DNA from: an uncultured delta proteobacterium
GTDB lineage: Bacteria > Desulfobacterota > Binatia > Binatales > Binataceae
Direction of reading: 5' to 3'
DNA length: 64,000 nucleotides
NCBI GenBank assembly: GCA_963794325.1
Contig: CAWCDG010000004.1
Location: 384,001-448,000 of the forward strand
Shown here: positions 1 to 64,000 of the stretch, in pieces
Numbering within the stretch: position 1 is the stretch's first letter
How the letters are laid out: every line of letters begins with the position of its first letter
Notes under the pieces: generated by a model
Database searches by the model: none
Told to the model about the DNA's origin: nothing
What the model saw: the letters and a program-made list of their open reading frames with translations, nothing else
Program-made: the position numbers and the translations under genes

Positions 1-631
1 GGAAGTCGCCGTGGACGCATCCGATGCGCGCGCCCGCCGGCAGGCTCGAGCGCAGTCGCTCGCGAAGTTCGGGTGCGCGTGCGACGACGGCGGGATCAAG
101 CGTCGGGCGATCGAGCAGATAGTCGAGGCGCTTCAGCTCCTCGCTGAGCGCGAAGGGCTCGCCCCATGCGTCGCGGCGCGGTTCCCACGGCATGTTGTGC
201 AGCGCGGCCATCGTGGCGATTCCCTTGCGCGCCAACTGTTTCAAGTGCGCGAGAGGCAGCGGCGATTCTCCGAGCTTGAATCCCTCGACGAAGCCGCCGA
301 CGAAGTACGGACGGTCGAAGAACTCGGGCTCGTCGCCGTACCAGATGATCGGCGGGACGGCGACCGGAGTGTCCGCCAACGACGCCATCACGCGCGCCTG
401 CCGCATGATGTCGGCGGGGCCTGAGATTTTCACGCCGGGCGGCGCGATGCGCACGACATATTTTCCCGCAGGCGTCGCAGTCGGCTCGCTGCGATCGAGG
501 AAAAAGCTGTAGCTGAAGCCGGCGTGGCCCGGCAGCGACTCGAGCGAATGCGCACGAGCGCCGGGGTCGCCGGTCTTCGCGCGCACCAGTGCGGTCAGTT
601 GCGCGGTTACCTGTTCGATATCACCGGGCAT
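1..631 (-). CDS. Phosphotransferase (APH/ACAD10-like kinase) family protein, 3' end runs off the window
   Basis: Manual translation from ATG 631: MPGDIEQVTAQL...GHAGFSYSF...YVVRIAPPG...DIMRQARVMASLADTPVAVPPIIWYGDEPEFFDRPYFVGGFVEG. Not in the ORF track because it has no stop inside the window. Confidence 0.75.
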   Translation of the reverse strand, partial: MPGDIEQVTAQLTALVRAKTGDPGARAHSLESLPGHAGFSYSFFLDRSEPTATPAGKYVVRIAPPGVKISGPADIMRQARVMASLADTPVAVPPIIWYGDEPEFFDRPYFVGGFVEGFKLGESPLPLAHLKQLARKGIATMAALHNMPWEPRRDAWGEPFALSEELKRLDYLLDRPTLDPAVVARAPELRERLRSSLPAGARIGCVHGDF

Positions 632-648
632 CGCGACGCCGTCTCGCG

Positions 649-1299
649 CTAACCCTTCATTCCGACTTGCGCCGACGCCGGATGCAGGCTCGCCTTAGCG
701 CTGGGGCGCGAATCGACGCGCTTGAACCACGCGTTCACGTTCTTCAGCGACGGATCGATCGACTGTTTGACGCTCGCGCCGAAATCGAGCGCGCAATATA
801 GAATGATGTCGGCGACGGTGAAGCGATCGCCCGCGATGTAATCCTTGCCTTCGAGCAGCTTATCGAGCCACTTGAGCTTGTCCTGCACGATCGACTTCAT
901 CCCCGGCGCCGCCTCGGGCAGGATGCGCATCCGATCCTTGAAGAGCTGCGCGCCCTCGGAGTAGCGGAAGGCATTGTAGAGAATCTCGGTGATCTGCAGC
1001 TCGACGCGGCGCTGCCATTGGCGGGTCTCGGCGCGTTCCTCGGCGGTCGTGCCGATCAGCGCGGGCGTCGGATGTTTCTCTTCGAGATACTCCCAAATCG
1101 CGACGGTCTCGCCGATACATTTGCCGTTGTCGAGCTCGAGCGCCGGAATTTGCCCGCCAGGATTGCGATCGGTGTAAGGGGCCTTGCGATTTTCCGCTCC
1201 CAACAGATCGACCGTCTTGGTCGGGATGCTAATTCCCTTCTCCAGAAGGAACATTCGCGTCGCCCGCGGATTGGGTCCGAGTGAATCGTAGAGCTGCAT
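649..1299 (-). CDS. Glutathione S-transferase family protein
   Basis: N-terminal GST motifs (GPNPR, NPGGQIPALELDNG, ETVAIWEYLEE) and C-terminal GDRFTVADI. Confidence 0.93.
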   Translation of the reverse strand: MQLYDSLGPNPRATRMFLLEKGISIPTKTVDLLGAENRKAPYTDRNPGGQIPALELDNGKCIGETVAIWEYLEEKHPTPALIGTTAEERAETRQWQRRVELQITEILYNAFRYSEGAQLFKDRMRILPEAAPGMKSIVQDKLKWLDKLLEGKDYIAGDRFTVADIILYCALDFGASVKQSIDPSLKNVNAWFKRVDSRPSAKASLHPASAQVGMKG

Positions 1300-1417
1300 A
1301 GTGGTAACCTCGCAAAGTTAGACTTCGCGGCGAATATACAACAGGCGCCGCGCAGGCGGGAACCTGAAATCCGGGGCGTGTTGCGCTGGAACGAAGCGGT
1401 CATGTAGGAATTTGCTG

Positions 1418-2812
1418 ATGCGATTTTGTCCTCAATGCGGCGCGCCGCTTCTGGCTGGAGCGAAATTCTGCGTGGAATGCGGCCGCGCGCTCGATGCCCC
1501 GGCTTCGGGCGCGGGAGAATCGGGCAGCGCCAGGCGCAGCGTCGCCCCCGGACGCAATACGATTACGACGGGCTTCGTGTTTGTGTTCGTCGCGTTGGCG
1601 GTCTTCGGTCTGGCGGCGGCGGGATGGATTTATGTGAAGACGCCGGAAGTAGTGCGCGAACAAATCGCCAGTGCACCGCCGGCCGCCCCGGTCGGCGCTC
1701 CCGAATCGAGTCCTGGAGCCGCGCCGCCTGCACCGGATCAGAGTGTCACCGCAAATCCCGCCGCGGGAGGAACTCAGAACGGTGGTCTGCCGCCCGGGCA
1801 TCCAACGGTCGAGCTGCCGACGGAGGCTCGCAGCTTTATCGACAAGATCGAACGTGACGCGAACGCTAAGCCTAAGGATGTCGTGGCGTGGAACAAATAC
1901 GGTACGGTGGCGATGCGCGCGGCGATGTTCGATCAGACTTATTACGGCAAGGCCGAGGACGCTTACGGGCACGTGCTGAAGTTGGACCCGGATAACCTCG
2001 ATGCGCTGCGCGGTATCGGCGATATCGATTACGACAAGCAGCAATATGATCAAGCGACCGCCGCCTACGAACACTACCTGAAGAAGAAACCGGACGATCC
2101 GGAGGTCCGCACCGACCTCGGCACGATGTACCTGTACACGGGCAACGCCGACCAGGCGGTCGTGCAGTATAAAAAGGCGATCGCCGAGAAGCCGGGATTT
2201 TTCCAGGCGTACTACAATATGGGAGTCGCGCTGGCGCAGCAGAACAAGCCCGACGACGCAGCGGCCTCGCTCAAGCAGGCGCTCGCGCTCGCGCCCGACG
2301 ACAATGCGCGCACCCAGGTGAAAGAGCTGATCGCGAAACTTAGCGGCGCACCGGCCGCCAGCGCGTCGATGCAGGCGGCGTCGGGCGCGCCCCCGAAAGT
2401 GTCGAAGGGTTCTGCCCAGCCGGCCGTATCCACGGCCGCAAAGAATACTGCGGCGGCCTCGCCCGCAGCGTCGGCCGCGGTGGCAGCTAAAGAGCCGGCG
2501 TCGGCGTCATCGACGGCCGTATCGACCTCGAGCGAAGACGATTTTCATGACGCGGTCGAAACGATGATGCGAGGCCTGCCGATCGCGGGGCCGAAGGTCA
2601 CGACCGTCGAGTGGCCCGACAAGCTCAAGGCCAAAGTCTTTATGGACAGCTTCCCGATGGATCAAATGCCGCCGTTCGCGAAGGCCAAGTTCCTGACCGA
2701 CCTGAAAGCGGGAATCGACAACGCAAAGAAGGACAACAACATTTCATCGCCAGTCGAAGTCAATATCGTTGATGGCGCGAGCGGCCACGTGATGGAAACC
2801 GTTACCGAGTAG
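1418..2812 (+). CDS. Zinc-ribbon + TM + TPR-repeat membrane protein
   Basis: FCPQCG..FCVECG double zinc ribbon, one TM helix, several TPR units, Ala/Ser linker. Confidence 0.85.
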   Translation: MRFCPQCGAPLLAGAKFCVECGRALDAPASGAGESGSARRSVAPGRNTITTGFVFVFVALAVFGLAAAGWIYVKTPEVVREQIASAPPAAPVGAPESSPGAAPPAPDQSVTANPAAGGTQNGGLPPGHPTVELPTEARSFIDKIERDANAKPKDVVAWNKYGTVAMRAAMFDQTYYGKAEDAYGHVLKLDPDNLDALRGIGDIDYDKQQYDQATAAYEHYLKKKPDDPEVRTDLGTMYLYTGNADQAVVQYKKAIAEKPGFFQAYYNMGVALAQQNKPDDAAASLKQALALAPDDNARTQVKELIAKLSGAPAASASMQAASGAPPKVSKGSAQPAVSTAAKNTAAASPAASAAVAAKEPASASSTAVSTSSEDDFHDAVETMMRGLPIAGPKVTTVEWPDKLKAKVFMDSFPMDQMPPFAKAKFLTDLKAGIDNAKKDNNISSPVEVNIVDGASGHVMETVTE

Positions 2813-2844
2813 CCGACTCGCGAATAGCTATCGCGTCGAGGTGC

Positions 2845-3252
2845 ATGACGATGGCATCCAAATCCTTCGAACGGCTGCGCAAGGCCGGCGACCGGCAGAC
2901 GCTCAAGCTGACGCACTATGGACGCAAGAGCGGCCGCCCCTATGACGTGACTATCTGGTACCTGGTCGACAACGAGAGCGACCGGCTGTACCTGGTCTCG
3001 GCGAATGCGAATCGCAACTGGGTGCGCAACGTGAAAGCGCGACCGGCAATCTCTCTGCGAGTCGGGGAGCAGGTCTTCAACGGTGACGTGCGCGCAATCA
3101 CCGACAAACAGGAACGCGACAAGGTGAGCCGGCTGACCGAGCGCAAATACTGGTACGTCGCACCGATGCTGCGGTTCGGACAATTTTTAATGTCGATGGG
3201 AATGGTGCGCGACAACACCGCGGCGTTCGAAGTGATCCTCGCGGAGGAGTAG
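2845..3252 (+). CDS. Deazaflavin(F420)-dependent nitroreductase-like (DDN/split-barrel) protein
   Basis: LTHYGRKSGRPY..IW and NWVRNVKARP motifs typical of the DDN family. Confidence 0.75.
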   Translation: MTMASKSFERLRKAGDRQTLKLTHYGRKSGRPYDVTIWYLVDNESDRLYLVSANANRNWVRNVKARPAISLRVGEQVFNGDVRAITDKQERDKVSRLTERKYWYVAPMLRFGQFLMSMGMVRDNTAAFEVILAEE

Positions 3253-3723
3253 CTACACCGGCTCGCCGGCTTCGGCGACGCGCTTGAGGCTCTCGACCCA
3301 GTTCTGATGCCCGCGCTCGAGCATCGGACGCAAATACCACCAGGCGATTTTCGGTACGAGTCCGTTCTGACATTCTTCGGTAACTACCCGGCATCCACCA
3401 CGCCCGTCGGGTTCGATCAACCATCCGTGGTAGGCGCGCAACACGCCACGCGCGTCCCATCCAAGTTCGTGCGCCGGTTCGAAAGTAATCACGCGGCTGG
3501 TGACGGCGGTGCGAAAGGTCTTCCACTTGAATTCAGTGTCAGGCGCAAGGTCAGGTGGATTGCCGCGAAGAAAAGTTACGTTGGCGCTGTTGCTGTACCA
3601 CTCAGGCCACTTAGCCGCGCGAATAAGCCATCGCCAGACGCGCTCAGGCGGCGCGTCGATCGCAATCTCATTGCGCGCGTACACAGATGAGTTGTCAGGT
3701 TCGAATCCCGCCGGCCATTTCAT
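3253..3723 (-). CDS. SRPBCC (polyketide cyclase/START-like) domain protein
   Basis: NEIAIDAPPERVWRWL..WPEWY motif. The start may extend to 3783. Confidence 0.8.
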   Translation of the reverse strand: MKWPAGFEPDNSSVYARNEIAIDAPPERVWRWLIRAAKWPEWYSNSANVTFLRGNPPDLAPDTEFKWKTFRTAVTSRVITFEPAHELGWDARGVLRAYHGWLIEPDGRGGCRVVTEECQNGLVPKIAWWYLRPMLERGHQNWVESLKRVAEAGEPV

Positions 3724-3802
3724 CGCGATGGTCGATCCTTCCCGGGTTGTGCGCTCGCCTGCAATGGATATCGCGTCTATCAACTGTCAAGCAATCGCGA
3801 TC

Positions 3803-3965
3803 AAAAAAGAAAGGCACGCGCTGCTTAACCGTGAGGGCATCTGGCCGCGCGTGCCTTCGGCTCTCTCGGGGGAGAAAGGAGCCGACCATCTCTGTTTAGT
3901 AACTCTGCGCGATTAACGCTACTCGCGGCACGTTACGCGAGGAACGCTTCTGAACGTTCGTTCCG
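3803..3965 (-). ncRNA. Candidate structured sRNA or leader ending in an intrinsic terminator
   Basis: Consecutive hairpins, including TCGGCTC..TCTC-CCCC-GAGA-GAGCCGA and AAGGCACGCG...CGCGTGCCTT followed by TCTTTTTT on the minus strand. Confidence 0.4.
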
Positions 3966-4018
3966 TTAACCGCAATTGAGGCGCGTTGCAGGCGAAATGA
4001 ATCTTGAACCTCGCCGGA

Positions 4019-4552
4019 CTACGCCAGCGCCTCAAGGAGCGCGCCCGGTGATGCGTTGTCGCCGAAGGTCGCGCTCACATGAGCGTAGAGATCGACGTTG
4101 CCGGGACCGAAAACGAAACTGCCGCCGAGCTGAAAGGGATTCGCGCCCAAGCGATGCTGTCGATGGCCGGCGGCCGTGGCGCGCGTCCTGGCTTTCGCAT
4201 TGTCACTGCGAAGCAGGTGCAGAAGATTCGCCGCTTTGAGGCCGGCCGCACGATACGCGAGCCGCTGCGCATCTACCAGGAGCGGAAATGTGATTCCAGT
4301 CTCCTCGCGAAAGAGGCGAGCGTAACGAAGATCGCCAAGACCGATTGCGGCAAGATTGACGCCCTTGGCGCGGAATTCATTTTCATGGTCGCGCAACTGC
4401 GCAACATGCTCGCGGCAGAAGATTCAACCGTAGTGGCGGAGGAAGACGATAGCGGCGGGGCTGCGTTCCCATAAAGAGCCGAGCCGGACTTCGCGATCAT
4501 CTGTATCGGGCAGGGTAATTCCGGAGAGCGCAAGACTGAGCGAGTCGGACAT
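4019..4552 (-). CDS. Selenoprotein: AhpC/TSA (peroxiredoxin-like, SelL-related) redox protein with UxxC motif; Sec at codon 43 (TGA 4424-4426)
   Basis: ATG 4552 reads MSDSLSLALSGITLPDTDDREVRLGSLWERSPAAIVFLRHYG-TGA-IFCREHVAQLRDHENEF and continues in frame into the 4019..4396 ORF. The TGA sits at the first Cys of the CxxC. A SECIS-like hairpin follows. Confidence 0.85.
4384..4408 (-). promoter_or_regulatory. Putative bacterial SECIS element
   Basis: CAUGUUGCGC-AGUU-GCGCGAC-CAUG hairpin. The apical loop starts 25 nt after the UGA and has G at loop position 2. Confidence 0.65.
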
Positions 4553-4611
4553 CGTCGGAACCTAACACGATCAGGCGAGAATCGGCAAAAGAAGCGTCCG
4601 CGGCGTTTTGT

Positions 4612-4640
4612 TTATCCACAGATCGGCGGGTTTTTCCACA
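4612..4640 (+). promoter_or_regulatory. Two DnaA-box-like direct repeats
   Basis: TTATCCACA (4612-4620) and TTTTCCACA (4632-4640), both matching TTWTNCACA, 20 bp apart. Confidence 0.45.
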
Positions 4641-4895
4641 ATGAGGGTCTCGCGGAACTTCACGCTCGAAGATCGCCGCACTATTATCGCCGCTCAAATG
4701 ACGAAGCGGGAAGCGAAACGACGTCTTGAAAACCTCGCGCTCGAAACCGGGCACAAGAGGAATTACTACGTCAAGCGGGCGCTGGTCGAATTTCTGGATC
4801 GCAACGAACATCTCTTCGGCCAGCGGCCGACGCGATCGGTGGGATTCTCGACGCTCGACGAGATCCCATACCGCGCGAACCGATTCTTGCTCTGA
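4641..4895 (+). CDS. Small ribbon-helix-helix-like DNA-binding protein
   Basis: KRRLENLALETGHKRNYYVKRALVEFL resembles RelB/CopG-type RHH helices. Start uncertain (4641 or 4698). Confidence 0.55.
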   Translation: MRVSRNFTLEDRRTIIAAQMTKREAKRRLENLALETGHKRNYYVKRALVEFLDRNEHLFGQRPTRSVGFSTLDEIPYRANRFLL

Positions 4896-4898
4896 TTG

Positions 4899-5532
4899 CT
4901 CTCTCGTAGCGATCTTTCTGGATCCCTCGCCCGTTACTTCACGGGAGAGGTTAGGTGAGGGTCCCGGGCGCCATCGTGATGCTCGACAAATCGCGTTGCG
5001 CTGAGCATCCGACTGATCTCTTGAGCAAGGCGGGTGACAATCAGTTCCGCAAGTGAGACTATTTGTCAATGCCGGACCTCACACCGCCGCGAGTGATCGC
5101 GAAGCAACCGCTGGCTCGCTCCCGCGCACTCCGTCGCAATTCCACTGACGCCGAGAAACGCCTGTGGGCGATCCTCCGAAACCGAAATCTCGACCGCTGG
5201 AAATTCCGTCGGCAGGTGGCAATCGATTCATTCATCGTCGATTTCTGCTGCATCGAAGCGCGGCTAATTGTTGAGCTCGATGGAGGACAGCACGCAGACA
5301 AACGCAAGCGTTACGACGATGCACGAACACGGGAGCTCAAAGCCCTCGGTTTCAGAGTGCTTAGATTTTGGAATGGAGAAGTGTTGCAGGAGACTGAAGG
5401 CGTCGTTGAAGAGATCAGTCGGATGCTCAGCGCAACGAGAAATGTCGAGCATCACGATGGCAACCGGAACCCTCACCTAACCTCTCCCGTGAAGTAACGG
5501 GCGAGGGACCAGAAAGAATCGCAACGAGAGAG
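4899..5532. mobile_element. DUF559 nuclease cassette bounded by 124-bp inverted repeats (4899-5022 / 5409-5532)
   Basis: Manual alignment shows about 9 differences over 124 nt. Each arm contains the family-A palindrome CCCTCACCTAACCTCTCCCGT..ACGGGCGAGGG. Confidence 0.65.
5069..5497 (+). CDS. DUF559 / Vsr-like endonuclease domain protein
   Basis: RALRRNSTDAEKRLWAILR, KFRRQVAIDSFIVDFCC, LIVELDGGQH, DDART..LGFRVLRFWN motifs. Confidence 0.92.
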   Translation: MPDLTPPRVIAKQPLARSRALRRNSTDAEKRLWAILRNRNLDRWKFRRQVAIDSFIVDFCCIEARLIVELDGGQHADKRKRYDDARTRELKALGFRVLRFWNGEVLQETEGVVEEISRMLSATRNVEHHDGNRNPHLTSPVK

Positions 5533-5533
5533 T

Positions 5534-5570
5534 AAAAAAATTCGGGGGCTGGGATTGCTCCCAGCCCCCT
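5534..5570 (-). terminator. Rho-independent terminator
   Basis: GGGGGCTGGGA-GCAA-TCCCAGCCCCC followed by GAATTTTTTT on the minus strand. Confidence 0.85.
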
Positions 5571-5940
5571 GCCGTCACCACATCCGCCGCCCCACCACAT
5601 CCTGTTAAGGGCGCGAGTCTTGTCGCGCCTTTCTAGTAAGTGGGTCCCGGAGAAATCGTCATCCCCATTTTCTCCGAGAGCTGGCTGAAACTTTTTCGCC
5701 GCGCCCTCCATACCGCACCCTCTCCGCATCGGCCTCATCGCCAGTCTCTCGAAAACCTCCCTCCACAATTCCCCGGGACCCTTGAGTCTCCTTCTTCAGT
5801 TCAGTCCCGCACGCCTCTCGAAAAGTTCCGCGTCGGGACAGTTCGCGTTTCTCCAGCGTGAGAGCAAGCGCTTCGATTCCGCTGCTTCGCTTCTTCTTTA
5901 GTCGCGAACGAAACGCTCTACGCGAAGATCAAATTGCACT
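5534..5940 (-). ncRNA. Candidate large structured ncRNA downstream of nrdJ
   Basis: No credible ORF. Strongly purine-rich minus strand with multiple nested stems and many GGA motifs, an upstream TTGACG at 5963-5968 and a terminator at the 3' end. Confidence 0.5.
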
Positions 5941-6059
5941 GCTGAGAAAGAAACGTCGAGTCCGTCAAGATAGTTGAGCATGATACACTGAGCGATCCAG
6001 TCGCCAGTCCTTCCAGTCGATAGCATGCATGCCACAAACTCGATTTCCATCGCACCCTC

Positions 6060-8876
6060 CTATGAGCACCCGCTGGTGGTGCCGCAGTTCATGCATTTGT
6101 AGCAGGCGCCGTTGCGCACCATTATGCTGCCGCAGTCCGGGCATGGCGGCGCATCCGCCTGATTGATGAACGCCTGCCGGATGCCACCGTCCTTGCCGTC
6201 GCGCAGGCTGGCCACCGGAGCCATGGCGACCATTGCGATTGGCATGTCGGATTTTGCCGACAGCGGTTTTTCGGATTCGATAATTCCGACTTCGCGCTTG
6301 GCTTCTTCGTCCAGGAACTTCGACGCCATCCAGCGGAACAGGTAGTCGACGATCGACTTGGCGTACGGAATCTGCGGATTCTTGCTGAAGCCCGACGGCT
6401 CGAAGCGCATGTGCGAGAATTTGTCCACGAGGAATTGCAGCGGAACCCCGTACTGCAGCGCGAACGAAATCGCCGTCGCGAACGAGTCCATCAGGCCAGA
6501 GATAGTCGAGCCCTGCTTGGACATCGTGACGAAAATTTCGCCCGGCGTGCCGTCCTCGTACATGCCGACCGTGATGTAACCTTCGTGGCCGGCGATATCG
6601 AATTTGTGCGTGATCGATCGGCGCTCGTCGGGCAGCTTGCGCCGCTGCATCCGCTCGTCGGTCGCCGCGATCGCCGCCGCTGCGACCGTCTCGACCGCCT
6701 TCTCGGCCTTGCTGGTGTTGAGCGGCTGCGTGCGCTTCGATCCGTCCCGATAAATCGCGACCGCTTTCAGCCCGAGCTTCCACGCGGTGACGTAAGCCTC
6801 GGCGACTTCGTCAACGGTCGCTTCCGCGGGCATGTTGATGGTCTTGGAAATCGCGCCGGAGATGAACGGCTGGACGGCACCCATCATCTTGATGTGCCCG
6901 TTGTAGTGAATCGTGCGGGCGCCGGCGCGCGGCTTGAATGCGCAATCGAAAACCGCGAGATGCGCATCGGCCAGCTGCGGTGCGCCTTCAATCGTCTCGT
7001 TCTCGTCGAGGTACTCGACGATTTCCTGCACTTCCTTCGAATCGTAGCCGAGGCGCTTGAGCGCGCGCGGCACGGTGCCATTGACAATTTTCAGCATCCC
7101 GCCGCCGACCAGCTTTTTGTACTTGATCAGCGCGATGTCGGGCTCGATGCCGGTGGTGTCGCAATCCATCATGAATGCGATGGTGCCGGTCGGCGCGATC
7201 ACGGTCGCCTGCGAATTGCGATAGCCGGCCGCGGTACCGAGTTTCAGCGCTTCGTCCCATGAGTCGCGCGCGGCGCGCAGCAGGTCGAGCGGAACGTACG
7301 ACGGATCGAGCTTGTAGGCGTACGATTTGTGGCGGTCGATAACTTTCAGCATCGGCTCGCGATTTGGCGCGTAGCCGGCGAACGGTCCCATGTGCTCGGC
7401 GATGCGCGCCGACTGCAGATAGGCCTCGCCCGTCATCAGCGCGGTGATCGCGGCGGCGTAGCTGCGGCCCTGGTCACTGTCGTAAGGCATCCCGAGCGCC
7501 ATCAGCAGCGCGCCGAGGTTCGCGAAGCCAAGCCCGAGCTCACGGAAGGCGCTGGCGTTCTTGGCGATCTCGTCGGTGGGATAGGACGAGTTGTCGACGA
7601 TGATATCCTGCGCCGTGATCATTACATCGATCGCGTGGCGGAATGCGCGCACGTCGAACTCGCCACGATCGTCGATGAACTTCATCAGGTTGAGCGACGC
7701 GAGATTGCACGCGGAGTTGTCGAGATGCATGTACTCGCTGCACGGATTCGACGCGTTGATGCGCCCGCTGGCCGGGCAGGTGTGCCACAGGTTGATAGTG
7801 GTATCGAACTGCATCCCGGGGTCGCCGCATGCGTGGGCAGCCTCGGCGATCATGTGGAGTATCCTGCGCGCGGGGCGGGTCTCGGCAACCTCGCTCGACT
7901 TGACGAAGTGGGTCTGCCATTCGGCGTCGTCGAGCACCGACTGCATGAAGCCGTCGGTCGCGCGCACACTGTTGTTCGCGTTCTGGAAAAATACCGAGCC
8001 GTAAGCGGGGCCGTCGAGCGAGGAGTCGTAACCGGCCTCGATCAGCGCCCACGCCTTGCGCTCTTCCTCTACTTTGCACTTGATGAAATCGACGATGTCA
8101 GGATGGTCGGCGTTGAGCACGACCATCTTGGCCGCGCGGCGGGTCTTGCCGCCCGACTTGATTACCCCGGCGCTCGCGTCGGCCGCCTTCATGAACGACA
8201 ACGGTCCCGAAGCGGTGCCGCCCGCCGAAAGTTTCTCGCGCGAACCGCGCAGCGCGGAGAGGTTGACGCCGGCGCCCGATCCGCCTTTGAAGATCATGCC
8301 CTCATTGCGGTACCAGCTCAGGATCGAGTCCATGCTGTCCTCGACCTTGAGGATGAAGCATGCGGAGCACTGCGGTTTGGCCTCGATGCCGACGTTGAAA
8401 TAGACCGGGCTGTTGAACGACACCTTCTGATTGAGGAGCAGGTATTTGAGCTCGTCGTGGAAAGTCTCGCGCGCGTCGGCGTCGGCAAAATAATCCTGCT
8501 TCTCGCTCCATCCCGCGATGGTGTCGACGACGCGCGAGATCAATTGGCGGACGCTGTTCTCGCGACGCGGCGTGCCGAGCGGTCCGCGAAAATATTTCGA
8601 GACGACGACGTTGGTGGCGGTTTGCGACCAGGCTCGCGGAACTTCGACATCTTTCTGCTCGAAGACAACGCGGCCGTCCTCGCCCGAGATAACGGCGCTG
8701 CGGAGATCCCACTCGACTTGCGAATACGGATCGACGCCGGCGGTCGTGAAGAACCGCTCGAGTACGATGCCGCGACCGGGCGCCGCAGAATTGACCGCGC
8801 CGCCATTGAGGGCTGGTGCGCGGTCGGTTGTTTTTGCCTTGGAATCCATCTCGAAATCTATCGCTCCCCCACCCAT
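6060..8876 (-). CDS. nrdJ: Vitamin B12-dependent class II ribonucleotide reductase
   Basis: FNSPV, QCSACFI, GGKTRRAAKM, ASNPCSEY, IAPTGTI, DTTGIEP, SKTIN motifs, a TSCPD domain and a C-terminal Zn ribbon. GGAGG SD 8 nt before ATG 8876. Confidence 0.97.
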   Translation of the reverse strand: MGGGAIDFEMDSKAKTTDRAPALNGGAVNSAAPGRGIVLERFFTTAGVDPYSQVEWDLRSAVISGEDGRVVFEQKDVEVPRAWSQTATNVVVSKYFRGPLGTPRRENSVRQLISRVVDTIAGWSEKQDYFADADARETFHDELKYLLLNQKVSFNSPVYFNVGIEAKPQCSACFILKVEDSMDSILSWYRNEGMIFKGGSGAGVNLSALRGSREKLSAGGTASGPLSFMKAADASAGVIKSGGKTRRAAKMVVLNADHPDIVDFIKCKVEEERKAWALIEAGYDSSLDGPAYGSVFFQNANNSVRATDGFMQSVLDDAEWQTHFVKSSEVAETRPARRILHMIAEAAHACGDPGMQFDTTINLWHTCPASGRINASNPCSEYMHLDNSACNLASLNLMKFIDDRGEFDVRAFRHAIDVMITAQDIIVDNSSYPTDEIAKNASAFRELGLGFANLGALLMALGMPYDSDQGRSYAAAITALMTGEAYLQSARIAEHMGPFAGYAPNREPMLKVIDRHKSYAYKLDPSYVPLDLLRAARDSWDEALKLGTAAGYRNSQATVIAPTGTIAFMMDCDTTGIEPDIALIKYKKLVGGGMLKIVNGTVPRALKRLGYDSKEVQEIVEYLDENETIEGAPQLADAHLAVFDCAFKPRAGARTIHYNGHIKMMGAVQPFISGAISKTINMPAEATVDEVAEAYVTAWKLGLKAVAIYRDGSKRTQPLNTSKAEKAVETVAAAAIAATDERMQRRKLPDERRSITHKFDIAGHEGYITVGMYEDGTPGEIFVTMSKQGSTISGLMDSFATAISFALQYGVPLQFLVDKFSHMRFEPSGFSKNPQIPYAKSIVDYLFRWMASKFLDEEAKREVGIIESEKPLSAKSDMPIAMVAMAPVASLRDGKDGGIRQAFINQADAPPCPDCGSIMVRNGACYKCMNCGTTSGCS

Positions 8877-9036
8877 CGCCACATCCTCCCCGCCTCGGTT
8901 ACACGCGCGTTAAGCCCACATCCGGATCCACCAGAACAAACGTCGCTTTTCGGCTGGCTGTGACACAATCTGGAGTCGCCAAGAGCGTGGTGGCCGTCAA
9001 TATGCGCGCCGCCCGTGAGGTCTGTCAAGCCCCGAC

Positions 9037-9084
9037 CCACTACAGGTAGTGTGTAACAAGCTGTGCACAACCTATATATTAGGT
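9037..9084. promoter_or_regulatory. Tandem NrdR boxes
   Basis: CCACTACAGGTAGTGT (9037-9052) and AACCTATATATTAGGT (9069-9084) resemble acaCwAtATaTwGtgt, spaced 32 bp, upstream of nrdJ. Confidence 0.8.
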
Positions 9085-9236
9085 TGTTGATAACTTTTGG
9101 TAAATATTCGCTCATATTAATAATTGTGACTGACCGACGGGGCGATATAAGTATAACTAATGAACAATCGCGCCTGATTTGTCATTGCGGCGGTCTCTGA
9201 CCATACACGCGGTATGCGTTCGAACGCGGCGGCGCT

Positions 9237-9698
9237 ATGGTGAGTCGCGCGATGCCAACTCGACGCCACAAGGCTCCCGAACAGATCGGCGCGGCGATGC
9301 AACCGCTCCTCGATCGGATCGATCGCGAAGGTCATTTCGCGATCGTGCGGCTGGCGAAAGCATGGCCGGAGATCGTCGGCGAAACGATCGCGCGCCGCAC
9401 CGAAATCGTCTCGCTGAAATTCCACACCGCGGTGGTAAAAGTTTCCGGTGCGATGTGGATACAAGAATTGAATCTGATGAAGTCGCAGATCCTCGCGCGC
9501 GTGACCGACCGAATCGGCGATGACGTAGTGCGCGAATTGCGCTTCGTGCGAGGAACGCTCAGTCGGCGCGAGCGGCCGAAATTGCGCACGGTGCCGCGCG
9601 CAACGCGAAAATCAATCGAGCTGCCGGAGCTGAAGGATCCCGAATTGCGGAAGGCATTCGAAAGTTTGATCGAGGCATGGGGTCGCGCTTCGCGCTGA
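9237..9698 (+). CDS. dciA: DUF721 / DciA family protein
   Basis: AWPEIVGETIARRT...VKVSGAMWIQELNLMKSQIL...VRELRF is the DUF721 signature. Confidence 0.8.
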   Translation: MVSRAMPTRRHKAPEQIGAAMQPLLDRIDREGHFAIVRLAKAWPEIVGETIARRTEIVSLKFHTAVVKVSGAMWIQELNLMKSQILARVTDRIGDDVVRELRFVRGTLSRRERPKLRTVPRATRKSIELPELKDPELRKAFESLIEAWGRASR

Positions 9699-9719
9699 AG
9701 GGGGAAGCCACTACATTTG

Positions 9720-9820
9720 ATGTGAAACCCTTCGCGGGTTTCACACTTCCGCGGCAGGGGTGACCCCTGCACCCAGTGAAAAGTATTATTCGCAAAATGG
9801 CGAGGACGCCATTTTGCTCT
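9720..9820 (+). repeat. Family-B multi-hairpin repeat, copy 1
   Basis: GTGAAACCC-TTCGC-GGGTTTCAC, GCAGGGG-TGA-CCCCTGC-ACCCAGT, GCAAAATGGCG-AGGA-CGCCATTTTGC. Confidence 0.9.
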
Positions 9821-9836
9821 AAGGTTCGTGATTTTG

Positions 9837-9911
9837 GTGGCACAGGCTTTAGCCTGTGATTTTCTGGTCCATGTATCCAAGGAAAGAAGCACAGGCTGAA
9901 GCCTGTGCCAC
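9837..9911. repeat. Family-C REP doublet (GTGGCACAGGCTTTAGCCTGTG), copy 1
   Basis: Two inverted GTGG-initiated palindromes separated by a spacer of about 30 nt. Confidence 0.88.
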
Positions 9912-9994
9912 GGTAAACGGAAACGGGCCGGGTTACGTCAAAATACTGTGAATCCGCTGGATTGCGGATTCGTACTATAGACGAGTGACCTGTC

Positions 9995-11665
9995 GTGGCT
10001 TTCGAAGTCTCCAAGCAGGATCGGATTTTACACGTTCTCAACCGGCTCGCGTTCGGGCCGCGGCCCGGCGATTTCGAGCATGTCAGCGCGATTGGGCCCG
10101 AGCGCTACGTGCAGGAACAGTTACATCCCGAATCAATTGCCATTCCGGGCGACCTGACTGACCGCGTCAACCAACTTCACACGCTGCGCATGGATCCGAT
10201 CGCGCTGTTCATCGAATATCAGCGGCCGATCAACCTGGCGCGCAAGGACGCCAAGGCTGAGGCCGGCGGCGACAAGAATGCAGTCGGCGACAAGAATGCA
10301 GTGAAGGACGCGACCAAGGATGCGCGAATCCAGCAGCGAATCGTGATGCGCGAGGCGGTCGAGGCGCGGATGATGCGCGCGATCGAAGGGCCGCGCCAGT
10401 TGCAGGAAGTGATGACCGCGTTCTGGTTCAATCACTTCAACGTTTTCGCCGGAAAGGGTCTCGACCTTATCTGGACGGGATCGTTCGAGGAGACCGCGAT
10501 TCGGCCGCATACGTTCGGCAAGTTCCGCACCCTGCTCGGCGCCACCGCGCATCATCCGGCGATGATGTTCTACCTCGACAACTGGCAGAACACCGCGCCC
10601 GGCAGCCCCGGATCGAAGGGCAAGTTCGAAGGTATCAACGAGAACTACGCGCGCGAGCTGATGGAGCTGCACACGCTCGGGGTCAACGGCGGCTACACGC
10701 AGGCCGATGTGATCGCGCTCGCGCATATTCTGACGGGATGGGGAATTCCGAAACCCGGCGGCGGCGGAGGCGGCAATCGAAGGCCTGGGCGCGACGAAAT
10801 GGCGGGGCTGTTTCCGTTGCGTCGAATGATGAAGCAGCGGCGGCAAAACTTCAGGCGCGAGGCGATCGATCCGAGCGGATTTTACTTCGACGCGGAGCGC
10901 CACGATTCTTCTGAAAAAACTTTTTTAGGACACCGCATCGAGGACGGCGGGATCGAGCAAGGCGAGCATGCGCTCGATATCCTCGCGCGCAGCCCCGCAA
11001 CGGCGAAGCATCTCAGTTTCAAGCTGGCGCAATACTTCGTCGCCGACGATCCACCGAAAGCACTCGTCGAGCGAATGGCGCAGCGATATCTCGCGACCGA
11101 CGGCGAGACTCGCGCGGTGCTCGAGACGATGTTCACCAGCGCGGAATTCTGGGACTCGCGAAACTTCGGCAGTAAGTTCAAGACGCCGTACGAGTACGTT
11201 ATCTCGTGCGCGCGCGCGACCGGCGTGCCGATCCGCAACTACCGGCCGCTGTACGGCACCATGCAGATTCTCGGCATGCCGCTGTACGCATGCCAGACGC
11301 CCAACGGCTATGGCAGCACGCAGGATGCGTGGCTGAATCCCGACGCGATGATGACGCGGCTCAGCTTCGCGACCGCACTCGGCTCCGGAAATCTGCCGCT
11401 GGAAAATCCGCCGTTCGAAGAAGACGCGGATGGCGGCGCATCGCGTCCCGAGCCGCCGGCAGTGCCGCGCAAAAGCGGCGGCAAAGTGAATATCAAGTTC
11501 GATCCCGGTCCGCACGGGCCCAAGATGACGCCGCCCGATCCCGCGCAGCTCGCGGCCACGCTCGGCGATTATTTTTCACCGGCGACCGCCAACGCCGTCG
11601 AGGCGGCGCCGACCAACCTTCGCGCGCCTCTGATACTCGGCAGTCCCGAATTCATGAAGCGCTGA
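9995..11665 (+). CDS. DUF1800 domain protein
   Basis: HVLNRLAFGPRPG, LQEVMTAFWFNHFNV, YLDN, NENYARELMELHTLG, KTPYEYV, SPEFMKR motifs. Confidence 0.95.
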   Translation: MAFEVSKQDRILHVLNRLAFGPRPGDFEHVSAIGPERYVQEQLHPESIAIPGDLTDRVNQLHTLRMDPIALFIEYQRPINLARKDAKAEAGGDKNAVGDKNAVKDATKDARIQQRIVMREAVEARMMRAIEGPRQLQEVMTAFWFNHFNVFAGKGLDLIWTGSFEETAIRPHTFGKFRTLLGATAHHPAMMFYLDNWQNTAPGSPGSKGKFEGINENYARELMELHTLGVNGGYTQADVIALAHILTGWGIPKPGGGGGGNRRPGRDEMAGLFPLRRMMKQRRQNFRREAIDPSGFYFDAERHDSSEKTFLGHRIEDGGIEQGEHALDILARSPATAKHLSFKLAQYFVADDPPKALVERMAQRYLATDGETRAVLETMFTSAEFWDSRNFGSKFKTPYEYVISCARATGVPIRNYRPLYGTMQILGMPLYACQTPNGYGSTQDAWLNPDAMMTRLSFATALGSGNLPLENPPFEEDADGGASRPEPPAVPRKSGGKVNIKFDPGPHGPKMTPPDPAQLAATLGDYFSPATANAVEAAPTNLRAPLILGSPEFMKR

Positions 11666-11674
11666 GAGTTTACG

Positions 11675-12979
11675 ATGAAGATTTTCCCTTTTCAGGAAAG
11701 TGATTCGTGCATCCAGTGTGCTTCCCGCGTTGTGACCCCGCTGAGCCGGCGCGCTTTTCTGCGCCGCGCGGCGATTCTGTCGGCGTCGGGAATCGTGCTG
11801 CTGAGTCCGCATGCGTGGGCGGCGCGCTCGCTCGATAGCGATAGCAAGCGCCGCCTGATCGTGGTGTTCCTGCGCGGTGCGGTTGACGGGCTTAACGTGA
11901 TCGTGCCGCATGGCGAGCCGGCCTATTACGACGCGCGCCCGACTATCGCGATCGGACGCAGCGGCGCCAACGACGGGGTCATCGATCTCGACGGGCATTT
12001 CGGATTGCATCCGGCGCTCGCGCCGATGGAAAGCCAGTGGCGCGACGGCACGCTCGCGTTTGTGCATGCGTGCGGATCGCCCGATCCGACGCGGTCGCAT
12101 TTCGACGCGCAGGATTTCATGGAGAGCGGCACCCCGGGCGTCCGGACGACACAGGACGGATGGCTGAATCGCGCGCTGGCCGCGATTCCGGGGGCACATT
12201 CGCCAACCGAGGCGTTGAGCCTGGGGCCGACGGTGCCGCGAATTTTGAGCGGCGCGATTCCGGTCGCCAATATCGCGCTGGGGCGCGCTGCCGAGAGACC
12301 GATGCCGATGGACCGGCCGGTGATCGAAGCGGCGTTCGACAAAATGTACGTCGGCAACGATTCGATCAGCCGCGCGTATCGCGACGGACGGCAGGCACGG
12401 ATGCGGCTGGTGAGCGAACTGACGCAGGATATGACCGAGGCCAATGCCGGCGCGCCGTCGCCGCAAGGATTCTCCGACGACACCGACCGTCTCGCGCGCC
12501 TGATAGGCCGCGATCCCACGATTCGCGTCGCGTTCATGGCGCTCGGCGGCTGGGATACGCACGTCAACGAAGGCGCTGCCAACGGCCAGCTCGCGGGACA
12601 TCTGAAACCTCTGGGCGAAGGTCTCGCGAGCCTCGCCCAACAGCTCGGACCAAACTACCAGGACACCGTCATCCTGGTGATTTCGGAGTTTGGCCGCACG
12701 ATGCATGAGAACGGCAACGGCGGCACCGATCACGGTCACGGCAACGTGATGTGGGTGATGGGCGGTCCGGTGAAGGGCAAAAAAGTTTACGGCCGGTGGC
12801 CGGGCCTTTCGACCGCGAGCCTCTACCAGGAGCGCGACCTGGCGGTGACGACTGACTTCCGCGATCCGATCGCAACGGTGCTGCGATCGCACATGCAGTT
12901 CACCGACGCGCAAATCGATCGAGTATTCCCGCGACGCCCGCGCTCGAGCGGCAACGTCGATGGATTGATCAAGGTATGA
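11675..12979 (+). CDS. DUF1501 domain protein (Tat signal)
   Basis: SRRAFL Tat motif, VVFLRGAVDGL, RSHFDAQ, GGWDTH, SEFGRT..NGNGGTDHGHG. Confidence 0.95.
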   Translation: MKIFPFQESDSCIQCASRVVTPLSRRAFLRRAAILSASGIVLLSPHAWAARSLDSDSKRRLIVVFLRGAVDGLNVIVPHGEPAYYDARPTIAIGRSGANDGVIDLDGHFGLHPALAPMESQWRDGTLAFVHACGSPDPTRSHFDAQDFMESGTPGVRTTQDGWLNRALAAIPGAHSPTEALSLGPTVPRILSGAIPVANIALGRAAERPMPMDRPVIEAAFDKMYVGNDSISRAYRDGRQARMRLVSELTQDMTEANAGAPSPQGFSDDTDRLARLIGRDPTIRVAFMALGGWDTHVNEGAANGQLAGHLKPLGEGLASLAQQLGPNYQDTVILVISEFGRTMHENGNGGTDHGHGNVMWVMGGPVKGKKVYGRWPGLSTASLYQERDLAVTTDFRDPIATVLRSHMQFTDAQIDRVFPRRPRSSGNVDGLIKV

Positions 12980-13094
12980 ATCAGGGCATCAATTGCGGCG
13001 CGTCCTGATTGCGTGCTGTCATTGCCTTTCGATGTATTGATCTGATGGTAGAGGATTGTTTTCAGCGCCTATTGCAAGATAGCTCTGGAAAACC

Positions 13095-13820
13095 ATGAAC
13101 CTCTTCTTACGATCATTTCTTATTTTTCTTGTCGCATCACTGCCTTCAGTTCGAACCGCCGGCGCGGCCGATCGATGGCGTATTCTTGGCGTGCCTCTCG
13201 ACATGCCGGAAAGCGATGACCAGGCGCTCGACGGTCAGTACCTCGAGGGAATCTACCAGGGCGACTATGGCGAAAAGATGCTGCACGACTACGGCGGTTA
13301 TATCGGTGGCCACGTAAAAGACAGCCTGCTGCTCCAGCTGCCCTACTACCACATGAACAGCACTGCGAAGGACGGCAAGCAGCTCGAACTCTGGTTCTCC
13401 AGCAAAGATGACGGGCGCAAGACTTTCGGGGTCGAGATGCACGAATCGCTGCGCGACAACGCCGGCCGGAGCGAGGCACCGTCAAAGGCGATCGGTGAGG
13501 CCCAGGCGGCGTTCGGCAAACCTGATCGCGTGATAACTTCGCCCGACGCGCCCAGCGTGACGATTCTGATGTTCGTCGATGCTGACCTGCCCAAGGACAG
13601 GCGTGACGCGATCGTCGCGCACTTGCCGAATTCGCAGCAGATGCCGAAGGACGACGCCGCCAACTTCAACAGTATCGATCTGCGCGAGCGCGCCCGCGTT
13701 CTCGGCGCGGATTTTCGCGGAGCGATCGTGACTATCTACAGTTTCAAAGACCAGGTCACAGGAATCGACGCAGAACTGCTCGATCTGCAGCGCGCGCGCA
13801 CAGTGTTTAATCTGGACTGA
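13095..13820 (+). CDS. Hypothetical secreted protein
   Basis: 241-aa ORF with an N-terminal signal-like segment and coding-like codon usage. Confidence 0.65.
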   Translation: MNLFLRSFLIFLVASLPSVRTAGAADRWRILGVPLDMPESDDQALDGQYLEGIYQGDYGEKMLHDYGGYIGGHVKDSLLLQLPYYHMNSTAKDGKQLELWFSSKDDGRKTFGVEMHESLRDNAGRSEAPSKAIGEAQAAFGKPDRVITSPDAPSVTILMFVDADLPKDRRDAIVAHLPNSQQMPKDDAANFNSIDLRERARVLGADFRGAIVTIYSFKDQVTGIDAELLDLQRARTVFNLD

Positions 13821-13832
13821 AATGAGGCATTG

Positions 13833-13908
13833 GTGGCACAGGCTTTAGCCTGTGATTTTCTGGTCCATGCGAATCCAGCGAAGAATCACAGGCTAAAGCC
13901 TGTGCCAC
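13833..13908. repeat. Family-C REP doublet, copy 2
   Basis: Near-identical to 9837-9911, including the spacer ATTTTCTGGTCCATG, in the same orientation. Confidence 0.88.
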
Positions 13909-13913
13909 CAAAT

Positions 13914-13971
13914 ACTGGGTGAAGGGGTCACCCCTGCCGCGGAAGCGTGAAACCCACCGCGGGTTTCACAT
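13914..13971 (-). repeat. Family-B repeat, copy 2 (inverted)
   Basis: ACTGGGTGAAGGGGTCACCCCTGCCGCGGAAGCGTGAAACCCACCGCGGGTTTCACAT. Confidence 0.9.
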
Positions 13972-14035
13972 TTGATAGAGTGATTTACCCTTCCCCGTTT
14001 GCGCTCAGCGCTCTCACTCGCGAATAATCGCGGGC

Positions 14036-15673
14036 ATGGAATATGACGTAATTGTCCGCAATGGCGTCGTGGTCGATGGCAGCGGTGCGCCGCGCTTTCG
14101 CGCCGACGTGGCGATCAAGGATCGCAAGATTGCTGCGCTCATCGATCCCGCTGATGCCGCGAGTGCTTCCGCCGCGCGTGAGATCGATGCGACCGGGCTC
14201 GCAGTGGCGCCGGGCTTTATCGATTTGCATTCGCATTCCGACTGGGTTCTGCCGATTGCCGATCACGGGCAGATCCTGAAGCCGTTTCTGCTCCAAGGCG
14301 TGACGACCTTCGTCGGCGGCAATTGCGGATTCTCGGTGGCGCCGGTGATGCGCGAGCGGCAGCGGATGCTCGACGAGTCCGGGCGGCTGTGCTCCGAGCG
14401 GAAGTTCGACTGGCAATGGGACGACGTCGCAGGCTTCGCAGCGCATCTGAAGCGCCAGGGACTCGCGCTCAACGTCGCGCATCTGGCGGGACACGGCAGT
14501 ATTCGCCTCAGCGTGATGGGCGCGGACGCGGGCGAGCCGTCTGTCGAGCAGTTGCGCGCGATGCAAGCGATGGTCGAGCGCGCGATGGCCGACGGCGCGG
14601 TCGGGCTTTCGTGCGGGCTCGGATATTTTCCCGGGATGATCGCGAAGCCGGCAGAGCTGGCGGCGCTGGCGCGAGTGGCTACGGCGGCAAACGGCGTACT
14701 GACTTCGCATCTGCGCGCATACTCGGAGCGCTCACTATTCTTTGATAGCCGGACTCCGCACAACATCCTGGCGGTGCGCGAGATGGCGACCGTCGCGCGC
14801 GAGGCCGGCGTCCCGCTGCAAGTCTCGCATCTGATTTTCGTCGGCCGCCGCACGTGGAAGACGGTTGACGACACGATCGCCGAAGTCGAGCGTCACAAGA
14901 GCGACGGCGTCGATATCGCGTTCGACACTTTCCCCTATACCTGTGGCAACACGACGATTCGCGTGATTTTTCCAGCGTGGGCGCAGACCGGCCTCGAAGG
15001 TTTGCTCGATTCGTCAGACGGATGGGCGAAGTTGCGCGACGGATTCCAGCCGCTCAAATCGTTTATCGCCGACTCGGTGCAGCTCATGTGGGCAGTCAAA
15101 CCCGAACTCAGTCATCTCGAGGGCAAGTTCTTCGGCGAGATCGCGGACGAGCTCAAACTCGATCCGGTCGATGCGTACCTGACGATCACACGCGAGAGTG
15201 GAACCCGCGCGCGCGTGCTGAACCATCTGTATAGCGGCGACGACTTCGGCGACGAGCACGCGCTGCAGGAAGCGATGAAGCATCCGCTGAACCTGTTCGA
15301 GATGGACACGATTCTCACTTCGCACGGCCATCACAATCCCGCGAGCTTCGGCACTTACCCGCGAATCCTCGGGCATTACGTGCGCGAGATGAAACTGCTG
15401 ACGCTCGAAGACGCGGTGCATAAAGCGACAGGGATGGCGGCGAAGCGGATGCGCCTCGGCGCGCACGGCCTCGTGCGCCCGGGCTACGCGGCCGACCTCG
15501 TGATCTTCAATCCCGAAACAATCGGATGCGCCGCCGATTCGAGAACCCCGACGTTAGCGCCGATTGGAATCGAGCACGTGATGGTGAATGGAACCGCTGT
15601 GGTAGCAGGCGGTAAGTGGTGCGGTGACGGGGTGATGGCGGGGGAGTGGATTGGGAGGGAACCTAACCCCTAA
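14036..15673 (+). CDS. N-acyl-D-amino-acid deacylase (amidohydrolase)
   Basis: IVRNGVVVDGSG, VAPGFIDLHSHSD, QGVTTFVGGNCGFS, FGTYPRILGHYVRE, GYAADLVIF. Confidence 0.92.
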   Translation: MEYDVIVRNGVVVDGSGAPRFRADVAIKDRKIAALIDPADAASASAAREIDATGLAVAPGFIDLHSHSDWVLPIADHGQILKPFLLQGVTTFVGGNCGFSVAPVMRERQRMLDESGRLCSERKFDWQWDDVAGFAAHLKRQGLALNVAHLAGHGSIRLSVMGADAGEPSVEQLRAMQAMVERAMADGAVGLSCGLGYFPGMIAKPAELAALARVATAANGVLTSHLRAYSERSLFFDSRTPHNILAVREMATVAREAGVPLQVSHLIFVGRRTWKTVDDTIAEVERHKSDGVDIAFDTFPYTCGNTTIRVIFPAWAQTGLEGLLDSSDGWAKLRDGFQPLKSFIADSVQLMWAVKPELSHLEGKFFGEIADELKLDPVDAYLTITRESGTRARVLNHLYSGDDFGDEHALQEAMKHPLNLFEMDTILTSHGHHNPASFGTYPRILGHYVREMKLLTLEDAVHKATGMAAKRMRLGAHGLVRPGYAADLVIFNPETIGCAADSRTPTLAPIGIEHVMVNGTAVVAGGKWCGDGVMAGEWIGREPNP

Positions 15674-15739
15674 CCCCTTCCCGAGCGGGAAGGGGAACCG
15701 GAAATGTGGTGGCCCTTCCCGCGCGGGAAAGGGGGACCG
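15661..15739. repeat. Family-A palindromic repeat (tandem)
   Basis: ACCTAACCCCTAACCCCTTCCC-GAGC-GGGAAGGGGAAC plus a second partial copy, between convergent genes. Confidence 0.8.
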
Positions 15740-15758
15740 GTCTTAGTAGAGAGTGCGT

Positions 15759-16553
15759 CTAGCGCTCCTGGTCCTCCATCTTTTTGTCCATCTCGCGCAG
15801 CTTGGCGAGTTTCTGATCGGTCGGCTCGATCGCTTTGGTTGAAGCTTCGGCGACCGTCTTGGTGCGCTCAGTTGGCAGCTCGCCGCTGACCTTCTCCAGC
15901 GCTTCCTTCGCCAGCCGCCGGACCATCGGGCTCTGATCCTGCGCAACCACCGCGTTCAGCAGCGGAGTCGCCTTGTCGCTGCCGATTTCGCCGAGCGCAA
16001 AGACCGCAGTGCCGCGCCCGCGCTCATCCTGATCTTCCCCAAGATACTGCATCACAGGCAGCGTGCCCTGCGCATCGCCAATCCGGCCCAGACCCGCCAC
16101 CAGATGCAGTTTGACGATGGGTTCGGTGGAACGCAGGAACAGCATCGTCGACATCGGCGTCACTGCGTCATTGGCTCCGCGCGCGCCCAGAATGTCGATG
16201 GCCTTTATCTTAACGCGCACGTCGGGATCGGACATCGAGGTGATGAGTATCTGGTTAACTTCGGGGTCCTGGAGAAAGCGGAGTTTCTCGAGTTCGGATA
16301 CCCGAACGGCAGGGTCGGCGTCCTTGAGCCCGAGCTTCACGTCTTTGATGATTTTGAACGGCGTTTCCGTGGACGCGCGGCTCGCCAGGTCATCGATACC
16401 GGCCTTCGTGTCGCTCTGATGCGACAGCGGATTGGAGCTGAGCGCGCTGCCGATTCCCTGGCCGCCATATTGCGCCTGCGCCAACGCGAGGTGCGGAACG
16501 GCCAGCGCAGCGCCGAGCGCGAAGGTTGCAAACAATTTTCGGGTGATACTCAT
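15759..16553 (-). CDS. HEAT-repeat secreted protein
   Basis: Signal peptide plus repeated DPDVRVKIKAIDILG / ERGRGTAVFALGEIG units. Confidence 0.85.
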   Translation of the reverse strand: MSITRKLFATFALGAALAVPHLALAQAQYGGQGIGSALSSNPLSHQSDTKAGIDDLASRASTETPFKIIKDVKLGLKDADPAVRVSELEKLRFLQDPEVNQILITSMSDPDVRVKIKAIDILGARGANDAVTPMSTMLFLRSTEPIVKLHLVAGLGRIGDAQGTLPVMQYLGEDQDERGRGTAVFALGEIGSDKATPLLNAVVAQDQSPMVRRLAKEALEKVSGELPTERTKTVAEASTKAIEPTDQKLAKLREMDKKMEDQER

Positions 16554-16592
16554 TTCCCCCACCTCCGGAATCGGCCAAAATTATTGGTGATC

Positions 16593-17573
16593 ATGCACGA
16601 CATTGCAAGGAAGCGCGGTCCACGGGCGAGGAAGGGGCACGTGCGCTGGGATGTGCTCGCGAGCGCCGCAATCGCGGCGTTCATACTCGTTATGAGCGCG
16701 GTAGCGTCACCAATGCTCGCATCGGGCGCCCCGGATTCGAGCGCGTCGCCCGAGCCCGCGCCGGCCCACAAGCACAAGCATCGACATTTGCCGACGCCCG
16801 CGCCGACTCCGATGGCGCTGCCGCCCGAGATCAAAGCGAAGGTGCCGGCGTACACGCCGGGTCGGATTCCGTTTCATGACGGCGAGCAGTTGGTCTATCA
16901 GGCGTCGTGGGTCGGTATTCCGGCCGCGCAGGCGCGTCTCGAATTTCATCAGGAGCAAAAGAACGATCGGCCGAGGTGGCTGGGCGAAATCTGGATCGAG
17001 ACCAATCCATTTGCCGATCTATTTTACAAGATGCGCGACTACATGAAAGAAAGCATGGCCGCCGACACGCTCCACACCAGCGGCGTTTACCTGGTCCAGC
17101 ACGAAAAATCGCGGCTCAACTATTATGACGTGGCGATCGATCGGCCCGCGCAGAGAGTCACGATGACCAAAAAAAACCACAAGGGCACGCAGAGCAAGGA
17201 ATACATCGCGTCGGACCCGTGGGGCCCAATCTCGGGCGCAATGATGGCGCTGACGCAGAATTTCGCGCCGGGCAAAACTTATGCGTTCGACGTGTTCAGC
17301 GGGAGCCAGCGTTACGTCTTCGCGTTCGTGGTCGATAAGCGCGAGAAGATTCATCTCGATATGGGCGACTTCGACGCGTGGAAAGTCGTGCCCGACGTCT
17401 GGTACGTCAGCGACGGGGAGCTGCGCAGCGAGGCGCGGAATACCGTGCTGTGGATCTCCGCCGACCAGCGCCATCTGCCGCTAAGAATTCAGGCGCAGGC
17501 ATACATTGGCTATGTGCGCGCGGACCTGATCCAGGTCGATGGCAAGGGCGTCGTCGAGAGTGCGCAGAAATGA
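16593..17573 (+). CDS. DUF3108-like exported protein
   Basis: PFHDGEQLVYQASWVGIPAAQARL...LWISADQRHLPLRIQA pattern. Start inferred at ATG 16593. Confidence 0.75.
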   Translation: MHDIARKRGPRARKGHVRWDVLASAAIAAFILVMSAVASPMLASGAPDSSASPEPAPAHKHKHRHLPTPAPTPMALPPEIKAKVPAYTPGRIPFHDGEQLVYQASWVGIPAAQARLEFHQEQKNDRPRWLGEIWIETNPFADLFYKMRDYMKESMAADTLHTSGVYLVQHEKSRLNYYDVAIDRPAQRVTMTKKNHKGTQSKEYIASDPWGPISGAMMALTQNFAPGKTYAFDVFSGSQRYVFAFVVDKREKIHLDMGDFDAWKVVPDVWYVSDGELRSEARNTVLWISADQRHLPLRIQAQAYIGYVRADLIQVDGKGVVESAQK

Positions 17574-17622
17574 TGTCCGGCGCGCTCGACTGAGCTACTA
17601 TACAAAACAAGGGGATCAGACG

Positions 17623-18264
17623 ATGCCGAAAAAGCTCGAATTCTTTTACGACTGCTCCAGCCCGTGGACCTACCTCGCCTTTACGAAGATCGAGGACCTC
17701 GCGCACCGCCACGATGCGGACCTGATCTGGCGGCCCATCCTGGTCGGCGGACTGTTCAACACGGTCAATCCTTCGGTGTACGAGAGCCGCGCGAAACCGG
17801 TTCCGGTCAAGGCGAAATATTACGTCAAGGATCTGCGCGACTGGGCGAAATTTTACGGCATCAAGATAGGCAACCCTACCGTGTTCCCGGTCAATTCGGT
17901 CAAGGCGATGCGTGGGGCGCTGGTCGCCGTCGAGCATCGCGTGATCTCGCGCTACTCGAAGCGGGTGTTCGAGAGCTACTGGACCGACGACAATGACATC
18001 AGCCAGGACGATGTCTTGCGCGAAATCGTGAAGGAGGTTGGCCTCGACGAGAAAGAATTTTTCACGAAGATCGCGTCGGATGAGTACAAGGCCAGGCTGC
18101 GCGCGAACGTCGAGGAGCTGATCGCGCGCGGCGGTTTCGGATCGCCGACGATGTTCGTCGAGGGCTCGATGTTTTTCGGCAACGACCGGCTGCCACTGGT
18201 CGAGCACGAACTGGCGACCGGAGTCGGCGGCGCCCTCGACCAGGGATCAGGCGGCTCAACCTAG
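17623..18264 (+). CDS. 2-hydroxychromene-2-carboxylate isomerase / DsbA-kappa GST family
   Basis: LEFFYDCSSPWTYLA, WRPILVGG, RGGFGSPTMFV..MFFGNDRL. Confidence 0.92.
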   Translation: MPKKLEFFYDCSSPWTYLAFTKIEDLAHRHDADLIWRPILVGGLFNTVNPSVYESRAKPVPVKAKYYVKDLRDWAKFYGIKIGNPTVFPVNSVKAMRGALVAVEHRVISRYSKRVFESYWTDDNDISQDDVLREIVKEVGLDEKEFFTKIASDEYKARLRANVEELIARGGFGSPTMFVEGSMFFGNDRLPLVEHELATGVGGALDQGSGGST

Positions 18265-18281
18265 TTTCCAATCGGGATACG

Positions 18282-18923
18282 ATGACGCATTGGACGGAAG
18301 GTCAGGCACGAACCGACCATCGCGACGACCTCGGGAATCGCGCAGCCAAAGGAGTGCGCGCATTCGTCGCAGTGCGGATGAATGATCAGGTGGAAGACTC
18401 GATCGCGAGGACGGTCGACGAGCTGAAGCATCCGGATGACGGCGTCCGATGGGTACCACGCGCGAATCTGCATATCACGCTCAAGTTCCTCGGACCGGCA
18501 GTGGACTCGCATCGATTGCAGCAGCTGACGGCCGGGCTGCGTCAGCTCGCGACGAAAACGGCGCCATTCGAGGTCGCCGCGACGGGCGTCGGTGGGTTCC
18601 CGAACCTCGAGCATCCGCGCGTGATTTGGGTGGGTCTGCACAGCGTTGAATCGGGAGCGCTCGCCGCACTTGCTTCGCGGCTGGAGACGGTTGCGGCCGA
18701 ATACGGATTCGAGCGCGAGAAGCGCCGATGGAGCGGGCATCTGACTATTGGCCGGGTCCGCGGCGACTCGATCGAGGACAAAACGCGCGAGGCGTTGGAG
18801 GCGGTGCGGCAGCGCACGTTCGGCGTCTCGAAGATCGAGTCGATGACTCTCTACCGCAGCAATCTCGGCCCCAACGGCGCCCACTACGAAGCGCTCGCTA
18901 CCTTTCTCTTTCAGTCGCGTTAA
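18282..18923 (+). CDS. thpR: RNA 2',3'-cyclic phosphodiesterase
   Basis: Two HxT motifs (NLHITLKFLG, HLTIGR), RAFVAV, located upstream of recA. Confidence 0.92.
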   Translation: MTHWTEGQARTDHRDDLGNRAAKGVRAFVAVRMNDQVEDSIARTVDELKHPDDGVRWVPRANLHITLKFLGPAVDSHRLQQLTAGLRQLATKTAPFEVAATGVGGFPNLEHPRVIWVGLHSVESGALAALASRLETVAAEYGFEREKRRWSGHLTIGRVRGDSIEDKTREALEAVRQRTFGVSKIESMTLYRSNLGPNGAHYEALATFLFQSR

Positions 18924-19083
18924 CATCGAGCTAGCGGCATGTTGTCTTTTTGTTCTTTTCGTAACACCAGCGTCGCTTGTCAACACCCCTGTGGACACCG
19001 ACGGCAACGTGGCTAGAGCTATCGACCTGAGTTTGTGGCAAGATTCGCAACGCGACAAACATGTTCCGCATGGGTAAAAAGCG

Positions 19084-20154
19084 ATGGCGATAGAGATCAA
19101 AAGTAAGGCGCTCGACCTGGCGCTCAGCCAAATCGAGAAACAGTTCGGCAAGGGCTCGATCATGAAGCTCGGCGAGCAGGCGATTTCCGCCGACATCGCG
19201 GTCGTGCCGACCGGATCGCTCGGACTCGACGTCGCACTCGGCGTGGGTGGATTGCCGCGCGGCCGGGTGGTCGAAATTTACGGTCCGGAATCGTCGGGAA
19301 AGACGACGCTCGCGCTCGAATGTATCGCCGAGGCCCAGAAGATGGGCGGGACGTGCGCGTTTATCGACGCCGAACACGCGCTCGACGCGGCCTACGCGCG
19401 CAAGCTCGGGGTCAAGGTCGAGGACTTGCTCATCTCGCAGCCGGACAACGGCGAGCAGGCGCTGGAAATCACCGAGACGCTGGTGCAATCGGGCGCGATC
19501 GACGTGCTGGTGATCGATTCGGTCGCGGCGCTGGTGCCGCGCGCGGAAATCGAAGGCGAGATGGGCGAGCCGCAGATGGGCCTGCAAGCGCGCCTGATGT
19601 CGCAGGCACTGCGCAAGCTGACCTCGATCATATCGCGATCGCGCACCATCGTTATTTTCATCAACCAGATCCGGATGAAGATTGGCGTGATGTTCGGGAA
19701 TCCGGAAACGACCACCGGCGGCAACGCGCTCAAGTTTTATTCGTCGGTGCGTATCGACATCCGGCGCATCGGCACGATCAAGAACGCGACCGAAGTGATC
19801 GGCTCGCGCACCAAGGTCAAAGTGGTGAAGAACAAGGTCGCGCCGCCGTTCCGCGAGGCCGAGTTCGACATCCTGTACGGCACCGGCATTTCGAAGGAAG
19901 GCGAACTGGTCGATATGGCGAGCGAGCACAATATTATCGAGAAGCTCGGCGCGTGGTACTCCTACAACGGCGAGCGAATCGGCCAGGGCCGCGAGAACGC
20001 GCGCGACCTCCTGAAGGCCAATCCGAAGCTGGCCGAAGAGATCGAGGTTAAGGTCCGCGAAAAGCTCGCCGCCAAACCCGTTGCGCTGCCACCGGAGGCG
20101 GCCGTCGAGGAGCCGGAGCAGGCACCCGCGCAGGCCCCAAAGAAAAAGGGGTAA
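19084..20154 (+). CDS. recA: Recombinase A
   Basis: [47 protein letters not shown]. Confidence 0.99.
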
Positions 20155-20163
20155 ACTAATCGC

Positions 20164-20375
20164 ATGTGAAACCCTCCGCGGGTTTCACGCTTCCGCGGCA
20201 GGGGTGACCCCTGCACCCAGTATTAATCGCAAAATGGCGAGGACGCCATTTTGCTCTCAGGTTCTTTTGGAGCCTCAACCCCTTCTAACGGGGACGAAGT
20301 CCCGCATCTTTCTGGATACTAAGGTGCAGGGGTTACCCCTGCTGAAGGAAGCATGAATCCCACCGCGGGTTTCAT
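20164..20375. repeat. Family-B inverted doublet (20164-20258 forward; 20323-20375 reverse, degenerate)
   Basis: Same three hairpins as 9720-9820, followed by an inverted degenerate copy. Confidence 0.88.
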
Positions 20376-20390
20376 TACGATTAGTCATCC

Positions 20391-21407
20391 TTACATCGCG
20401 ATATGAAAATGCGCCAATATCGCGGGGCCGTTGTGCGACAGGATTCGCGATAGCGCGAATAGCAGGCCGAAGAACGCGCCGAACAGGCCGCCGTTGACGC
20501 GAATCCAGTCCAGATGCGTGCGGGTTTTCGATTCGATCTGAATTCTGATCTGGTCGTCCGACAGTCGCGCGAGATTCTCGCGCACCATCAACGTGATTTG
20601 GCCGCGGCTCGATTCGACCGTTCTGCGCACCATGTTGTCGATCAGCTTTTGCGCAAATTGATTCGCGTAGCTGTCGGGATCGTGAAGCTGAGCGCCGAAC
20701 TCATGGATCGCGCTTTCGATCGTGGCGCGCAACTCGGGATCGTTCTGTAGCTCGGGCAGCCGCTTGCGCAAATTCGCCGCGATCCGCGCGCCGATCGATT
20801 CCGCGCCGAACCGGCTCATCACCGCGTAGATTCGCGTGACCGTCTTGGGCAGCATCCGCTTGAGAACTTTCTCGAGGCGCTCGCGCTTCTCGGGTGAATC
20901 AAGATAGTCAATCGCGTTGGTGATTAACCGCTCGAGCCCGGCCTGCCCCAGCAGGTCGTTCAGATTCATTTCCTGCAGATAGCTGCCGAGACGGCCGACC
21001 AGGTTCATCTTGTGGAGCCGGTCGCCAATCATCTGCGGCGTCAGCCATTCGTTCTCGATTGTCGCGGCGATTCCGTCAATCAGCTTGACCCGATTGCGCG
21101 GCAGCACGCCGGAGTTGGGCAGGTACCATCGCCGCTCGAAGATCATCTTGAGCGCGATATAGTCGCAGAGCCCGCCGATGAGCGCCGCCTCCGCCATCGA
21201 GACCGCAATCTCCGACGACGTCTTGAAATGCGTGAACATCAGAAAGGCGAGGCTGACGAGGTAGATGAAAAACGAAAACGCCAGCGTCAGGTCGCCCTTA
21301 TGCATGAGGAAAAAGTTGGAGAGGGAGAACGGCTCGCGGGCGCGGGTAGATGCATTGATACTGATGTCCATGGGATCCAGTGTGTCCGACCCATCGCGAT
21401 GGGCCAA
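20391..21407 (-). CDS. DUF445 family membrane protein
   Basis: AEAALIGGLCDYIALKMIF, GVLPRNR, LDWIRVNGGLFG motifs. Confidence 0.88.
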   Translation of the reverse strand: MAHRDGSDTLDPMDISINASTRAREPFSLSNFFLMHKGDLTLAFSFFIYLVSLAFLMFTHFKTSSEIAVSMAEAALIGGLCDYIALKMIFERRWYLPNSGVLPRNRVKLIDGIAATIENEWLTPQMIGDRLHKMNLVGRLGSYLQEMNLNDLLGQAGLERLITNAIDYLDSPEKRERLEKVLKRMLPKTVTRIYAVMSRFGAESIGARIAANLRKRLPELQNDPELRATIESAIHEFGAQLHDPDSYANQFAQKLIDNMVRRTVESSRGQITLMVRENLARLSDDQIRIQIESKTRTHLDWIRVNGGLFGAFFGLLFALSRILSHNGPAILAHFHIAM

Positions 21408-21502
21408 CCGCTAGCCGCAGTAAGAACGCTGCTTCCAACGTCGTCCGCGACGCCCCTGAATAACCTCTCCTTGTCCGATCGGAAGGGGAGGTTAAGATCG
21501 TA

Positions 21503-22885
21503 CTACGCGATGGCTTTTGCTTTCTCTTGTTCGGCGGCGGCGCTTCGCGCTGCGAGGCGGTCGCGCATGGCGCGGTGGCTTTCGCGGGTGATTGGGTAGC
21601 GCGAGAAGACTAGAGCGCTCATCAGATAAATCGAGGCGGGGGCGATTGCGAATAGAGCGCGCAGATGTTCGCCGGCTTCCGGCGTGATTCCGCTGCCGCC
21701 CGGTTTGTAGCCAACCCAGCTCAAGACCGGACCGACCATCAGCAGCGTTACCGCGACCGCCATCTTTATCGACATCGAGGTGATTCCGCCGTATGCGCCC
21801 TCCTGGCGCTGGCCGGTGCGCTCCTCGTCCCATTCGATCACGTCAGCGGACGCCGACATTTGCGTGACCCAGATTCCGATCGCCGAGAAGCCGGTGAACG
21901 CCATCAAGAGGTAGAGCGCGACGGTGCTTTGCCGCGTCATCAGCATGAACATCAGCGAGCCGAGCGCGTTGCAGACCATCGCGACCACGAAGGCCGGCTT
22001 CTTTTCGAAGCGCACGGTGATCCTGAACCAGAACGGATACGAAATCACTGAGCCGGCGAAGTACGCGATCAGCCATCGCGCCGCCGCGTTCTCATCGTGA
22101 TACCAGTACTTCGCGAGGAAGCGGATCAGCACGGTCGGAATATTGATGGCCATGATGGCCAGCGTCGTGGCGATCAGCAAAATGATGAACGGCCGGTTGC
22201 CGGCCATCGATTTGATCGACGCCCACAGCTTCGAGCGCTCGAGCGTCGAGAACTCCGCACGCTCGCGCAATCCGGTGTAGGCAACCATCGCGCCGCCCGC
22301 GACTACGATCGCGCAGATCGCGCCGGTCACTTTGAAATCGGTGCCGCGTGCGAACAGGTAGGTCGCCGCGAACGGCAGCAGCGCGCCGCTGATATCACCG
22401 ACGGTGCCCAGCAGCATCCGGAAGGTCGAGAGCTTGGTGCGTTCGTCGTAGTCGAGCGTGAGTTCCGGCATCAGCGCGCTGTATGCGGTCTCGTAAATCT
22501 TCCGCGACGTGAGCATCAGGAAGTAGAAGCCGAAGAACCAGACGAACAGTCCCGCCTTGAGCTGCGGCGGGGATAGCAGCAGGTAATAGCAGATCGCCAT
22601 CGGAATCGCGGCGAAGAAAAACGGCCGGCGACGGCCCGACTTGAAACGCGCGCGATCGGAAATGTTGCCGACCAGCGGATCGGTCACCGCGTCAAGCACC
22701 AGCGCGAGAAAGAAAGCAAGTCCGGCCAGCGATGGCTGGAGGCCCATCCGATCGGTATAAAAATAGAGAAGATGAAGCCCGATCAAAGTCACGCACAGGT
22801 TGAGGCCGGTCTGCGCCTGCGCGTAGATTAGCAGGGGACGAAGGCCAATCTTTTCGCTCGAATCGCGGGTTGCCACAGCTCGCAA
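21503..22885 (-). CDS. MFS/GPH family sugar-cation symporter
   Basis: DAVTDPLVGNISDR, GRRRPF, YSALMPELTLDYDERT, ADVIEWDE..TGQRQEG, YPIT. Confidence 0.92.
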   Translation of the reverse strand: MRAVATRDSSEKIGLRPLLIYAQAQTGLNLCVTLIGLHLLYFYTDRMGLQPSLAGLAFFLALVLDAVTDPLVGNISDRARFKSGRRRPFFFAAIPMAICYYLLLSPPQLKAGLFVWFFGFYFLMLTSRKIYETAYSALMPELTLDYDERTKLSTFRMLLGTVGDISGALLPFAATYLFARGTDFKVTGAICAIVVAGGAMVAYTGLRERAEFSTLERSKLWASIKSMAGNRPFIILLIATTLAIMAINIPTVLIRFLAKYWYHDENAAARWLIAYFAGSVISYPFWFRITVRFEKKPAFVVAMVCNALGSLMFMLMTRQSTVALYLLMAFTGFSAIGIWVTQMSASADVIEWDEERTGQRQEGAYGGITSMSIKMAVAVTLLMVGPVLSWVGYKPGGSGITPEAGEHLRALFAIAPASIYLMSALVFSRYPITRESHRAMRDRLAARSAAAEQEKAKAIA

Positions 22886-22951
22886 ACACTACTCGATGGA
22901 CGTGCTGATATACAAAGCGATTGCGATACCGGGTCCGACTCAGCTATCGGG

Positions 22952-23755
22952 ATGGCGATGAGAATTTTCGAGCGAAGGCCGATCCGCGAATGCCGATTGC
23001 TGTTGTTGGCGGTCGTACTTCTTTTGTCGCTCGCCCTGACGACCTCGGGATGCGCGCAAATCAAGGCGTGGTGGAATCCCGACGACGAGTCGGCCGATCT
23101 CGACGATGCCGCGAACGCCAACGAAGGTGAGCCGCTGCCGCCTCCGGTCGCCAATGTCGCGATCAGCTACCGCCGCTCCGGCGACGCGCTCTCACGCGCG
23201 ACCGTGATCAAGTTCTTCGGCGCTGAAGTGATCGCGAACCATCAACGCGACGCGTCGCATACAGAGTCGGTAGTGCGATTCGACGGCGGCGTTCCAATCT
23301 GGGAATTCAAGGCCGATGAGGGAACGTTCGGCTCGCTGACCGGCGTCGGCGCAGCGAAGTATTCGCTCAAGAGTATCGACTACTCGAAGGTGCCGACGCA
23401 TTTCACGCAGGTGCTTCCCGAGGAAGGGCCGCCGGAACCGCTCGACCGTGGCGCGTACTACGTCTTTCAAATAGAGCGCGCATCGGGTTCGACCAGCTAC
23501 CAGGCGGTGAAGGTGCTCGCTGACGGATCGCTCCAGGCTTACAACGCGCAGCCGCGGGCGGGCAGCAGCTATCTACTTTGCTGCAACGTGACCTCTGATT
23601 TCCCCGAGCCCGTGATTCTTCCCGATGCGACTCAGGATGCGGGAACTGAGACCCCGGCGCCCGAGGAAGCCCCCGACCAATCCGGTGCTCCTCCAGAGCA
23701 AGCTGCCCCTGCTCCGGAGGAACCTCCTCCGACGCTGGATCCCCTTAATCCATAG
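22952..23755 (+). CDS. Hypothetical lipoprotein
   Basis: Hydrophobic leader with a TSGC lipobox-like site and a Pro/Glu-rich tail. Confidence 0.7.
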   Translation: MAMRIFERRPIRECRLLLLAVVLLLSLALTTSGCAQIKAWWNPDDESADLDDAANANEGEPLPPPVANVAISYRRSGDALSRATVIKFFGAEVIANHQRDASHTESVVRFDGGVPIWEFKADEGTFGSLTGVGAAKYSLKSIDYSKVPTHFTQVLPEEGPPEPLDRGAYYVFQIERASGSTSYQAVKVLADGSLQAYNAQPRAGSSYLLCCNVTSDFPEPVILPDATQDAGTETPAPEEAPDQSGAPPEQAAPAPEEPPPTLDPLNP

Positions 23756-23856
23756 CAGTAGTTGGCGCGACATTCCGGCCCTTGGCAGCCTGATCCGGCC
23801 TCGGCGGATCGGCAACATTGCTAATGAATTCAGCTTATTGGATATCTTGGACAATC

Positions 23857-23919
23857 GATTCATTTATGAATCTATATTCAATATTGAACTAAGAATCGTA
23901 ATTGACACATCATTCATTT
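23857..23919. promoter_or_regulatory. AT-rich promoter with palindromic operator candidates
   Basis: GATTCAT-TT-ATGAATC, TTCAATATTGAA and AATTGACACATCATTCATTT (overlapping TTGACA) upstream of the TetR gene. Confidence 0.5.
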
Positions 23920-23938
23920 CCCGGTAAAAATCCACATC

Positions 23939-24550
23939 GTGGGTGAAGTTAGTCGACAATCCGGGGACGCGCCGAATCGGTTCGATCGTCGTCGCGAAAA
24001 AACACGCTTCGATCTGATTCAAGCGGCCGAGCGCGTCATCTCGAGCAAGGGGTACCATCAGACGCGCATCGCCGACATCGCCACCGAAGCCGACGTCGGG
24101 CTGGGTACCTTCTACCTGCACTTCAAAACCAAGAACGAAATTTTTATCGAGCTGATCGAGCATGGCGCGGCTGAGTTGCGGCGCGGTCTCGGCGAGGCGA
24201 AGTCGGGCGTACATACGCCGGCCGAGAAACTAAAGATCACGATCGACACGATTCTCGACGCGGCCGCCGAGGCGCCCGAACTTTTCCGGATCGTGTTCGG
24301 CCACAGCCCCGCATTTCTCGATCTGATGGTCCGAGTGCACGAGGTTTTTATCAGCGACCTGCGCGACGATCTCGCGCCGGCAGTCGGTGAACGCGCCGAC
24401 GCGATCGCGCATCTCACGATCGGAATGTTATCGCAGGCGATCTCGTGGCTGCTCGCGAGCCGCGATCTTTCTCACGCGGAACTGAAAAACATCACCGTAA
24501 ATTTTGCCCTGGGCGGACTCGAGCGCGCGGCACAGCTCGGCGCCCCTTGA
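23939..24550 (+). CDS. TetR/AcrR family regulator
   Basis: LIQAAERVISSKGYHQTRIADIATEADVGLGTFYLHFKTK HTH. Confidence 0.95.
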   Translation: MGEVSRQSGDAPNRFDRRREKTRFDLIQAAERVISSKGYHQTRIADIATEADVGLGTFYLHFKTKNEIFIELIEHGAAELRRGLGEAKSGVHTPAEKLKITIDTILDAAAEAPELFRIVFGHSPAFLDLMVRVHEVFISDLRDDLAPAVGERADAIAHLTIGMLSQAISWLLASRDLSHAELKNITVNFALGGLERAAQLGAP

Positions 24551-24584
24551 AGAATTGAAAAATGAATCTTGGAGGATTCTCGCA

Positions 24585-25583
24585 ATGGCTCACGACCACA
24601 CCGTAGTTAACACCGACCTCGAAAGCGTCTTCCACTGGGACTACAGCGTTAAGTTCCCGCAGATGGACCGGCTGTACGAGAACGCCAAGCGCGATCAGTG
24701 GAACGTCTCGACCACTATCAACTGGGACCGCCCGATCGAGAACGAAGTCCTGGACATGACGATGATGCCGATGTTCCAGACCGAGCTCTATCGATCGCTG
24801 AGCGAAGAGAACAAGTACCAGCTCGGGCGCAAGTTCGCGGCGTGGCGGCTCTCGCAATTCCTGCACGGCGAGCAGGGCGCGCTGATGGTCTGCGGGCAAT
24901 TGGTTGATGCGGTGCCGGACCTCGACGCCAAGATGAATGCGGCGGCGCAGGTGTTTGACGAGGCGCGTCACGTCGAGGGCTTCCGCAAGTACATCACCAA
25001 GCTCGATCGCATCTACCCGATCGATCCGACGCTCGAACGGCTGCTGACCACGGTCATGGCGCACGATCGATGGGAGCCCAAGTACGTCGGGATGCAAGTC
25101 GTGGCTGAGGGACTCGCGATCGCGGCGTTCCGCTTCATGCAGCGCGAGACCAAGGACGAGCTGCTCAAGGAACTGCTCGAGTACATCATGAAGGACGAGG
25201 CGCGCCATGTGGGCTTCGGGATGCTGGCGCTGCGCGACGCGGTGACCAAGCTCAAGGGCAAGGACAAGAAGGACCTCGAGGACTTCGCGTTCGCGGCGTG
25301 CGACATGATGGTGACGAAGGTCGTCGACGGCGTGCCCAAGGACGGCTTCTTGTCGGGCGCGTCGGTGTTCGAGGAAGTTGGAATCTCGATGAAGGACATC
25401 GAGGAAGAGATGCATCGTAATCCCGCGTGGGCGGCGGCGGAGAACGACATGGAGAAGCAGTTCAACTCGTTCCTGTTCGTCGACACGATCATCCCATGCC
25501 TGCGGCAAATCGATCTGATCAACGACCGCACCGAGTCGTGGTACCAGCAGCTAGGCGTGATGCAGTTGGCGTCGGCCGCGTAG
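24585..25583 (+). CDS. Ferritin-like diiron protein (AurF-like)
   Basis: SQFLHGEQGAL, DEARHVE, EGLAIAAF, DEARHVGFG diiron motifs. Confidence 0.88.
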   Translation: MAHDHTVVNTDLESVFHWDYSVKFPQMDRLYENAKRDQWNVSTTINWDRPIENEVLDMTMMPMFQTELYRSLSEENKYQLGRKFAAWRLSQFLHGEQGALMVCGQLVDAVPDLDAKMNAAAQVFDEARHVEGFRKYITKLDRIYPIDPTLERLLTTVMAHDRWEPKYVGMQVVAEGLAIAAFRFMQRETKDELLKELLEYIMKDEARHVGFGMLALRDAVTKLKGKDKKDLEDFAFAACDMMVTKVVDGVPKDGFLSGASVFEEVGISMKDIEEEMHRNPAWAAAENDMEKQFNSFLFVDTIIPCLRQIDLINDRTESWYQQLGVMQLASAA

Positions 25584-25606
25584 TTAGCAGACACAGTCAG
25601 AATGAT

Positions 25607-25643
25607 GAAGGGCCGGTCGTCGACGACCGGCCCTTTTCTTTTT
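25607..25643 (+). terminator. Rho-independent terminator
   Basis: AAGGGCCGGTCG-TCGA-CGACCGGCCCTT followed by TTCTTTTT. Confidence 0.85.
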
Positions 25644-25777
25644 CCTGACGAGGAGCGAGCAAAGCGAGCACTTCTGTGATCCTGACAAGCGAGCAACGCG
25701 AGCGTCTTGTGTCATCCTGACGAAGCGAGCAACGCGAGCGGCAGGAAGGATCTCGGACAGCTTCGCGTCAGCGAAGC
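25643..25777 (+). repeat. Family-D (GTCATCCTGA..GCGAGC..GAAGGATCT) tandem degenerate repeats
   Basis: Three tandem CCTGAC..GCGAGCAA(C/A)GCGAGC units. Confidence 0.65.
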
Positions 25778-25835
25778 CGGTTCCGGTTTCCGAAAATCGC
25801 GCAGCGCTCCTTTTCTGCTGTCGTCGCGCGCTGCG

Positions 25836-26339
25836 CTACTTTCGGAACTTCGCGAGTGCTGCGTTCTTGAGCTTGTAGTTCGGCTCGCCGAATTCCTCAT
25901 CGACGGTACCGGTCGGACAGAACCCCAGGCTGACATACAACGCCGCCGCGTTAAGATTGGTTCGGAAGCAGGTTAGTTGCACGGCTTCGCATCGCGGATA
26001 GCGGGCGACGATCATCTCGACCACCTCGACCATTGCGGCGCGGCCGTAACCTTTGCCCTGATGCTCGGCGGCGATCATGATGTCGTCGATCCAGTAATTC
26101 TCGGCGCTGTTCGGATCGCATGCGGTGGTCGTGTAGCCAACTATCTCGTCGCCGGCGCGGATCAGATGCGGCAGATGCTCGAAGTTGTCGCCGAAGAACT
26201 TCACGTAGCATCGCGCGAGCGTCCATGGCGGCGGCGTTACGAACTTCGTCTGTTCGGGGCGAAGCTGCATGCTGAACAGCTTCATGAAATTGCTCCGATC
26301 GATTGGTTCGATCACGACTTTTAGACCGCTGGTCTTCAT
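25836..26339 (-). CDS. GNAT family N-acetyltransferase (spermidine acetyltransferase-like)
   Basis: IDDIMIAAEHQGKGYGRAAM, NLNAAALYVSLGF. Confidence 0.9.
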   Translation of the reverse strand: MKTSGLKVVIEPIDRSNFMKLFSMQLRPEQTKFVTPPPWTLARCYVKFFGDNFEHLPHLIRAGDEIVGYTTTACDPNSAENYWIDDIMIAAEHQGKGYGRAAMVEVVEMIVARYPRCEAVQLTCFRTNLNAAALYVSLGFCPTGTVDEEFGEPNYKLKNAALAKFRK

Positions 26340-27946
26340 GATTGCACGTGCAGGAAAATGTCGCGGGCGTGCTCGTCGCTGATGCGCTTGACCGACGTGA
26401 TTCGATCGGCGAACTGCGCCAGTGACGACGTCTCCGCCGATCCTACGTCAACCAGCACCGCGAAGATCGAAAAATCCAGTTCGTCTTTGCGCTCGCGCAG
26501 CCGCGCCAGCCAATCGGGACTGACCTGCGATTCACCGTCGGTGATGATCACGATATCGCCGCGCTTGAGTTTCTTTTCGCCGAGCAATTCGACCGCGGCG
26601 TCGATCGGAGTTTCGAAGTCGGTGCCGCCGCCCGGGAAGTACTCGGCCATCTCGACGACCTTGTTCAAATCGGGCTGATAGCGCCGCTCGCGATTGAGGT
26701 CGAGCACTTTGAGGCTGACGTCGCCGGACGAGAACATCACCGCGCGGAACAGGCGGCGCTGGCGGCGCGCGATATCCATCAGCGTGAGCGCGACCGCCTT
26801 CGACCACATCTCCTTGTCGCCCTGCATCGAAGAGCTCACGTCGATGCAAACGACCATCGGGCCCTTGCCCTTCTGTTCGTCATCGCGCAGGCGGTACTGA
26901 AGGACCGTGCCCTCCAGCACGCGGCGATGGAAGTCGCGCTTGAGCACGGGATGATGCATCGCGAGCAGCTCGGCGGGAATCAGGCGTCCGAGCTCCGAGC
27001 CGAGCTCGATGTCGTAGGCCTCGGCGACGCCGCGCTCGAGAGTCTTGCGCTTGAGCGCGCGCGCGTCCTGCTTGAATCGCCCGACCATCCGCGCCAACTC
27101 GCCAAGCTTCTTGTTGCGCGCGAGGCGCCGTCCCAGCTCGAGGCGCGCACCCGCCGCGACGCGTCCACCCTGGCCGAACTCGCGGCTGAAGTCGTGGCTG
27201 TCCTCGGCCGCCTGATCGATTTCGGCAGCCAGCTCGCCGGTCTTGAGCTGCATCCGCTTGAGCGCGCTTTGATCCGCGCCCTTCAGTTGAGTTTCGAACT
27301 GCCGCGACTTCTGATTGAGCCGCGCTTCTGAGACTTTCGCCGCGCGCTCGGCCGCATCGGCCATCTCGGATAACTCTTTCTTAGCCGCCTGATCCTTCGG
27401 TTCTTCGGCCGGTGCGGATTCGCCTTCTTCTTTTTCCTGGATCTCGTTGACCGCTTTCACCGCCTCGGCGCGCGCTTCGAGATCCTGTTCCTGCCGCGCG
27501 AGGTCCCACAGATCGAGCATCTCGCTGCGGTTGATCAGTTTCTCGGATTTGATCATCTCGAGCGCATGTTCGCTCATTACGATCGCAGCGATCGCAGCTT
27601 TGTCTTCTTCGAGCGCGGTGCGCGAGCGAAGCGCCTGGAACGGCGCCGACGGCACGATTTGCTCGAGGATCGTGCGATTGAGTGCCGCCGCGAGGCGCAC
27701 GTCGCCGGACTTGCGGAGCACCGGATTCATTTTGAACAGCGCGAAGAAAAGATCCTGCACCAACGCGCCGAAATGCGGAACCAGCCGCTCGCCGGTTTCC
27801 GCGAGGTCGGCGAGAGACGGCGCGTCGGCGACGATTTCATTCCAGGTGCGCCGGTCGTAGCTGTCGCTCTCGAACCAGGACGCATTCGCGGGCACGACCG
27901 GAATATAGAGGCGTCGCGGCTTGACGATTTTGGCTTTGCGCGCCAT
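26336..27946 (-). CDS. VWA domain protein (ViaA/YehP-like)
   Basis: DIELGSELGRLIPAEL, GPMVVCIDVSSSM MIDAS, GGGTDFETPI, DIVIITDGE. Confidence 0.9.
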   Translation of the reverse strand: MARKAKIVKPRRLYIPVVPANASWFESDSYDRRTWNEIVADAPSLADLAETGERLVPHFGALVQDLFFALFKMNPVLRKSGDVRLAAALNRTILEQIVPSAPFQALRSRTALEEDKAAIAAIVMSEHALEMIKSEKLINRSEMLDLWDLARQEQDLEARAEAVKAVNEIQEKEEGESAPAEEPKDQAAKKELSEMADAAERAAKVSEARLNQKSRQFETQLKGADQSALKRMQLKTGELAAEIDQAAEDSHDFSREFGQGGRVAAGARLELGRRLARNKKLGELARMVGRFKQDARALKRKTLERGVAEAYDIELGSELGRLIPAELLAMHHPVLKRDFHRRVLEGTVLQYRLRDDEQKGKGPMVVCIDVSSSMQGDKEMWSKAVALTLMDIARRQRRLFRAVMFSSGDVSLKVLDLNRERRYQPDLNKVVEMAEYFPGGGTDFETPIDAAVELLGEKKLKRGDIVIITDGESQVSPDWLARLRERKDELDFSIFAVLVDVGSAETSSLAQFADRITSVKRISDEHARDIFLHVQS

Positions 27947-28064
27947 CGGGGATCGATCCTACGTCACAGAATACCTGCTCGCCATCGCACAAATGAACGC
28001 CCTTGCGTTACGATGACGCTTGAATGTATCGCTGGATGCGTAACACAATTGTAATCAGCACCAG

Positions 28065-29108
28065 ATGACACAGGAATCTTCAGGCACCACGCTTTCGAAC
28101 CGGCAGCACGCGCTGGTGTTGGCGGCGGTGCAGGAGTTCGTCGCGACTGCCGAGCCAGTAGGTTCCGCGCAGATTGTCGCGCGGCATCAGCTGGGCGTGC
28201 GCGCCGCGATGGTCCGCAACATGATGGCCGAGCTCGAAGAAGGCGGCTACCTGCGTCAGCCGCATACATCGGCAGGGCGGGTTCCCACTGAAAAAGCGTT
28301 CCGCTACTACGTCGATCATCTCGCGGCGGCAACTCGAATCGGCTTCGAGGATCGCGCGCAAATCGAACTCCATTACTCGAGCGCCGTACGAAATCTCGGC
28401 GAAGTCCTGCGCGATACACCCAGGCTGCTCTCACTTCTGACCGGACAGGCCGCGCTGGTGATGGCGCCGCGGCTCGAGGCCTCGATTATCGAGCGCGTCA
28501 ATTTCGTCCGCCTTCGCGATAACCAGGTGCTGGCAGTTTTCGTCGCCGCGAAAGGCGCGATGCAGAATCGAATCGTCGATACCGAACGAGACCATTCGCA
28601 GGACGAGCTCGATCGGATGGCGCGGTACCTGAACGAATCGCTCGAAGGGCGATCGCTCGACGAGGCGCGCCGCTGGATCGAAGCGCAACTGCGTGAGGAA
28701 CGCGCCAACTACGATCGCTTCATGCACGACGCGCTCGCGCTCGGCGAGGCGCTAGCCGGTTACGTCGGGCGTACCGAGTTGTATGTCGAGGGCAGCCTGC
28801 AGGCGCTCGAGCAGCCGGAGTTCTCCGATCGCGGCAAGATGCGCGAATTGCTGCGCGCACTCGACGACAAAACCGCCCTGCTCGAATTGCTCGAACGCAG
28901 CCTGACTCATGCCGGCCTGACCGTGTCGATCGGTTCCGAGAACTACGACCCGCGCCTGTCGTCATTGAGCGTCGTCGCGGCATCGTACGCCAGCGGCCCG
29001 AGCGCGCTTGGCAGCCTGGCAATCGTCGGCCCAGTGCGGATGGACTACGACCGCGTCATCCCGCTGGTCGAGTACACCGCGCGCGCACTGTCGCGGCTGA
29101 TGGAATAA
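28065..29108 (+). CDS. hrcA: Heat-inducible transcription repressor
   Basis: AEPVGS, VRNMMAELEEGGYLRQPHTSAGRVPTEKAFRYYVD, IVGPVRMDY. Confidence 0.97.
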   Translation: MTQESSGTTLSNRQHALVLAAVQEFVATAEPVGSAQIVARHQLGVRAAMVRNMMAELEEGGYLRQPHTSAGRVPTEKAFRYYVDHLAAATRIGFEDRAQIELHYSSAVRNLGEVLRDTPRLLSLLTGQAALVMAPRLEASIIERVNFVRLRDNQVLAVFVAAKGAMQNRIVDTERDHSQDELDRMARYLNESLEGRSLDEARRWIEAQLREERANYDRFMHDALALGEALAGYVGRTELYVEGSLQALEQPEFSDRGKMRELLRALDDKTALLELLERSLTHAGLTVSIGSENYDPRLSSLSVVAASYASGPSALGSLAIVGPVRMDYDRVIPLVEYTARALSRLME

Positions 29109-29129
29109 CTTAGAAAGGAACTTTATTGA

Positions 29130-29352
29130 ATGTGAAACCCTTCGCGGGTTTCACGCTTCCGCGGCAGGGGTGACCCCTGCACCCAGTAATAATAAGAACA
29201 GAGCAGGATGCGGGACGGAGTTTACTCTGTGAGTACTCGTAGGGTCCCTGTTAGAAGTTTTTTTGTGTCATTCTAGAGCGAAAGATGCTGTAGCGAAGAA
29301 TCCCGGCTCCTTCTTCCCTCTCCCTGTTAGGGAGAGGATCAAGGTGAGGGTC
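29130..29352 (+). repeat. Composite repeat cluster: family B (29130-29187), D (29266-29303), A (29316-29352)
   Basis: Each unit matches copies elsewhere in the window. Confidence 0.85.
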
Positions 29353-29467
29353 CGATTACAGCGCGCTCTTTTGCGCGCGATTCAAGATTCTGCGCACGGG
29401 TGTGGCGATTCTCCGGCGGCCTCTCGCAGTTGATCGAGCACTTGGATAAACTCGCAGTTACGCTGCG

Positions 29468-30673
29468 ATGTACTCCGCTCGAGCACGTTTGTTGTTCGCA
29501 ATTTTTGCGTTCGCGTTGCTCTCCGGAGCTAGCGCATCCCGGCGCGCCCTACCCCAGGACGCATACATCTGGCAGCGCAAGTGGACTCCAGCCCTCCGTG
29601 TCGCGCTGAAACAATCGCCCGACCTCGTTCGTGCGTGGCGAGTGCTGGCTGCTTATTCGGATGACGGTGGCCGTCTGCAAGCGGTGGCCGTCGATTGGAA
29701 AGCGTTGAAGAGTAGCGGCCGGCCGGTAATTGCGGTCGTGCGAATCAACGGCCAGCTCGCGCGATACAACGACGATCGGCTGCTCGGCGACCTGGACGGT
29801 CTGTTATCGCGATGGCGGCAAATGAGCACGCCGATCGCCGGCCTCGAGATCGATCATGATTGTGGCAGCGCCAGACTCGCGGCGTATGCGAAGTTTCTTG
29901 CGCGTGTTCGCGCGCATCTCGACCACACGATTCCCTTGTCGATAACCGCGCTGCCGGCGTGGCTATCCTCGCCTGAGCTTGACGCCGTATTCGCGCCGAC
30001 GAGTGAGGTCGTCCTGCAGGTGCACATGGTGCAAAATCCGCGCGCAGGACTGTTCGATCCGGTGCAGGCACGCCGATGGATACAAGAAATGTCTCATCGC
30101 ACGGACAAACCGTTTCGTGTTGCGCTTCCCGCATACGGGGTGCGGGTCACGTGGCGAGGAGACGGGAGCATGCTCGCCGTCGAAAGCGAGGAGCCGCTCC
30201 TCGCCGGCGGCTATTCGGCGAGCGAAATGATCGTCTCGCCAGAAGCGGTGTCAGGCGCTGCTGCGCGACCTCGAACGCGACGCGCCGGCCTGGCTTACTG
30301 GAATCGTATGGTTCCGGCTCCCGGTCGCCGGCGATGTTCGCGCATGGAGTCCCGAGACCTGGCGCGCGGTGGTCATGGGCAAGCCATTGCGACCACGGGT
30401 CGAGGCGATCGTCGAAAAGAGCGTGATACCGGGAATGAACAATATCGTACTGATTAACCAGGGAGACGTGGACGGTAGTATTGCCGCAGACGAATCGATC
30501 TGCCAGCTTCGTGCACGATAGCCGACGGGATCAATGGCTATACCCTTGCGCATAGCCAATCGGGACTCTCGATTGAGCGCCAGCAGGATGGACTGCTGCC
30601 CGGCCATCAGCGGCGATTGGTCGGCTGGATGCGTTGCACTCCGGCTCAGGTGGCAATTCATGCGCAACATTAA
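29468..30673 (+). pseudogene. DUF3142 domain protein, frameshifted (about 30250 and 30480-30495)
   Basis: QDAYIWQRKW, GLEIDHDC, LSITALPAW, VLQVH in the first frame. GIVWFRLPVAGDVRAWS follows in another frame, then ADGINGY...VGWMRC to TAA 30673. Confidence 0.75.
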
Positions 30674-33157
30674 GCTTCAGCTGATCGTCGGGCTCGTCAT
30701 TCTGTGTACGGAGACCTCGGTTGCACTCGCATGCGCGTTCGTCTTCCCGTGGCAACTGCTCGACAACCGGGAAGAGACGCTCGATAAAATGCCGGTCGAG
30801 GAACACAGTTTTGCGTGGGCCGAGGCGCACGCTTTCCCCTCGTCCAAAGACAAACTGATCGCTGTAGACGAACGAAGACTCGGACGAACCGGAGGCGGTG
30901 ACTCACGCGGAGGTCACCGGACTGTCTTCCGATCAGGCCGAGGTCGTGCGCCAAATGCGGCTGGAGACTACCGGCGATAGTGCATTCAATAGAGGCGCAA
31001 TGCTGCCCGCGTCCGTTCGGCTCTATACGGCCGGCGCTGTCGATTTTCACAAGAAATGATTCGGCCAAAGCGATCAGACGATTCAAGGCGATCCTCGACC
31101 TGCCCGCGAGCGAGCGCCGCGACCGCGAGGTTTGGGCTGCCTACATGCTCGGCCGGCTTTACGGCCGCAAGGGAGAAATTGGGGAAGCGTCCAAGTCATT
31201 CGCATTGACGCGCGAGTTGGTGAACAACGGTGCGCCCGACCCGCTGGGCCTCGGCGTTGCGAGCTTCGGAGAGGAAGCTCGGCTTCATCTCAAGCGCGCG
31301 CAAGCCTTGCAAAAGGTCGAGAAGATGTCTGCGAAGCAGCGGAGAGAAAACGACCATGAAATCATCGCTGCGGTCAGGCTCTATGCCAAACAGGCTGCCC
31401 ACGGCTCGACCATTGGCATCGACTCGCTGCGGGAGGTGATAGATGAGGTGCTCGGTTACGATTCCGATGGCGCGATTTGCGATCCGATTGTTCAGCGGTT
31501 GTTGGTGACGCGAACGCTCAATGCCGATACTTTGCCTGACAGCGATCGCACCCCATCCACTTCCCAGATCTCGGGGCTGGTCAGGTCGGTACAGAAGTGC
31601 GGCTCCAGCAATCTCATCGATGCCGACCGGTTGGCTGCCATCGCATATCGCGACGGTGACTACCAGCTCGCGCATACTCTCGCGACTCAGATGACGACCC
31701 CGCTCGCCATGTGGGTGCAGGCAAGACTGCAAATGCAAAAGGGAGACGTTGGCGAAGCCGCAAAATATTACGCGGCGGCATCAAAGGCGTTTCCGCCTTC
31801 CGGCGACGCGAGTGAAGCCGATCAACGGGCCCAGGCGCTGCTGGTCGGAGAGAATGGCGTCCTGACGCTGTCGCGCGGGGAATATGTCGACGCTCTAGAA
31901 CAGCTCTATCCTTACGCGGCCACATTCTGGGGCGATGTCGCGTACATCGCGGAACGGGTGCTCACCGTCGATGAGCTCAAGACCTTCGTCGATACTCATA
32001 GGAACACGCAATTCAACCCCTCCGTTTCGCTCGATAACCTAGCTCTGATTCCCGACAAACCGACAGACTCGACGCCTGGAGATAGCGAGAATGATAGCCA
32101 TCCTGCTGATTGGTTGCCGAACCTTCTGGCGCGACGGCTCGTGCGCGCCGGACGCTATCGGGAAGCGTTGAATTATGTCCCGGCCCTCGAAGTGAAGTCT
32201 TCCACCGCGGCCGCGATTTCCAGTCCTGCGGCCATGCCAACAGTATCGGCCTCTACCACCGCCCCGTTTGCGGTTACAGTTGGGCAGACTCAGTTCATTC
32301 CAGAAAGCGTTGTAGCTACGAAGCCCAAGCGGCAAAAGCATTGGCATAAGCACCTGGTTCGCGAAAGTATTTTCGAAGTGCCGGAGGACGCAATCGCCGA
32401 ATATATTCAAGGGTTGAATGACGCGAATACCGCTCGCTCCAATGTTGATCGCGCTCGAGGCTGGTACCGAGCCGCGATGTTGGCCGGCAATTTCAAAGCA
32501 GGCAATAAAATCATGGGTACCGAGGGGGAGCCGGATTACTACATGCAACCGTATATTGGGGAGGGCACCGGCCAACGCGAGCTTCACGACGACGATCGAT
32601 TCGTGACCGACGGTGAGCGCCGGCGCTTCAAGGCTAGCGCGCCGAAGCCGAATTTGCGCTATCACTACATATTCGTCGGCGCCGATGAGGCGATCCGCGC
32701 GGCCGCTTTGCTTCCTCCGCGATCGCAGGCATTCGCTGCGGTCTTGTGTCATGCAACTTCGTGGATGACCGACGGGGAATCGTGTCCTGCCAACGCCGCC
32801 GGCCTGCGCACGTCACCTACCGCGTACGCCTCGGAGGCGGCGGGCATAGCCAACCCGCTCACTGTGGACGCGTTGTGGCCTGACGAGAGTGCCGCCCGCA
32901 TCAATCTCACTTGCCAGCTATATCAGCGGTACCTGAAAGAGGGCGCGGTCGTGCCTTTGGCGACGGATTTTGGACAGGATTGCCCCGAACCGGATTTCGC
33001 CAGCGCCGTTCAGTTTGTGCAGGTGCAGACAATCCGCGAAGCCCGCCGACAGAGTCGGATAGTCCGCCACCGCTGGATTGTTCTCGTAAAGCTTCTATTG
33101 GTCGCTCTATGCCTCGCCGCGAGCACCTGGTGGTTCTTGCGGCACCGCTACGTTTGA
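30660..33157 (+). pseudogene. Large exported TPR-like partner of DUF3142, frameshifted (about 30870 and 31050)
   Basis: MRNIK..ALACAFVFPWQLLDNREETL / ..RLYTAGAVDFH / ..VWAAYMLGR..DPLGLGVASFGEEAR..DVAYIAERVLTVDELK..RYHY..LPPRSQAFAAVLCHA, with a C-terminal TM. Confidence 0.7.
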
Positions 33158-33240
33158 AAATCTCAGCAATTCCGCGGGTGCAAACACTGGCGCGACCCTT
33201 AATCGTGCTTAGATTTATCCCTGCGTATCGGTTTGAAAAA

Positions 33241-33869
33241 ATGAACAAGCGACACAAGCATCCTCAGGACGGAAATCCCGGTATGGATGGTGAATTCGAC
33301 CCGGCCAACGCCGGGCCTGAGTCAGAGCAGGGCAGCGACGTCGGAATCGCTGCGGGCGCAGCTCGCCGAGAAAGACAAGGAAATCGCCGAGCTGAAGGAC
33401 AAGTATCTTCGCACGCTCGCCGAGTCGGAAAATGCGCGCAAGCGAATCCGCCAGCAGAGCGAGGAATCGATACGCATCCAGCGCGAGGCGATTCTCCGCG
33501 ACCTGCTTCCGATCATCGACAACCTCGAACGCGCGCTGGCGGCTGCTCGCAGTGGCACCGACGCCAAGACGATCGTCGATGGCGTCGAGATGACGGTGCG
33601 TGCGCTGATCGATTTTCTCCGCGCACAAGGCGTCACGCCGCTGAATTCGGTCGGACAGTCGTTCGATCCAAATCGGCATGAGGCAGTCGATCACGTGGCG
33701 TCCGAGGCGCATCCGCCGAACACGGTCGTCGATGAATTCCATCGCGGGTATCTGATTGGCGAGCGAGTTTTGCGGCCGGCGCGCGTATCGGTCGCGAAGG
33801 GAAATCGGAACCGATTCCGGAAAGCGAAACGGAGGCGAAACCGATTCCTCCGACGTTGAAAATAACTGA
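33241..33869 (+). CDS. grpE: Nucleotide exchange factor GrpE (apparent frameshifts about 33342 and 33800)
   Basis: YLRTLAESENARKR, LLPIIDNLERAL, FDPNRHEAV, GYLIGERVLRPARVSVAK. Probable true N-terminus from ATG 33241 and C-terminus (..ETDSSDVENN*) are in other frames. Confidence 0.9.
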
Positions 33870-33918
33870 ACCGTGGTTATCTGTATCTTAAGTTTTATAT
33901 CAGGGGACCTCTAGAAAC

Positions 33919-35862
<1,944 letters not shown>

Positions 35863-35947
35863 CAATCGAAGGGGCCGCGCAAGCGGCCCTTCTCGTATCG
35901 CCAGCGCAATGGCGTCCTCGCCGACGTTCGCATAGAATCTCTGCGCG

Positions 35948-37084
35948 ATGCCGTCTGCACAAAAACGCGATTACTACGAAGTCCTCGGCGTCAATCGCGG
36001 CGCCGGCGAAACTGAGCTGAAGAAAGCCTACCGCACTCTCGCGATTCAGTTTCATCCCGATCGCAATCCCGGCAACAAGGATGCCGAGGAGCGCTTCAAG
36101 GAACTCAACGAGGCCTACCAGGTCCTGTCGGATCCTGAGCGGCGGGCACAGTACGATCGTTTTGGGCATGCGGCGTTCCAGGGACCGCAGGGTGGTCCGG
36201 GCGGCTTCGGCGGTTTCGATTTCAGCCAGGGCTTCGAGGAAGTCTTCTCCGATATTTTTGGCGATTTCTTCGGCACCGGCCGCGGGCGATCGCGTTCGCG
36301 CACCCGGCGCGGCGACGACCTGCGTTACGATCTCGAAATAGAATTCGAGGAAGCGGCGCGCGGAATCGAGAAGGTCGTAAAGTTCCAGCGCCTCACCCAG
36401 TGCGAAGCCTGCAACGGAACGCGAGCGCGCGGCGGCTCCAGTGGCGCACGCCAGTGCCCCAATTGCCGCGGCAGCGGCCAGGTCCGTACCCAGCAAGGAT
36501 TTTTTTCGATCTCGACGACCTGCGGGCAATGCCGCGGCGAGGGCATGATCATCTCCGACCCATGCCCCAAGTGCCAGGGTCAGGGACGTATCCGCAAGGC
36601 TGAATCGCTGGCGGTGAAGATTCCGCCGGGCGTCGACAACGGCTCGCGTCTGAAGCTGCGCGGCGAAGGCGAAGCCGGCTACGGCGGCGGACCGCAAGGC
36701 GATCTCTACGTCGTCATCCACGTCAAGGAGCACGAGATGTTCGTGCGCCAGGACAACGACGTGATAATCGAGGCGCCGATCAGCTTCCCGCAGGCGGCGG
36801 TCGGCACCGAGATCGAAGTACCGACGCTCGAAGGGAAAGTGAAGCTCAAGATTCCGCCGGGCACACAGTCGGGAAAGATCCTGCGCCTCAAGGGCAAGGG
36901 CATCGTCGATCTGCACGGCTACGGACGCGGCGATCAGCTGATCAAAGTGATCGTCGAGACGCCGCGGAGTCTGACCGCGCGCCAGCGCGAACTGCTCGAG
37001 GAATTCGCCAAGCTCGACGGCAAAGCCGTCAACCATCCGCTCTCCAAGGGCTTCGTGGACAAGCTCAAGGAGATGTTCGGCTAG
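35948..37084 (+). CDS. dnaJ: Chaperone DnaJ
   Basis: J domain with HPD, G/F region, four CxxCxGxG-type repeats. Confidence 0.99.
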
Positions 37085-37122
37085 CCTCCGTGTACCAACG
37101 CCATCCGGCGAAGGAGAAGCTC

Positions 37123-37332
37123 ATGGCCTGCAATTCGTGTGAAAGCAGCGGAAGATTCCGGGCGAGCTATTGCGACGATTGCGAGCGCTGGACTTTCCAC
37201 GTCGACAAGCACGACCTGCTGATCGCAGCCGGACTCATGGCAGTCGCCGCAGTGATAGTCCTTCAACCGGAGCTACTGTTTGCGCCCGCAGGCATCATGT
37301 TCGCGAAACGCGCAATCGGAGCGCTCGTGTAG
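37123..37332 (+). CDS. Small Zn-finger + TM hypothetical protein
   Basis: AAGGAG SD; MACNSC...YCDDC followed by a hydrophobic helix. Confidence 0.6.
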   Translation: MACNSCESSGRFRASYCDDCERWTFHVDKHDLLIAAGLMAVAAVIVLQPELLFAPAGIMFAKRAIGALV

Positions 37333-37347
37333 GCAATTCCGCGCCGC

Positions 37348-37758
37348 TCAGCGCGGGACGTGCACCAACTCCAGCTTCAGTCCGTCGGGATCGGTGAAAA
37401 ACACCGCGTAGTATCCCGGCAGGTAGTCATACTCCTTCGGCGGATCGGTGACCTTGCCGCCGTTCGAAGAAATTTTTTCACTCAGCTGGTCTATCTGCTG
37501 ACGACTCTCTGCAGCGAACGCGACCTCGCACAGTCCGACGCGATGGCGATGGAACTTGTCGGCGCGAAATTCCGGATCTGAAGGCCGAATCCATAGCGAG
37601 CCGTGATCCCCGAAATAGCCAGTGGTGACATCGGTATTCGGCTGATCGTAGGACATCGCCTTCGGATAGCCGATTTGCGGCATCAGCCACGAGTAGAACT
37701 TTTTCGCGGCCGCATAGTCGTTGACGTTGACGATGATATGGTCGACTCCCGCGCGCAT
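37348..37758 (-). CDS. VOC/glyoxalase family protein
   Basis: VDHIIVNV..KKFY, GYYAVFFTDPDGLKLELVH. Confidence 0.92.
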   Translation of the reverse strand: MRAGVDHIIVNVNDYAAAKKFYSWLMPQIGYPKAMSYDQPNTDVTTGYFGDHGSLWIRPSDPEFRADKFHRHRVGLCEVAFAAESRQQIDQLSEKISSNGGKVTDPPKEYDYLPGYYAVFFTDPDGLKLELVHVPR

Positions 37759-37779
37759 AACGACACCTCCGTGCAGTAA

Positions 37780-38646
37780 CTAACTTTGTACGCGGCCCAG
37801 CGCGTCGAACAAAGCTGCGCGCATCACGCCCGCCGGCGGCGCAACCCGATTGAAGAGCTTGAACGCGAGCTCGCCCTGATTCACCAGCATCCCGGCGCCG
37901 TCAGCCGCGCGCCGTCCAGCGGCCAGGGCGGGCTTGATGAACTCGGTCGGCTGAGCCGAATAGATCAGATCATAGAATAAGCAATCATCCGGAGTTGAAC
38001 TGTAGTCGAGGCGCGCGAATCGCCCAGTAGTCAGACCCATCGAAGTCGCGTTGACGATCAATCGCGCCTCGGCCAGCAGATCCGAATCAACCAGCGCGTC
38101 GAGCCCGCGAGGCTCGCCCGATGTGCGCGCGCCCTTCGCAGCAAATCGGCGCGCGAGCGATGCTGCGCGCGACGGCGTGCGATTCGCGATCACCACCCGG
38201 CTCGCGCCCAGCCGGATGCATGCGAGAACCGATGATGCTGCGCCGCCACCCGCGCCGATCACGATGGCGAGGCGTCCACGCAGCTCGCATCCGAGATCGC
38301 GCAAATCGCGCTCGAGGCCGCGCGCGTCAGTATTGTCGCCGCGGAGCACGCCGCGCCGATTGACGACGCAATTGACCGCGCCCAGCATGCGCGCCTCTCC
38401 AGTGAGATCCTTGATCAGCCGGGCCGCCACTTGCTTGTGCGGCACCGTCAGATTTATGCCGATGATTCCAAGCGGAGGAATCGCGCGAAGTGCCGATGCA
38501 AGATTCGCCGACGTGACACGAAACGCCGCATATGTTCGGCTCATGCCGAGCGCCGCGTAGGCCGCATTGTGCATCGCGGGTGATTTGGAATGCTCGATGG
38601 GATCGCCGAAGATTCCTGCGACCGCCGTGTCGCTGGTGGTAGGCAA
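37780..38646 (-). CDS. aroE: Shikimate dehydrogenase
   Basis: GDPIEHSKSPAMHN, NLTVPHK, GAVNC, GDNTD, GAGGGA, NATSMG, DGAGMLVNQG. Confidence 0.96.
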   Translation of the reverse strand: MPTTSDTAVAGIFGDPIEHSKSPAMHNAAYAALGMSRTYAAFRVTSANLASALRAIPPLGIIGINLTVPHKQVAARLIKDLTGEARMLGAVNCVVNRRGVLRGDNTDARGLERDLRDLGCELRGRLAIVIGAGGGAASSVLACIRLGASRVVIANRTPSRAASLARRFAAKGARTSGEPRGLDALVDSDLLAEARLIVNATSMGLTTGRFARLDYSSTPDDCLFYDLIYSAQPTEFIKPALAAGRRAADGAGMLVNQGELAFKLFNRVAPPAGVMRAALFDALGRVQS

Positions 38647-38652
38647 TCGAAA

Positions 38653-39222
38653 TCAGCCGATGGGATGAGCGGCGCGCTCAGCGCGCACCTCTTCCGCGGT
38701 GAATACCCAGCTGTACTTCAACCCCGCGCGCGCGAACGCTTCGACTGCGCCCTCGCCGCGCTCGACCAGTGCGATTGCCGCGAGGACGTTGCCGCCCGCT
38801 TCGCGCATCGCAGCCACCGCTTGCAAACTCGAGCCGCCGGTCGTAATCGTGTCGTCGATCACCGCCGTCTTCAGTCCGGGCTTAAACGCACCCTCGACCA
38901 TTTGCTGCAAGCCGTGCTGCTTGGTTTCTTTACGCACGAAAAAACCGCGAATCTCGACGCCATTGCGATACGCCGCCGCTATCGCCGCATCAGTGACCGG
39001 TAGCGCGCCGGCCGCCATGCCGCCGATTTGCTCGACACCAGCCGCCTTCGCGAGTTCAAGGACCAGTTCTCCGGCGAGGTACGCACCACGTGGCAGGTAC
39101 AGCGTGCGTTTACAGTCGACGTAGTAATTAGATGCGCGTCCCGACGAGAGCGTGAGTTTTCGCTCGAAATACGACTCCCGGGCGAGCATCGCCAGCAATT
39201 CGCGGCGTTCTTCAGATTTCAT
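38653..39222 (-). CDS. pyrE: Orotate phosphoribosyltransferase
   Basis: LSSGRASNYYVDCK, FFVRKETKQHG, VIDDTITTGGS. Confidence 0.95.
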   Translation of the reverse strand: MKSEERRELLAMLARESYFERKLTLSSGRASNYYVDCKRTLYLPRGAYLAGELVLELAKAAGVEQIGGMAAGALPVTDAAIAAAYRNGVEIRGFFVRKETKQHGLQQMVEGAFKPGLKTAVIDDTITTGGSSLQAVAAMREAGGNVLAAIALVERGEGAVEAFARAGLKYSWVFTAEEVRAERAAHPIG

Positions 39223-39410
39223 ATACCTGTTGAAGCGTGATCTTAACCGATGCAGCGCAGGGCACAAGAGCGATATAATATTGGTCGCGCTGGTGATAGC
39301 GTTAAGGGTGCCCGAAGGGAACAATGGACGCGCGTTACGGTCCGCAGGGCACGAAAAGGAGAGATAGCGAATCGCCATGAGTCCCGCGACTCGGGCGCCA
39401 AGCGATATAA

Positions 39411-40478
39411 GTGATAAGCAACGATTCACCCCGTGTGATCGGAACCGGCACTGCATTACCCGCCAACTACGTCGATCAGGAGCAACTGACCTCGCGACTC
39501 CGGGAGCTGTGGGAGAAGCGATGGTCGGATCTGCGCCGCTTCGACAAAATCCAGGGCGCGCTCGGAATCACCGGGCGTCATCTTGCGCTGCCGATCGAGG
39601 AATACATACCGCTCGACACCTTCGCCAAGACCAACGACGCCTGGATGCGGGCCGCGCCGGAAGTCGGAACGGCGGCGGCTGAGATTGCGCTCGAACGCGC
39701 CGGGCTGAAGCCTCGCGACGTCGATCATCTGTTCTTTGTCACCGTCACCGGCATCGCGGTGCCGAGCATCGACACCCGCGTCATCAGCGCGCTCGGGATG
39801 CGCAAGGACATCAAGCGCACCCCAATCTTCGGGCTGGGATGCGTCGCGGGAGCGACGGGAACGGCTCGTGCCGCCGATTACATCCGCGCGTATCCGTCGG
39901 AAGTCGCGATGCTGCTGTCGGTCGAGTTGTGCTCGCTGACCTTGCAGCGCGAGGATCTTTCGATCGCAAATATCATCGCGTCCGGCCTGTTCGGCGACGG
40001 CGCGGCCGCGATGCTGATAGGCGGCAATGCCAGTGCGGAGGACGGTCCGCAGGTAGTTGCGACGCGCTCGCTGGTGTTTCCAAACACTGAAGAAATACTC
40101 GGCTGGGAGATCGTCGACAGCGGCTTCAAAATCGTGCTGTCGTCGAAGCTCACCGACCTCGTGCGCGCCAACATACTCGACGAAGTGGATTCATTCCTCG
40201 CCAAGCAGAACATCGACCGCTCGCATATCAAGCATTGGATCGCGCATGCCGGCGGCCCGAAGGTGCTCGAGACCCTTGAAGGCGCGCTCGCTCTCCCCGA
40301 AGGCGCGCTGGAGCGTTCGTGGCACTCGCTGCGATCGGTCGGAAATCTCTCGTCGGCGTCCGTGATGTTCATCCTCGACGAACTACTCGAGGACCACGTC
40401 GCCGCTCCCGGAGAGTACGGCATGATTGTCGGGATGGGCCCCGGATTCTCGGTCGAGCTGGTTCTTCTGAAATGGTGA
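39411..40478 (+). CDS. Type III polyketide synthase (SrsA/BpsA-like)
   Basis: FGLGCVAG (Cys), VELCSL, LFGDGAAA, IAHAGGPKVL (His), GNLSSASV (Asn), MGPGF. Confidence 0.95.
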   Translation: MISNDSPRVIGTGTALPANYVDQEQLTSRLRELWEKRWSDLRRFDKIQGALGITGRHLALPIEEYIPLDTFAKTNDAWMRAAPEVGTAAAEIALERAGLKPRDVDHLFFVTVTGIAVPSIDTRVISALGMRKDIKRTPIFGLGCVAGATGTARAADYIRAYPSEVAMLLSVELCSLTLQREDLSIANIIASGLFGDGAAAMLIGGNASAEDGPQVVATRSLVFPNTEEILGWEIVDSGFKIVLSSKLTDLVRANILDEVDSFLAKQNIDRSHIKHWIAHAGGPKVLETLEGALALPEGALERSWHSLRSVGNLSSASVMFILDELLEDHVAAPGEYGMIVGMGPGFSVELVLLKW

Positions 40479-40488
40479 TCTCGCTGAA

Positions 40489-41061
40489 GTGGTGATTTCG
40501 CTCCGGACCTACCTAATCATTCTCGCGATTCTGATCGTTGAGCGGATCTTCGAACTGGATCGTGCGCGTCGCAATGCGCGCCGCGCGTTCGAGCACGGCG
40601 CAATCGAAGTCGGGCAGGCGCACTATCGCGTGATGGTCGCATTTCATGCGCTGTTCATCGGGTCATGCGCCGTCGAGGCCACATTTTTCCCGCGCGCATT
40701 TCCACCGATCGTCGCGTGGATCGCGTTATGCGCTGAAATCGTCGCGCAGGCGCTTCGCTACTGGGCGGTCACCACGCTCGGCGATCGATGGAACACGCGA
40801 ATCATCGTAACTCCGGAGCGCGCTCCGGTAACCACCGGCCCATATCGCTTCATGCGCCATCCCAACTATCTCGCGGTCGTGATCGAGATCGCCGCGGTGC
40901 CGATGATCGGTGGTGCGGTCTTTACGGCGATCGCATTCTCGATCGGCAACGCGCTGATTCTGGCGGTACGAATTCCAGCCGAAGAGCGCGCGATGGGCGG
41001 GCGCTATGCCGACGCACTTGGCTCGCGCCGCCGGTTTTTCCCAGGCTTGCGCCATAGCTAA
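40489..41061 (+). CDS. Isoprenylcysteine carboxyl methyltransferase family (SrsB/BpsB-like)
   Basis: GAIEVGQAHY..MVAFH, LRYWAVTTLGDRWNTRI, GPYRFMRHPNY, RIPAEE. Confidence 0.92.
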   Translation: MVISLRTYLIILAILIVERIFELDRARRNARRAFEHGAIEVGQAHYRVMVAFHALFIGSCAVEATFFPRAFPPIVAWIALCAEIVAQALRYWAVTTLGDRWNTRIIVTPERAPVTTGPYRFMRHPNYLAVVIEIAAVPMIGGAVFTAIAFSIGNALILAVRIPAEERAMGGRYADALGSRRRFFPGLRHS

Positions 41062-41070
41062 GATAGTCGG

Positions 41071-41748
41071 GTGTTCTTCGCGCCCTTCCTCGCCGTCTAC
41101 GCGATCCTCTTCTTCTTCGTCCTCGCGTTCTTTTTTATCGCGCTCGAAATTCACGTCATCAGCTACGCCTTCGTAACGCTCGGGCTGTCCCCCGAGATGG
41201 CTTTCGCCGCGCTGCTCGCGAGTCTGTTCGGGAGCTACATCAATATTCCGATCACGCGCGTCGCTGGCGGCCCGCCCCATCCGGCCGGGGTCGTGCGCAG
41301 CTTCGGGATTCGCTACCAGGTGCCGACTCGCTACACGACCGACTCGACTATCGTCGCGATAAATGTCGGCGGCGCGATCGTCCCGCTGGTCATCTCGCTG
41401 TATCTGCTGATGCAGATGCCCTCGATAATCGTGCCGGCGATGATCGGTGTCGCGATCGTTACGGCTATCGTCCATCGTTTCGCGATGCCGGTTCCCGGTC
41501 TGGGAATCGCTACGCCGATGCTGATCCCGCCTATCGTCGCAGCGCTATGCGGCTATTTCCTCGGCTCTTCGCAGCACCATCGCGACGCCGTCGCCTTCAT
41601 CAGCGGCGTGATGGGCACACTGATCGGCGCAGATCTGCTCAACCTCCCCAAGCTGCGCGATTTGGGCGCGCCGGTCGCATCAATCGGCGGGGCCGGCACC
41701 TTCGACGGAATCTTCCTGACCGGAATCGTCGCCGTCCTGCTGGCGTGA
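41071..41748 (+). CDS. DUF1614 membrane protein
   Basis: GSYINIPI, AINVGGAIVP, GTLIGADLLNL, SIGGAGTFDGIFLTG. Confidence 0.92.
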   Translation: MFFAPFLAVYAILFFFVLAFFFIALEIHVISYAFVTLGLSPEMAFAALLASLFGSYINIPITRVAGGPPHPAGVVRSFGIRYQVPTRYTTDSTIVAINVGGAIVPLVISLYLLMQMPSIIVPAMIGVAIVTAIVHRFAMPVPGLGIATPMLIPPIVAALCGYFLGSSQHHRDAVAFISGVMGTLIGADLLNLPKLRDLGAPVASIGGAGTFDGIFLTGIVAVLLA

Positions 41749-41785
41749 TCGGCAAATAGGCGACTCTACTAAACAGTTCGGCGCG

Positions 41786-42187
41786 TTACGCAGGCTTGAA
41801 TTTCACGAGCGTATGGTCGGGCGTCACGTCGTCGAAGAAGACCTGGACCGGCATCTCGACGCGTACCTGCTCAGGCGCCGCGACAATATTGGTTGTCATG
41901 CGCGGGCCTTCGGCCAGCTCGACGATCGCCAGTACGTACGGCGCGTCGGCAAACGCGCGGCTCGACGCTCGCCGCACGACTGTATAGCTGTACACTTTGC
42001 CGCGCCCGCTCACGCGCTCCCACGCGAGCTTGTCCGCGAAACATTTCGGGCATCGATCGCGCGGATAGTAGACGTACTCGCGGCACGCGCCGCATCGCTG
42101 AATCGTCAATTCATGACGCCGCGCCGCCTCCCAGAATGGACGGCTGGTTGGCGATGGCTTCGGAAGCGGTTTGTAGTATTCGCTCAT
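41786..42187 (-). CDS. DUF35 Zn-ribbon/OB-fold protein
   Basis: PFWEAAR..LTIQRCGAC..YPRDRCPKC, SGRGKVYSYT, PYVLAIVELAEGPR. Confidence 0.93.
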   Translation of the reverse strand: MSEYYKPLPKPSPTSRPFWEAARRHELTIQRCGACREYVYYPRDRCPKCFADKLAWERVSGRGKVYSYTVVRRASSRAFADAPYVLAIVELAEGPRMTTNIVAAPEQVRVEMPVQVFFDDVTPDHTLVKFKPA

Positions 42188-43341
42188 GATCGTCGCTCCA
42201 GCACGAGACTTGCCTGCTCGCTCATAATCCCGCCGTTGCCGTTGACGTAGCCGAGCGCCGCGTTTTTGACCTGGCGCTCGCCGCCACGTCCCATCAATTG
42301 TCGAATCGCTTCCGTCACGTGACTCATGCCGCCCGCCAGTCCCGGCTGTCCAAACGACAATTGCCCGCCATGCGTGTTGCACGGAAAGTCGCCCGCGTAG
42401 GTCAGGTCGTGCTCCGCGACGAACGGCCCGCCCTGCCCTTTCTTGCAGAAACCCGCATCTTCGAGCGTGACGATCACCGTGATCGTGTAGCAGTCGTACG
42501 GGCACACAATGTCCATGTCCTTCGGTTGCAGCCCCGCCATCTTGAACGCATTCTCGGCCGCCGGCTTGATCGGCGACGTCGTGATCGATGGCGCGTAAGT
42601 GATCGTCGAATGGTTCGCCGCTTCGCCCGCGCCGAGCAGCCATATCGGCGGATTCTTGGAGCGCTTGGCCACCTCGGGCGAGGCGACAATTATCGCAGCG
42701 CCGCCACTCACCGGACTTACGATTTCATACAGATGCAGCGGATCGACGATCATGCGCGAGTTCAGCACGTCGTCGATCGTAATCGCCTTGTCGTTGAAGG
42801 TCGCGAGCGGATTCTTGAGCGCGTTGGTCCGCTGATCGACCGCGACCTTCGCCATCTGCCGCGCCGTGGTTCCGTACTCATGCATATGGCGATGTGCGAT
42901 CATCGCGTAGCCGCAATTCGCGCCAATATTTCCGTAGGGCGCTTCGAACTCGCGCTGCACCGACACGACCGGCGGACGCTGGTCGCCCGCCTTGTTCAAA
43001 TCCGCGACGATACACAACACCGCGTCGCACATTCCCGCGTCGATCGCCGCCGCCGCGCGCCAGATCATGCCGGCCGGACTCGCGCCGCCGATATCAACCT
43101 GGTTCAGCATCCGCACGTTCAGCCCCAGCACTTCGGCCGCGCTGGCCGGGTAAATCATCCCCGGATCGGAAAACGGTACGCCGACCAGGAAGCCGTCGAT
43201 ATCTTTTTTCTCGAGCCCCGCGTCCGCGATCGCCTCGGCCGCGACGCGCGCCATCAGCCCGAGCGCGGTCAGGTCGCCGGGTTCCTTGACCGGTTTGAGT
43301 TCGCCGATTCCAATCGCCGCGGCTTTTCCTTTCAGGCTCAT
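42184..43341 (-). CDS. Thiolase-like (SCP-x type) protein
   Basis: DIDG, GGASPAG, YDCYT, NTHGGQLSFG; paired with DUF35. Confidence 0.92.
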   Translation of the reverse strand: MSLKGKAAAIGIGELKPVKEPGDLTALGLMARVAAEAIADAGLEKKDIDGFLVGVPFSDPGMIYPASAAEVLGLNVRMLNQVDIGGASPAGMIWRAAAAIDAGMCDAVLCIVADLNKAGDQRPPVVSVQREFEAPYGNIGANCGYAMIAHRHMHEYGTTARQMAKVAVDQRTNALKNPLATFNDKAITIDDVLNSRMIVDPLHLYEIVSPVSGGAAIIVASPEVAKRSKNPPIWLLGAGEAANHSTITYAPSITTSPIKPAAENAFKMAGLQPKDMDIVCPYDCYTITVIVTLEDAGFCKKGQGGPFVAEHDLTYAGDFPCNTHGGQLSFGQPGLAGGMSHVTEAIRQLMGRGGERQVKNAALGYVNGNGGIMSEQASLVLERRS

Positions 43342-43472
43342 CGCATCGACTCCCGCGTTTTCATTTTCTCGATTACGACTACCACAAATTGCGCCTCGCC
43401 AGTCTGCCGCGACGCGGTTCTATCGGGTGAAAAAATCTTATAGCTTTGTTCGTTCGAGGTACTTTTAACCAA

Positions 43473-43652
43473 ATGGCATTTATCATCTGTGACGACCACA
43501 ACCTTGATGTCGAAGCCGACGGGGTCGACAACGCCGTCGCCAAGCAACTGATGCTGACCGATTCAAAACCGGACGCGACAGTCGTTGAAAAAGAGATCAT
43601 CGAGTTCGGAAAAACGCATCGCCACTGCAACATCCGAATTCTCGCCGGCTGA
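43473..43652 (+). CDS. Small hypothetical protein (59 aa)
   Basis: MAFIICDDHNLDVE...HRHCNIRILAG, GAGG upstream, coding-like codon usage. Confidence 0.6.
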   Translation: MAFIICDDHNLDVEADGVDNAVAKQLMLTDSKPDATVVEKEIIEFGKTHRHCNIRILAG

Positions 43653-43767
43653 TTTTCAGATTCGCTGCGCGATCTCGAATTCAGATTAGGTCGTCGCTCT
43701 CACACGCCCGCGCGCATTTTACGCATTCGATGTTGACCAGCCGCGCAAGCGGCAGATACACTGCCAA

Positions 43768-43844
43768 AGCGGGGTGGAGCAGTCTGGTAGCTCGCCGGGC
43801 TCATAACCCGGAGGTCGAAGGTTCAAATCCTTCCCCCGCAACCA
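43768..43844 (+). tRNA. tRNA-fMet (CAT), CCA encoded
   Basis: AGCGGGGTGGAGCAGTCTGGTAGCTCGCCGGGCTCATAACCCGGAGGTCGAAGGTTCAAATCCTTCCCCCGCAACCA; three G-C pairs in the anticodon stem and a 1:72 mismatch. Confidence 0.97.
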
Positions 43845-43932
43845 ATCAGCCTTGTTCTTCAGTTCTCGCTCACGAAGAACGTTTCCTCATAACCGCATAT
43901 CCCACCGGCGCCATCAAAGCGGGAGTTCGAAT

Positions 43933-44151
43933 ATGGACAAAATCAAAGTGATTCACGACGCTGTCGGGCGTACGCTGACAGTTTGGTTCGATGAGCATTC
44001 GAAAGAAAGTATCTGCGAAGAAACCACTGATGAAGTGGTATTGGTGAAGAACGCCGAGCGCCAAATCATCGGCTTTGAACTACTGCACTATCATCCTGCC
44101 GCGGATAACGCGTCCGTCGCGGTCGAAGCCATCGTGCGCCTCGAGCCCTAG
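43933..44151 (+). CDS. DUF2283-like small protein
   Basis: MDKIKVIHDAVGRTLTVWF...EETTDEVVLVK..QIIGFELL. Confidence 0.75.
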   Translation: MDKIKVIHDAVGRTLTVWFDEHSKESICEETTDEVVLVKNAERQIIGFELLHYHPAADNASVAVEAIVRLEP

Positions 44152-44269
44152 ACAAATCCCTTAAGAATACTGAGCTATCGATAGATTCCGACTCCCGGAT
44201 CCATCCTCGCTTTGAGCGTACTCGATCTGCTACCATAAGTAGTACCAGCGGTAAGAATTTTGGTGAGAT

Positions 44270-44494
44270 ATGAGTGCAGCAAAACTTTCGGTATCGCTTC
44301 CTGACTCGCTCGCGGGATTCGTCGAGAACTACCGCAAAACGCGTGGTCTGAAGAGTCGATCCCAAGTCTTCGAGGAAGCAATCAAGCTCCTTCGCAACCG
44401 GGAATTGGAAGCTGCGTACCGCGCGGCCAACTCGGAAATCGAGGACGTCTGGGATAGCGCGGTTTCGGATGGACTGTCCGATGAGACGTGGTGA
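44270..44494 (+). CDS. RHH antitoxin (MazE/CopG-like)
   Basis: KLSVSLPD..SRSQV..AIKLLR..LEAAY..WDSAVSDGL; overlaps the toxin gene. Confidence 0.85.
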   Translation: MSAAKLSVSLPDSLAGFVENYRKTRGLKSRSQVFEEAIKLLRNRELEAAYRAANSEIEDVWDSAVSDGLSDETW

Positions 44495-44816
44495 AATTTA
44501 TTTCGCTGATCTGAGTCCCATTATCGGCGCTGAGATCGGTAAACGGCGACCGGTGCTAATCGTCAGCAACGAAGCGAATAATCAAGCGGCCAACACCGTC
44601 ACCGTCCTGCCGATCACGTCTAACACCAGCAGGATCTATCCCTTTGAGATCTCACTGTCTTCCAAGGACAGCGGCCTGCCCAGATCATCGAAAGCTCTCG
44701 CGCAACAAATCCGCACTATCTCAAAGGAACGCATTCTAGGCAGAGCTCTGGGTTCCCTAAATGCCGTTCTGATGCGGAAAGTGGCGGACGCGATGCGTCT
44801 TCATCTCGATCTCTAA
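44481..44816 (+). CDS. mazF: PemK/MazF family toxin
   Basis: MRRGEIYFADLSP..GAEIGKRRPVLIVSN, TVLPITS, SKALAQQIRTISKERI. Confidence 0.95.
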   Translation: MRRGEIYFADLSPIIGAEIGKRRPVLIVSNEANNQAANTVTVLPITSNTSRIYPFEISLSSKDSGLPRSSKALAQQIRTISKERILGRALGSLNAVLMRKVADAMRLHLDL

Positions 44817-44830
44817 ACTACAAAACAAGG

Positions 44831-45490
44831 TCAAATCTGCTTGCCCCACGTGTCGAGATACGCGAGCTGCTCGACTGGGCGACGGATCAGTGGGCCGTGG
44901 CCGCGGCCGACTGGATATCCAATCGGAATCGCGGCGGCGGTGTACCACGGATCGGGTATCGCCAGCAGCTTGCGGACTTCGGGCTCGCATTCGCATAGCA
45001 GCGTCGTCAGCACACAGCCGAGGCCTTCGGCGCGGCATGCGAGCAGCAGGTTCTCGACCGCGGGGTAAACCGATCCGCCGCCGACCACTGAGACGCGTTC
45101 CTGCTTGGCGTCCGTGATCGCCATATTTTTCGGATTAAAGCAGAACACGGCGACCACCGGCGTCTCACCGAAATGCGCGCCGAGGTAGTCGCCCGCCGCC
45201 AGCGTCCGTTCGGCCCGCGCGCGAACTTCGGCCGGCGCGCTGGCCGGAATCGCGCCGCGGTATTGCTTCGAGTACGCGACCCATCGCTCGTTGTAGAGCT
45301 TTCCGAGCGGCTCCTTGAGCGCACGATCTTTCACGGCGACTATCCGCCATGGCTGGACGTTGCCGCCGGTTGGCGCCCAGGTTGCCGCTTCGAGCACGCG
45401 ATGCAGCACGTCGTCGGGTATCGGGTCGGGCCGCAACCGCCTGACGGCGCGCAGCGTGCGCATCGTTTCGTAGATTCCCATTTCCGGCAT
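44831..45490 (-). CDS. Nitroreductase family protein
   Basis: RAVRRLRPDPIPD, APTGGNVQPW, YPAVENLLLACRAEGLG, IPIGYP. Confidence 0.93.
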   Translation of the reverse strand: MPEMGIYETMRTLRAVRRLRPDPIPDDVLHRVLEAATWAPTGGNVQPWRIVAVKDRALKEPLGKLYNERWVAYSKQYRGAIPASAPAEVRARAERTLAAGDYLGAHFGETPVVAVFCFNPKNMAITDAKQERVSVVGGGSVYPAVENLLLACRAEGLGCVLTTLLCECEPEVRKLLAIPDPWYTAAAIPIGYPVGRGHGPLIRRPVEQLAYLDTWGKQI

Positions 45491-45519
45491 TTTCGTTTTC
45501 TCCTTTCGTGCGCGCGCGT

Positions 45520-46341
45520 TCATCCCGCGCCGAGGTGAGAGTGCACCACTCCGATGGCCGCCAAAGCAAACAGCGCGACGTCCATCGACGCATGCGCAAT
45601 AATCGACGCCTCGAGACCGCGCCGCAAATACAAGCGCCCGAACACCACTCCCTCCCACGTCTGCGGCATCACGAGTGCGCCGAGTAGAAATTTCGGCGTG
45701 CTATGGAACATCGTCCCGGCCAGCGGCGCCAGATGAATCAAGCCGAACAGATAACCTTGCACGAGCGTCACAATCCACAGCGCGCGGGGTCCCGGATGGC
45801 CCCGCGAGTCGCGCGACATCAGTCTCGCTAACCATCCAAGGATGGCGTAGAGCACAAATCGAAACTCGATTTCCTCGCTGACCGCGGCCGCGATTGCAAC
45901 CAACGCTCCGACGAATGCGATCCGGCCCGGCGCAACCGTCAGCATCGGCGTGTTCGGCAACTTGAAGCCCGCGCTTCGGTGACTAATCAGCAGGAGCGGC
46001 ACGATCAGAATCGCCAGCACACTCGCGCCCGCGACCGCCGCCAGGAATGCGTAGCCAATTGAAACGCGGAGCAAGCTTCGAATCGAGAAATGTAATTTTT
46101 CTCCCGCGCACTTTGCCGCGATCAACGGCGCGCCGGGCAGTCCGAGCTCGAGGCTGAGTCGAACCGACAACGGCATCAGCGCCGCGCATATCATCGTGAA
46201 CCCGAGGAACGGCAGCGCGTGCACGAGTTCCGATCGGTCGAGCGATTTTAATGCGAACGCGAGCGGGTACTCGACGATCGCGCCGGCTATCGCCAGCCCC
46301 GCCAGCAACATCGACTCGCGCCGCCTCGCCGCGGCAGACAT
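45520..46341 (-). CDS. CPBP/CAAX intramembrane glutamic endopeptidase
   Basis: AAVSEEIEFR, LFGLIH, GLEASIIAH motifs; multiple TMs. Confidence 0.88.
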   Translation of the reverse strand: MSAAARRRESMLLAGLAIAGAIVEYPLAFALKSLDRSELVHALPFLGFTMICAALMPLSVRLSLELGLPGAPLIAAKCAGEKLHFSIRSLLRVSIGYAFLAAVAGASVLAILIVPLLLISHRSAGFKLPNTPMLTVAPGRIAFVGALVAIAAAVSEEIEFRFVLYAILGWLARLMSRDSRGHPGPRALWIVTLVQGYLFGLIHLAPLAGTMFHSTPKFLLGALVMPQTWEGVVFGRLYLRRGLEASIIAHASMDVALFALAAIGVVHSHLGAG

Positions 46342-46388
46342 CACCGGCGGAACCCACGACGGGTCCGGGCTAACTGCCGCCGGCTCGC

Positions 46389-47215
46389 TCACTTGATCGT
46401 CGGGATAAATTCGGGGACGTCCTTCGACGGCTTCATCTTCCACTTGGGCTTGCGCTTCTCGACGAACGCGCTGACGCCCTCGTACGCGTCGGGCTGCTTG
46501 CCCGCCCAGACGAACGCGCGAGTATCTTCTTTCTGCGCTTTCTCCGCCTCCGGTTCCGCGAGCAGGCTGTAGATAAGTCGTTTGGTTATCGCGACCGACA
46601 CCGGCGCGGTATTCTGCGCGATGTCGAGCGCCATCTCGCGCACCTTCGGCATGAACTCCGCGTCGGGCCATACGTGGCTCACGATTCCGAACTCGAGCGC
46701 CTCCCGCGCGCTGATTATCCGCCCGGTCATCAGCAGCTCGTTGGCCTTTGCGACGCCGATCATTCGCGGGACGGTCCACAGGCTGAGCGCCTCCGGCACG
46801 ACGCCGCGACGCACGAAAACGAATCCGATCCGCGCACTCTCGGCGGCGACGCGGATGTCCCACTGCATCGGCAGCGTGATTCCCATCCCGACCGCCGGCC
46901 CGTTGATTGCCGCGATGATCGGCTTGCGGACGTTCCATGGCCGGATCGCCGGCGCCGGACGATTCGCGACGCTCCGCTGCGCGCGTCGGCGTCGAAGGTG
47001 TTGCCGCCGCTCGACAGGTCAGCGCCCGCACTGAACGCGCGCCCGGCACCGGTGACGACGATCACGCGCACGTCGTCGTCCTTGTCGTACTCGGCGAACG
47101 ATGCGTACAGATCGGCGGCCATCGTGCCCGTGAACGCATTCAGTTTCTCGGGACGATTGAGCGTAACAGTCGCGACGCCGTCTTTGACTTCCTTCAATAT
47201 ATGTTCACTGGCCAT
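46389..47215 (-). CDS. Enoyl-CoA hydratase/isomerase family (frameshift about 46980)
   Basis: TLNRPEKLNA..TGAGRAFSAGADL in one frame; KPIIAAINGPAVGMG..DIRVAA..EGVSAFVEKRKP in another. Confidence 0.85.
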
Positions 47216-47262
47216 CTAAGTTGCTCCTTATGGAGAAGGCTAAGTTGATTCTCGCTCTTATT

Positions 47263-47315
47263 ACTGGGTGCGGGGGTCGCCCCTGCCGCGGGCGCGGGGC
47301 GCGAAGCCCCGCATA
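47263..47315 (-). repeat. Family-B variant (inverted)
   Basis: Reverse complement GCGGGGC-TTCGC-GCCCCGC..CCGCGGCAGGGGCGACCCCCGCACCCAGT. Confidence 0.8.
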
Positions 47316-47325
47316 CAAATTCTCC

Positions 47326-48138
47326 CTACTTCTTCGCATCCACATTTAGCGCGTCGGCGAATGCCATCATCTGCGTGATCTGTTCCCGGACCAGTTCGGG
47401 ATTGTTACCTGCAGCCTTGTCCAGGTCGCCGATCTCTTCCGGGACGTACCAATGGAGCTTGTCGGAGTTGTAGGCCTCCCAGACGATCTTCGCGACTTCG
47501 ATCGGATGGATCAGGCGGAACATTCCTTCCTTCGGCGCGCGCTCGGCGGTTCCCGGCGGCAGAATCGCGGTGTCGATCAGGCCCGGCAACGTGTCGGCGG
47601 CGCGCACGCCGTAGCGGCGGAACTCGATCGACAGCGCCTCGGTCAATCCCTTCACCGCATGCTTGGTGGCGGAGTACACGGCGATTCCCGGCATCCCGTA
47701 AGTAGCGGACGAGGAGGACGTGGTGAAACAGAGTGAGTTCGGCGTCGCCTTGAGCAGGCCAATCGCGGAATGAATTCCGTTGAGCACGCCGATAAAGTTC
47801 ACGCGCACGACGCGCAGGATGTCCTCGAACGGCTGCTCATCGAAGAAGCCGCCGACGCCGATGCCGGCGTTGTTATACAGGATATCCATCTTGCCGCCGG
47901 TCGCCGCGCCGAACTCCGCGAGCGCCTTTTCGTAGTCGGGCTTGTCGGTGACATCGAGCCGCCGCACGATGCAGTTGTCGGCGCCCAGTTCCTTTTCGAG
48001 CGCGCGCAGGCCGTCGGCGTTGACGTCGTAGCCGCCGATGAACCATCCCTTGTCGCGGAACAGGCGCGCAGTCTCGCGGCCCATCCCGGACGCAGCGCCG
48101 GTGATAAAGATCGATTTGCGGCCGTTGGCAGTTCCCAT
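47326..48138 (-). CDS. SDR family oxidoreductase
   Basis: ITGAASGMG, NNAG, YSATK. Confidence 0.95.
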   Translation of the reverse strand: MGTANGRKSIFITGAASGMGRETARLFRDKGWFIGGYDVNADGLRALEKELGADNCIVRRLDVTDKPDYEKALAEFGAATGGKMDILYNNAGIGVGGFFDEQPFEDILRVVRVNFIGVLNGIHSAIGLLKATPNSLCFTTSSSSATYGMPGIAVYSATKHAVKGLTEALSIEFRRYGVRAADTLPGLIDTAILPPGTAERAPKEGMFRLIHPIEVAKIVWEAYNSDKLHWYVPEEIGDLDKAAGNNPELVREQITQMMAFADALNVDAKK

Positions 48139-48250
48139 AGAATTCTCCCGTGTCGTTACTTCGGATCGAACATAGTCGAAACGCCAAGCCGCTGGCGAAT
48201 GGTCGCGCGGGAACCCAATCGCCTGCGCGGCGGGCGGCGTCGACACCGTC

Positions 48251-48324
48251 GCGGGGGGGGGACCCCTGCACCCAGTGAGAAAGTGAAAAACGCAAAGTTG
48301 CGCGCGGCGCGCTACTTTGCTCTC
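48251..48324 (+). repeat. Family-B partial (hairpins 2 and 3) immediately upstream of GIY-YIG
   Basis: GACCCCTGCACCCAGT..CGCAAAGT..ACTTTGCTCTC. Confidence 0.75.
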
Positions 48325-48336
48325 AGGGGCGATGAG

Positions 48337-48588
48337 ATGGAGTGCTTCGTTTACGTGCTCGGTAGCTGCGGCCACGACGGATATCGAACCTACGTCGGAT
48401 GGACCAACGACCTGGATCGACGCATCGCGCGTCACAACGCCGGCACAGGCGCCCGGTCAACCCGCGGCCGCGTCTGGTTCCTGTTGTACGCGGAGCGCCA
48501 CGACTCGCGCGAGGCGGCGATGAGTCGCGAGTGGCACCTGAAGAGGAATCGCGCGTTCCGAAAAAGTCTAACCGACCGCGAATTGTGA
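48337..48588 (+). CDS. Small GIY-YIG nuclease (UPF0213-like)
   Basis: FVYVL..TYVGWTNDLDRRIARHNAGTGARSTRGR..AMSREWHLK. Confidence 0.92.
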   Translation: MECFVYVLGSCGHDGYRTYVGWTNDLDRRIARHNAGTGARSTRGRVWFLLYAERHDSREAAMSREWHLKRNRAFRKSLTDREL

Positions 48589-48636
48589 TTGAGGGCCTGT
48601 CTGGCAGGAGCCGAATCTTGAATCGCGCCCTGCATA

Positions 48637-48793
48637 GGACCCTCACCTTCATACTCTCTCTTACAAGGGAGCTTTGCGTAAACAACGCCGGCCGCAGGAG
48701 CGTCCGTCGAGATTCTTCGCTACAGCAGCTTTCGCTCAGAATGACGCAAGGAGGCGTCCTGTTCTTTGTGTCATCCTGAGCGTAGCGAAGGAA
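48637..48793. repeat. Composite cluster: family A (48637-48672, reverse), D (48710-48745, reverse), D (48767-48793)
   Basis: GGACCCTCACCTT..; GATTCTTCGCTACAGCAGCTTTCGCTCAGAATGAC; GTCATCCTGAGCGTAGCGAAGGA. Confidence 0.8.
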
Positions 48794-48836
48794 CTCGCGC
48801 GCTAGCGCGTCTCACCGCAGCACCAACATATGACCT

Positions 48837-49319
48837 CTACTTCCTGAAATCGATTGGCTGCGGGCAGGCGGAGCCGCCGGCGTTGTAGCCGTAGACCATT
48901 TCGCCGCCCAGGTCTGCGCCTGATGCGATTAGTGCCATGACTGCTACCAGGCCGACTAGGAAGACGTAGCGGAATCGCGTTGGCATCGGGCGCGATGCTA
49001 GCGCCCAGATTGTTAGGGCGCCGGTTAGTATCGACGCTGCTACCATCAGGTGCTTGTGATGACTTAGTAGTTCGTGGCGGACTGACTGTGACACCATCAG
49101 GCCGGGGGCGGCGTAGAAGCCACTGGCTAGTGCTACTGCCGCGCTTATTGCGCCTAGCAGCAGCATCCACAGCGCGGTCCACTGCAATCGCTCGCTCGCG
49201 CTGATCCATGCGAGGAAATACAGCAGCGTCGCGCCGTAGATGAACGCGATCGGGAAATGCACTATCAGAGGATGGTAATTCTGTAGCTGCGACGCGCCCG
49301 GCAGGATGCGCTCTAGCAC
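48837..49319 (-). CDS. DUF2231 membrane protein
   Basis: HPLIVHFPIA, ASG, H-rich segment, GADLGGEMVYGY. Confidence 0.88.
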   Translation of the reverse strand: MLERILPGASQLQNYHPLIVHFPIAFIYGATLLYFLAWISASERLQWTALWMLLLGAISAAVALASGFYAAPGLMVSQSVRHELLSHHKHLMVAASILTGALTIWALASRPMPTRFRYVFLVGLVAVMALIASGADLGGEMVYGYNAGGSACPQPIDFRK

Positions 49320-49346
49320 GCTGGTTCCTTGCGCGATGCTGCTACG

Positions 49347-49709
49347 CTACTTCACTGACTCGACGACCAGGTAATCGGTGCCGTTCTTGGTGTATTCCTT
49401 GCCGGTCACGGTTACCTCGTCTTCCATGTGCTGGATAACATCTTGCGGCAGCGGCGACGCATCCTTGTTGGGCAGCAGGATGTAGGACTTATCGGTGCCC
49501 TTTTCGATTAGCGTCACCGGAATTCCCGCGGACGCACACTTGATTGCGCACTGTTTGTGGCCAGCGCCCTTTGCGCCCATCGTGCCGTAGCAGTACGAGT
49601 CTTCGAGATTGCCGGTGACAGATTTCGAGCTGGTGTCGGCGGCGAGTGCCATGCCAGTGAGTCCGATTGCTATGATTAGTCCTAGTCCGAAATTAGCGAG
49701 ACGTTTCAC
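49347..49709 (-). CDS. Secreted OB-fold-like hypothetical protein with Cys/His motif
   Basis: Signal peptide; DSYCY...GHKQCAIKCASAGIP; VTVTGK. Confidence 0.75.
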   Translation of the reverse strand: MKRLANFGLGLIIAIGLTGMALAADTSSKSVTGNLEDSYCYGTMGAKGAGHKQCAIKCASAGIPVTLIEKGTDKSYILLPNKDASPLPQDVIQHMEDEVTVTGKEYTKNGTDYLVVESVK

Positions 49710-49744
49710 GATTCACCTCCAGAGAAGCGAGCGAAGATTGAGCA

Positions 49745-49783
49745 ACCTAACCCCTGACCCCTTCCCATAGTGGGAAGGGGAAC
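49745..49783. repeat. Family-A palindromic repeat
   Basis: ACCTAACCCCTGACCCCTTCCC-ATAGT-GGGAAGGGGAAC, near-identical to 15661-15699. Confidence 0.85.
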
Positions 49784-49796
49784 TAGAGGGAGAGGG

Positions 49797-49997
49797 TTAG
49801 TGCGAGGTCATATGGAGCATGCAATGCGCGCCCATGCCGTGGCTGCCGCCGCTGCAGCAGGAGGCGCTCGGGCAGCAGCCCTGCTTTTTCACGCAGCATT
49901 CAGGCGTATCAGACGCGCGCGTGCCGCTCGCGGCGTTCATTGCGAACGGCGTGACCATCACGGTCGCGAGAATTGCCATCCATGCGAGTTTTCTCAT
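49797..49997 (-). CDS. Small secreted Cys/His/Met-rich peptide
   Basis: GGAGG SD; signal peptide followed by ECCVKKQGCCPSASCCSGGSHGMGAHCMLHMTSH. Confidence 0.7.
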   Translation of the reverse strand: MRKLAWMAILATVMVTPFAMNAASGTRASDTPECCVKKQGCCPSASCCSGGSHGMGAHCMLHMTSH

Positions 49998-50022
49998 GAT
50001 GAAGTTCCCTCCGGGTTGACGT

Positions 50023-50991
50023 TTAGCGTCGATAAGAACGTGCTTCGACGGTCGAGCCGACGTCGCCGCCGCCGAATATCTCGCGCCATCCCTTGCGCCG
50101 GCGGCCGCCGGGCAATCGCGCGCCCATCCGCTGCAAGTGCGTCTCGAGAATCTGCTTGAGTTCCTCGTTAAGCCGCTCTATCTCGACTTCTTCGGGCATC
50201 CGGGGCCGCGCCTGACCTTCGGTGATGTTGCCGCGCCGGCGCCCGTAGAGCTGTTGCAACCGCAGCTCCGCCTTCGCGAACATCGCTTTGTACTTGTAGT
50301 CGAGCCTGCTGAGCGCATCGGTCATCGCGGCCAACTCGACGAACCTGCGCCGCATCCGCCACCATTCGAACATCGTCAGGAGCATCACGCCGAACATGAT
50401 CGCCGCAAAGATGCCGAGGCTGACCGCGGTCGCCTTCCACCATGGCAGAATCTTCACCGAACTTTGCAAATCCTGGTTTTCGCCGGTCAGCTCCTGAACC
50501 TGCGTCTGGAGCGTTTTGACCTGCTCCTGCGCAGAATCGGACTTCTGCTCCGCCGCCTGCTGCTGCGCGCTCAGCGTCTCGACCTGCGACCTGAGGTTGG
50601 AAACCTCGGTGGTGAAGGGATGCGGAATCTTCAGCACCTCGTCAACCTGCAGCTCGTCATCAACATGCATCCGGTTGGCGTGGGCAATCTCGTCGGGCGT
50701 GACACCGAACATCTGGGCAATGTTGCCGACCGTATCGCCGGAGCGCACCGTGTACGGAATGACGTTGGCGGGCTTGACTGGCTTGGGCGCCGATTCGTCC
50801 GCGGGCTCTGCCGTAGCGTCGGACGGGTCAGTCGCGGTGGACGGGCGCACCACTCGTGAGGGCGGCGACGACGGCGGTATCGTGCTCTCGTTGATGCCGT
50901 CCTGTGCGAACGCAAGCCCGTATCCGGCAACGATAAACGTCACCACGAGGGCAAGTCTGGAAAAAGTTGACCTGTACCGTCGGGCGCTCAT
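50023..50991 (-). CDS. LysM domain + coiled-coil + TM protein
   Basis: YTVRSGDTVGNIAQMFGVTPDEIAHAN..LKIP. Confidence 0.9.
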   Translation of the reverse strand: MSARRYRSTFSRLALVVTFIVAGYGLAFAQDGINESTIPPSSPPSRVVRPSTATDPSDATAEPADESAPKPVKPANVIPYTVRSGDTVGNIAQMFGVTPDEIAHANRMHVDDELQVDEVLKIPHPFTTEVSNLRSQVETLSAQQQAAEQKSDSAQEQVKTLQTQVQELTGENQDLQSSVKILPWWKATAVSLGIFAAIMFGVMLLTMFEWWRMRRRFVELAAMTDALSRLDYKYKAMFAKAELRLQQLYGRRRGNITEGQARPRMPEEVEIERLNEELKQILETHLQRMGARLPGGRRRKGWREIFGGGDVGSTVEARSYRR

Positions 50992-51085
50992 GATTGAACC
51001 CTTCGCCTGCGAACTGCTTCCAGTATCTATCAGATTCCGGTCACGGTCTAGGATGTAGCAACCATGCTATGTTGCTCTGGTTTCA

Positions 51086-51207
51086 GTGGGGCGGGCCGCC
51101 GTGCCCGCCTCTCCCTCATGGTTGAAGTTCTTTAGAAATAAGTTGAGTCATTCGTCGGTAAGCGTGGACGCGGACGCGTCGATGGCGGGCACGGCGGCCC
51201 GCCCCAC
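51086..51207. repeat. Family-E REP doublet (perfect 24-bp inverted repeats)
   Basis: GTGGGGCGGGCCGCCGTGCCCGCC (51086-51109) and its exact reverse complement (51184-51207). Confidence 0.85.
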
Positions 51208-52172
51208 TATAGATGCAGCGCGGCATAAGCAGCGCCCACCACACCACCCTGCGGACCCAGCGCAGCGCGCACGATTTTTGCTTGCGAGGCGATCGCCGTA
51301 AACGCTCGCTCACGCACCTGCGCATTCATGGTTTTGCGCATGTAGGGCAGCGCGCCGGCAACCCCGCCTCCAATCACGACCAGCTCGGGGTTGAAGATAT
51401 TGAGAAACGACGCGATCGCGATTCCCAGGTAGTGACCGGCGGTCGCAAAAGCCTCGAGCGCGAGCCGGTCGCCACGGCGAGCCAAGGCGGACAGTCCTCG
51501 CACCGAGAAATTTTTTTCAGAATCGACGATTTGCGCTGGTAGTGGCGACCCCGGTGGCAGGCCAAGGCGTGTTTCGACCAAACCCCGCAGGCCGGACGCC
51601 GAGGCGTAAGACTCGAGGCATCCGTGCGATCCGCAATCGCATGGCGGTCCGTCGGGATTGACCGTCACGTGGCCCAATTCGCCCGCCATACCGGTCAACC
51701 CGTGAACCAGCTTGCCCCCGACGATCAGCCCGCCGCCGACGCCGGTGCCGAGCGTCAGCAGCACGACGTCGCGACGTCCGCGCGCAGCACCGCGCCAGTA
51801 TTCGCCGAGCGCCCAGGCGTTGGCGTCATTGTCGACGACCACCTTGCGGCCGATCAGTTCTTCGAGCTTGTTGCGCAGCGGGTATCCGCGCCATGCGGCG
51901 ACATGCGGCGCCTGCATCACGGTGCCGGTGTGAACGTTGAGCGGCCCGGGGACGGCGACTCCGATCGCGCGAGGAGAGCCGAGTCCGCGCCGGCGCGCGG
52001 TGTCGAGCAGATGAAGGGTTTGCACGGCGATATTTTCAGCGACGTCGCCGGCCTTGCGCGATGCGAGCGACGGGCCGTGCTCAATCATTAAGACATCGCC
52101 GGTGACGGATACGGCTGCGCATCGGATATTGGTGCCACCCATATCCAGCCCGACCGCCCATGCCCGCGTCAT
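51207..52172 (-). CDS. ROK family sugar kinase (glucokinase-like)
   Basis: GLDMGGTN, DNDANA, LTLGTGVGGG, GELGH, CDCGSHGCLE. Confidence 0.93.
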   Translation of the reverse strand: MTRAWAVGLDMGGTNIRCAAVSVTGDVLMIEHGPSLASRKAGDVAENIAVQTLHLLDTARRRGLGSPRAIGVAVPGPLNVHTGTVMQAPHVAAWRGYPLRNKLEELIGRKVVVDNDANAWALGEYWRGAARGRRDVVLLTLGTGVGGGLIVGGKLVHGLTGMAGELGHVTVNPDGPPCDCGSHGCLESYASASGLRGLVETRLGLPPGSPLPAQIVDSEKNFSVRGLSALARRGDRLALEAFATAGHYLGIAIASFLNIFNPELVVIGGGVAGALPYMRKTMNAQVRERAFTAIASQAKIVRAALGPQGGVVGAAYAALHL

Positions 52173-53029
52173 TTTCCGGATGCGCCCGGGAATTTCATAA
52201 AGGCGAGATATTCGCGATTTCCTGCTGCGCCTTCGATCGGTGACTCGAGCGTACCAACCACGTCGAGGCCGGTCTTCTGCGCAAACTCGACGATGCCCGC
52301 GACCGCTTCGCGCCGCAGCTTTTCGTCCTTGACCACGCCGCCCTTGCCCACCTTGCCCTTGCCGACTTCGAACTGCGGCTTGATCAGCGCGACAAGCTCA
52401 GTACGCGGCGCGACCAGCGCCAGCACCGCTGGAATCACCAAACGCAACGAGATGAAGCTGGTGTCGATCGTCACGAGCTCGGGCACGTGCGGCAAGTCGG
52501 TCGGCGAGGCGAGGCGAATATTCATGCGGTCGAGCACGGTGACGCGCGGATCTTCGCGCAGCTTGAGCACGAGCTGGCCGTAGCCGACGTCCATCGCGAT
52601 GACGGCCTTGGCGCCGCGGCGCAGCAGCACGTCGGTGAAGCCGCCGGTCGATGCGCCGACGTCCATCGCGAGCTTGCCTTCGACCGAGATGCCGAAATGC
52701 TCGAGCGCGGCGATCAGCTTGTAGGCTCCCCGCGACGCGAATTGCGGCGCACCGGCCATCAGATCGATCGGCGTTTCGGAATCGACCTTGAGATCAGCTT
52801 TGTAGGCCGGACGCGAGTTAACGCGGACGCGTCCCGCCATTATCAGGCGCTGCGCGATTTCGCGGCTGTCGGCCAGACCGCGGCGCGCCATTTCGGCGTC
52901 GAGCCGGAAGCGGGCCAGCGGTGCGGAGGCGCGCCGGGTCCTGGTTTTAGGCTTGGGACTCGCGCCGGAACCGTTGTTAGAAGGGTGTTTCGTCGTCGTC
53001 CTTTTCGCCGGCGGAGTTTTCGTTTTCAT
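52169..53029 (-). CDS. tlyA: TlyA family rRNA methyltransferase
   Basis: RLD S4 domain, ASRGAYKL, DVGASTGGFTD, DVGYGQL, SFISL, LIKPQFE, GNREY. Start uncertain. Confidence 0.95.
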   Translation of the reverse strand: MKTKTPPAKRTTTKHPSNNGSGASPKPKTRTRRASAPLARFRLDAEMARRGLADSREIAQRLIMAGRVRVNSRPAYKADLKVDSETPIDLMAGAPQFASRGAYKLIAALEHFGISVEGKLAMDVGASTGGFTDVLLRRGAKAVIAMDVGYGQLVLKLREDPRVTVLDRMNIRLASPTDLPHVPELVTIDTSFISLRLVIPAVLALVAPRTELVALIKPQFEVGKGKVGKGGVVKDEKLRREAVAGIVEFAQKTGLDVVGTLESPIEGAAGNREYLAFMKFPGASGK

Positions 53030-53264
53030 TCTCAGACGATGGTTCGAAGGGCGCCGTGCGCAGTTCGCCGCCGGCGCTCCGCGTTAGCAATTCGACCTTG
53101 CGCTCGACTTCGTCCAGTTTCCCATTGAGCGCCTTCACCAGCATCACGCCGCGTTCGAAGGCTCCGATCGATTCCTCCAGCGTGAGCGCGCCCGAATCGA
53201 TCTGACTGACAATCGTTTCCAACTCCTTGAGCTCATCTTCAAATTTTTTCGTCTTCGTAGTCAT
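52977..53264 (-). CDS. xseB: Exodeoxyribonuclease VII small subunit
   Basis: FEDELKELETIV..LEESIGAFERG..ERKVELL. Confidence 0.93.
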   Translation of the reverse strand: MTTKTKKFEDELKELETIVSQIDSGALTLEESIGAFERGVMLVKALNGKLDEVERKVELLTRSAGGELRTAPFEPSSENENENSAGEKDDDETPF

Positions 53265-53279
53265 CCAGGGCTGCTGCTT

Positions 53280-54635
53280 CTATAAGGGCCGGCCGGTCGC
53301 GCGCGCAGTGAGCCGCCCTTTCGCCAGCCTGATATCCAGCTCGTCGTCGAACTTCACCGTCGCGGGGTCGAGCACCGCGCGCGAACTTGTTTTGTTGATC
53401 ACCACGGCATAGCCGCGATCGAGAACTTTCAGCGGCGACAATGCGTCCAGCCGGCCCGCATCCGCGCCGAGCTGGCGCCGCTTGGCTTCCAGAGCCGACG
53501 CAACGCCATGCACAAGATTGTTGCGGAGCCTCGTGGTACGAAGGCGCAGGTCGCGCACGGTCGCATCCGGACTGCGGAGACGCAGTCGCAACTCGCGGAC
53601 ACTGCGGCGTCCTTCGGCGATTCGCGACGACACCGCATCGGCGAGTTCCGCGCCGACTCCGACGACGCGTTCGCGCGCCTCGGCGACGATGCTGCCGGGA
53701 TGGCGGATGCGCTCCGCCAAATCGTCCACCGATTCGCGACGGCCCGAGAGTTCGCGCGCCATCACGCTCGCGAGCGACGCGCCGAGCGATTCGACGCGTT
53801 CCTTCAATTCGACGAGGCTTGGCACGACCGTCTGCGCAGCCGCCGTGGGAGTTGGCGCGCGCAAGTCGGCGACGAAATCCGCGATCGTGTAATCGACCTC
53901 GTGGCCCACCGCGGAAATAACCGGAATCAACGATCGGAAAATCGCGCGGGCGACGACTTCTTCGTTGAATGCCCACAAATCTTCGAGCGAACCGCCACCG
54001 CGTCCGACGATCAGGACTTCGGCGCGGCCGTCGCGATTGAGGTCGGCGATCGCGTCGGCGATTTCCTGCGCGGAGCCGTCGCCCTGCACTTTTGCCGGCC
54101 GGAAAATCACCTGCACGCTTGGGAATCGATCGAACAAAATGCGCAGCATGTCTCGGAGTCCCGCGCCGCCATGCGCCGTCACGATTCCAATCCGTCGCGG
54201 CAGGAACGGTATCGCGCGTTTGCGTGCGCGATCGAACAGTCCTTCGACTTCGAGCCGCCGCTTCAACTGCTCGAATGCGACCTGCAAGGCGCCGACGCCG
54301 CGCGGTTCCATCTCCTCGGCGTAAAGTTGCAGCGCGCCGCGTTGCTCGAAAATCTGCACGCGGCCGCGAACGATTACTTCCATCCCATCGACGACTTTGA
54401 AGCGCATCCGCTGATACGCCGACTTGAACATCACTACGTTGATCGCACTGCGGGCGTCCTTGAGCGTGAAATACAAATGATTCGACGGCGCCAGGCGCGC
54501 ATTCGAGATCTCGCCAACCACCCATCCCTCGCCGAGGCCCGCGTCAAGCGTGTCGCGAACCATGCGCACCAGGTCCGATACGGTAATCAGGCCTGTGCGA
54601 TTCCCGCGCAAAGAAAGATTGAGCTGCCCCGCCAT
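53280..54635 (-). CDS. xseA: Exodeoxyribonuclease VII large subunit
   Basis: VGEISN..HLYFTLKD, GRGGGSLEDLWAFNEE, SAVGHEVD, RAPTPTAAA, LDRGYA. Confidence 0.97.
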   Translation of the reverse strand: MAGQLNLSLRGNRTGLITVSDLVRMVRDTLDAGLGEGWVVGEISNARLAPSNHLYFTLKDARSAINVVMFKSAYQRMRFKVVDGMEVIVRGRVQIFEQRGALQLYAEEMEPRGVGALQVAFEQLKRRLEVEGLFDRARKRAIPFLPRRIGIVTAHGGAGLRDMLRILFDRFPSVQVIFRPAKVQGDGSAQEIADAIADLNRDGRAEVLIVGRGGGSLEDLWAFNEEVVARAIFRSLIPVISAVGHEVDYTIADFVADLRAPTPTAAAQTVVPSLVELKERVESLGASLASVMARELSGRRESVDDLAERIRHPGSIVAEARERVVGVGAELADAVSSRIAEGRRSVRELRLRLRSPDATVRDLRLRTTRLRNNLVHGVASALEAKRRQLGADAGRLDALSPLKVLDRGYAVVINKTSSRAVLDPATVKFDDELDIRLAKGRLTARATGRPL

Positions 54636-54683
54636 TATTCGCTTAGCTTATCAGAACGAGTTGCCGGAGACCTATATGGCGCA

Positions 54684-55250
54684 TTAGACGAGCTTTTCGA
54701 CGATCGACCTTGCTAGAGGCTCGCGATGGCGCATCCGGCCGAGGTATCGAGCCTTCACGATTTGCTGCGGCGACTCATCGTCGACCGCGGTAGTTCTGTC
54801 GCAATCGCAGAGAATGTAGCCGGCGACGCTGAGTCCTCGATTGTCGCATCGATCGAGCACTAGCTTCGTAGCTTCAGCGCATCGGGGACGATTCCCTACC
54901 ACCACGATCACTTCTAGATTGAGCATCGCGGCCAAGTCGGCGAAATCGAGTAGCTCTGTGCTTTCGACCAGCACGACGTCATTTTGCGCGGCGATTTCGT
55001 TGAAGCATCGCGAGATGTGCGACAAGTTGGGCGCGGCCGAGCTGTTGTGATACGGACAAATCAGGTCCGTCGGCAGAACCGAACCGACTGCGAGCGCCAG
55101 TGCTTGCGCATCCTCCGATCCGAGCGTGTCGGCCGGTTTCATCACACCGACGCGCAATCGGCGGGCGCGCATCGCGAATCCGAGCGCGCATCCGATTGTA
55201 GTCTTACCGACGCGCGCGCCAGTTCCAGTGATTAGAAATCGTCGCGCCAT
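54684..55250 (-). CDS. Dethiobiotin synthase-like P-loop protein (divergent)
   Basis: ITGTGARVGKTT, VMKP, DVVLVE. Shorter than canonical BioD and lacks EGAGG. Confidence 0.7.
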   Translation of the reverse strand: MARRFLITGTGARVGKTTIGCALGFAMRARRLRVGVMKPADTLGSEDAQALALAVGSVLPTDLICPYHNSSAAPNLSHISRCFNEIAAQNDVVLVESTELLDFADLAAMLNLEVIVVVGNRPRCAEATKLVLDRCDNRGLSVAGYILCDCDRTTAVDDESPQQIVKARYLGRMRHREPLARSIVEKLV

Positions 55251-55327
55251 AGCGTGATCAGCCTGCATATTGAAGCTACCATCTACCCGATGCTTGCGAT
55301 GCAGAGTCGCTGGAGGGAGGAATTCAA

Positions 55328-55855
55328 ATGACTAGTGCTAACGCCCCCGTAATCGAGAAATGGGAACGGCAGCGCATCCGCCACGTCCATCGCCACAAGC
55401 CCGTTATCAATATCAACCGGGTTGACGCCGAGAAGCTCACCACCGGTCAGCGGGTCGCGGATCGCCTGGCAACGGTGATGGGCAGTTGGGCGTTCATCAT
55501 CATACAGTCGATCGTCCTGGCGTTCTGGATCGCCCTGAACGTCGTCGCGTACATCAATCATTGGGATCCTTACCCGTTCATCCTGCTGAACCTGGCGCTG
55601 AGTTTTCAGGCTGCGTACGCCGCGCCGATTATCATGATGTCGCAGAATCGGCAGGCTGCGAAGGACCGGCTGATGGCCGAGCAGGATTACGAGATAAATC
55701 TCAAGGCCGAGGACGAGCTGAAATCAATCATGAACCATCTCGAGCAGCAGGACGAGGTGATGCTCGACATTCTGCGCCGGATGGAAGGGCAGCATCAGGT
55801 GATCATGGGCACGCTCGGCGCAACCGTTCCGGACGGCAATGCCGCGCCTGCGTGA
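55328..55855 (+). CDS. DUF1003 membrane protein
   Basis: GQRVAD..GSWAFI, DPYPFILLNL..AAPIIMMSQNRQ. Confidence 0.95.
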   Translation: MTSANAPVIEKWERQRIRHVHRHKPVININRVDAEKLTTGQRVADRLATVMGSWAFIIIQSIVLAFWIALNVVAYINHWDPYPFILLNLALSFQAAYAAPIIMMSQNRQAAKDRLMAEQDYEINLKAEDELKSIMNHLEQQDEVMLDILRRMEGQHQVIMGTLGATVPDGNAAPA

Positions 55856-55891
55856 AAAAAAAGCGCCGGACATCGTCATGATGCCCGGCGC
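55855..55891 (-). terminator. Terminator downstream of ctpA
   Basis: GCGCCGG-CATC..GATG-CCGGCGC hairpin with a T8 run on the minus strand. Confidence 0.7.
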
Positions 55892-55913
55892 GTCGCGAAC
55901 TCTTCGGTTGCTA

Positions 55914-57353
55914 CTAGTCGCCTTTTGACTTGCTGGTTTCGGTGGCCGACGCGGACTGCAATTCGCCCTTGGCCAGCTGGAGCTTGAACGTGTTCCAATG
56001 CTTCAGGATGTCGATCGCACGATCGAGCTGCACGTCCTTTTCCTCTTTGGCCTTGGCATTCTTCGCGCCTTTCGCGCCCGGCGCCTTGTCGCCCTTGTCG
56101 GTTCCTGGAGCGGACGCGCCGGTATCGCCAGTCGCCGGGCTGCCGTCCTTCTTCTGCCCGTTCTGGAAATGATGCGGCAGATCTCTCTCATGGATTTCCG
56201 GGTTCTCGTCGAACTCGCCGCCTTCCTGGGTTATCGATGCGATCGTTTCCTTGGGCGGCGCGACATCGACATCCGGCGTGATTCCCACGGCCTGAATCGA
56301 GCGGCCGGCTGGAGTGTAGTAGCGCGCCGTCGTCAGGCGCAGCGCCGAATGATCGTCGAGCGGTAGAATCGTCTGCACCGAGCCTTTGCCGAAGGTCTGC
56401 GTGCCGAGAATCACGGCGCGCTTCTGATCCTGCAACGCACCGGCCACGATTTCACTCGCGCTGGCACTGCCGCCGTTCACGATCACTACCATCGGATAAT
56501 CGACGAAATCTTTCTTCTTGTGCGAGAAGTATTTCTGCTGCTGATTCTCCTCGCGTCCCTGCGTGTAAACGATCAGTCCGCCGTCGAGAAAATCATCGGA
56601 GACTTTCACCGCCTGGTTCAGCAATCCTCCGGGATTGTCGCGCAGGTCGAATACGATTCCCTTGATCTTGCCGTGGTCCTTCGCTTCGAAATCGTCGATC
56701 GCCTTCTCGACGCCGTCACCCGTATTCTCCTGGAACGTGGTGACGCGGATGTAACCGTAGCCCTCTGGCAGCATCTTCGCCTTGACCGACTGAATCTTGA
56801 TGACGTCGCGCGCGAGCGTCACGGTGAACAGCTCGGGCACGCCGTTGCGATGCAGCGTCAGCTTGATCTTGCTGCCCTTGGGGCCGCGCATCCGCTTGAC
56901 CGCATCGGTAAGCGACATGTCTTTGGTGAAGTCGTCGTCGATCTTGATTATCTGATCGCCGGCTTTAAGCCCGGCACGATACGCCGGCGTGTCTTCGATC
57001 GGCGCAACCACCGTCAGCGCGCCATTCTTGATCGTTATCTCGATTCCGAGACCGCCGAAGCTGCCGCGTGTCTCAACCTCGAGGTCGCGATACAGGTCGG
57101 GCGTCAGGTACGCGCTATGCGGGTCGAGCGACGCCAGCATCCCGCTGATCGCGCCGTCGATCAGCTTCTTGGTGGTGACCGGCTCGACGTAGTTTTTCTG
57201 CACGATTGCGAGCACGCTCGCGAATGTGTCGAGCTCCTGGTAGGTGTCGTTCGAAAGCGCCTGAGCTCGCCGCACGGCGACCTCCTGCAGCACTACGAAA
57301 CAGGAGACCAGGCAGACCGCCAATGTGATCGACCATCGATGTCTTTTAATCAT
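55914..57353 (-). CDS. ctpA: S41 carboxyl-terminal processing protease
   Basis: LDPHS, GLGIEI PDZ, DLRDNPGG, SASASEI, TFGKGSVQ, GITPD. Confidence 0.95.
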   Translation of the reverse strand: MIKRHRWSITLAVCLVSCFVVLQEVAVRRAQALSNDTYQELDTFASVLAIVQKNYVEPVTTKKLIDGAISGMLASLDPHSAYLTPDLYRDLEVETRGSFGGLGIEITIKNGALTVVAPIEDTPAYRAGLKAGDQIIKIDDDFTKDMSLTDAVKRMRGPKGSKIKLTLHRNGVPELFTVTLARDVIKIQSVKAKMLPEGYGYIRVTTFQENTGDGVEKAIDDFEAKDHGKIKGIVFDLRDNPGGLLNQAVKVSDDFLDGGLIVYTQGREENQQQKYFSHKKKDFVDYPMVVIVNGGSASASEIVAGALQDQKRAVILGTQTFGKGSVQTILPLDDHSALRLTTARYYTPAGRSIQAVGITPDVDVAPPKETIASITQEGGEFDENPEIHERDLPHHFQNGQKKDGSPATGDTGASAPGTDKGDKAPGAKGAKNAKAKEEKDVQLDRAIDILKHWNTFKLQLAKGELQSASATETSKSKGD

Positions 57354-57469
57354 GGAAATTTACTGCTGCCGCCCGAGAAAACGTAATTTGTGAGTTGTTC
57401 ATTAAAGCAGATGCCGCACTCTGATGCATACGGTCGCGACACCCGCCCGGTTACCGCTAAATCTCTCTT

Positions 57470-58048
57470 TTATCCCTTTTTTGAATTCAGCAACTGCTGC
57501 AATGCGTCTCTGACGTCGGGCCGCGACCAGTCAAACGCGCCCATATGATGCGCGACAATCTGCCCTTTGCGATCGATTATGAACGTCTCGGGCACCCCGC
57601 TCACGTCGTAAGTCTCGCCGATCTTGTTCTCCGGGTCGAGCAGAATTGTGAAGTGATACCCGTTCTTCGCGACATACGGCGCCACCGCCGCGCGGCCTTT
57701 CGTGTCCTGGCTGACCGCGAGCATCACGAAATCCTTATTGGTCTTGAAACTGTCATACAAAGTCTGCATCGACGGCATTTCCTCGCGGCACGGCTCGCAC
57801 CACGTCGCCCATACGTTCAGAAAAACCACTTTGCCGCGCAGCGATTCGAGCGAGACCGTCGTCCCGTCCAGTTTCTCGAGTTTGAAATCCGCGGCCTGGC
57901 TGCCGGCCGCCACTGGAGCATCTGATTGTTCGGAATTAACCCCGATGCGCGCGCCGCGATGACCGCTCAGCACGACCAGCGCGAGCCCCGTCATCACGAC
58001 GATTCCCGCGACCAGGTAGAGGATTCGGTCCTTGATCTCCATCGGCAT
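57470..58048 (-). CDS. TlpA/ResA disulfide reductase
   Basis: NVWATWCEPCREEMP, GVPETFIID. Confidence 0.95.
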   Translation of the reverse strand: MPMEIKDRILYLVAGIVVMTGLALVVLSGHRGARIGVNSEQSDAPVAAGSQAADFKLEKLDGTTVSLESLRGKVVFLNVWATWCEPCREEMPSMQTLYDSFKTNKDFVMLAVSQDTKGRAAVAPYVAKNGYHFTILLDPENKIGETYDVSGVPETFIIDRKGQIVAHHMGAFDWSRPDVRDALQQLLNSKKG

Positions 58049-58932
58049 CAGGCCTGCGCCGCGCTCATCGCCGGGCGACTTTCTTTCTCGCCGGGCTGCT
58101 GACCGCTCACCACCTGATCTTTTTCCCTGGTTATAAGCAGCGCGATTCCCCCGATGACCATCATCGCAAACGCAATCAACTGCGCCTCACTGAACATATA
58201 GAAAACTCGTGGATTGATTCGCCAGAACTCAACGAAGAAACGTGCGGCTCCCCCGAGCAGCAGATACCAGTACATGATGCGGCCCGCGGGATGAGACGTT
58301 TTGCGCATCGACCACAGTATTGCAAACACGCCGAGATACAGAATGGTTTCGTAAATCGGCGCGGGATGCACCCGAACGTTGAGGCAGTCCGCGAGATTCG
58401 TGCACGCCGGCACCAACTGATAGTGATCGCCCAGTTTTAATACCGTCTGCGGATTCCAGCCAACGATCGCGTGCGGATAAGACATCGCCCATGGCACGTT
58501 GGACGCCAGGCCCCAATCGCCATCGCCGGAAAGCTGGCATCCGAGCCGGCCGATTGCCTGCCCGACCGCGAGCGCCGGCCCGCACATGTCCATCGTCACG
58601 CCGAGCCCGATCCGATACCAGCGGGAGACGAGGTAAGCGCCAAGCAGTCCGCCAATCATGCCGCCGTAAAATACGAAACCCGAGCCGGAAAAAATCATCG
58701 ACTTGGGATCGGCGAGGTAGGTCGGCAAGTCGTCGAGAATGGCGTAGATGCGCGATCCGATCAGCCCGGCGACTGCGGCCGCAATCACGATAGACGACGA
58801 ATATTCGGGATCGAGGCCGCGCCGGACACATTCGAGGCGTATAACGTAGTCGGCGGCCAGGAATCCCAGCGCCATCATCAGGCCGTAACTGTAAACGGTC
58901 AGCGGGCCCAGGTGGAACAAGACAGGAATCAT
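58048..58932 (-). CDS. lgt: Prolipoprotein diacylglyceryl transferase
   Basis: YSYGLM, FYGG, GQAIGRLGC, HPAPIYE, RFFVEFWR. Confidence 0.95.
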   Translation of the reverse strand: MIPVLFHLGPLTVYSYGLMMALGFLAADYVIRLECVRRGLDPEYSSSIVIAAAVAGLIGSRIYAILDDLPTYLADPKSMIFSGSGFVFYGGMIGGLLGAYLVSRWYRIGLGVTMDMCGPALAVGQAIGRLGCQLSGDGDWGLASNVPWAMSYPHAIVGWNPQTVLKLGDHYQLVPACTNLADCLNVRVHPAPIYETILYLGVFAILWSMRKTSHPAGRIMYWYLLLGGAARFFVEFWRINPRVFYMFSEAQLIAFAMMVIGGIALLITREKDQVVSGQQPGEKESRPAMSAAQA

Positions 58933-59033
58933 TGTGGGTCAGATTATAGTACGCGAGCGCCCACGCTGACCACAAAGCTTTTTCGAGGTTGAGGCTGGTG
59001 CGAGCTTGGGGCTCTCTACTATATGACGCAGGT

Positions 59034-59480
59034 ATGCGGGCAGTTGTTCAACGCGTCAGCCGCGCCGAGGTACGAATCGACACTCGCGTCGCCGGGCAAA
59101 TCGCGCGAGGCTTCCTCGTACTGCTGGGCGTCGCTGAAGGAGACAGCGAGGCGGACGCGGCATTCCTGGCAGATCGAATCGTCGGGATGCGCATCTTCGC
59201 CGACGACGCCGGCAAGATGAATCTCTCGCTGTCGCAGGTCAACGGCGCGCTGCTGATTGTGTCGCAGTTCACTTTGATCGCCGACACCAATTCGGGACGC
59301 CGGCCGTCGTTCACCAAAGCTGCTCCGCCCGACGAAGCGCGGCGGCTCTACGATCACTTTCTCTCGCTCGCCCGGATTCGCGGTGTTAAAGTCGAGACAG
59401 GCGAGTTCGGCGCCACGATGGACGTCGAGCTGGTAAACGACGGCCCGGTAACGATCATCCTCGATAGCCGTGAGAAATAA
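59034..59480 (+). CDS. dtd: D-aminoacyl-tRNA deacylase
   Basis: MRAVVQRV, SQFTL, GRRPSF, NDGPVT. Confidence 0.97.
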   Translation: MRAVVQRVSRAEVRIDTRVAGQIARGFLVLLGVAEGDSEADAAFLADRIVGMRIFADDAGKMNLSLSQVNGALLIVSQFTLIADTNSGRRPSFTKAAPPDEARRLYDHFLSLARIRGVKVETGEFGATMDVELVNDGPVTIILDSREK

Positions 59481-59486
59481 GAACTA

Positions 59487-59963
59487 ATGCCGCGCGCAGG
59501 ATTCTATACCGTCGAATCGGGGAAGATCTCGTTTCGTCGCGACGGTAACTGGTACAGCGACGACGAGCGGATTGACAACCCGCGAATCTCGCTGCTTTTC
59601 AGCCAGAGTATCAAGCGCAATCCCGACGGCAGCTACTTTCTGCAAGTCGCCGAAGAACGCGCGTCGATCACCGTCGAGGACACGCCGTACGTCGTCAAGG
59701 CGCTCGAGGACGATGAATTGGGCGGATTCACGATGGTGCTGAACGACGACACTCGCGAGCCGCTCGATCCCGATGCGCTCGAAGTCGGCGCGGGCAACGT
59801 CCTCTATGCGCGGGTCAAGCGCGGAGACGCTCGCGCGCGCTTTCTGCGTTCGGCCTATTACCATCTGAGTGATCGCTTCGAATCCGACGAGGCCGGCCGC
59901 TTCTATATCAACCTCAAGGGGCATCGCTATCCGCTCGCGGGCGCATCTGGATCGAACCCCTGA
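59487..59963 (+). CDS. DUF1285-like protein
   Basis: DGNWY..LFSQSI..ITVEDTPYV..ARFLRSAYYHL. Confidence 0.8.
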   Translation: MPRAGFYTVESGKISFRRDGNWYSDDERIDNPRISLLFSQSIKRNPDGSYFLQVAEERASITVEDTPYVVKALEDDELGGFTMVLNDDTREPLDPDALEVGAGNVLYARVKRGDARARFLRSAYYHLSDRFESDEAGRFYINLKGHRYPLAGASGSNP

Positions 59964-60454
59964 TGCAGCTAGCCGAGCCGAATCTGCACATCGTCCTGGT
60001 GCGTCCCGAAATCCCGCAGAACACGGGCTCGATCGCGCGGCTGGCCGCCGCAATAAAAGCTCGCCTCCATCTGGTAGGTCCGCTTGGTTTCTCGCTGGAA
60101 GATCGCTACCTCAAGCGCGCCGGACTCGACTACTGGCCGCTGGTCGATTTGCAGACATACGAGAGCTGGGAGCAGTTCACCGGGCAGCATCACGATTCGC
60201 CGCACGCGAAAACGAAATTCTTCTCAACCCATGGGCCGGCGTCGTATCTCGATGCGCATTACAAGCGCGGCGATTTTCTGTTCTTCGGCGGCGAGACCAA
60301 GGGTCTCGGCAAAGAATTCCTGTCCGAAAGAACGGACCGCGCTTATCGGATTCCAATCTTCGAGGCGGGCGTGCGCAGCCTGAATCTCTCCAACGCAGTT
60401 TCGATTGTTGTATATGAAGCGCTGCGCCAGACCGGCGCGCTCAGGACTTCTTGA
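59963..60454 (+). CDS. trmL: tRNA (cytidine/uridine34-2'-O)-methyltransferase
   Basis: PEIPQNTG, LKRAGLDYW, FGGETKGL, RSLNLSNAV..YEALRQ. Confidence 0.95.
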   Translation: MQLAEPNLHIVLVRPEIPQNTGSIARLAAAIKARLHLVGPLGFSLEDRYLKRAGLDYWPLVDLQTYESWEQFTGQHHDSPHAKTKFFSTHGPASYLDAHYKRGDFLFFGGETKGLGKEFLSERTDRAYRIPIFEAGVRSLNLSNAVSIVVYEALRQTGALRTS

Positions 60455-60728
60455 CGCTGCAACTGCCGCAGCCGCTGCTGCATCCACCCTTCTCGCCCTC
60501 GCCCTCGGCAGGCGGCGGTCCAAAATAGTAGCCCGCCTGCTCGAGATCGCCGGGCGAGACCCACTTCAGGTTTTCCGCAATCGGCGTATCGCAATGCACG
60601 CAGACGCGACGTTCGGCGCTTTCGTTGTCGTCATCGAGCGCGACGTACGTCAGCACCGATTTGCCGCAACGCGCGCAATCGGCCATCGGGAATGACGAGT
60701 CTCTAAGTGCGAGCAGCGGCGTGGACAT
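60441..60728 (-). CDS. Small Cys-rich zinc-ribbon protein
   Basis: CARC...CVHC and C-terminal GGCSSGCGSC. Confidence 0.7.
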   Translation of the reverse strand: MSTPLLALRDSSFPMADCARCGKSVLTYVALDDDNESAERRVCVHCDTPIAENLKWVSPGDLEQAGYYFGPPPAEGEGEKGGCSSGCGSCSVKKS

Positions 60729-60779
60729 CGAAATTCACACTACACGATTGTGCAGGTGAGTTTCGATGCCTACAAAAGC

Positions 60780-61109
60780 CTATCGACCACGGTCCGCCGG
60801 AATCTCAATCGTTTTCGAAGGTCCGACTGGATTCGGTGCCGGAGGCGGCAGATCATAGTCTGACCAACCGTCCAACCCGTACGCATCATAGGCGTCGCCC
60901 CACGGATCGAGGTATGCCGGACCGACGATCGACGACCCATACCCATATGTCGGGTAGCCGTAGGTCGAGTAACCATAATCCCTACCGTAATTTGAACCGC
61001 GGTAGGAGCCTTGGGTCGAAACGAAGCCAACCAGAAGCGACAGAGCTGCCAGGTTTGCCAAGATTTTCCGCATCATCGCTTTGTAATTCACGGCAGATTT
61101 CGGTTCCAT
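60780..61109 (-). CDS. Hypothetical secreted Tyr/Gly-rich protein
   Basis: Signal-like N-terminus and YG repeats; weak support. Confidence 0.45.
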   Translation of the reverse strand: MEPKSAVNYKAMMRKILANLAALSLLVGFVSTQGSYRGSNYGRDYGYSTYGYPTYGYGSSIVGPAYLDPWGDAYDAYGLDGWSDYDLPPPAPNPVGPSKTIEIPADRGR

Positions 61110-61263
61110 TGTCTTTAACCTCTAAAGTAAAGGCGTGAAGTATCGCCGCACAATCTGATGCCTCGTTGGGTCACCCGCGACGATCCGACAGTCAGAAACA
61201 GTCGGTGCAGATCGATTGTAATTATTGCAATTTGCGAAGGGGAAAGGAATTTGTTCAGCGCTT

Positions 61264-62175
61264 CTAATTCCGCCGGTACGGCTCGCCTAGCGCGCTTGGC
61301 GCAGCCGCCTGGCCGCCGAATCCTGCCAATACGACCAGGGTCAGCGCGTACGGCAGCGCGAGAAATAGCTGGTAGGGGACGACGGTGCCCAGCGCCTGCA
61401 GTCCGAATTGCAACGCCATCGCCGCGCCGAATAGAAGCGATGCGGCCGCGAGACCCCACGAATTCCAACGCCCGACGATCACCACCGACAGCGCGACGAA
61501 GCCCCGGCCGGCCGAAATGTTCTCGACGAACGTATTCGCATACGCGAGCGTCAGGAACGCGCCGGCCAAACCGGTCAGCGCGCCCGACACAATAAGCGCC
61601 TGCCATCGGATCGCGATCACGCCAAGTCCGAGTGCGTCCGCCGCTTCGGGGCGCTCGCCGCATGCGCGAAGCCGAAGCCCGTAGCGCGTGTGCTCGATCA
61701 CATACCAAAGCACGGGTACCAGAATGAACGTGAAATACACCAGCGCGTTGTGATTGAAGAGCACCGGGCCGATCAGCGGGATTCGCGCGAGCGGACCGAG
61801 TTGGATTTTCGCGATCGGCGCCACCATGAACGCCTTGCCAGTCACCCCGAACAGCTTGCGATAGAAAACTCCGGTCAATCCCAGCGCGAGGATACTGACC
61901 GCGGTTCCGGTGACGACCTGGTTGACGGCCAGGTTGACGACCAGAATTGCGAAGATCGCGTTGATCGCGATTCCGGCCGCGATTGCGCCCAGCAGCCCAA
62001 GGCCGTCACTGCCGCTGAAAAACGCGATCGTCAGCGCGGCGAAGGCGCCCGAGAGCATCGCGCCTTCGATCCCGATATTGACGACGCCACTTTCCTCAAC
62101 CAGCAACTCGCCAAGGGCTGCGAGCAGGATCGGCGTAGCCATCGTGATCACTGAAACAAGGAACGCTTCAAGCAT
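61264..62175 (-). CDS. Nucleoside/sugar ABC transporter permease
   Basis: TPILLAALGE..ESGVVNIGIEG, GLRLRACGE, GRGFVAL, LPYALT, APSALG. Confidence 0.93.
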   Translation of the reverse strand: MLEAFLVSVITMATPILLAALGELLVEESGVVNIGIEGAMLSGAFAALTIAFFSGSDGLGLLGAIAAGIAINAIFAILVVNLAVNQVVTGTAVSILALGLTGVFYRKLFGVTGKAFMVAPIAKIQLGPLARIPLIGPVLFNHNALVYFTFILVPVLWYVIEHTRYGLRLRACGERPEAADALGLGVIAIRWQALIVSGALTGLAGAFLTLAYANTFVENISAGRGFVALSVVIVGRWNSWGLAAASLLFGAAMALQFGLQALGTVVPYQLFLALPYALTLVVLAGFGGQAAAPSALGEPYRRN

Positions 62176-63247
62176 CCGGCATCTCCGCAACCGGCGGCAC
62201 TGCGGCGGCGTCTTCACCTGATGCGCCGAAAATATTTTCTCGCAGGCCGCTCCAGGCCGGAGTATCGAACGCGAGGATGATCAGAATCACCAGGCCCTGA
62301 ATTACCTGCACCAGCTCCGGCGAGATTCCCTGCGTCCGCTGCATCGCCTGCGATCCGTTGTCGAGCGCGCCGAACAACAGCGCGGCGGGAACCACTGCGA
62401 GCGGATTCAGACGCGCGACCAGGGCGACCGCGATCGCCTCGAAACCCCACCCGGGCGAGAGCTTCTCGTAAAGTCGATGGGAAATCGCTGAGACCTGCAC
62501 GGCGCCGCCAAGGCCCGCGAGAGCGCCCGACAGCACCATCACCCACACTGTGAGCGCGGGAATTTGCACGCCGAAGAACGTCGCGGCGCGCCGGTTGCGG
62601 CCCATCGCGCGCAGCTCGAATCCTGCGCTGGTGTTGAACAACAGCACGTAGCATCCGGCGGCGACCACGACCGCCAGCAGCATCCCGAGATTGACGCGGC
62701 TCGGCGCGAAGTAGAATTCGAGTTGCGCGGCGGATGCGATTGGCGAGCTGGTCGGATACGCGCGCGACGGTTCCATCAGCGGGCCGTGCACCATCCAACT
62801 GAGCATCTCTACAGCGACGAAGTTCAGCATGATCGTGCTGATGACTTCGTTGACGTCGCGGCGCGCGCGGAGCCATCCCGCGATACCGCCCCATGCCGCG
62901 CCGCCAAGCGCGCCGGCGGTGAGAATGATCATGATCGCAATCGAATGCGGAAAATTCCCGAGATGCGTTCCGATCGCGCCGGCGGCGATCGCACCGATCG
63001 TGAGTTGTCCGTCCGCGCCGATATTCCACAGCGCGCCCGAGAACGCGATCGAGATTGCAAGCCCGGTGAAAATCAGCGGGCAGGATTTCACAATCGTATC
63101 GACACATGCGTCCCAGTTGCCGAATGCACCCTCGCCCAGCGCGGCGAACACGCTGAACGGATTCGCGCCTAATGCGGCCAGTACGATCGAGATCAGCGCG
63201 GCTGCGAGCGCGAGCGCCGCCAACGGTTTCGCAATCGAGGACCGCAT
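62168..63247 (-). CDS. Nucleoside/sugar ABC transporter permease
   Basis: PLIFTGL, NIGADGQ, NEVISTIMLN, GFELRAMG, GFEAIAVAL. Confidence 0.93.
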   Translation of the reverse strand: MRSSIAKPLAALALAAALISIVLAALGANPFSVFAALGEGAFGNWDACVDTIVKSCPLIFTGLAISIAFSGALWNIGADGQLTIGAIAAGAIGTHLGNFPHSIAIMIILTAGALGGAAWGGIAGWLRARRDVNEVISTIMLNFVAVEMLSWMVHGPLMEPSRAYPTSSPIASAAQLEFYFAPSRVNLGMLLAVVVAAGCYVLLFNTSAGFELRAMGRNRRAATFFGVQIPALTVWVMVLSGALAGLGGAVQVSAISHRLYEKLSPGWGFEAIAVALVARLNPLAVVPAALLFGALDNGSQAMQRTQGISPELVQVIQGLVILIILAFDTPAWSGLRENIFGASGEDAAAVPPVAEMPDA

Positions 63248-64000
63248 CAGTTGCGCGCCCCGGCCATCAGCAGGCCCAGCCGCTCGGGATCGCGCTCACC
63301 GGGACTCGTCTCGCGAATTTTCCCGCCGCTGATAATCAACAGCCGCCCGCAGATCGCGAGCAACTCGTCGAGGTCGCTCGAAATCAACAGCACCGCGCCG
63401 CCGGCGGCCGCGAACTCGAGAATCGTGCGATGCACTTCCGCAGTCGCCGCGAGATCAAGCCCGCGACAAATATTGTGCGCGACCAGTATTCGCGGCCGTG
63501 ACGCGATCGCGCGCGCTACTTCTAATCGCTGGCGGTTGCCGCCCGAAAGCGCACTGGCAATCGTCTCGGGGCCGGGCGCGCGAATCCGAAAACGCTCGAT
63601 CAGCTCGCGCGATAGATCGATCGCGCGCGAGGTGTTGAGCCATCCGTGCGAAGTCACCTGCTCCCGGAGCGGGCGCGCGAGGATCAGATTCTCCCACAGC
63701 CGCATGTCGAGGATCAGCCCGTCGAGGTCGCGATTCTGCGGTATCACCGCCATCGCGCCGGTTGCAGTTATCTTCCCATCGCTCGGCCTGCGCACTCCCG
63801 CAAGCAATTCGACCAGTTCGGTCTGACCGTTGCCGTCAACCCCGGCGATTCCCACTATCTCCCCGGCGTCGACCTGAAACGAAAGCTCATCGAGAAGTTT
63901 GCGCCCGCGGTGATCGTCGAGAGTCAGATTTTCGATTCGCAGCACCGGCTCGCCCCGGCGCGACTGCATCGCGGCGGCGTCAGGTTGAATCACGATTTCG
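63247..64000 (-). CDS. Nucleoside/sugar ABC transporter ATP-binding protein (C-terminal part; start outside the window)
   Basis: GEIVGIAGVDGNGQTEL, LSGGNRQR, RGLD, LISSDLDEL. Confidence 0.92.
   Translation of the reverse strand, partial: EIVIQPDAAAMQSRRGEPVLRIENLTLDDHRGRKLLDELSFQVDAGEIVGIAGVDGNGQTELVELLAGVRRPSDGKITATGAMAVIPQNRDLDGLILDMRLWENLILARPLREQVTSHGWLNTSRAIDLSRELIERFRIRAPGPETIASALSGGNRQRLEVARAIASRPRILVAHNICRGLDLAATAEVHRTILEFAAAGGAVLLISSDLDELLAICGRLLIISGGKIRETSPGERDPERLGLLMAGARN

Follow-up and report, generated by a model that had tools for sequence, protein, structure and literature searches.

Ribonucleotide reductase genes are controlled at their promoters and also by 5′ elements, and bacterial 3′ UTRs give rise to small RNAs (sRNAs) and sponges of the CpxQ, SdhX and SroC type. 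A conserved single strand just before the terminator is common among such 3′-derived sRNAs. Promoter control of ribonucleotide reductase genes by NrdR is treated in the part of PMC4009431 drawn on here, and the portion of PMC12528414 that concerns Pseudomonas aeruginosa nrdAB describes a long 5′ UTR that affects mRNA levels and stability. For Campylobacter, a host without Hfq, the relevant sections of PMC8687705 describe how the C/U-rich sRNA CJnc190 represses ptmG via a ribosome-binding site (RBS) that is G-rich, with CJnc180 as antagonist. The RNA described here lies downstream of nrdJ in the window, by which we mean the whole 64,000-nt stretch of Binataceae DNA that was analysed. Like the CpxQ, SdhX and SroC type, it shares the terminator of an mRNA, lacks a promoter of its own and keeps a conserved single strand before the terminator, but it is longer, contains a covarying long-range stem and belongs to a host without Hfq, and any processing and targets are putative. 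With the nrdAB leader, as portrayed in that portion of PMC12528414 and compared by description only, it has in common that untranslated RNA accompanies a ribonucleotide reductase operon, while differing in its 3′ rather than 5′ position and in a class II rather than class Ia enzyme. The G-rich RBS, the absence of Hfq from the host and a long duplex as a possible RNase III site recall CJnc190 and ptmG as those sections of PMC8687705 present them; unlike there, the conserved RNA is here the G-rich side, would be on the same transcript as the G-rich RBS, and no C-rich partner was found. In our literature search we met no description of an nrdJ message with a conserved 3′ RNA, and the main texts of the 2026 preprints contain neither nrdJ nor Binat-; their supplements may list it.

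Comparative sequence evidence strongly supports a Binataceae-wide, folded, G-rich RNA at the 3′ end of nrdJ that was previously uncatalogued. The element is very likely a selected structured RNA, is likely to be part of the nrdJ transcript, and probably acts in post-transcriptional control of the nrdJ message. The features of the locus are the following.

5534..5796, minus strand: conserved structured RNA of ~260 nt, likely the 3′ end of the nrdJ transcription unit (homology, covariance model, folding)
5642..5781, minus strand: P1, a long-range stem of 13-15 bp, 5781-5768 with about 5655-5642 (core CCCCGGRGRA / UYCYCCGGGG)
5755-5740 with 5685-5671, minus strand: P2, inside P1 and variable across genera (alignment, folding)
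5609..5630, minus strand: P3, a small hairpin whose sequence varies and whose pairing is kept (covariation)
5570..5599, minus strand: G-rich single-stranded tract whose core is GGAUG (within-genus identity 96%)
5533..5569, minus strand: intrinsic-terminator-like hairpin with a mostly GNRA loop and a U-rich tail (hairpin search, alignment)
5796..6050, minus strand: frameshifted copy of an ORF of ~80 aa, not part of the RNA (alignment with intact relatives)
6060..8876, minus strand: nrdJ, class II (B12) ribonucleotide reductase with a TSCPD domain, 938 aa (sole PF02867 match in the genome)
8864..8891, minus strand: nrdJ translation-initiation region, unusually G-rich (G content, gene-start comparison)
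8998..9087, minus strand: conserved nrdJ promoter region (conservation in relatives, likeness to NrdR boxes)

An earlier note on this DNA had proposed an ~400-nt structured non-coding RNA downstream of nrdJ, of which the 3′ ~260 nt (5796-5534) stand and the 5′ ~170 nt do not. The motifs that it named all lie on the minus strand where it had placed them (TTGACG at 5968-5963, the stems, the rod at 5781-5642 and the hairpin at 5630-5609), and the strong terminator is present as a hairpin at 5569-5544 with a U run. The fold signal of the whole 435-nt stretch (z -2.8) resides entirely in its 3′ part, with z -4.6 for 5796-5534 (263 nt) against +0.18 for 5968-5797 in the shuffle comparison. A DNA search of 61 genomes with the 435-nt query gave matches in 35 of 36 genomes of the genus at E<=0.01, three of them weak; these mostly begin at about query position 265, corresponding to window position 5796, and the 5′ part was matched lengthwise in one relative. 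Taken by the note as non-coding RNA, 5968-5797 sits in the frameshifted small ORF and folds at the level of shuffled sequence, and TTGACG and the first two stems lie inside the same ORF copy (5796..6050). A minus-strand promoter scan of 4500-7000 was also empty. The idea of an independent sRNA starting at TTGACG is not supported, with the DNA 5′ of the element being the nrdJ stop or unrelated small ORFs. A conserved ORF, which the note had named as another possible explanation of the region, accounts for the 5′ part (5796-6050) and not for the 3′ 260 nt. The more general proposal of a conserved structured RNA or long 3′ UTR of no known family is supported by conservation, covariation and negative Rfam searches; in the relatives, the 3′ element is kept and its pairs covary.

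The ~80 aa ORF between nrdJ and the RNA is intact in relatives. An 80-codon copy follows nrdJ in L002 and aligns with the window's 5′ part, and five genomes besides L002 (duplicate rows taken once) carry intact homologues after nrdJ, with 76-80 aa matched at 48-84% identity to the L002 copy. In the window the ORF is broken into pieces across frames, and these frameshifts may reflect decay or an assembly error. A second protein family occupies the slot in L089-L128; its members have 86-150 aa with the pattern GH...CxxC..F.F...W.L, occur in 10 genera, at times in tandem, and matched no Pfam family beyond weak zinc-ribbon matches. Four strong genus matches of the zinc-ribbon-like ORF adjoin the RNA; as an obligate partner it was rejected, being present in 4 of 36 genus genomes, and its Atlas matches were below 0.9. 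On the other side of the RNA, a DUF559 gene (5063-5497, plus strand) has a copy of a 38-nt REP-like palindrome on either side, the two being inverted, within window positions 4924-5507. Its 3′ end recurs there as a partial repeat, and similar cassettes follow the RNA in several relatives.

From 5′ to 3′, the element consists of P1 around a variable G-rich domain, P3, the ~30-nt tract and the terminator-like hairpin with its U tail. P1 encloses purine-rich bulges, P2 and a G-rich loop; the enclosed domain measures 55-132 nt, and P2 is missing in several genera. The genus, aligned with MAFFT, has 96.7% of its cells paired and shows two-sided changes in 7 of 46 pairs. Across the family, 43 of 46 pairs change on both sides and 95% of cells are paired, versus 74% in shuffled and 41-56% in slid controls, in an alignment that was fitted to the covariance model and takes in three short reverse-strand matches. 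A model-free test on 41 loci recovered P1 as the best long helix in 36, beating all ten shuffles in 28, and a matching partner is retained by 25 different P1 5′ arms. Cells that depart from Watson-Crick pairing are mostly G-U, with few A-C mismatches (81 versus 7; 105 versus 19 in a separate count), which places the RNA on the nrdJ strand. An antisense RNA was rejected because wobble pairs and U tail favour the nrdJ strand, and also because conservation ends at the U tail and leaves no conserved antisense promoter. The final hairpin is GC-rich and is followed by a U-rich tail on one strand, as in intrinsic terminators, with an imperfect tail in many genomes.

Sequence is conserved in the single strands as well. 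Within the genus, identity reaches 96% in the tract and 99.7% in the terminator, compared with 79% at fourfold sites of nrdJ, and in 40 of 40 loci the GGAUG core has its GGA unchanged. G makes up 46% and C 15% of the unpaired positions, a G skew of 0.30 was matched by none of 876 non-coding flanks, and the tract ties for the highest G content upstream of the 132 terminator-like hairpins of the genome. RAUGNGG, a motif picked after inspection, is enriched (5 versus 0.4 expected in shuffles). Protein coding by the 260 nt was rejected, with no frame kept across loci and indels not in threes, as was an AUG-UGG-UGA mini-frame in the tract, which is lost in many genera. A role in priming replication at oriC was also rejected (the distance to dnaA and to the skew minimum is ~0.7 Mb), as was a repeat or cassette site (the genome has one copy). 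Rfam 15 yielded only a tRNA in the window at the gathering threshold; ranked by E-value, the best match in the region was BjrC68 with 20.6 of 39 bits, confined to the terminator, and among 12 related loci only group II intron pieces were found, in one locus and outside the element. It is not a missing housekeeping RNA either, as tmRNA, RNase P RNA and SRP RNA were all found elsewhere in the genome.

Covariance-model matches were obtained in 119 of 151 Binataceae genomes at E<=0.1 (114 at E<=1e-6; family assignment by record titles), mostly once each and in 25 of 30 genera. At all 41 family loci fetched, i.e. 40 covariance-model matches picked for genus spread and one locus from the search, nrdJ lies upstream on the same strand. 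An exact 24-nt pattern had 52 matches among 185,579 species, 51 of them after nrdJ and the 52nd with 19 bases upstream; 22 are labelled Binataceae, Binatus or Binatia, 27 unclassified deltaproteobacteria and three otherwise. Of 25 genomes in which the first model had given a weak match or none (including 20 of the 32 negatives), a second model covering the 3′ 96 nt matched 14, in 12 of which the match follows nrdJ. At 23 of 30 genus loci the long stem begins 16-18 nt after the nrdJ stop; the gap is 41 nt at another and 273-378 nt at the remaining six, which carry an inserted ORF. Downstream of the element, the DNA differs in nearly every genome. Two side observations belong here: in one genus a G-rich tract also precedes a terminator after a different gene (L365, L367), and L121 (4000-6460) has a partial duplicate of the RNA 2.2 kb downstream without the P1 5′ arm, with several changes in the orphaned P1 3′ arm and unrelated ORFs between the copies.

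Homology outside the family was rejected, with no convincing model match. The first model found nothing better than E ~0.08 at the nrdJ flank of 24 class loci, the second gave E 0.0006-0.3 at four class nrdJ flanks, and none of its 16 fetched weak matches in other families lies beside nrdJ. Seventeen of 80 metagenome nrdJ loci scored, all with a NrdJ 65-93% identical to that of the window, and other classes of the phylum have a different NrdJ type. Elsewhere in the class, 14 of 23 nrdJ flanks from families other than this one have a G-rich, C-poor 40-mer in their first 200 nt, versus 1.9% of 3,098 flanks, a control drawn from this one genome, and kin among the 23 flanks are not independent. 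These G-rich flanks may be simpler relatives or analogues of the element.

In the genome tested, nrdJ encodes the single class I/II reductase. Its promoter region comprises two NrdR-box-like palindromes (9087-9067 and 9052-9037), TTGACA at 9028-9023 and a -10-like site near 9004-8999; it is conserved between the window and 19 of the 20 relatives fetched, the script having failed to locate it in one. Both palindromes resemble the NrdR-box consensus in the part of PMC4009431 that gives it, and NrdR is encoded in the genome. Divergent from nrdJ across this conserved AT-rich region lies dciA (window 9237-9698, plus strand). Among the genus loci compared, no conserved promoter lies directly 5′ of the element because the upstream DNA is nrdJ or unrelated ORFs, and the element shares the terminator of the upstream nrdJ mRNA, the arrangement found in 3′-UTR-derived sRNAs. 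Contigs of relatives from four soil RNA runs cover element and nrdJ, and one runs 98 nt past the terminator hairpin; such contigs speak for presence in RNA libraries only, not for strand, ends or level, and DNA carry-over is possible. A small share of words (0.08-0.17) is contained in 24 RNA runs, which were chosen because they contain the element and whose depth cannot rank element against nrdJ.

We tentatively propose a mechanism that we consider possible, if short of likely: the 3′ tail of the nrdJ mRNA would be a binding site for a factor that also reads the nrdJ RBS. The transcript would start at the NrdR-controlled promoter and end at the element's own intrinsic terminator, and P1 and P3 would hold out single strands rich in G and poor in C. 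With its GGAUG core, the tract that precedes the terminator would be the sequence-specific site of the putative factor, a candidate C-rich small RNA or G-reading protein that would also recognise the G-rich nrdJ RBS, and the tail would thereby tune nrdJ translation or decay, as a built-in mRNA decoy or a stable 3′ fragment. The more specific form of this proposal, a 3′ decoy of the message's own RBS that titrates a putative G-tract-reading regulator and has simpler G-rich versions across the class, strikes us as rather doubtful. Both ends of the message are G-rich: nrdJ starts of the family average 57% G versus 36±9% over 756 starts in the window's genome. A 28-nt stretch taken from the tract agrees with the nrdJ start at 20 of 28 positions, the best among 2,792 gene starts (next 18; register fixed on the start codon), in a window picked after the likeness was noticed, and a degenerate 14-mer common to tract and nrdJ start occurs four times in 4.4 Mb, twice at the nrdJ locus. 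The tract matched the nrdJ start of its own genome no better than those of other genera (36 loci, 22 genera, permutation p 0.26-0.54), so that the likeness may be one of shared composition, and co-evolution of the tract or a terminator arm with the nrdJ start was not found (4 of 40 loci dropped for an uncertain start). Judged by these sequence comparisons, tract and RBS would have a loosely specified binding site in common, and the one would not be a co-evolving copy of the other. As to the factor, exact and PWM scans, which would miss short seeds, singled out no complementary non-coding locus, no Hfq exceeded the cut-off in 61 genomes, and SpoVG was not found in one 85%-complete genome. In the leader of an smc-like gene (G000:C4:67407, plus strand), the G-rich stretch GGAUGCGG also gives a score with the tract matrix.

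The same conservation can be read without a specific partner, as a passive 3′-end module in which the stems hold back 3′ exonucleases, the scarcity of C in the strands protects the untranslated tail from Rho, and the opposite strand, being C-rich, halts antisense transcription from the variable downstream DNA. Rho loads on C-rich, G-poor RNA and is encoded here, and the unmatched G skew and the ever-changing downstream DNA agree with such a role; the invariant GGA, the highly identical unpaired tract and the sequence-conserved P1 core are left unexplained by it, and in other families some of the G-rich flanks, several in number, face a co-directional gene that has a promoter of its own. We hold this account to be somewhat unlikely. 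A base-pairing sRNA cut from the nrdJ mRNA, for instance by RNase III in P1, would pair its G/U-rich tract with C-rich stretches of other mRNAs. It is indeed immediately 5′ of the terminator that the most conserved single strand lies, and where the tract varies, C and U mostly replace each other, a change tolerated by a G partner. With no Hfq over the cut-off, no processed end seen in RNA contigs that show cover and not ends, and most complementary genomic 11-mers looking coding, many of them in a recurring KPHP-type codon run, a released sRNA is nevertheless unlikely. We consider it improbable that a tertiary fold or G-quadruplex serves as a ligand or ion sensor that controls termination or decay. 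For 22 of 30 family sequences ViennaRNA does place a two-tier quadruplex in the minimum free energy structure, some P1 pairs are invariant or nearly so and the terminator loop is mostly GNRA, but the quadruplex gains 1.2 kcal/mol in the window, a value without shuffle control, the inner domain is highly variable in both length and sequence, the downstream side offers nothing conserved that could be regulated, and loci without the GNRA loop keep the P1 core.

The earlier note had also thought of a CsrB/Rsm-like protein sponge or a 6S-like rod, and neither idea fared well. Like CsrB, RsmY and RsmZ, the element is purine-rich, ends in a terminator and has many GGA triplets (9-16 per copy); the more than 15 counted in the note are real (17), yet shuffles average 16.6 and 498 of 1000 dinucleotide shuffles reach the count. 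Within the element itself GGA is not enriched (12 versus 12.5 in shuffles) and lies mostly outside hairpin loops (2 of 12 in short ones), and unlike those sponges the element is tied to nrdJ. CsrA is nearly absent, found in 0 of 37 genus genomes and in 1 of 121 family genomes, that one with 7% contamination. A CsrA sponge of the CsrB/RsmY type is already largely refuted and extremely improbable. A divergent or second 6S RNA would fit the outline of stem, two-sided bulge and stem seen in the one genus, the single copy and the failure of Rfam to find a 6S RNA there. Unlike 6S RNA, the element has no promoter of its own and no rod of fixed length, given the variable domain inside P1 and the frequent loss of P2, and the zapA-ygfA slot is occupied by a separate conserved RNA in 23 of 25 genus genomes (one weakly). 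RF00013 did not match the element, a weak test in this genus because the candidate RNA at the usual 6S slot also fails Rfam. All told, we judge a 6S identity very improbable. The RNA at that slot (G000:C4:74036-74330; L039, L130) is conserved and structured, with a closing stem and inner stems with extra inserts, is missed by Rfam and is probably a divergent 6S RNA; its neighbours we take to be zapA-like and ygfA-like from sequence likeness and recall.

With its well-covarying pairs, the element is ready to enter Rfam as a family. Since Binataceae lack Hfq and CsrA and the genome tested has a single class I/II reductase, the element is also a concrete bait for tracing RNA regulation in such bacteria. 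If the tail does act as a decoy, it would supplement NrdR with a further, post-transcriptional level of dNTP control that works without Hfq or CsrA.
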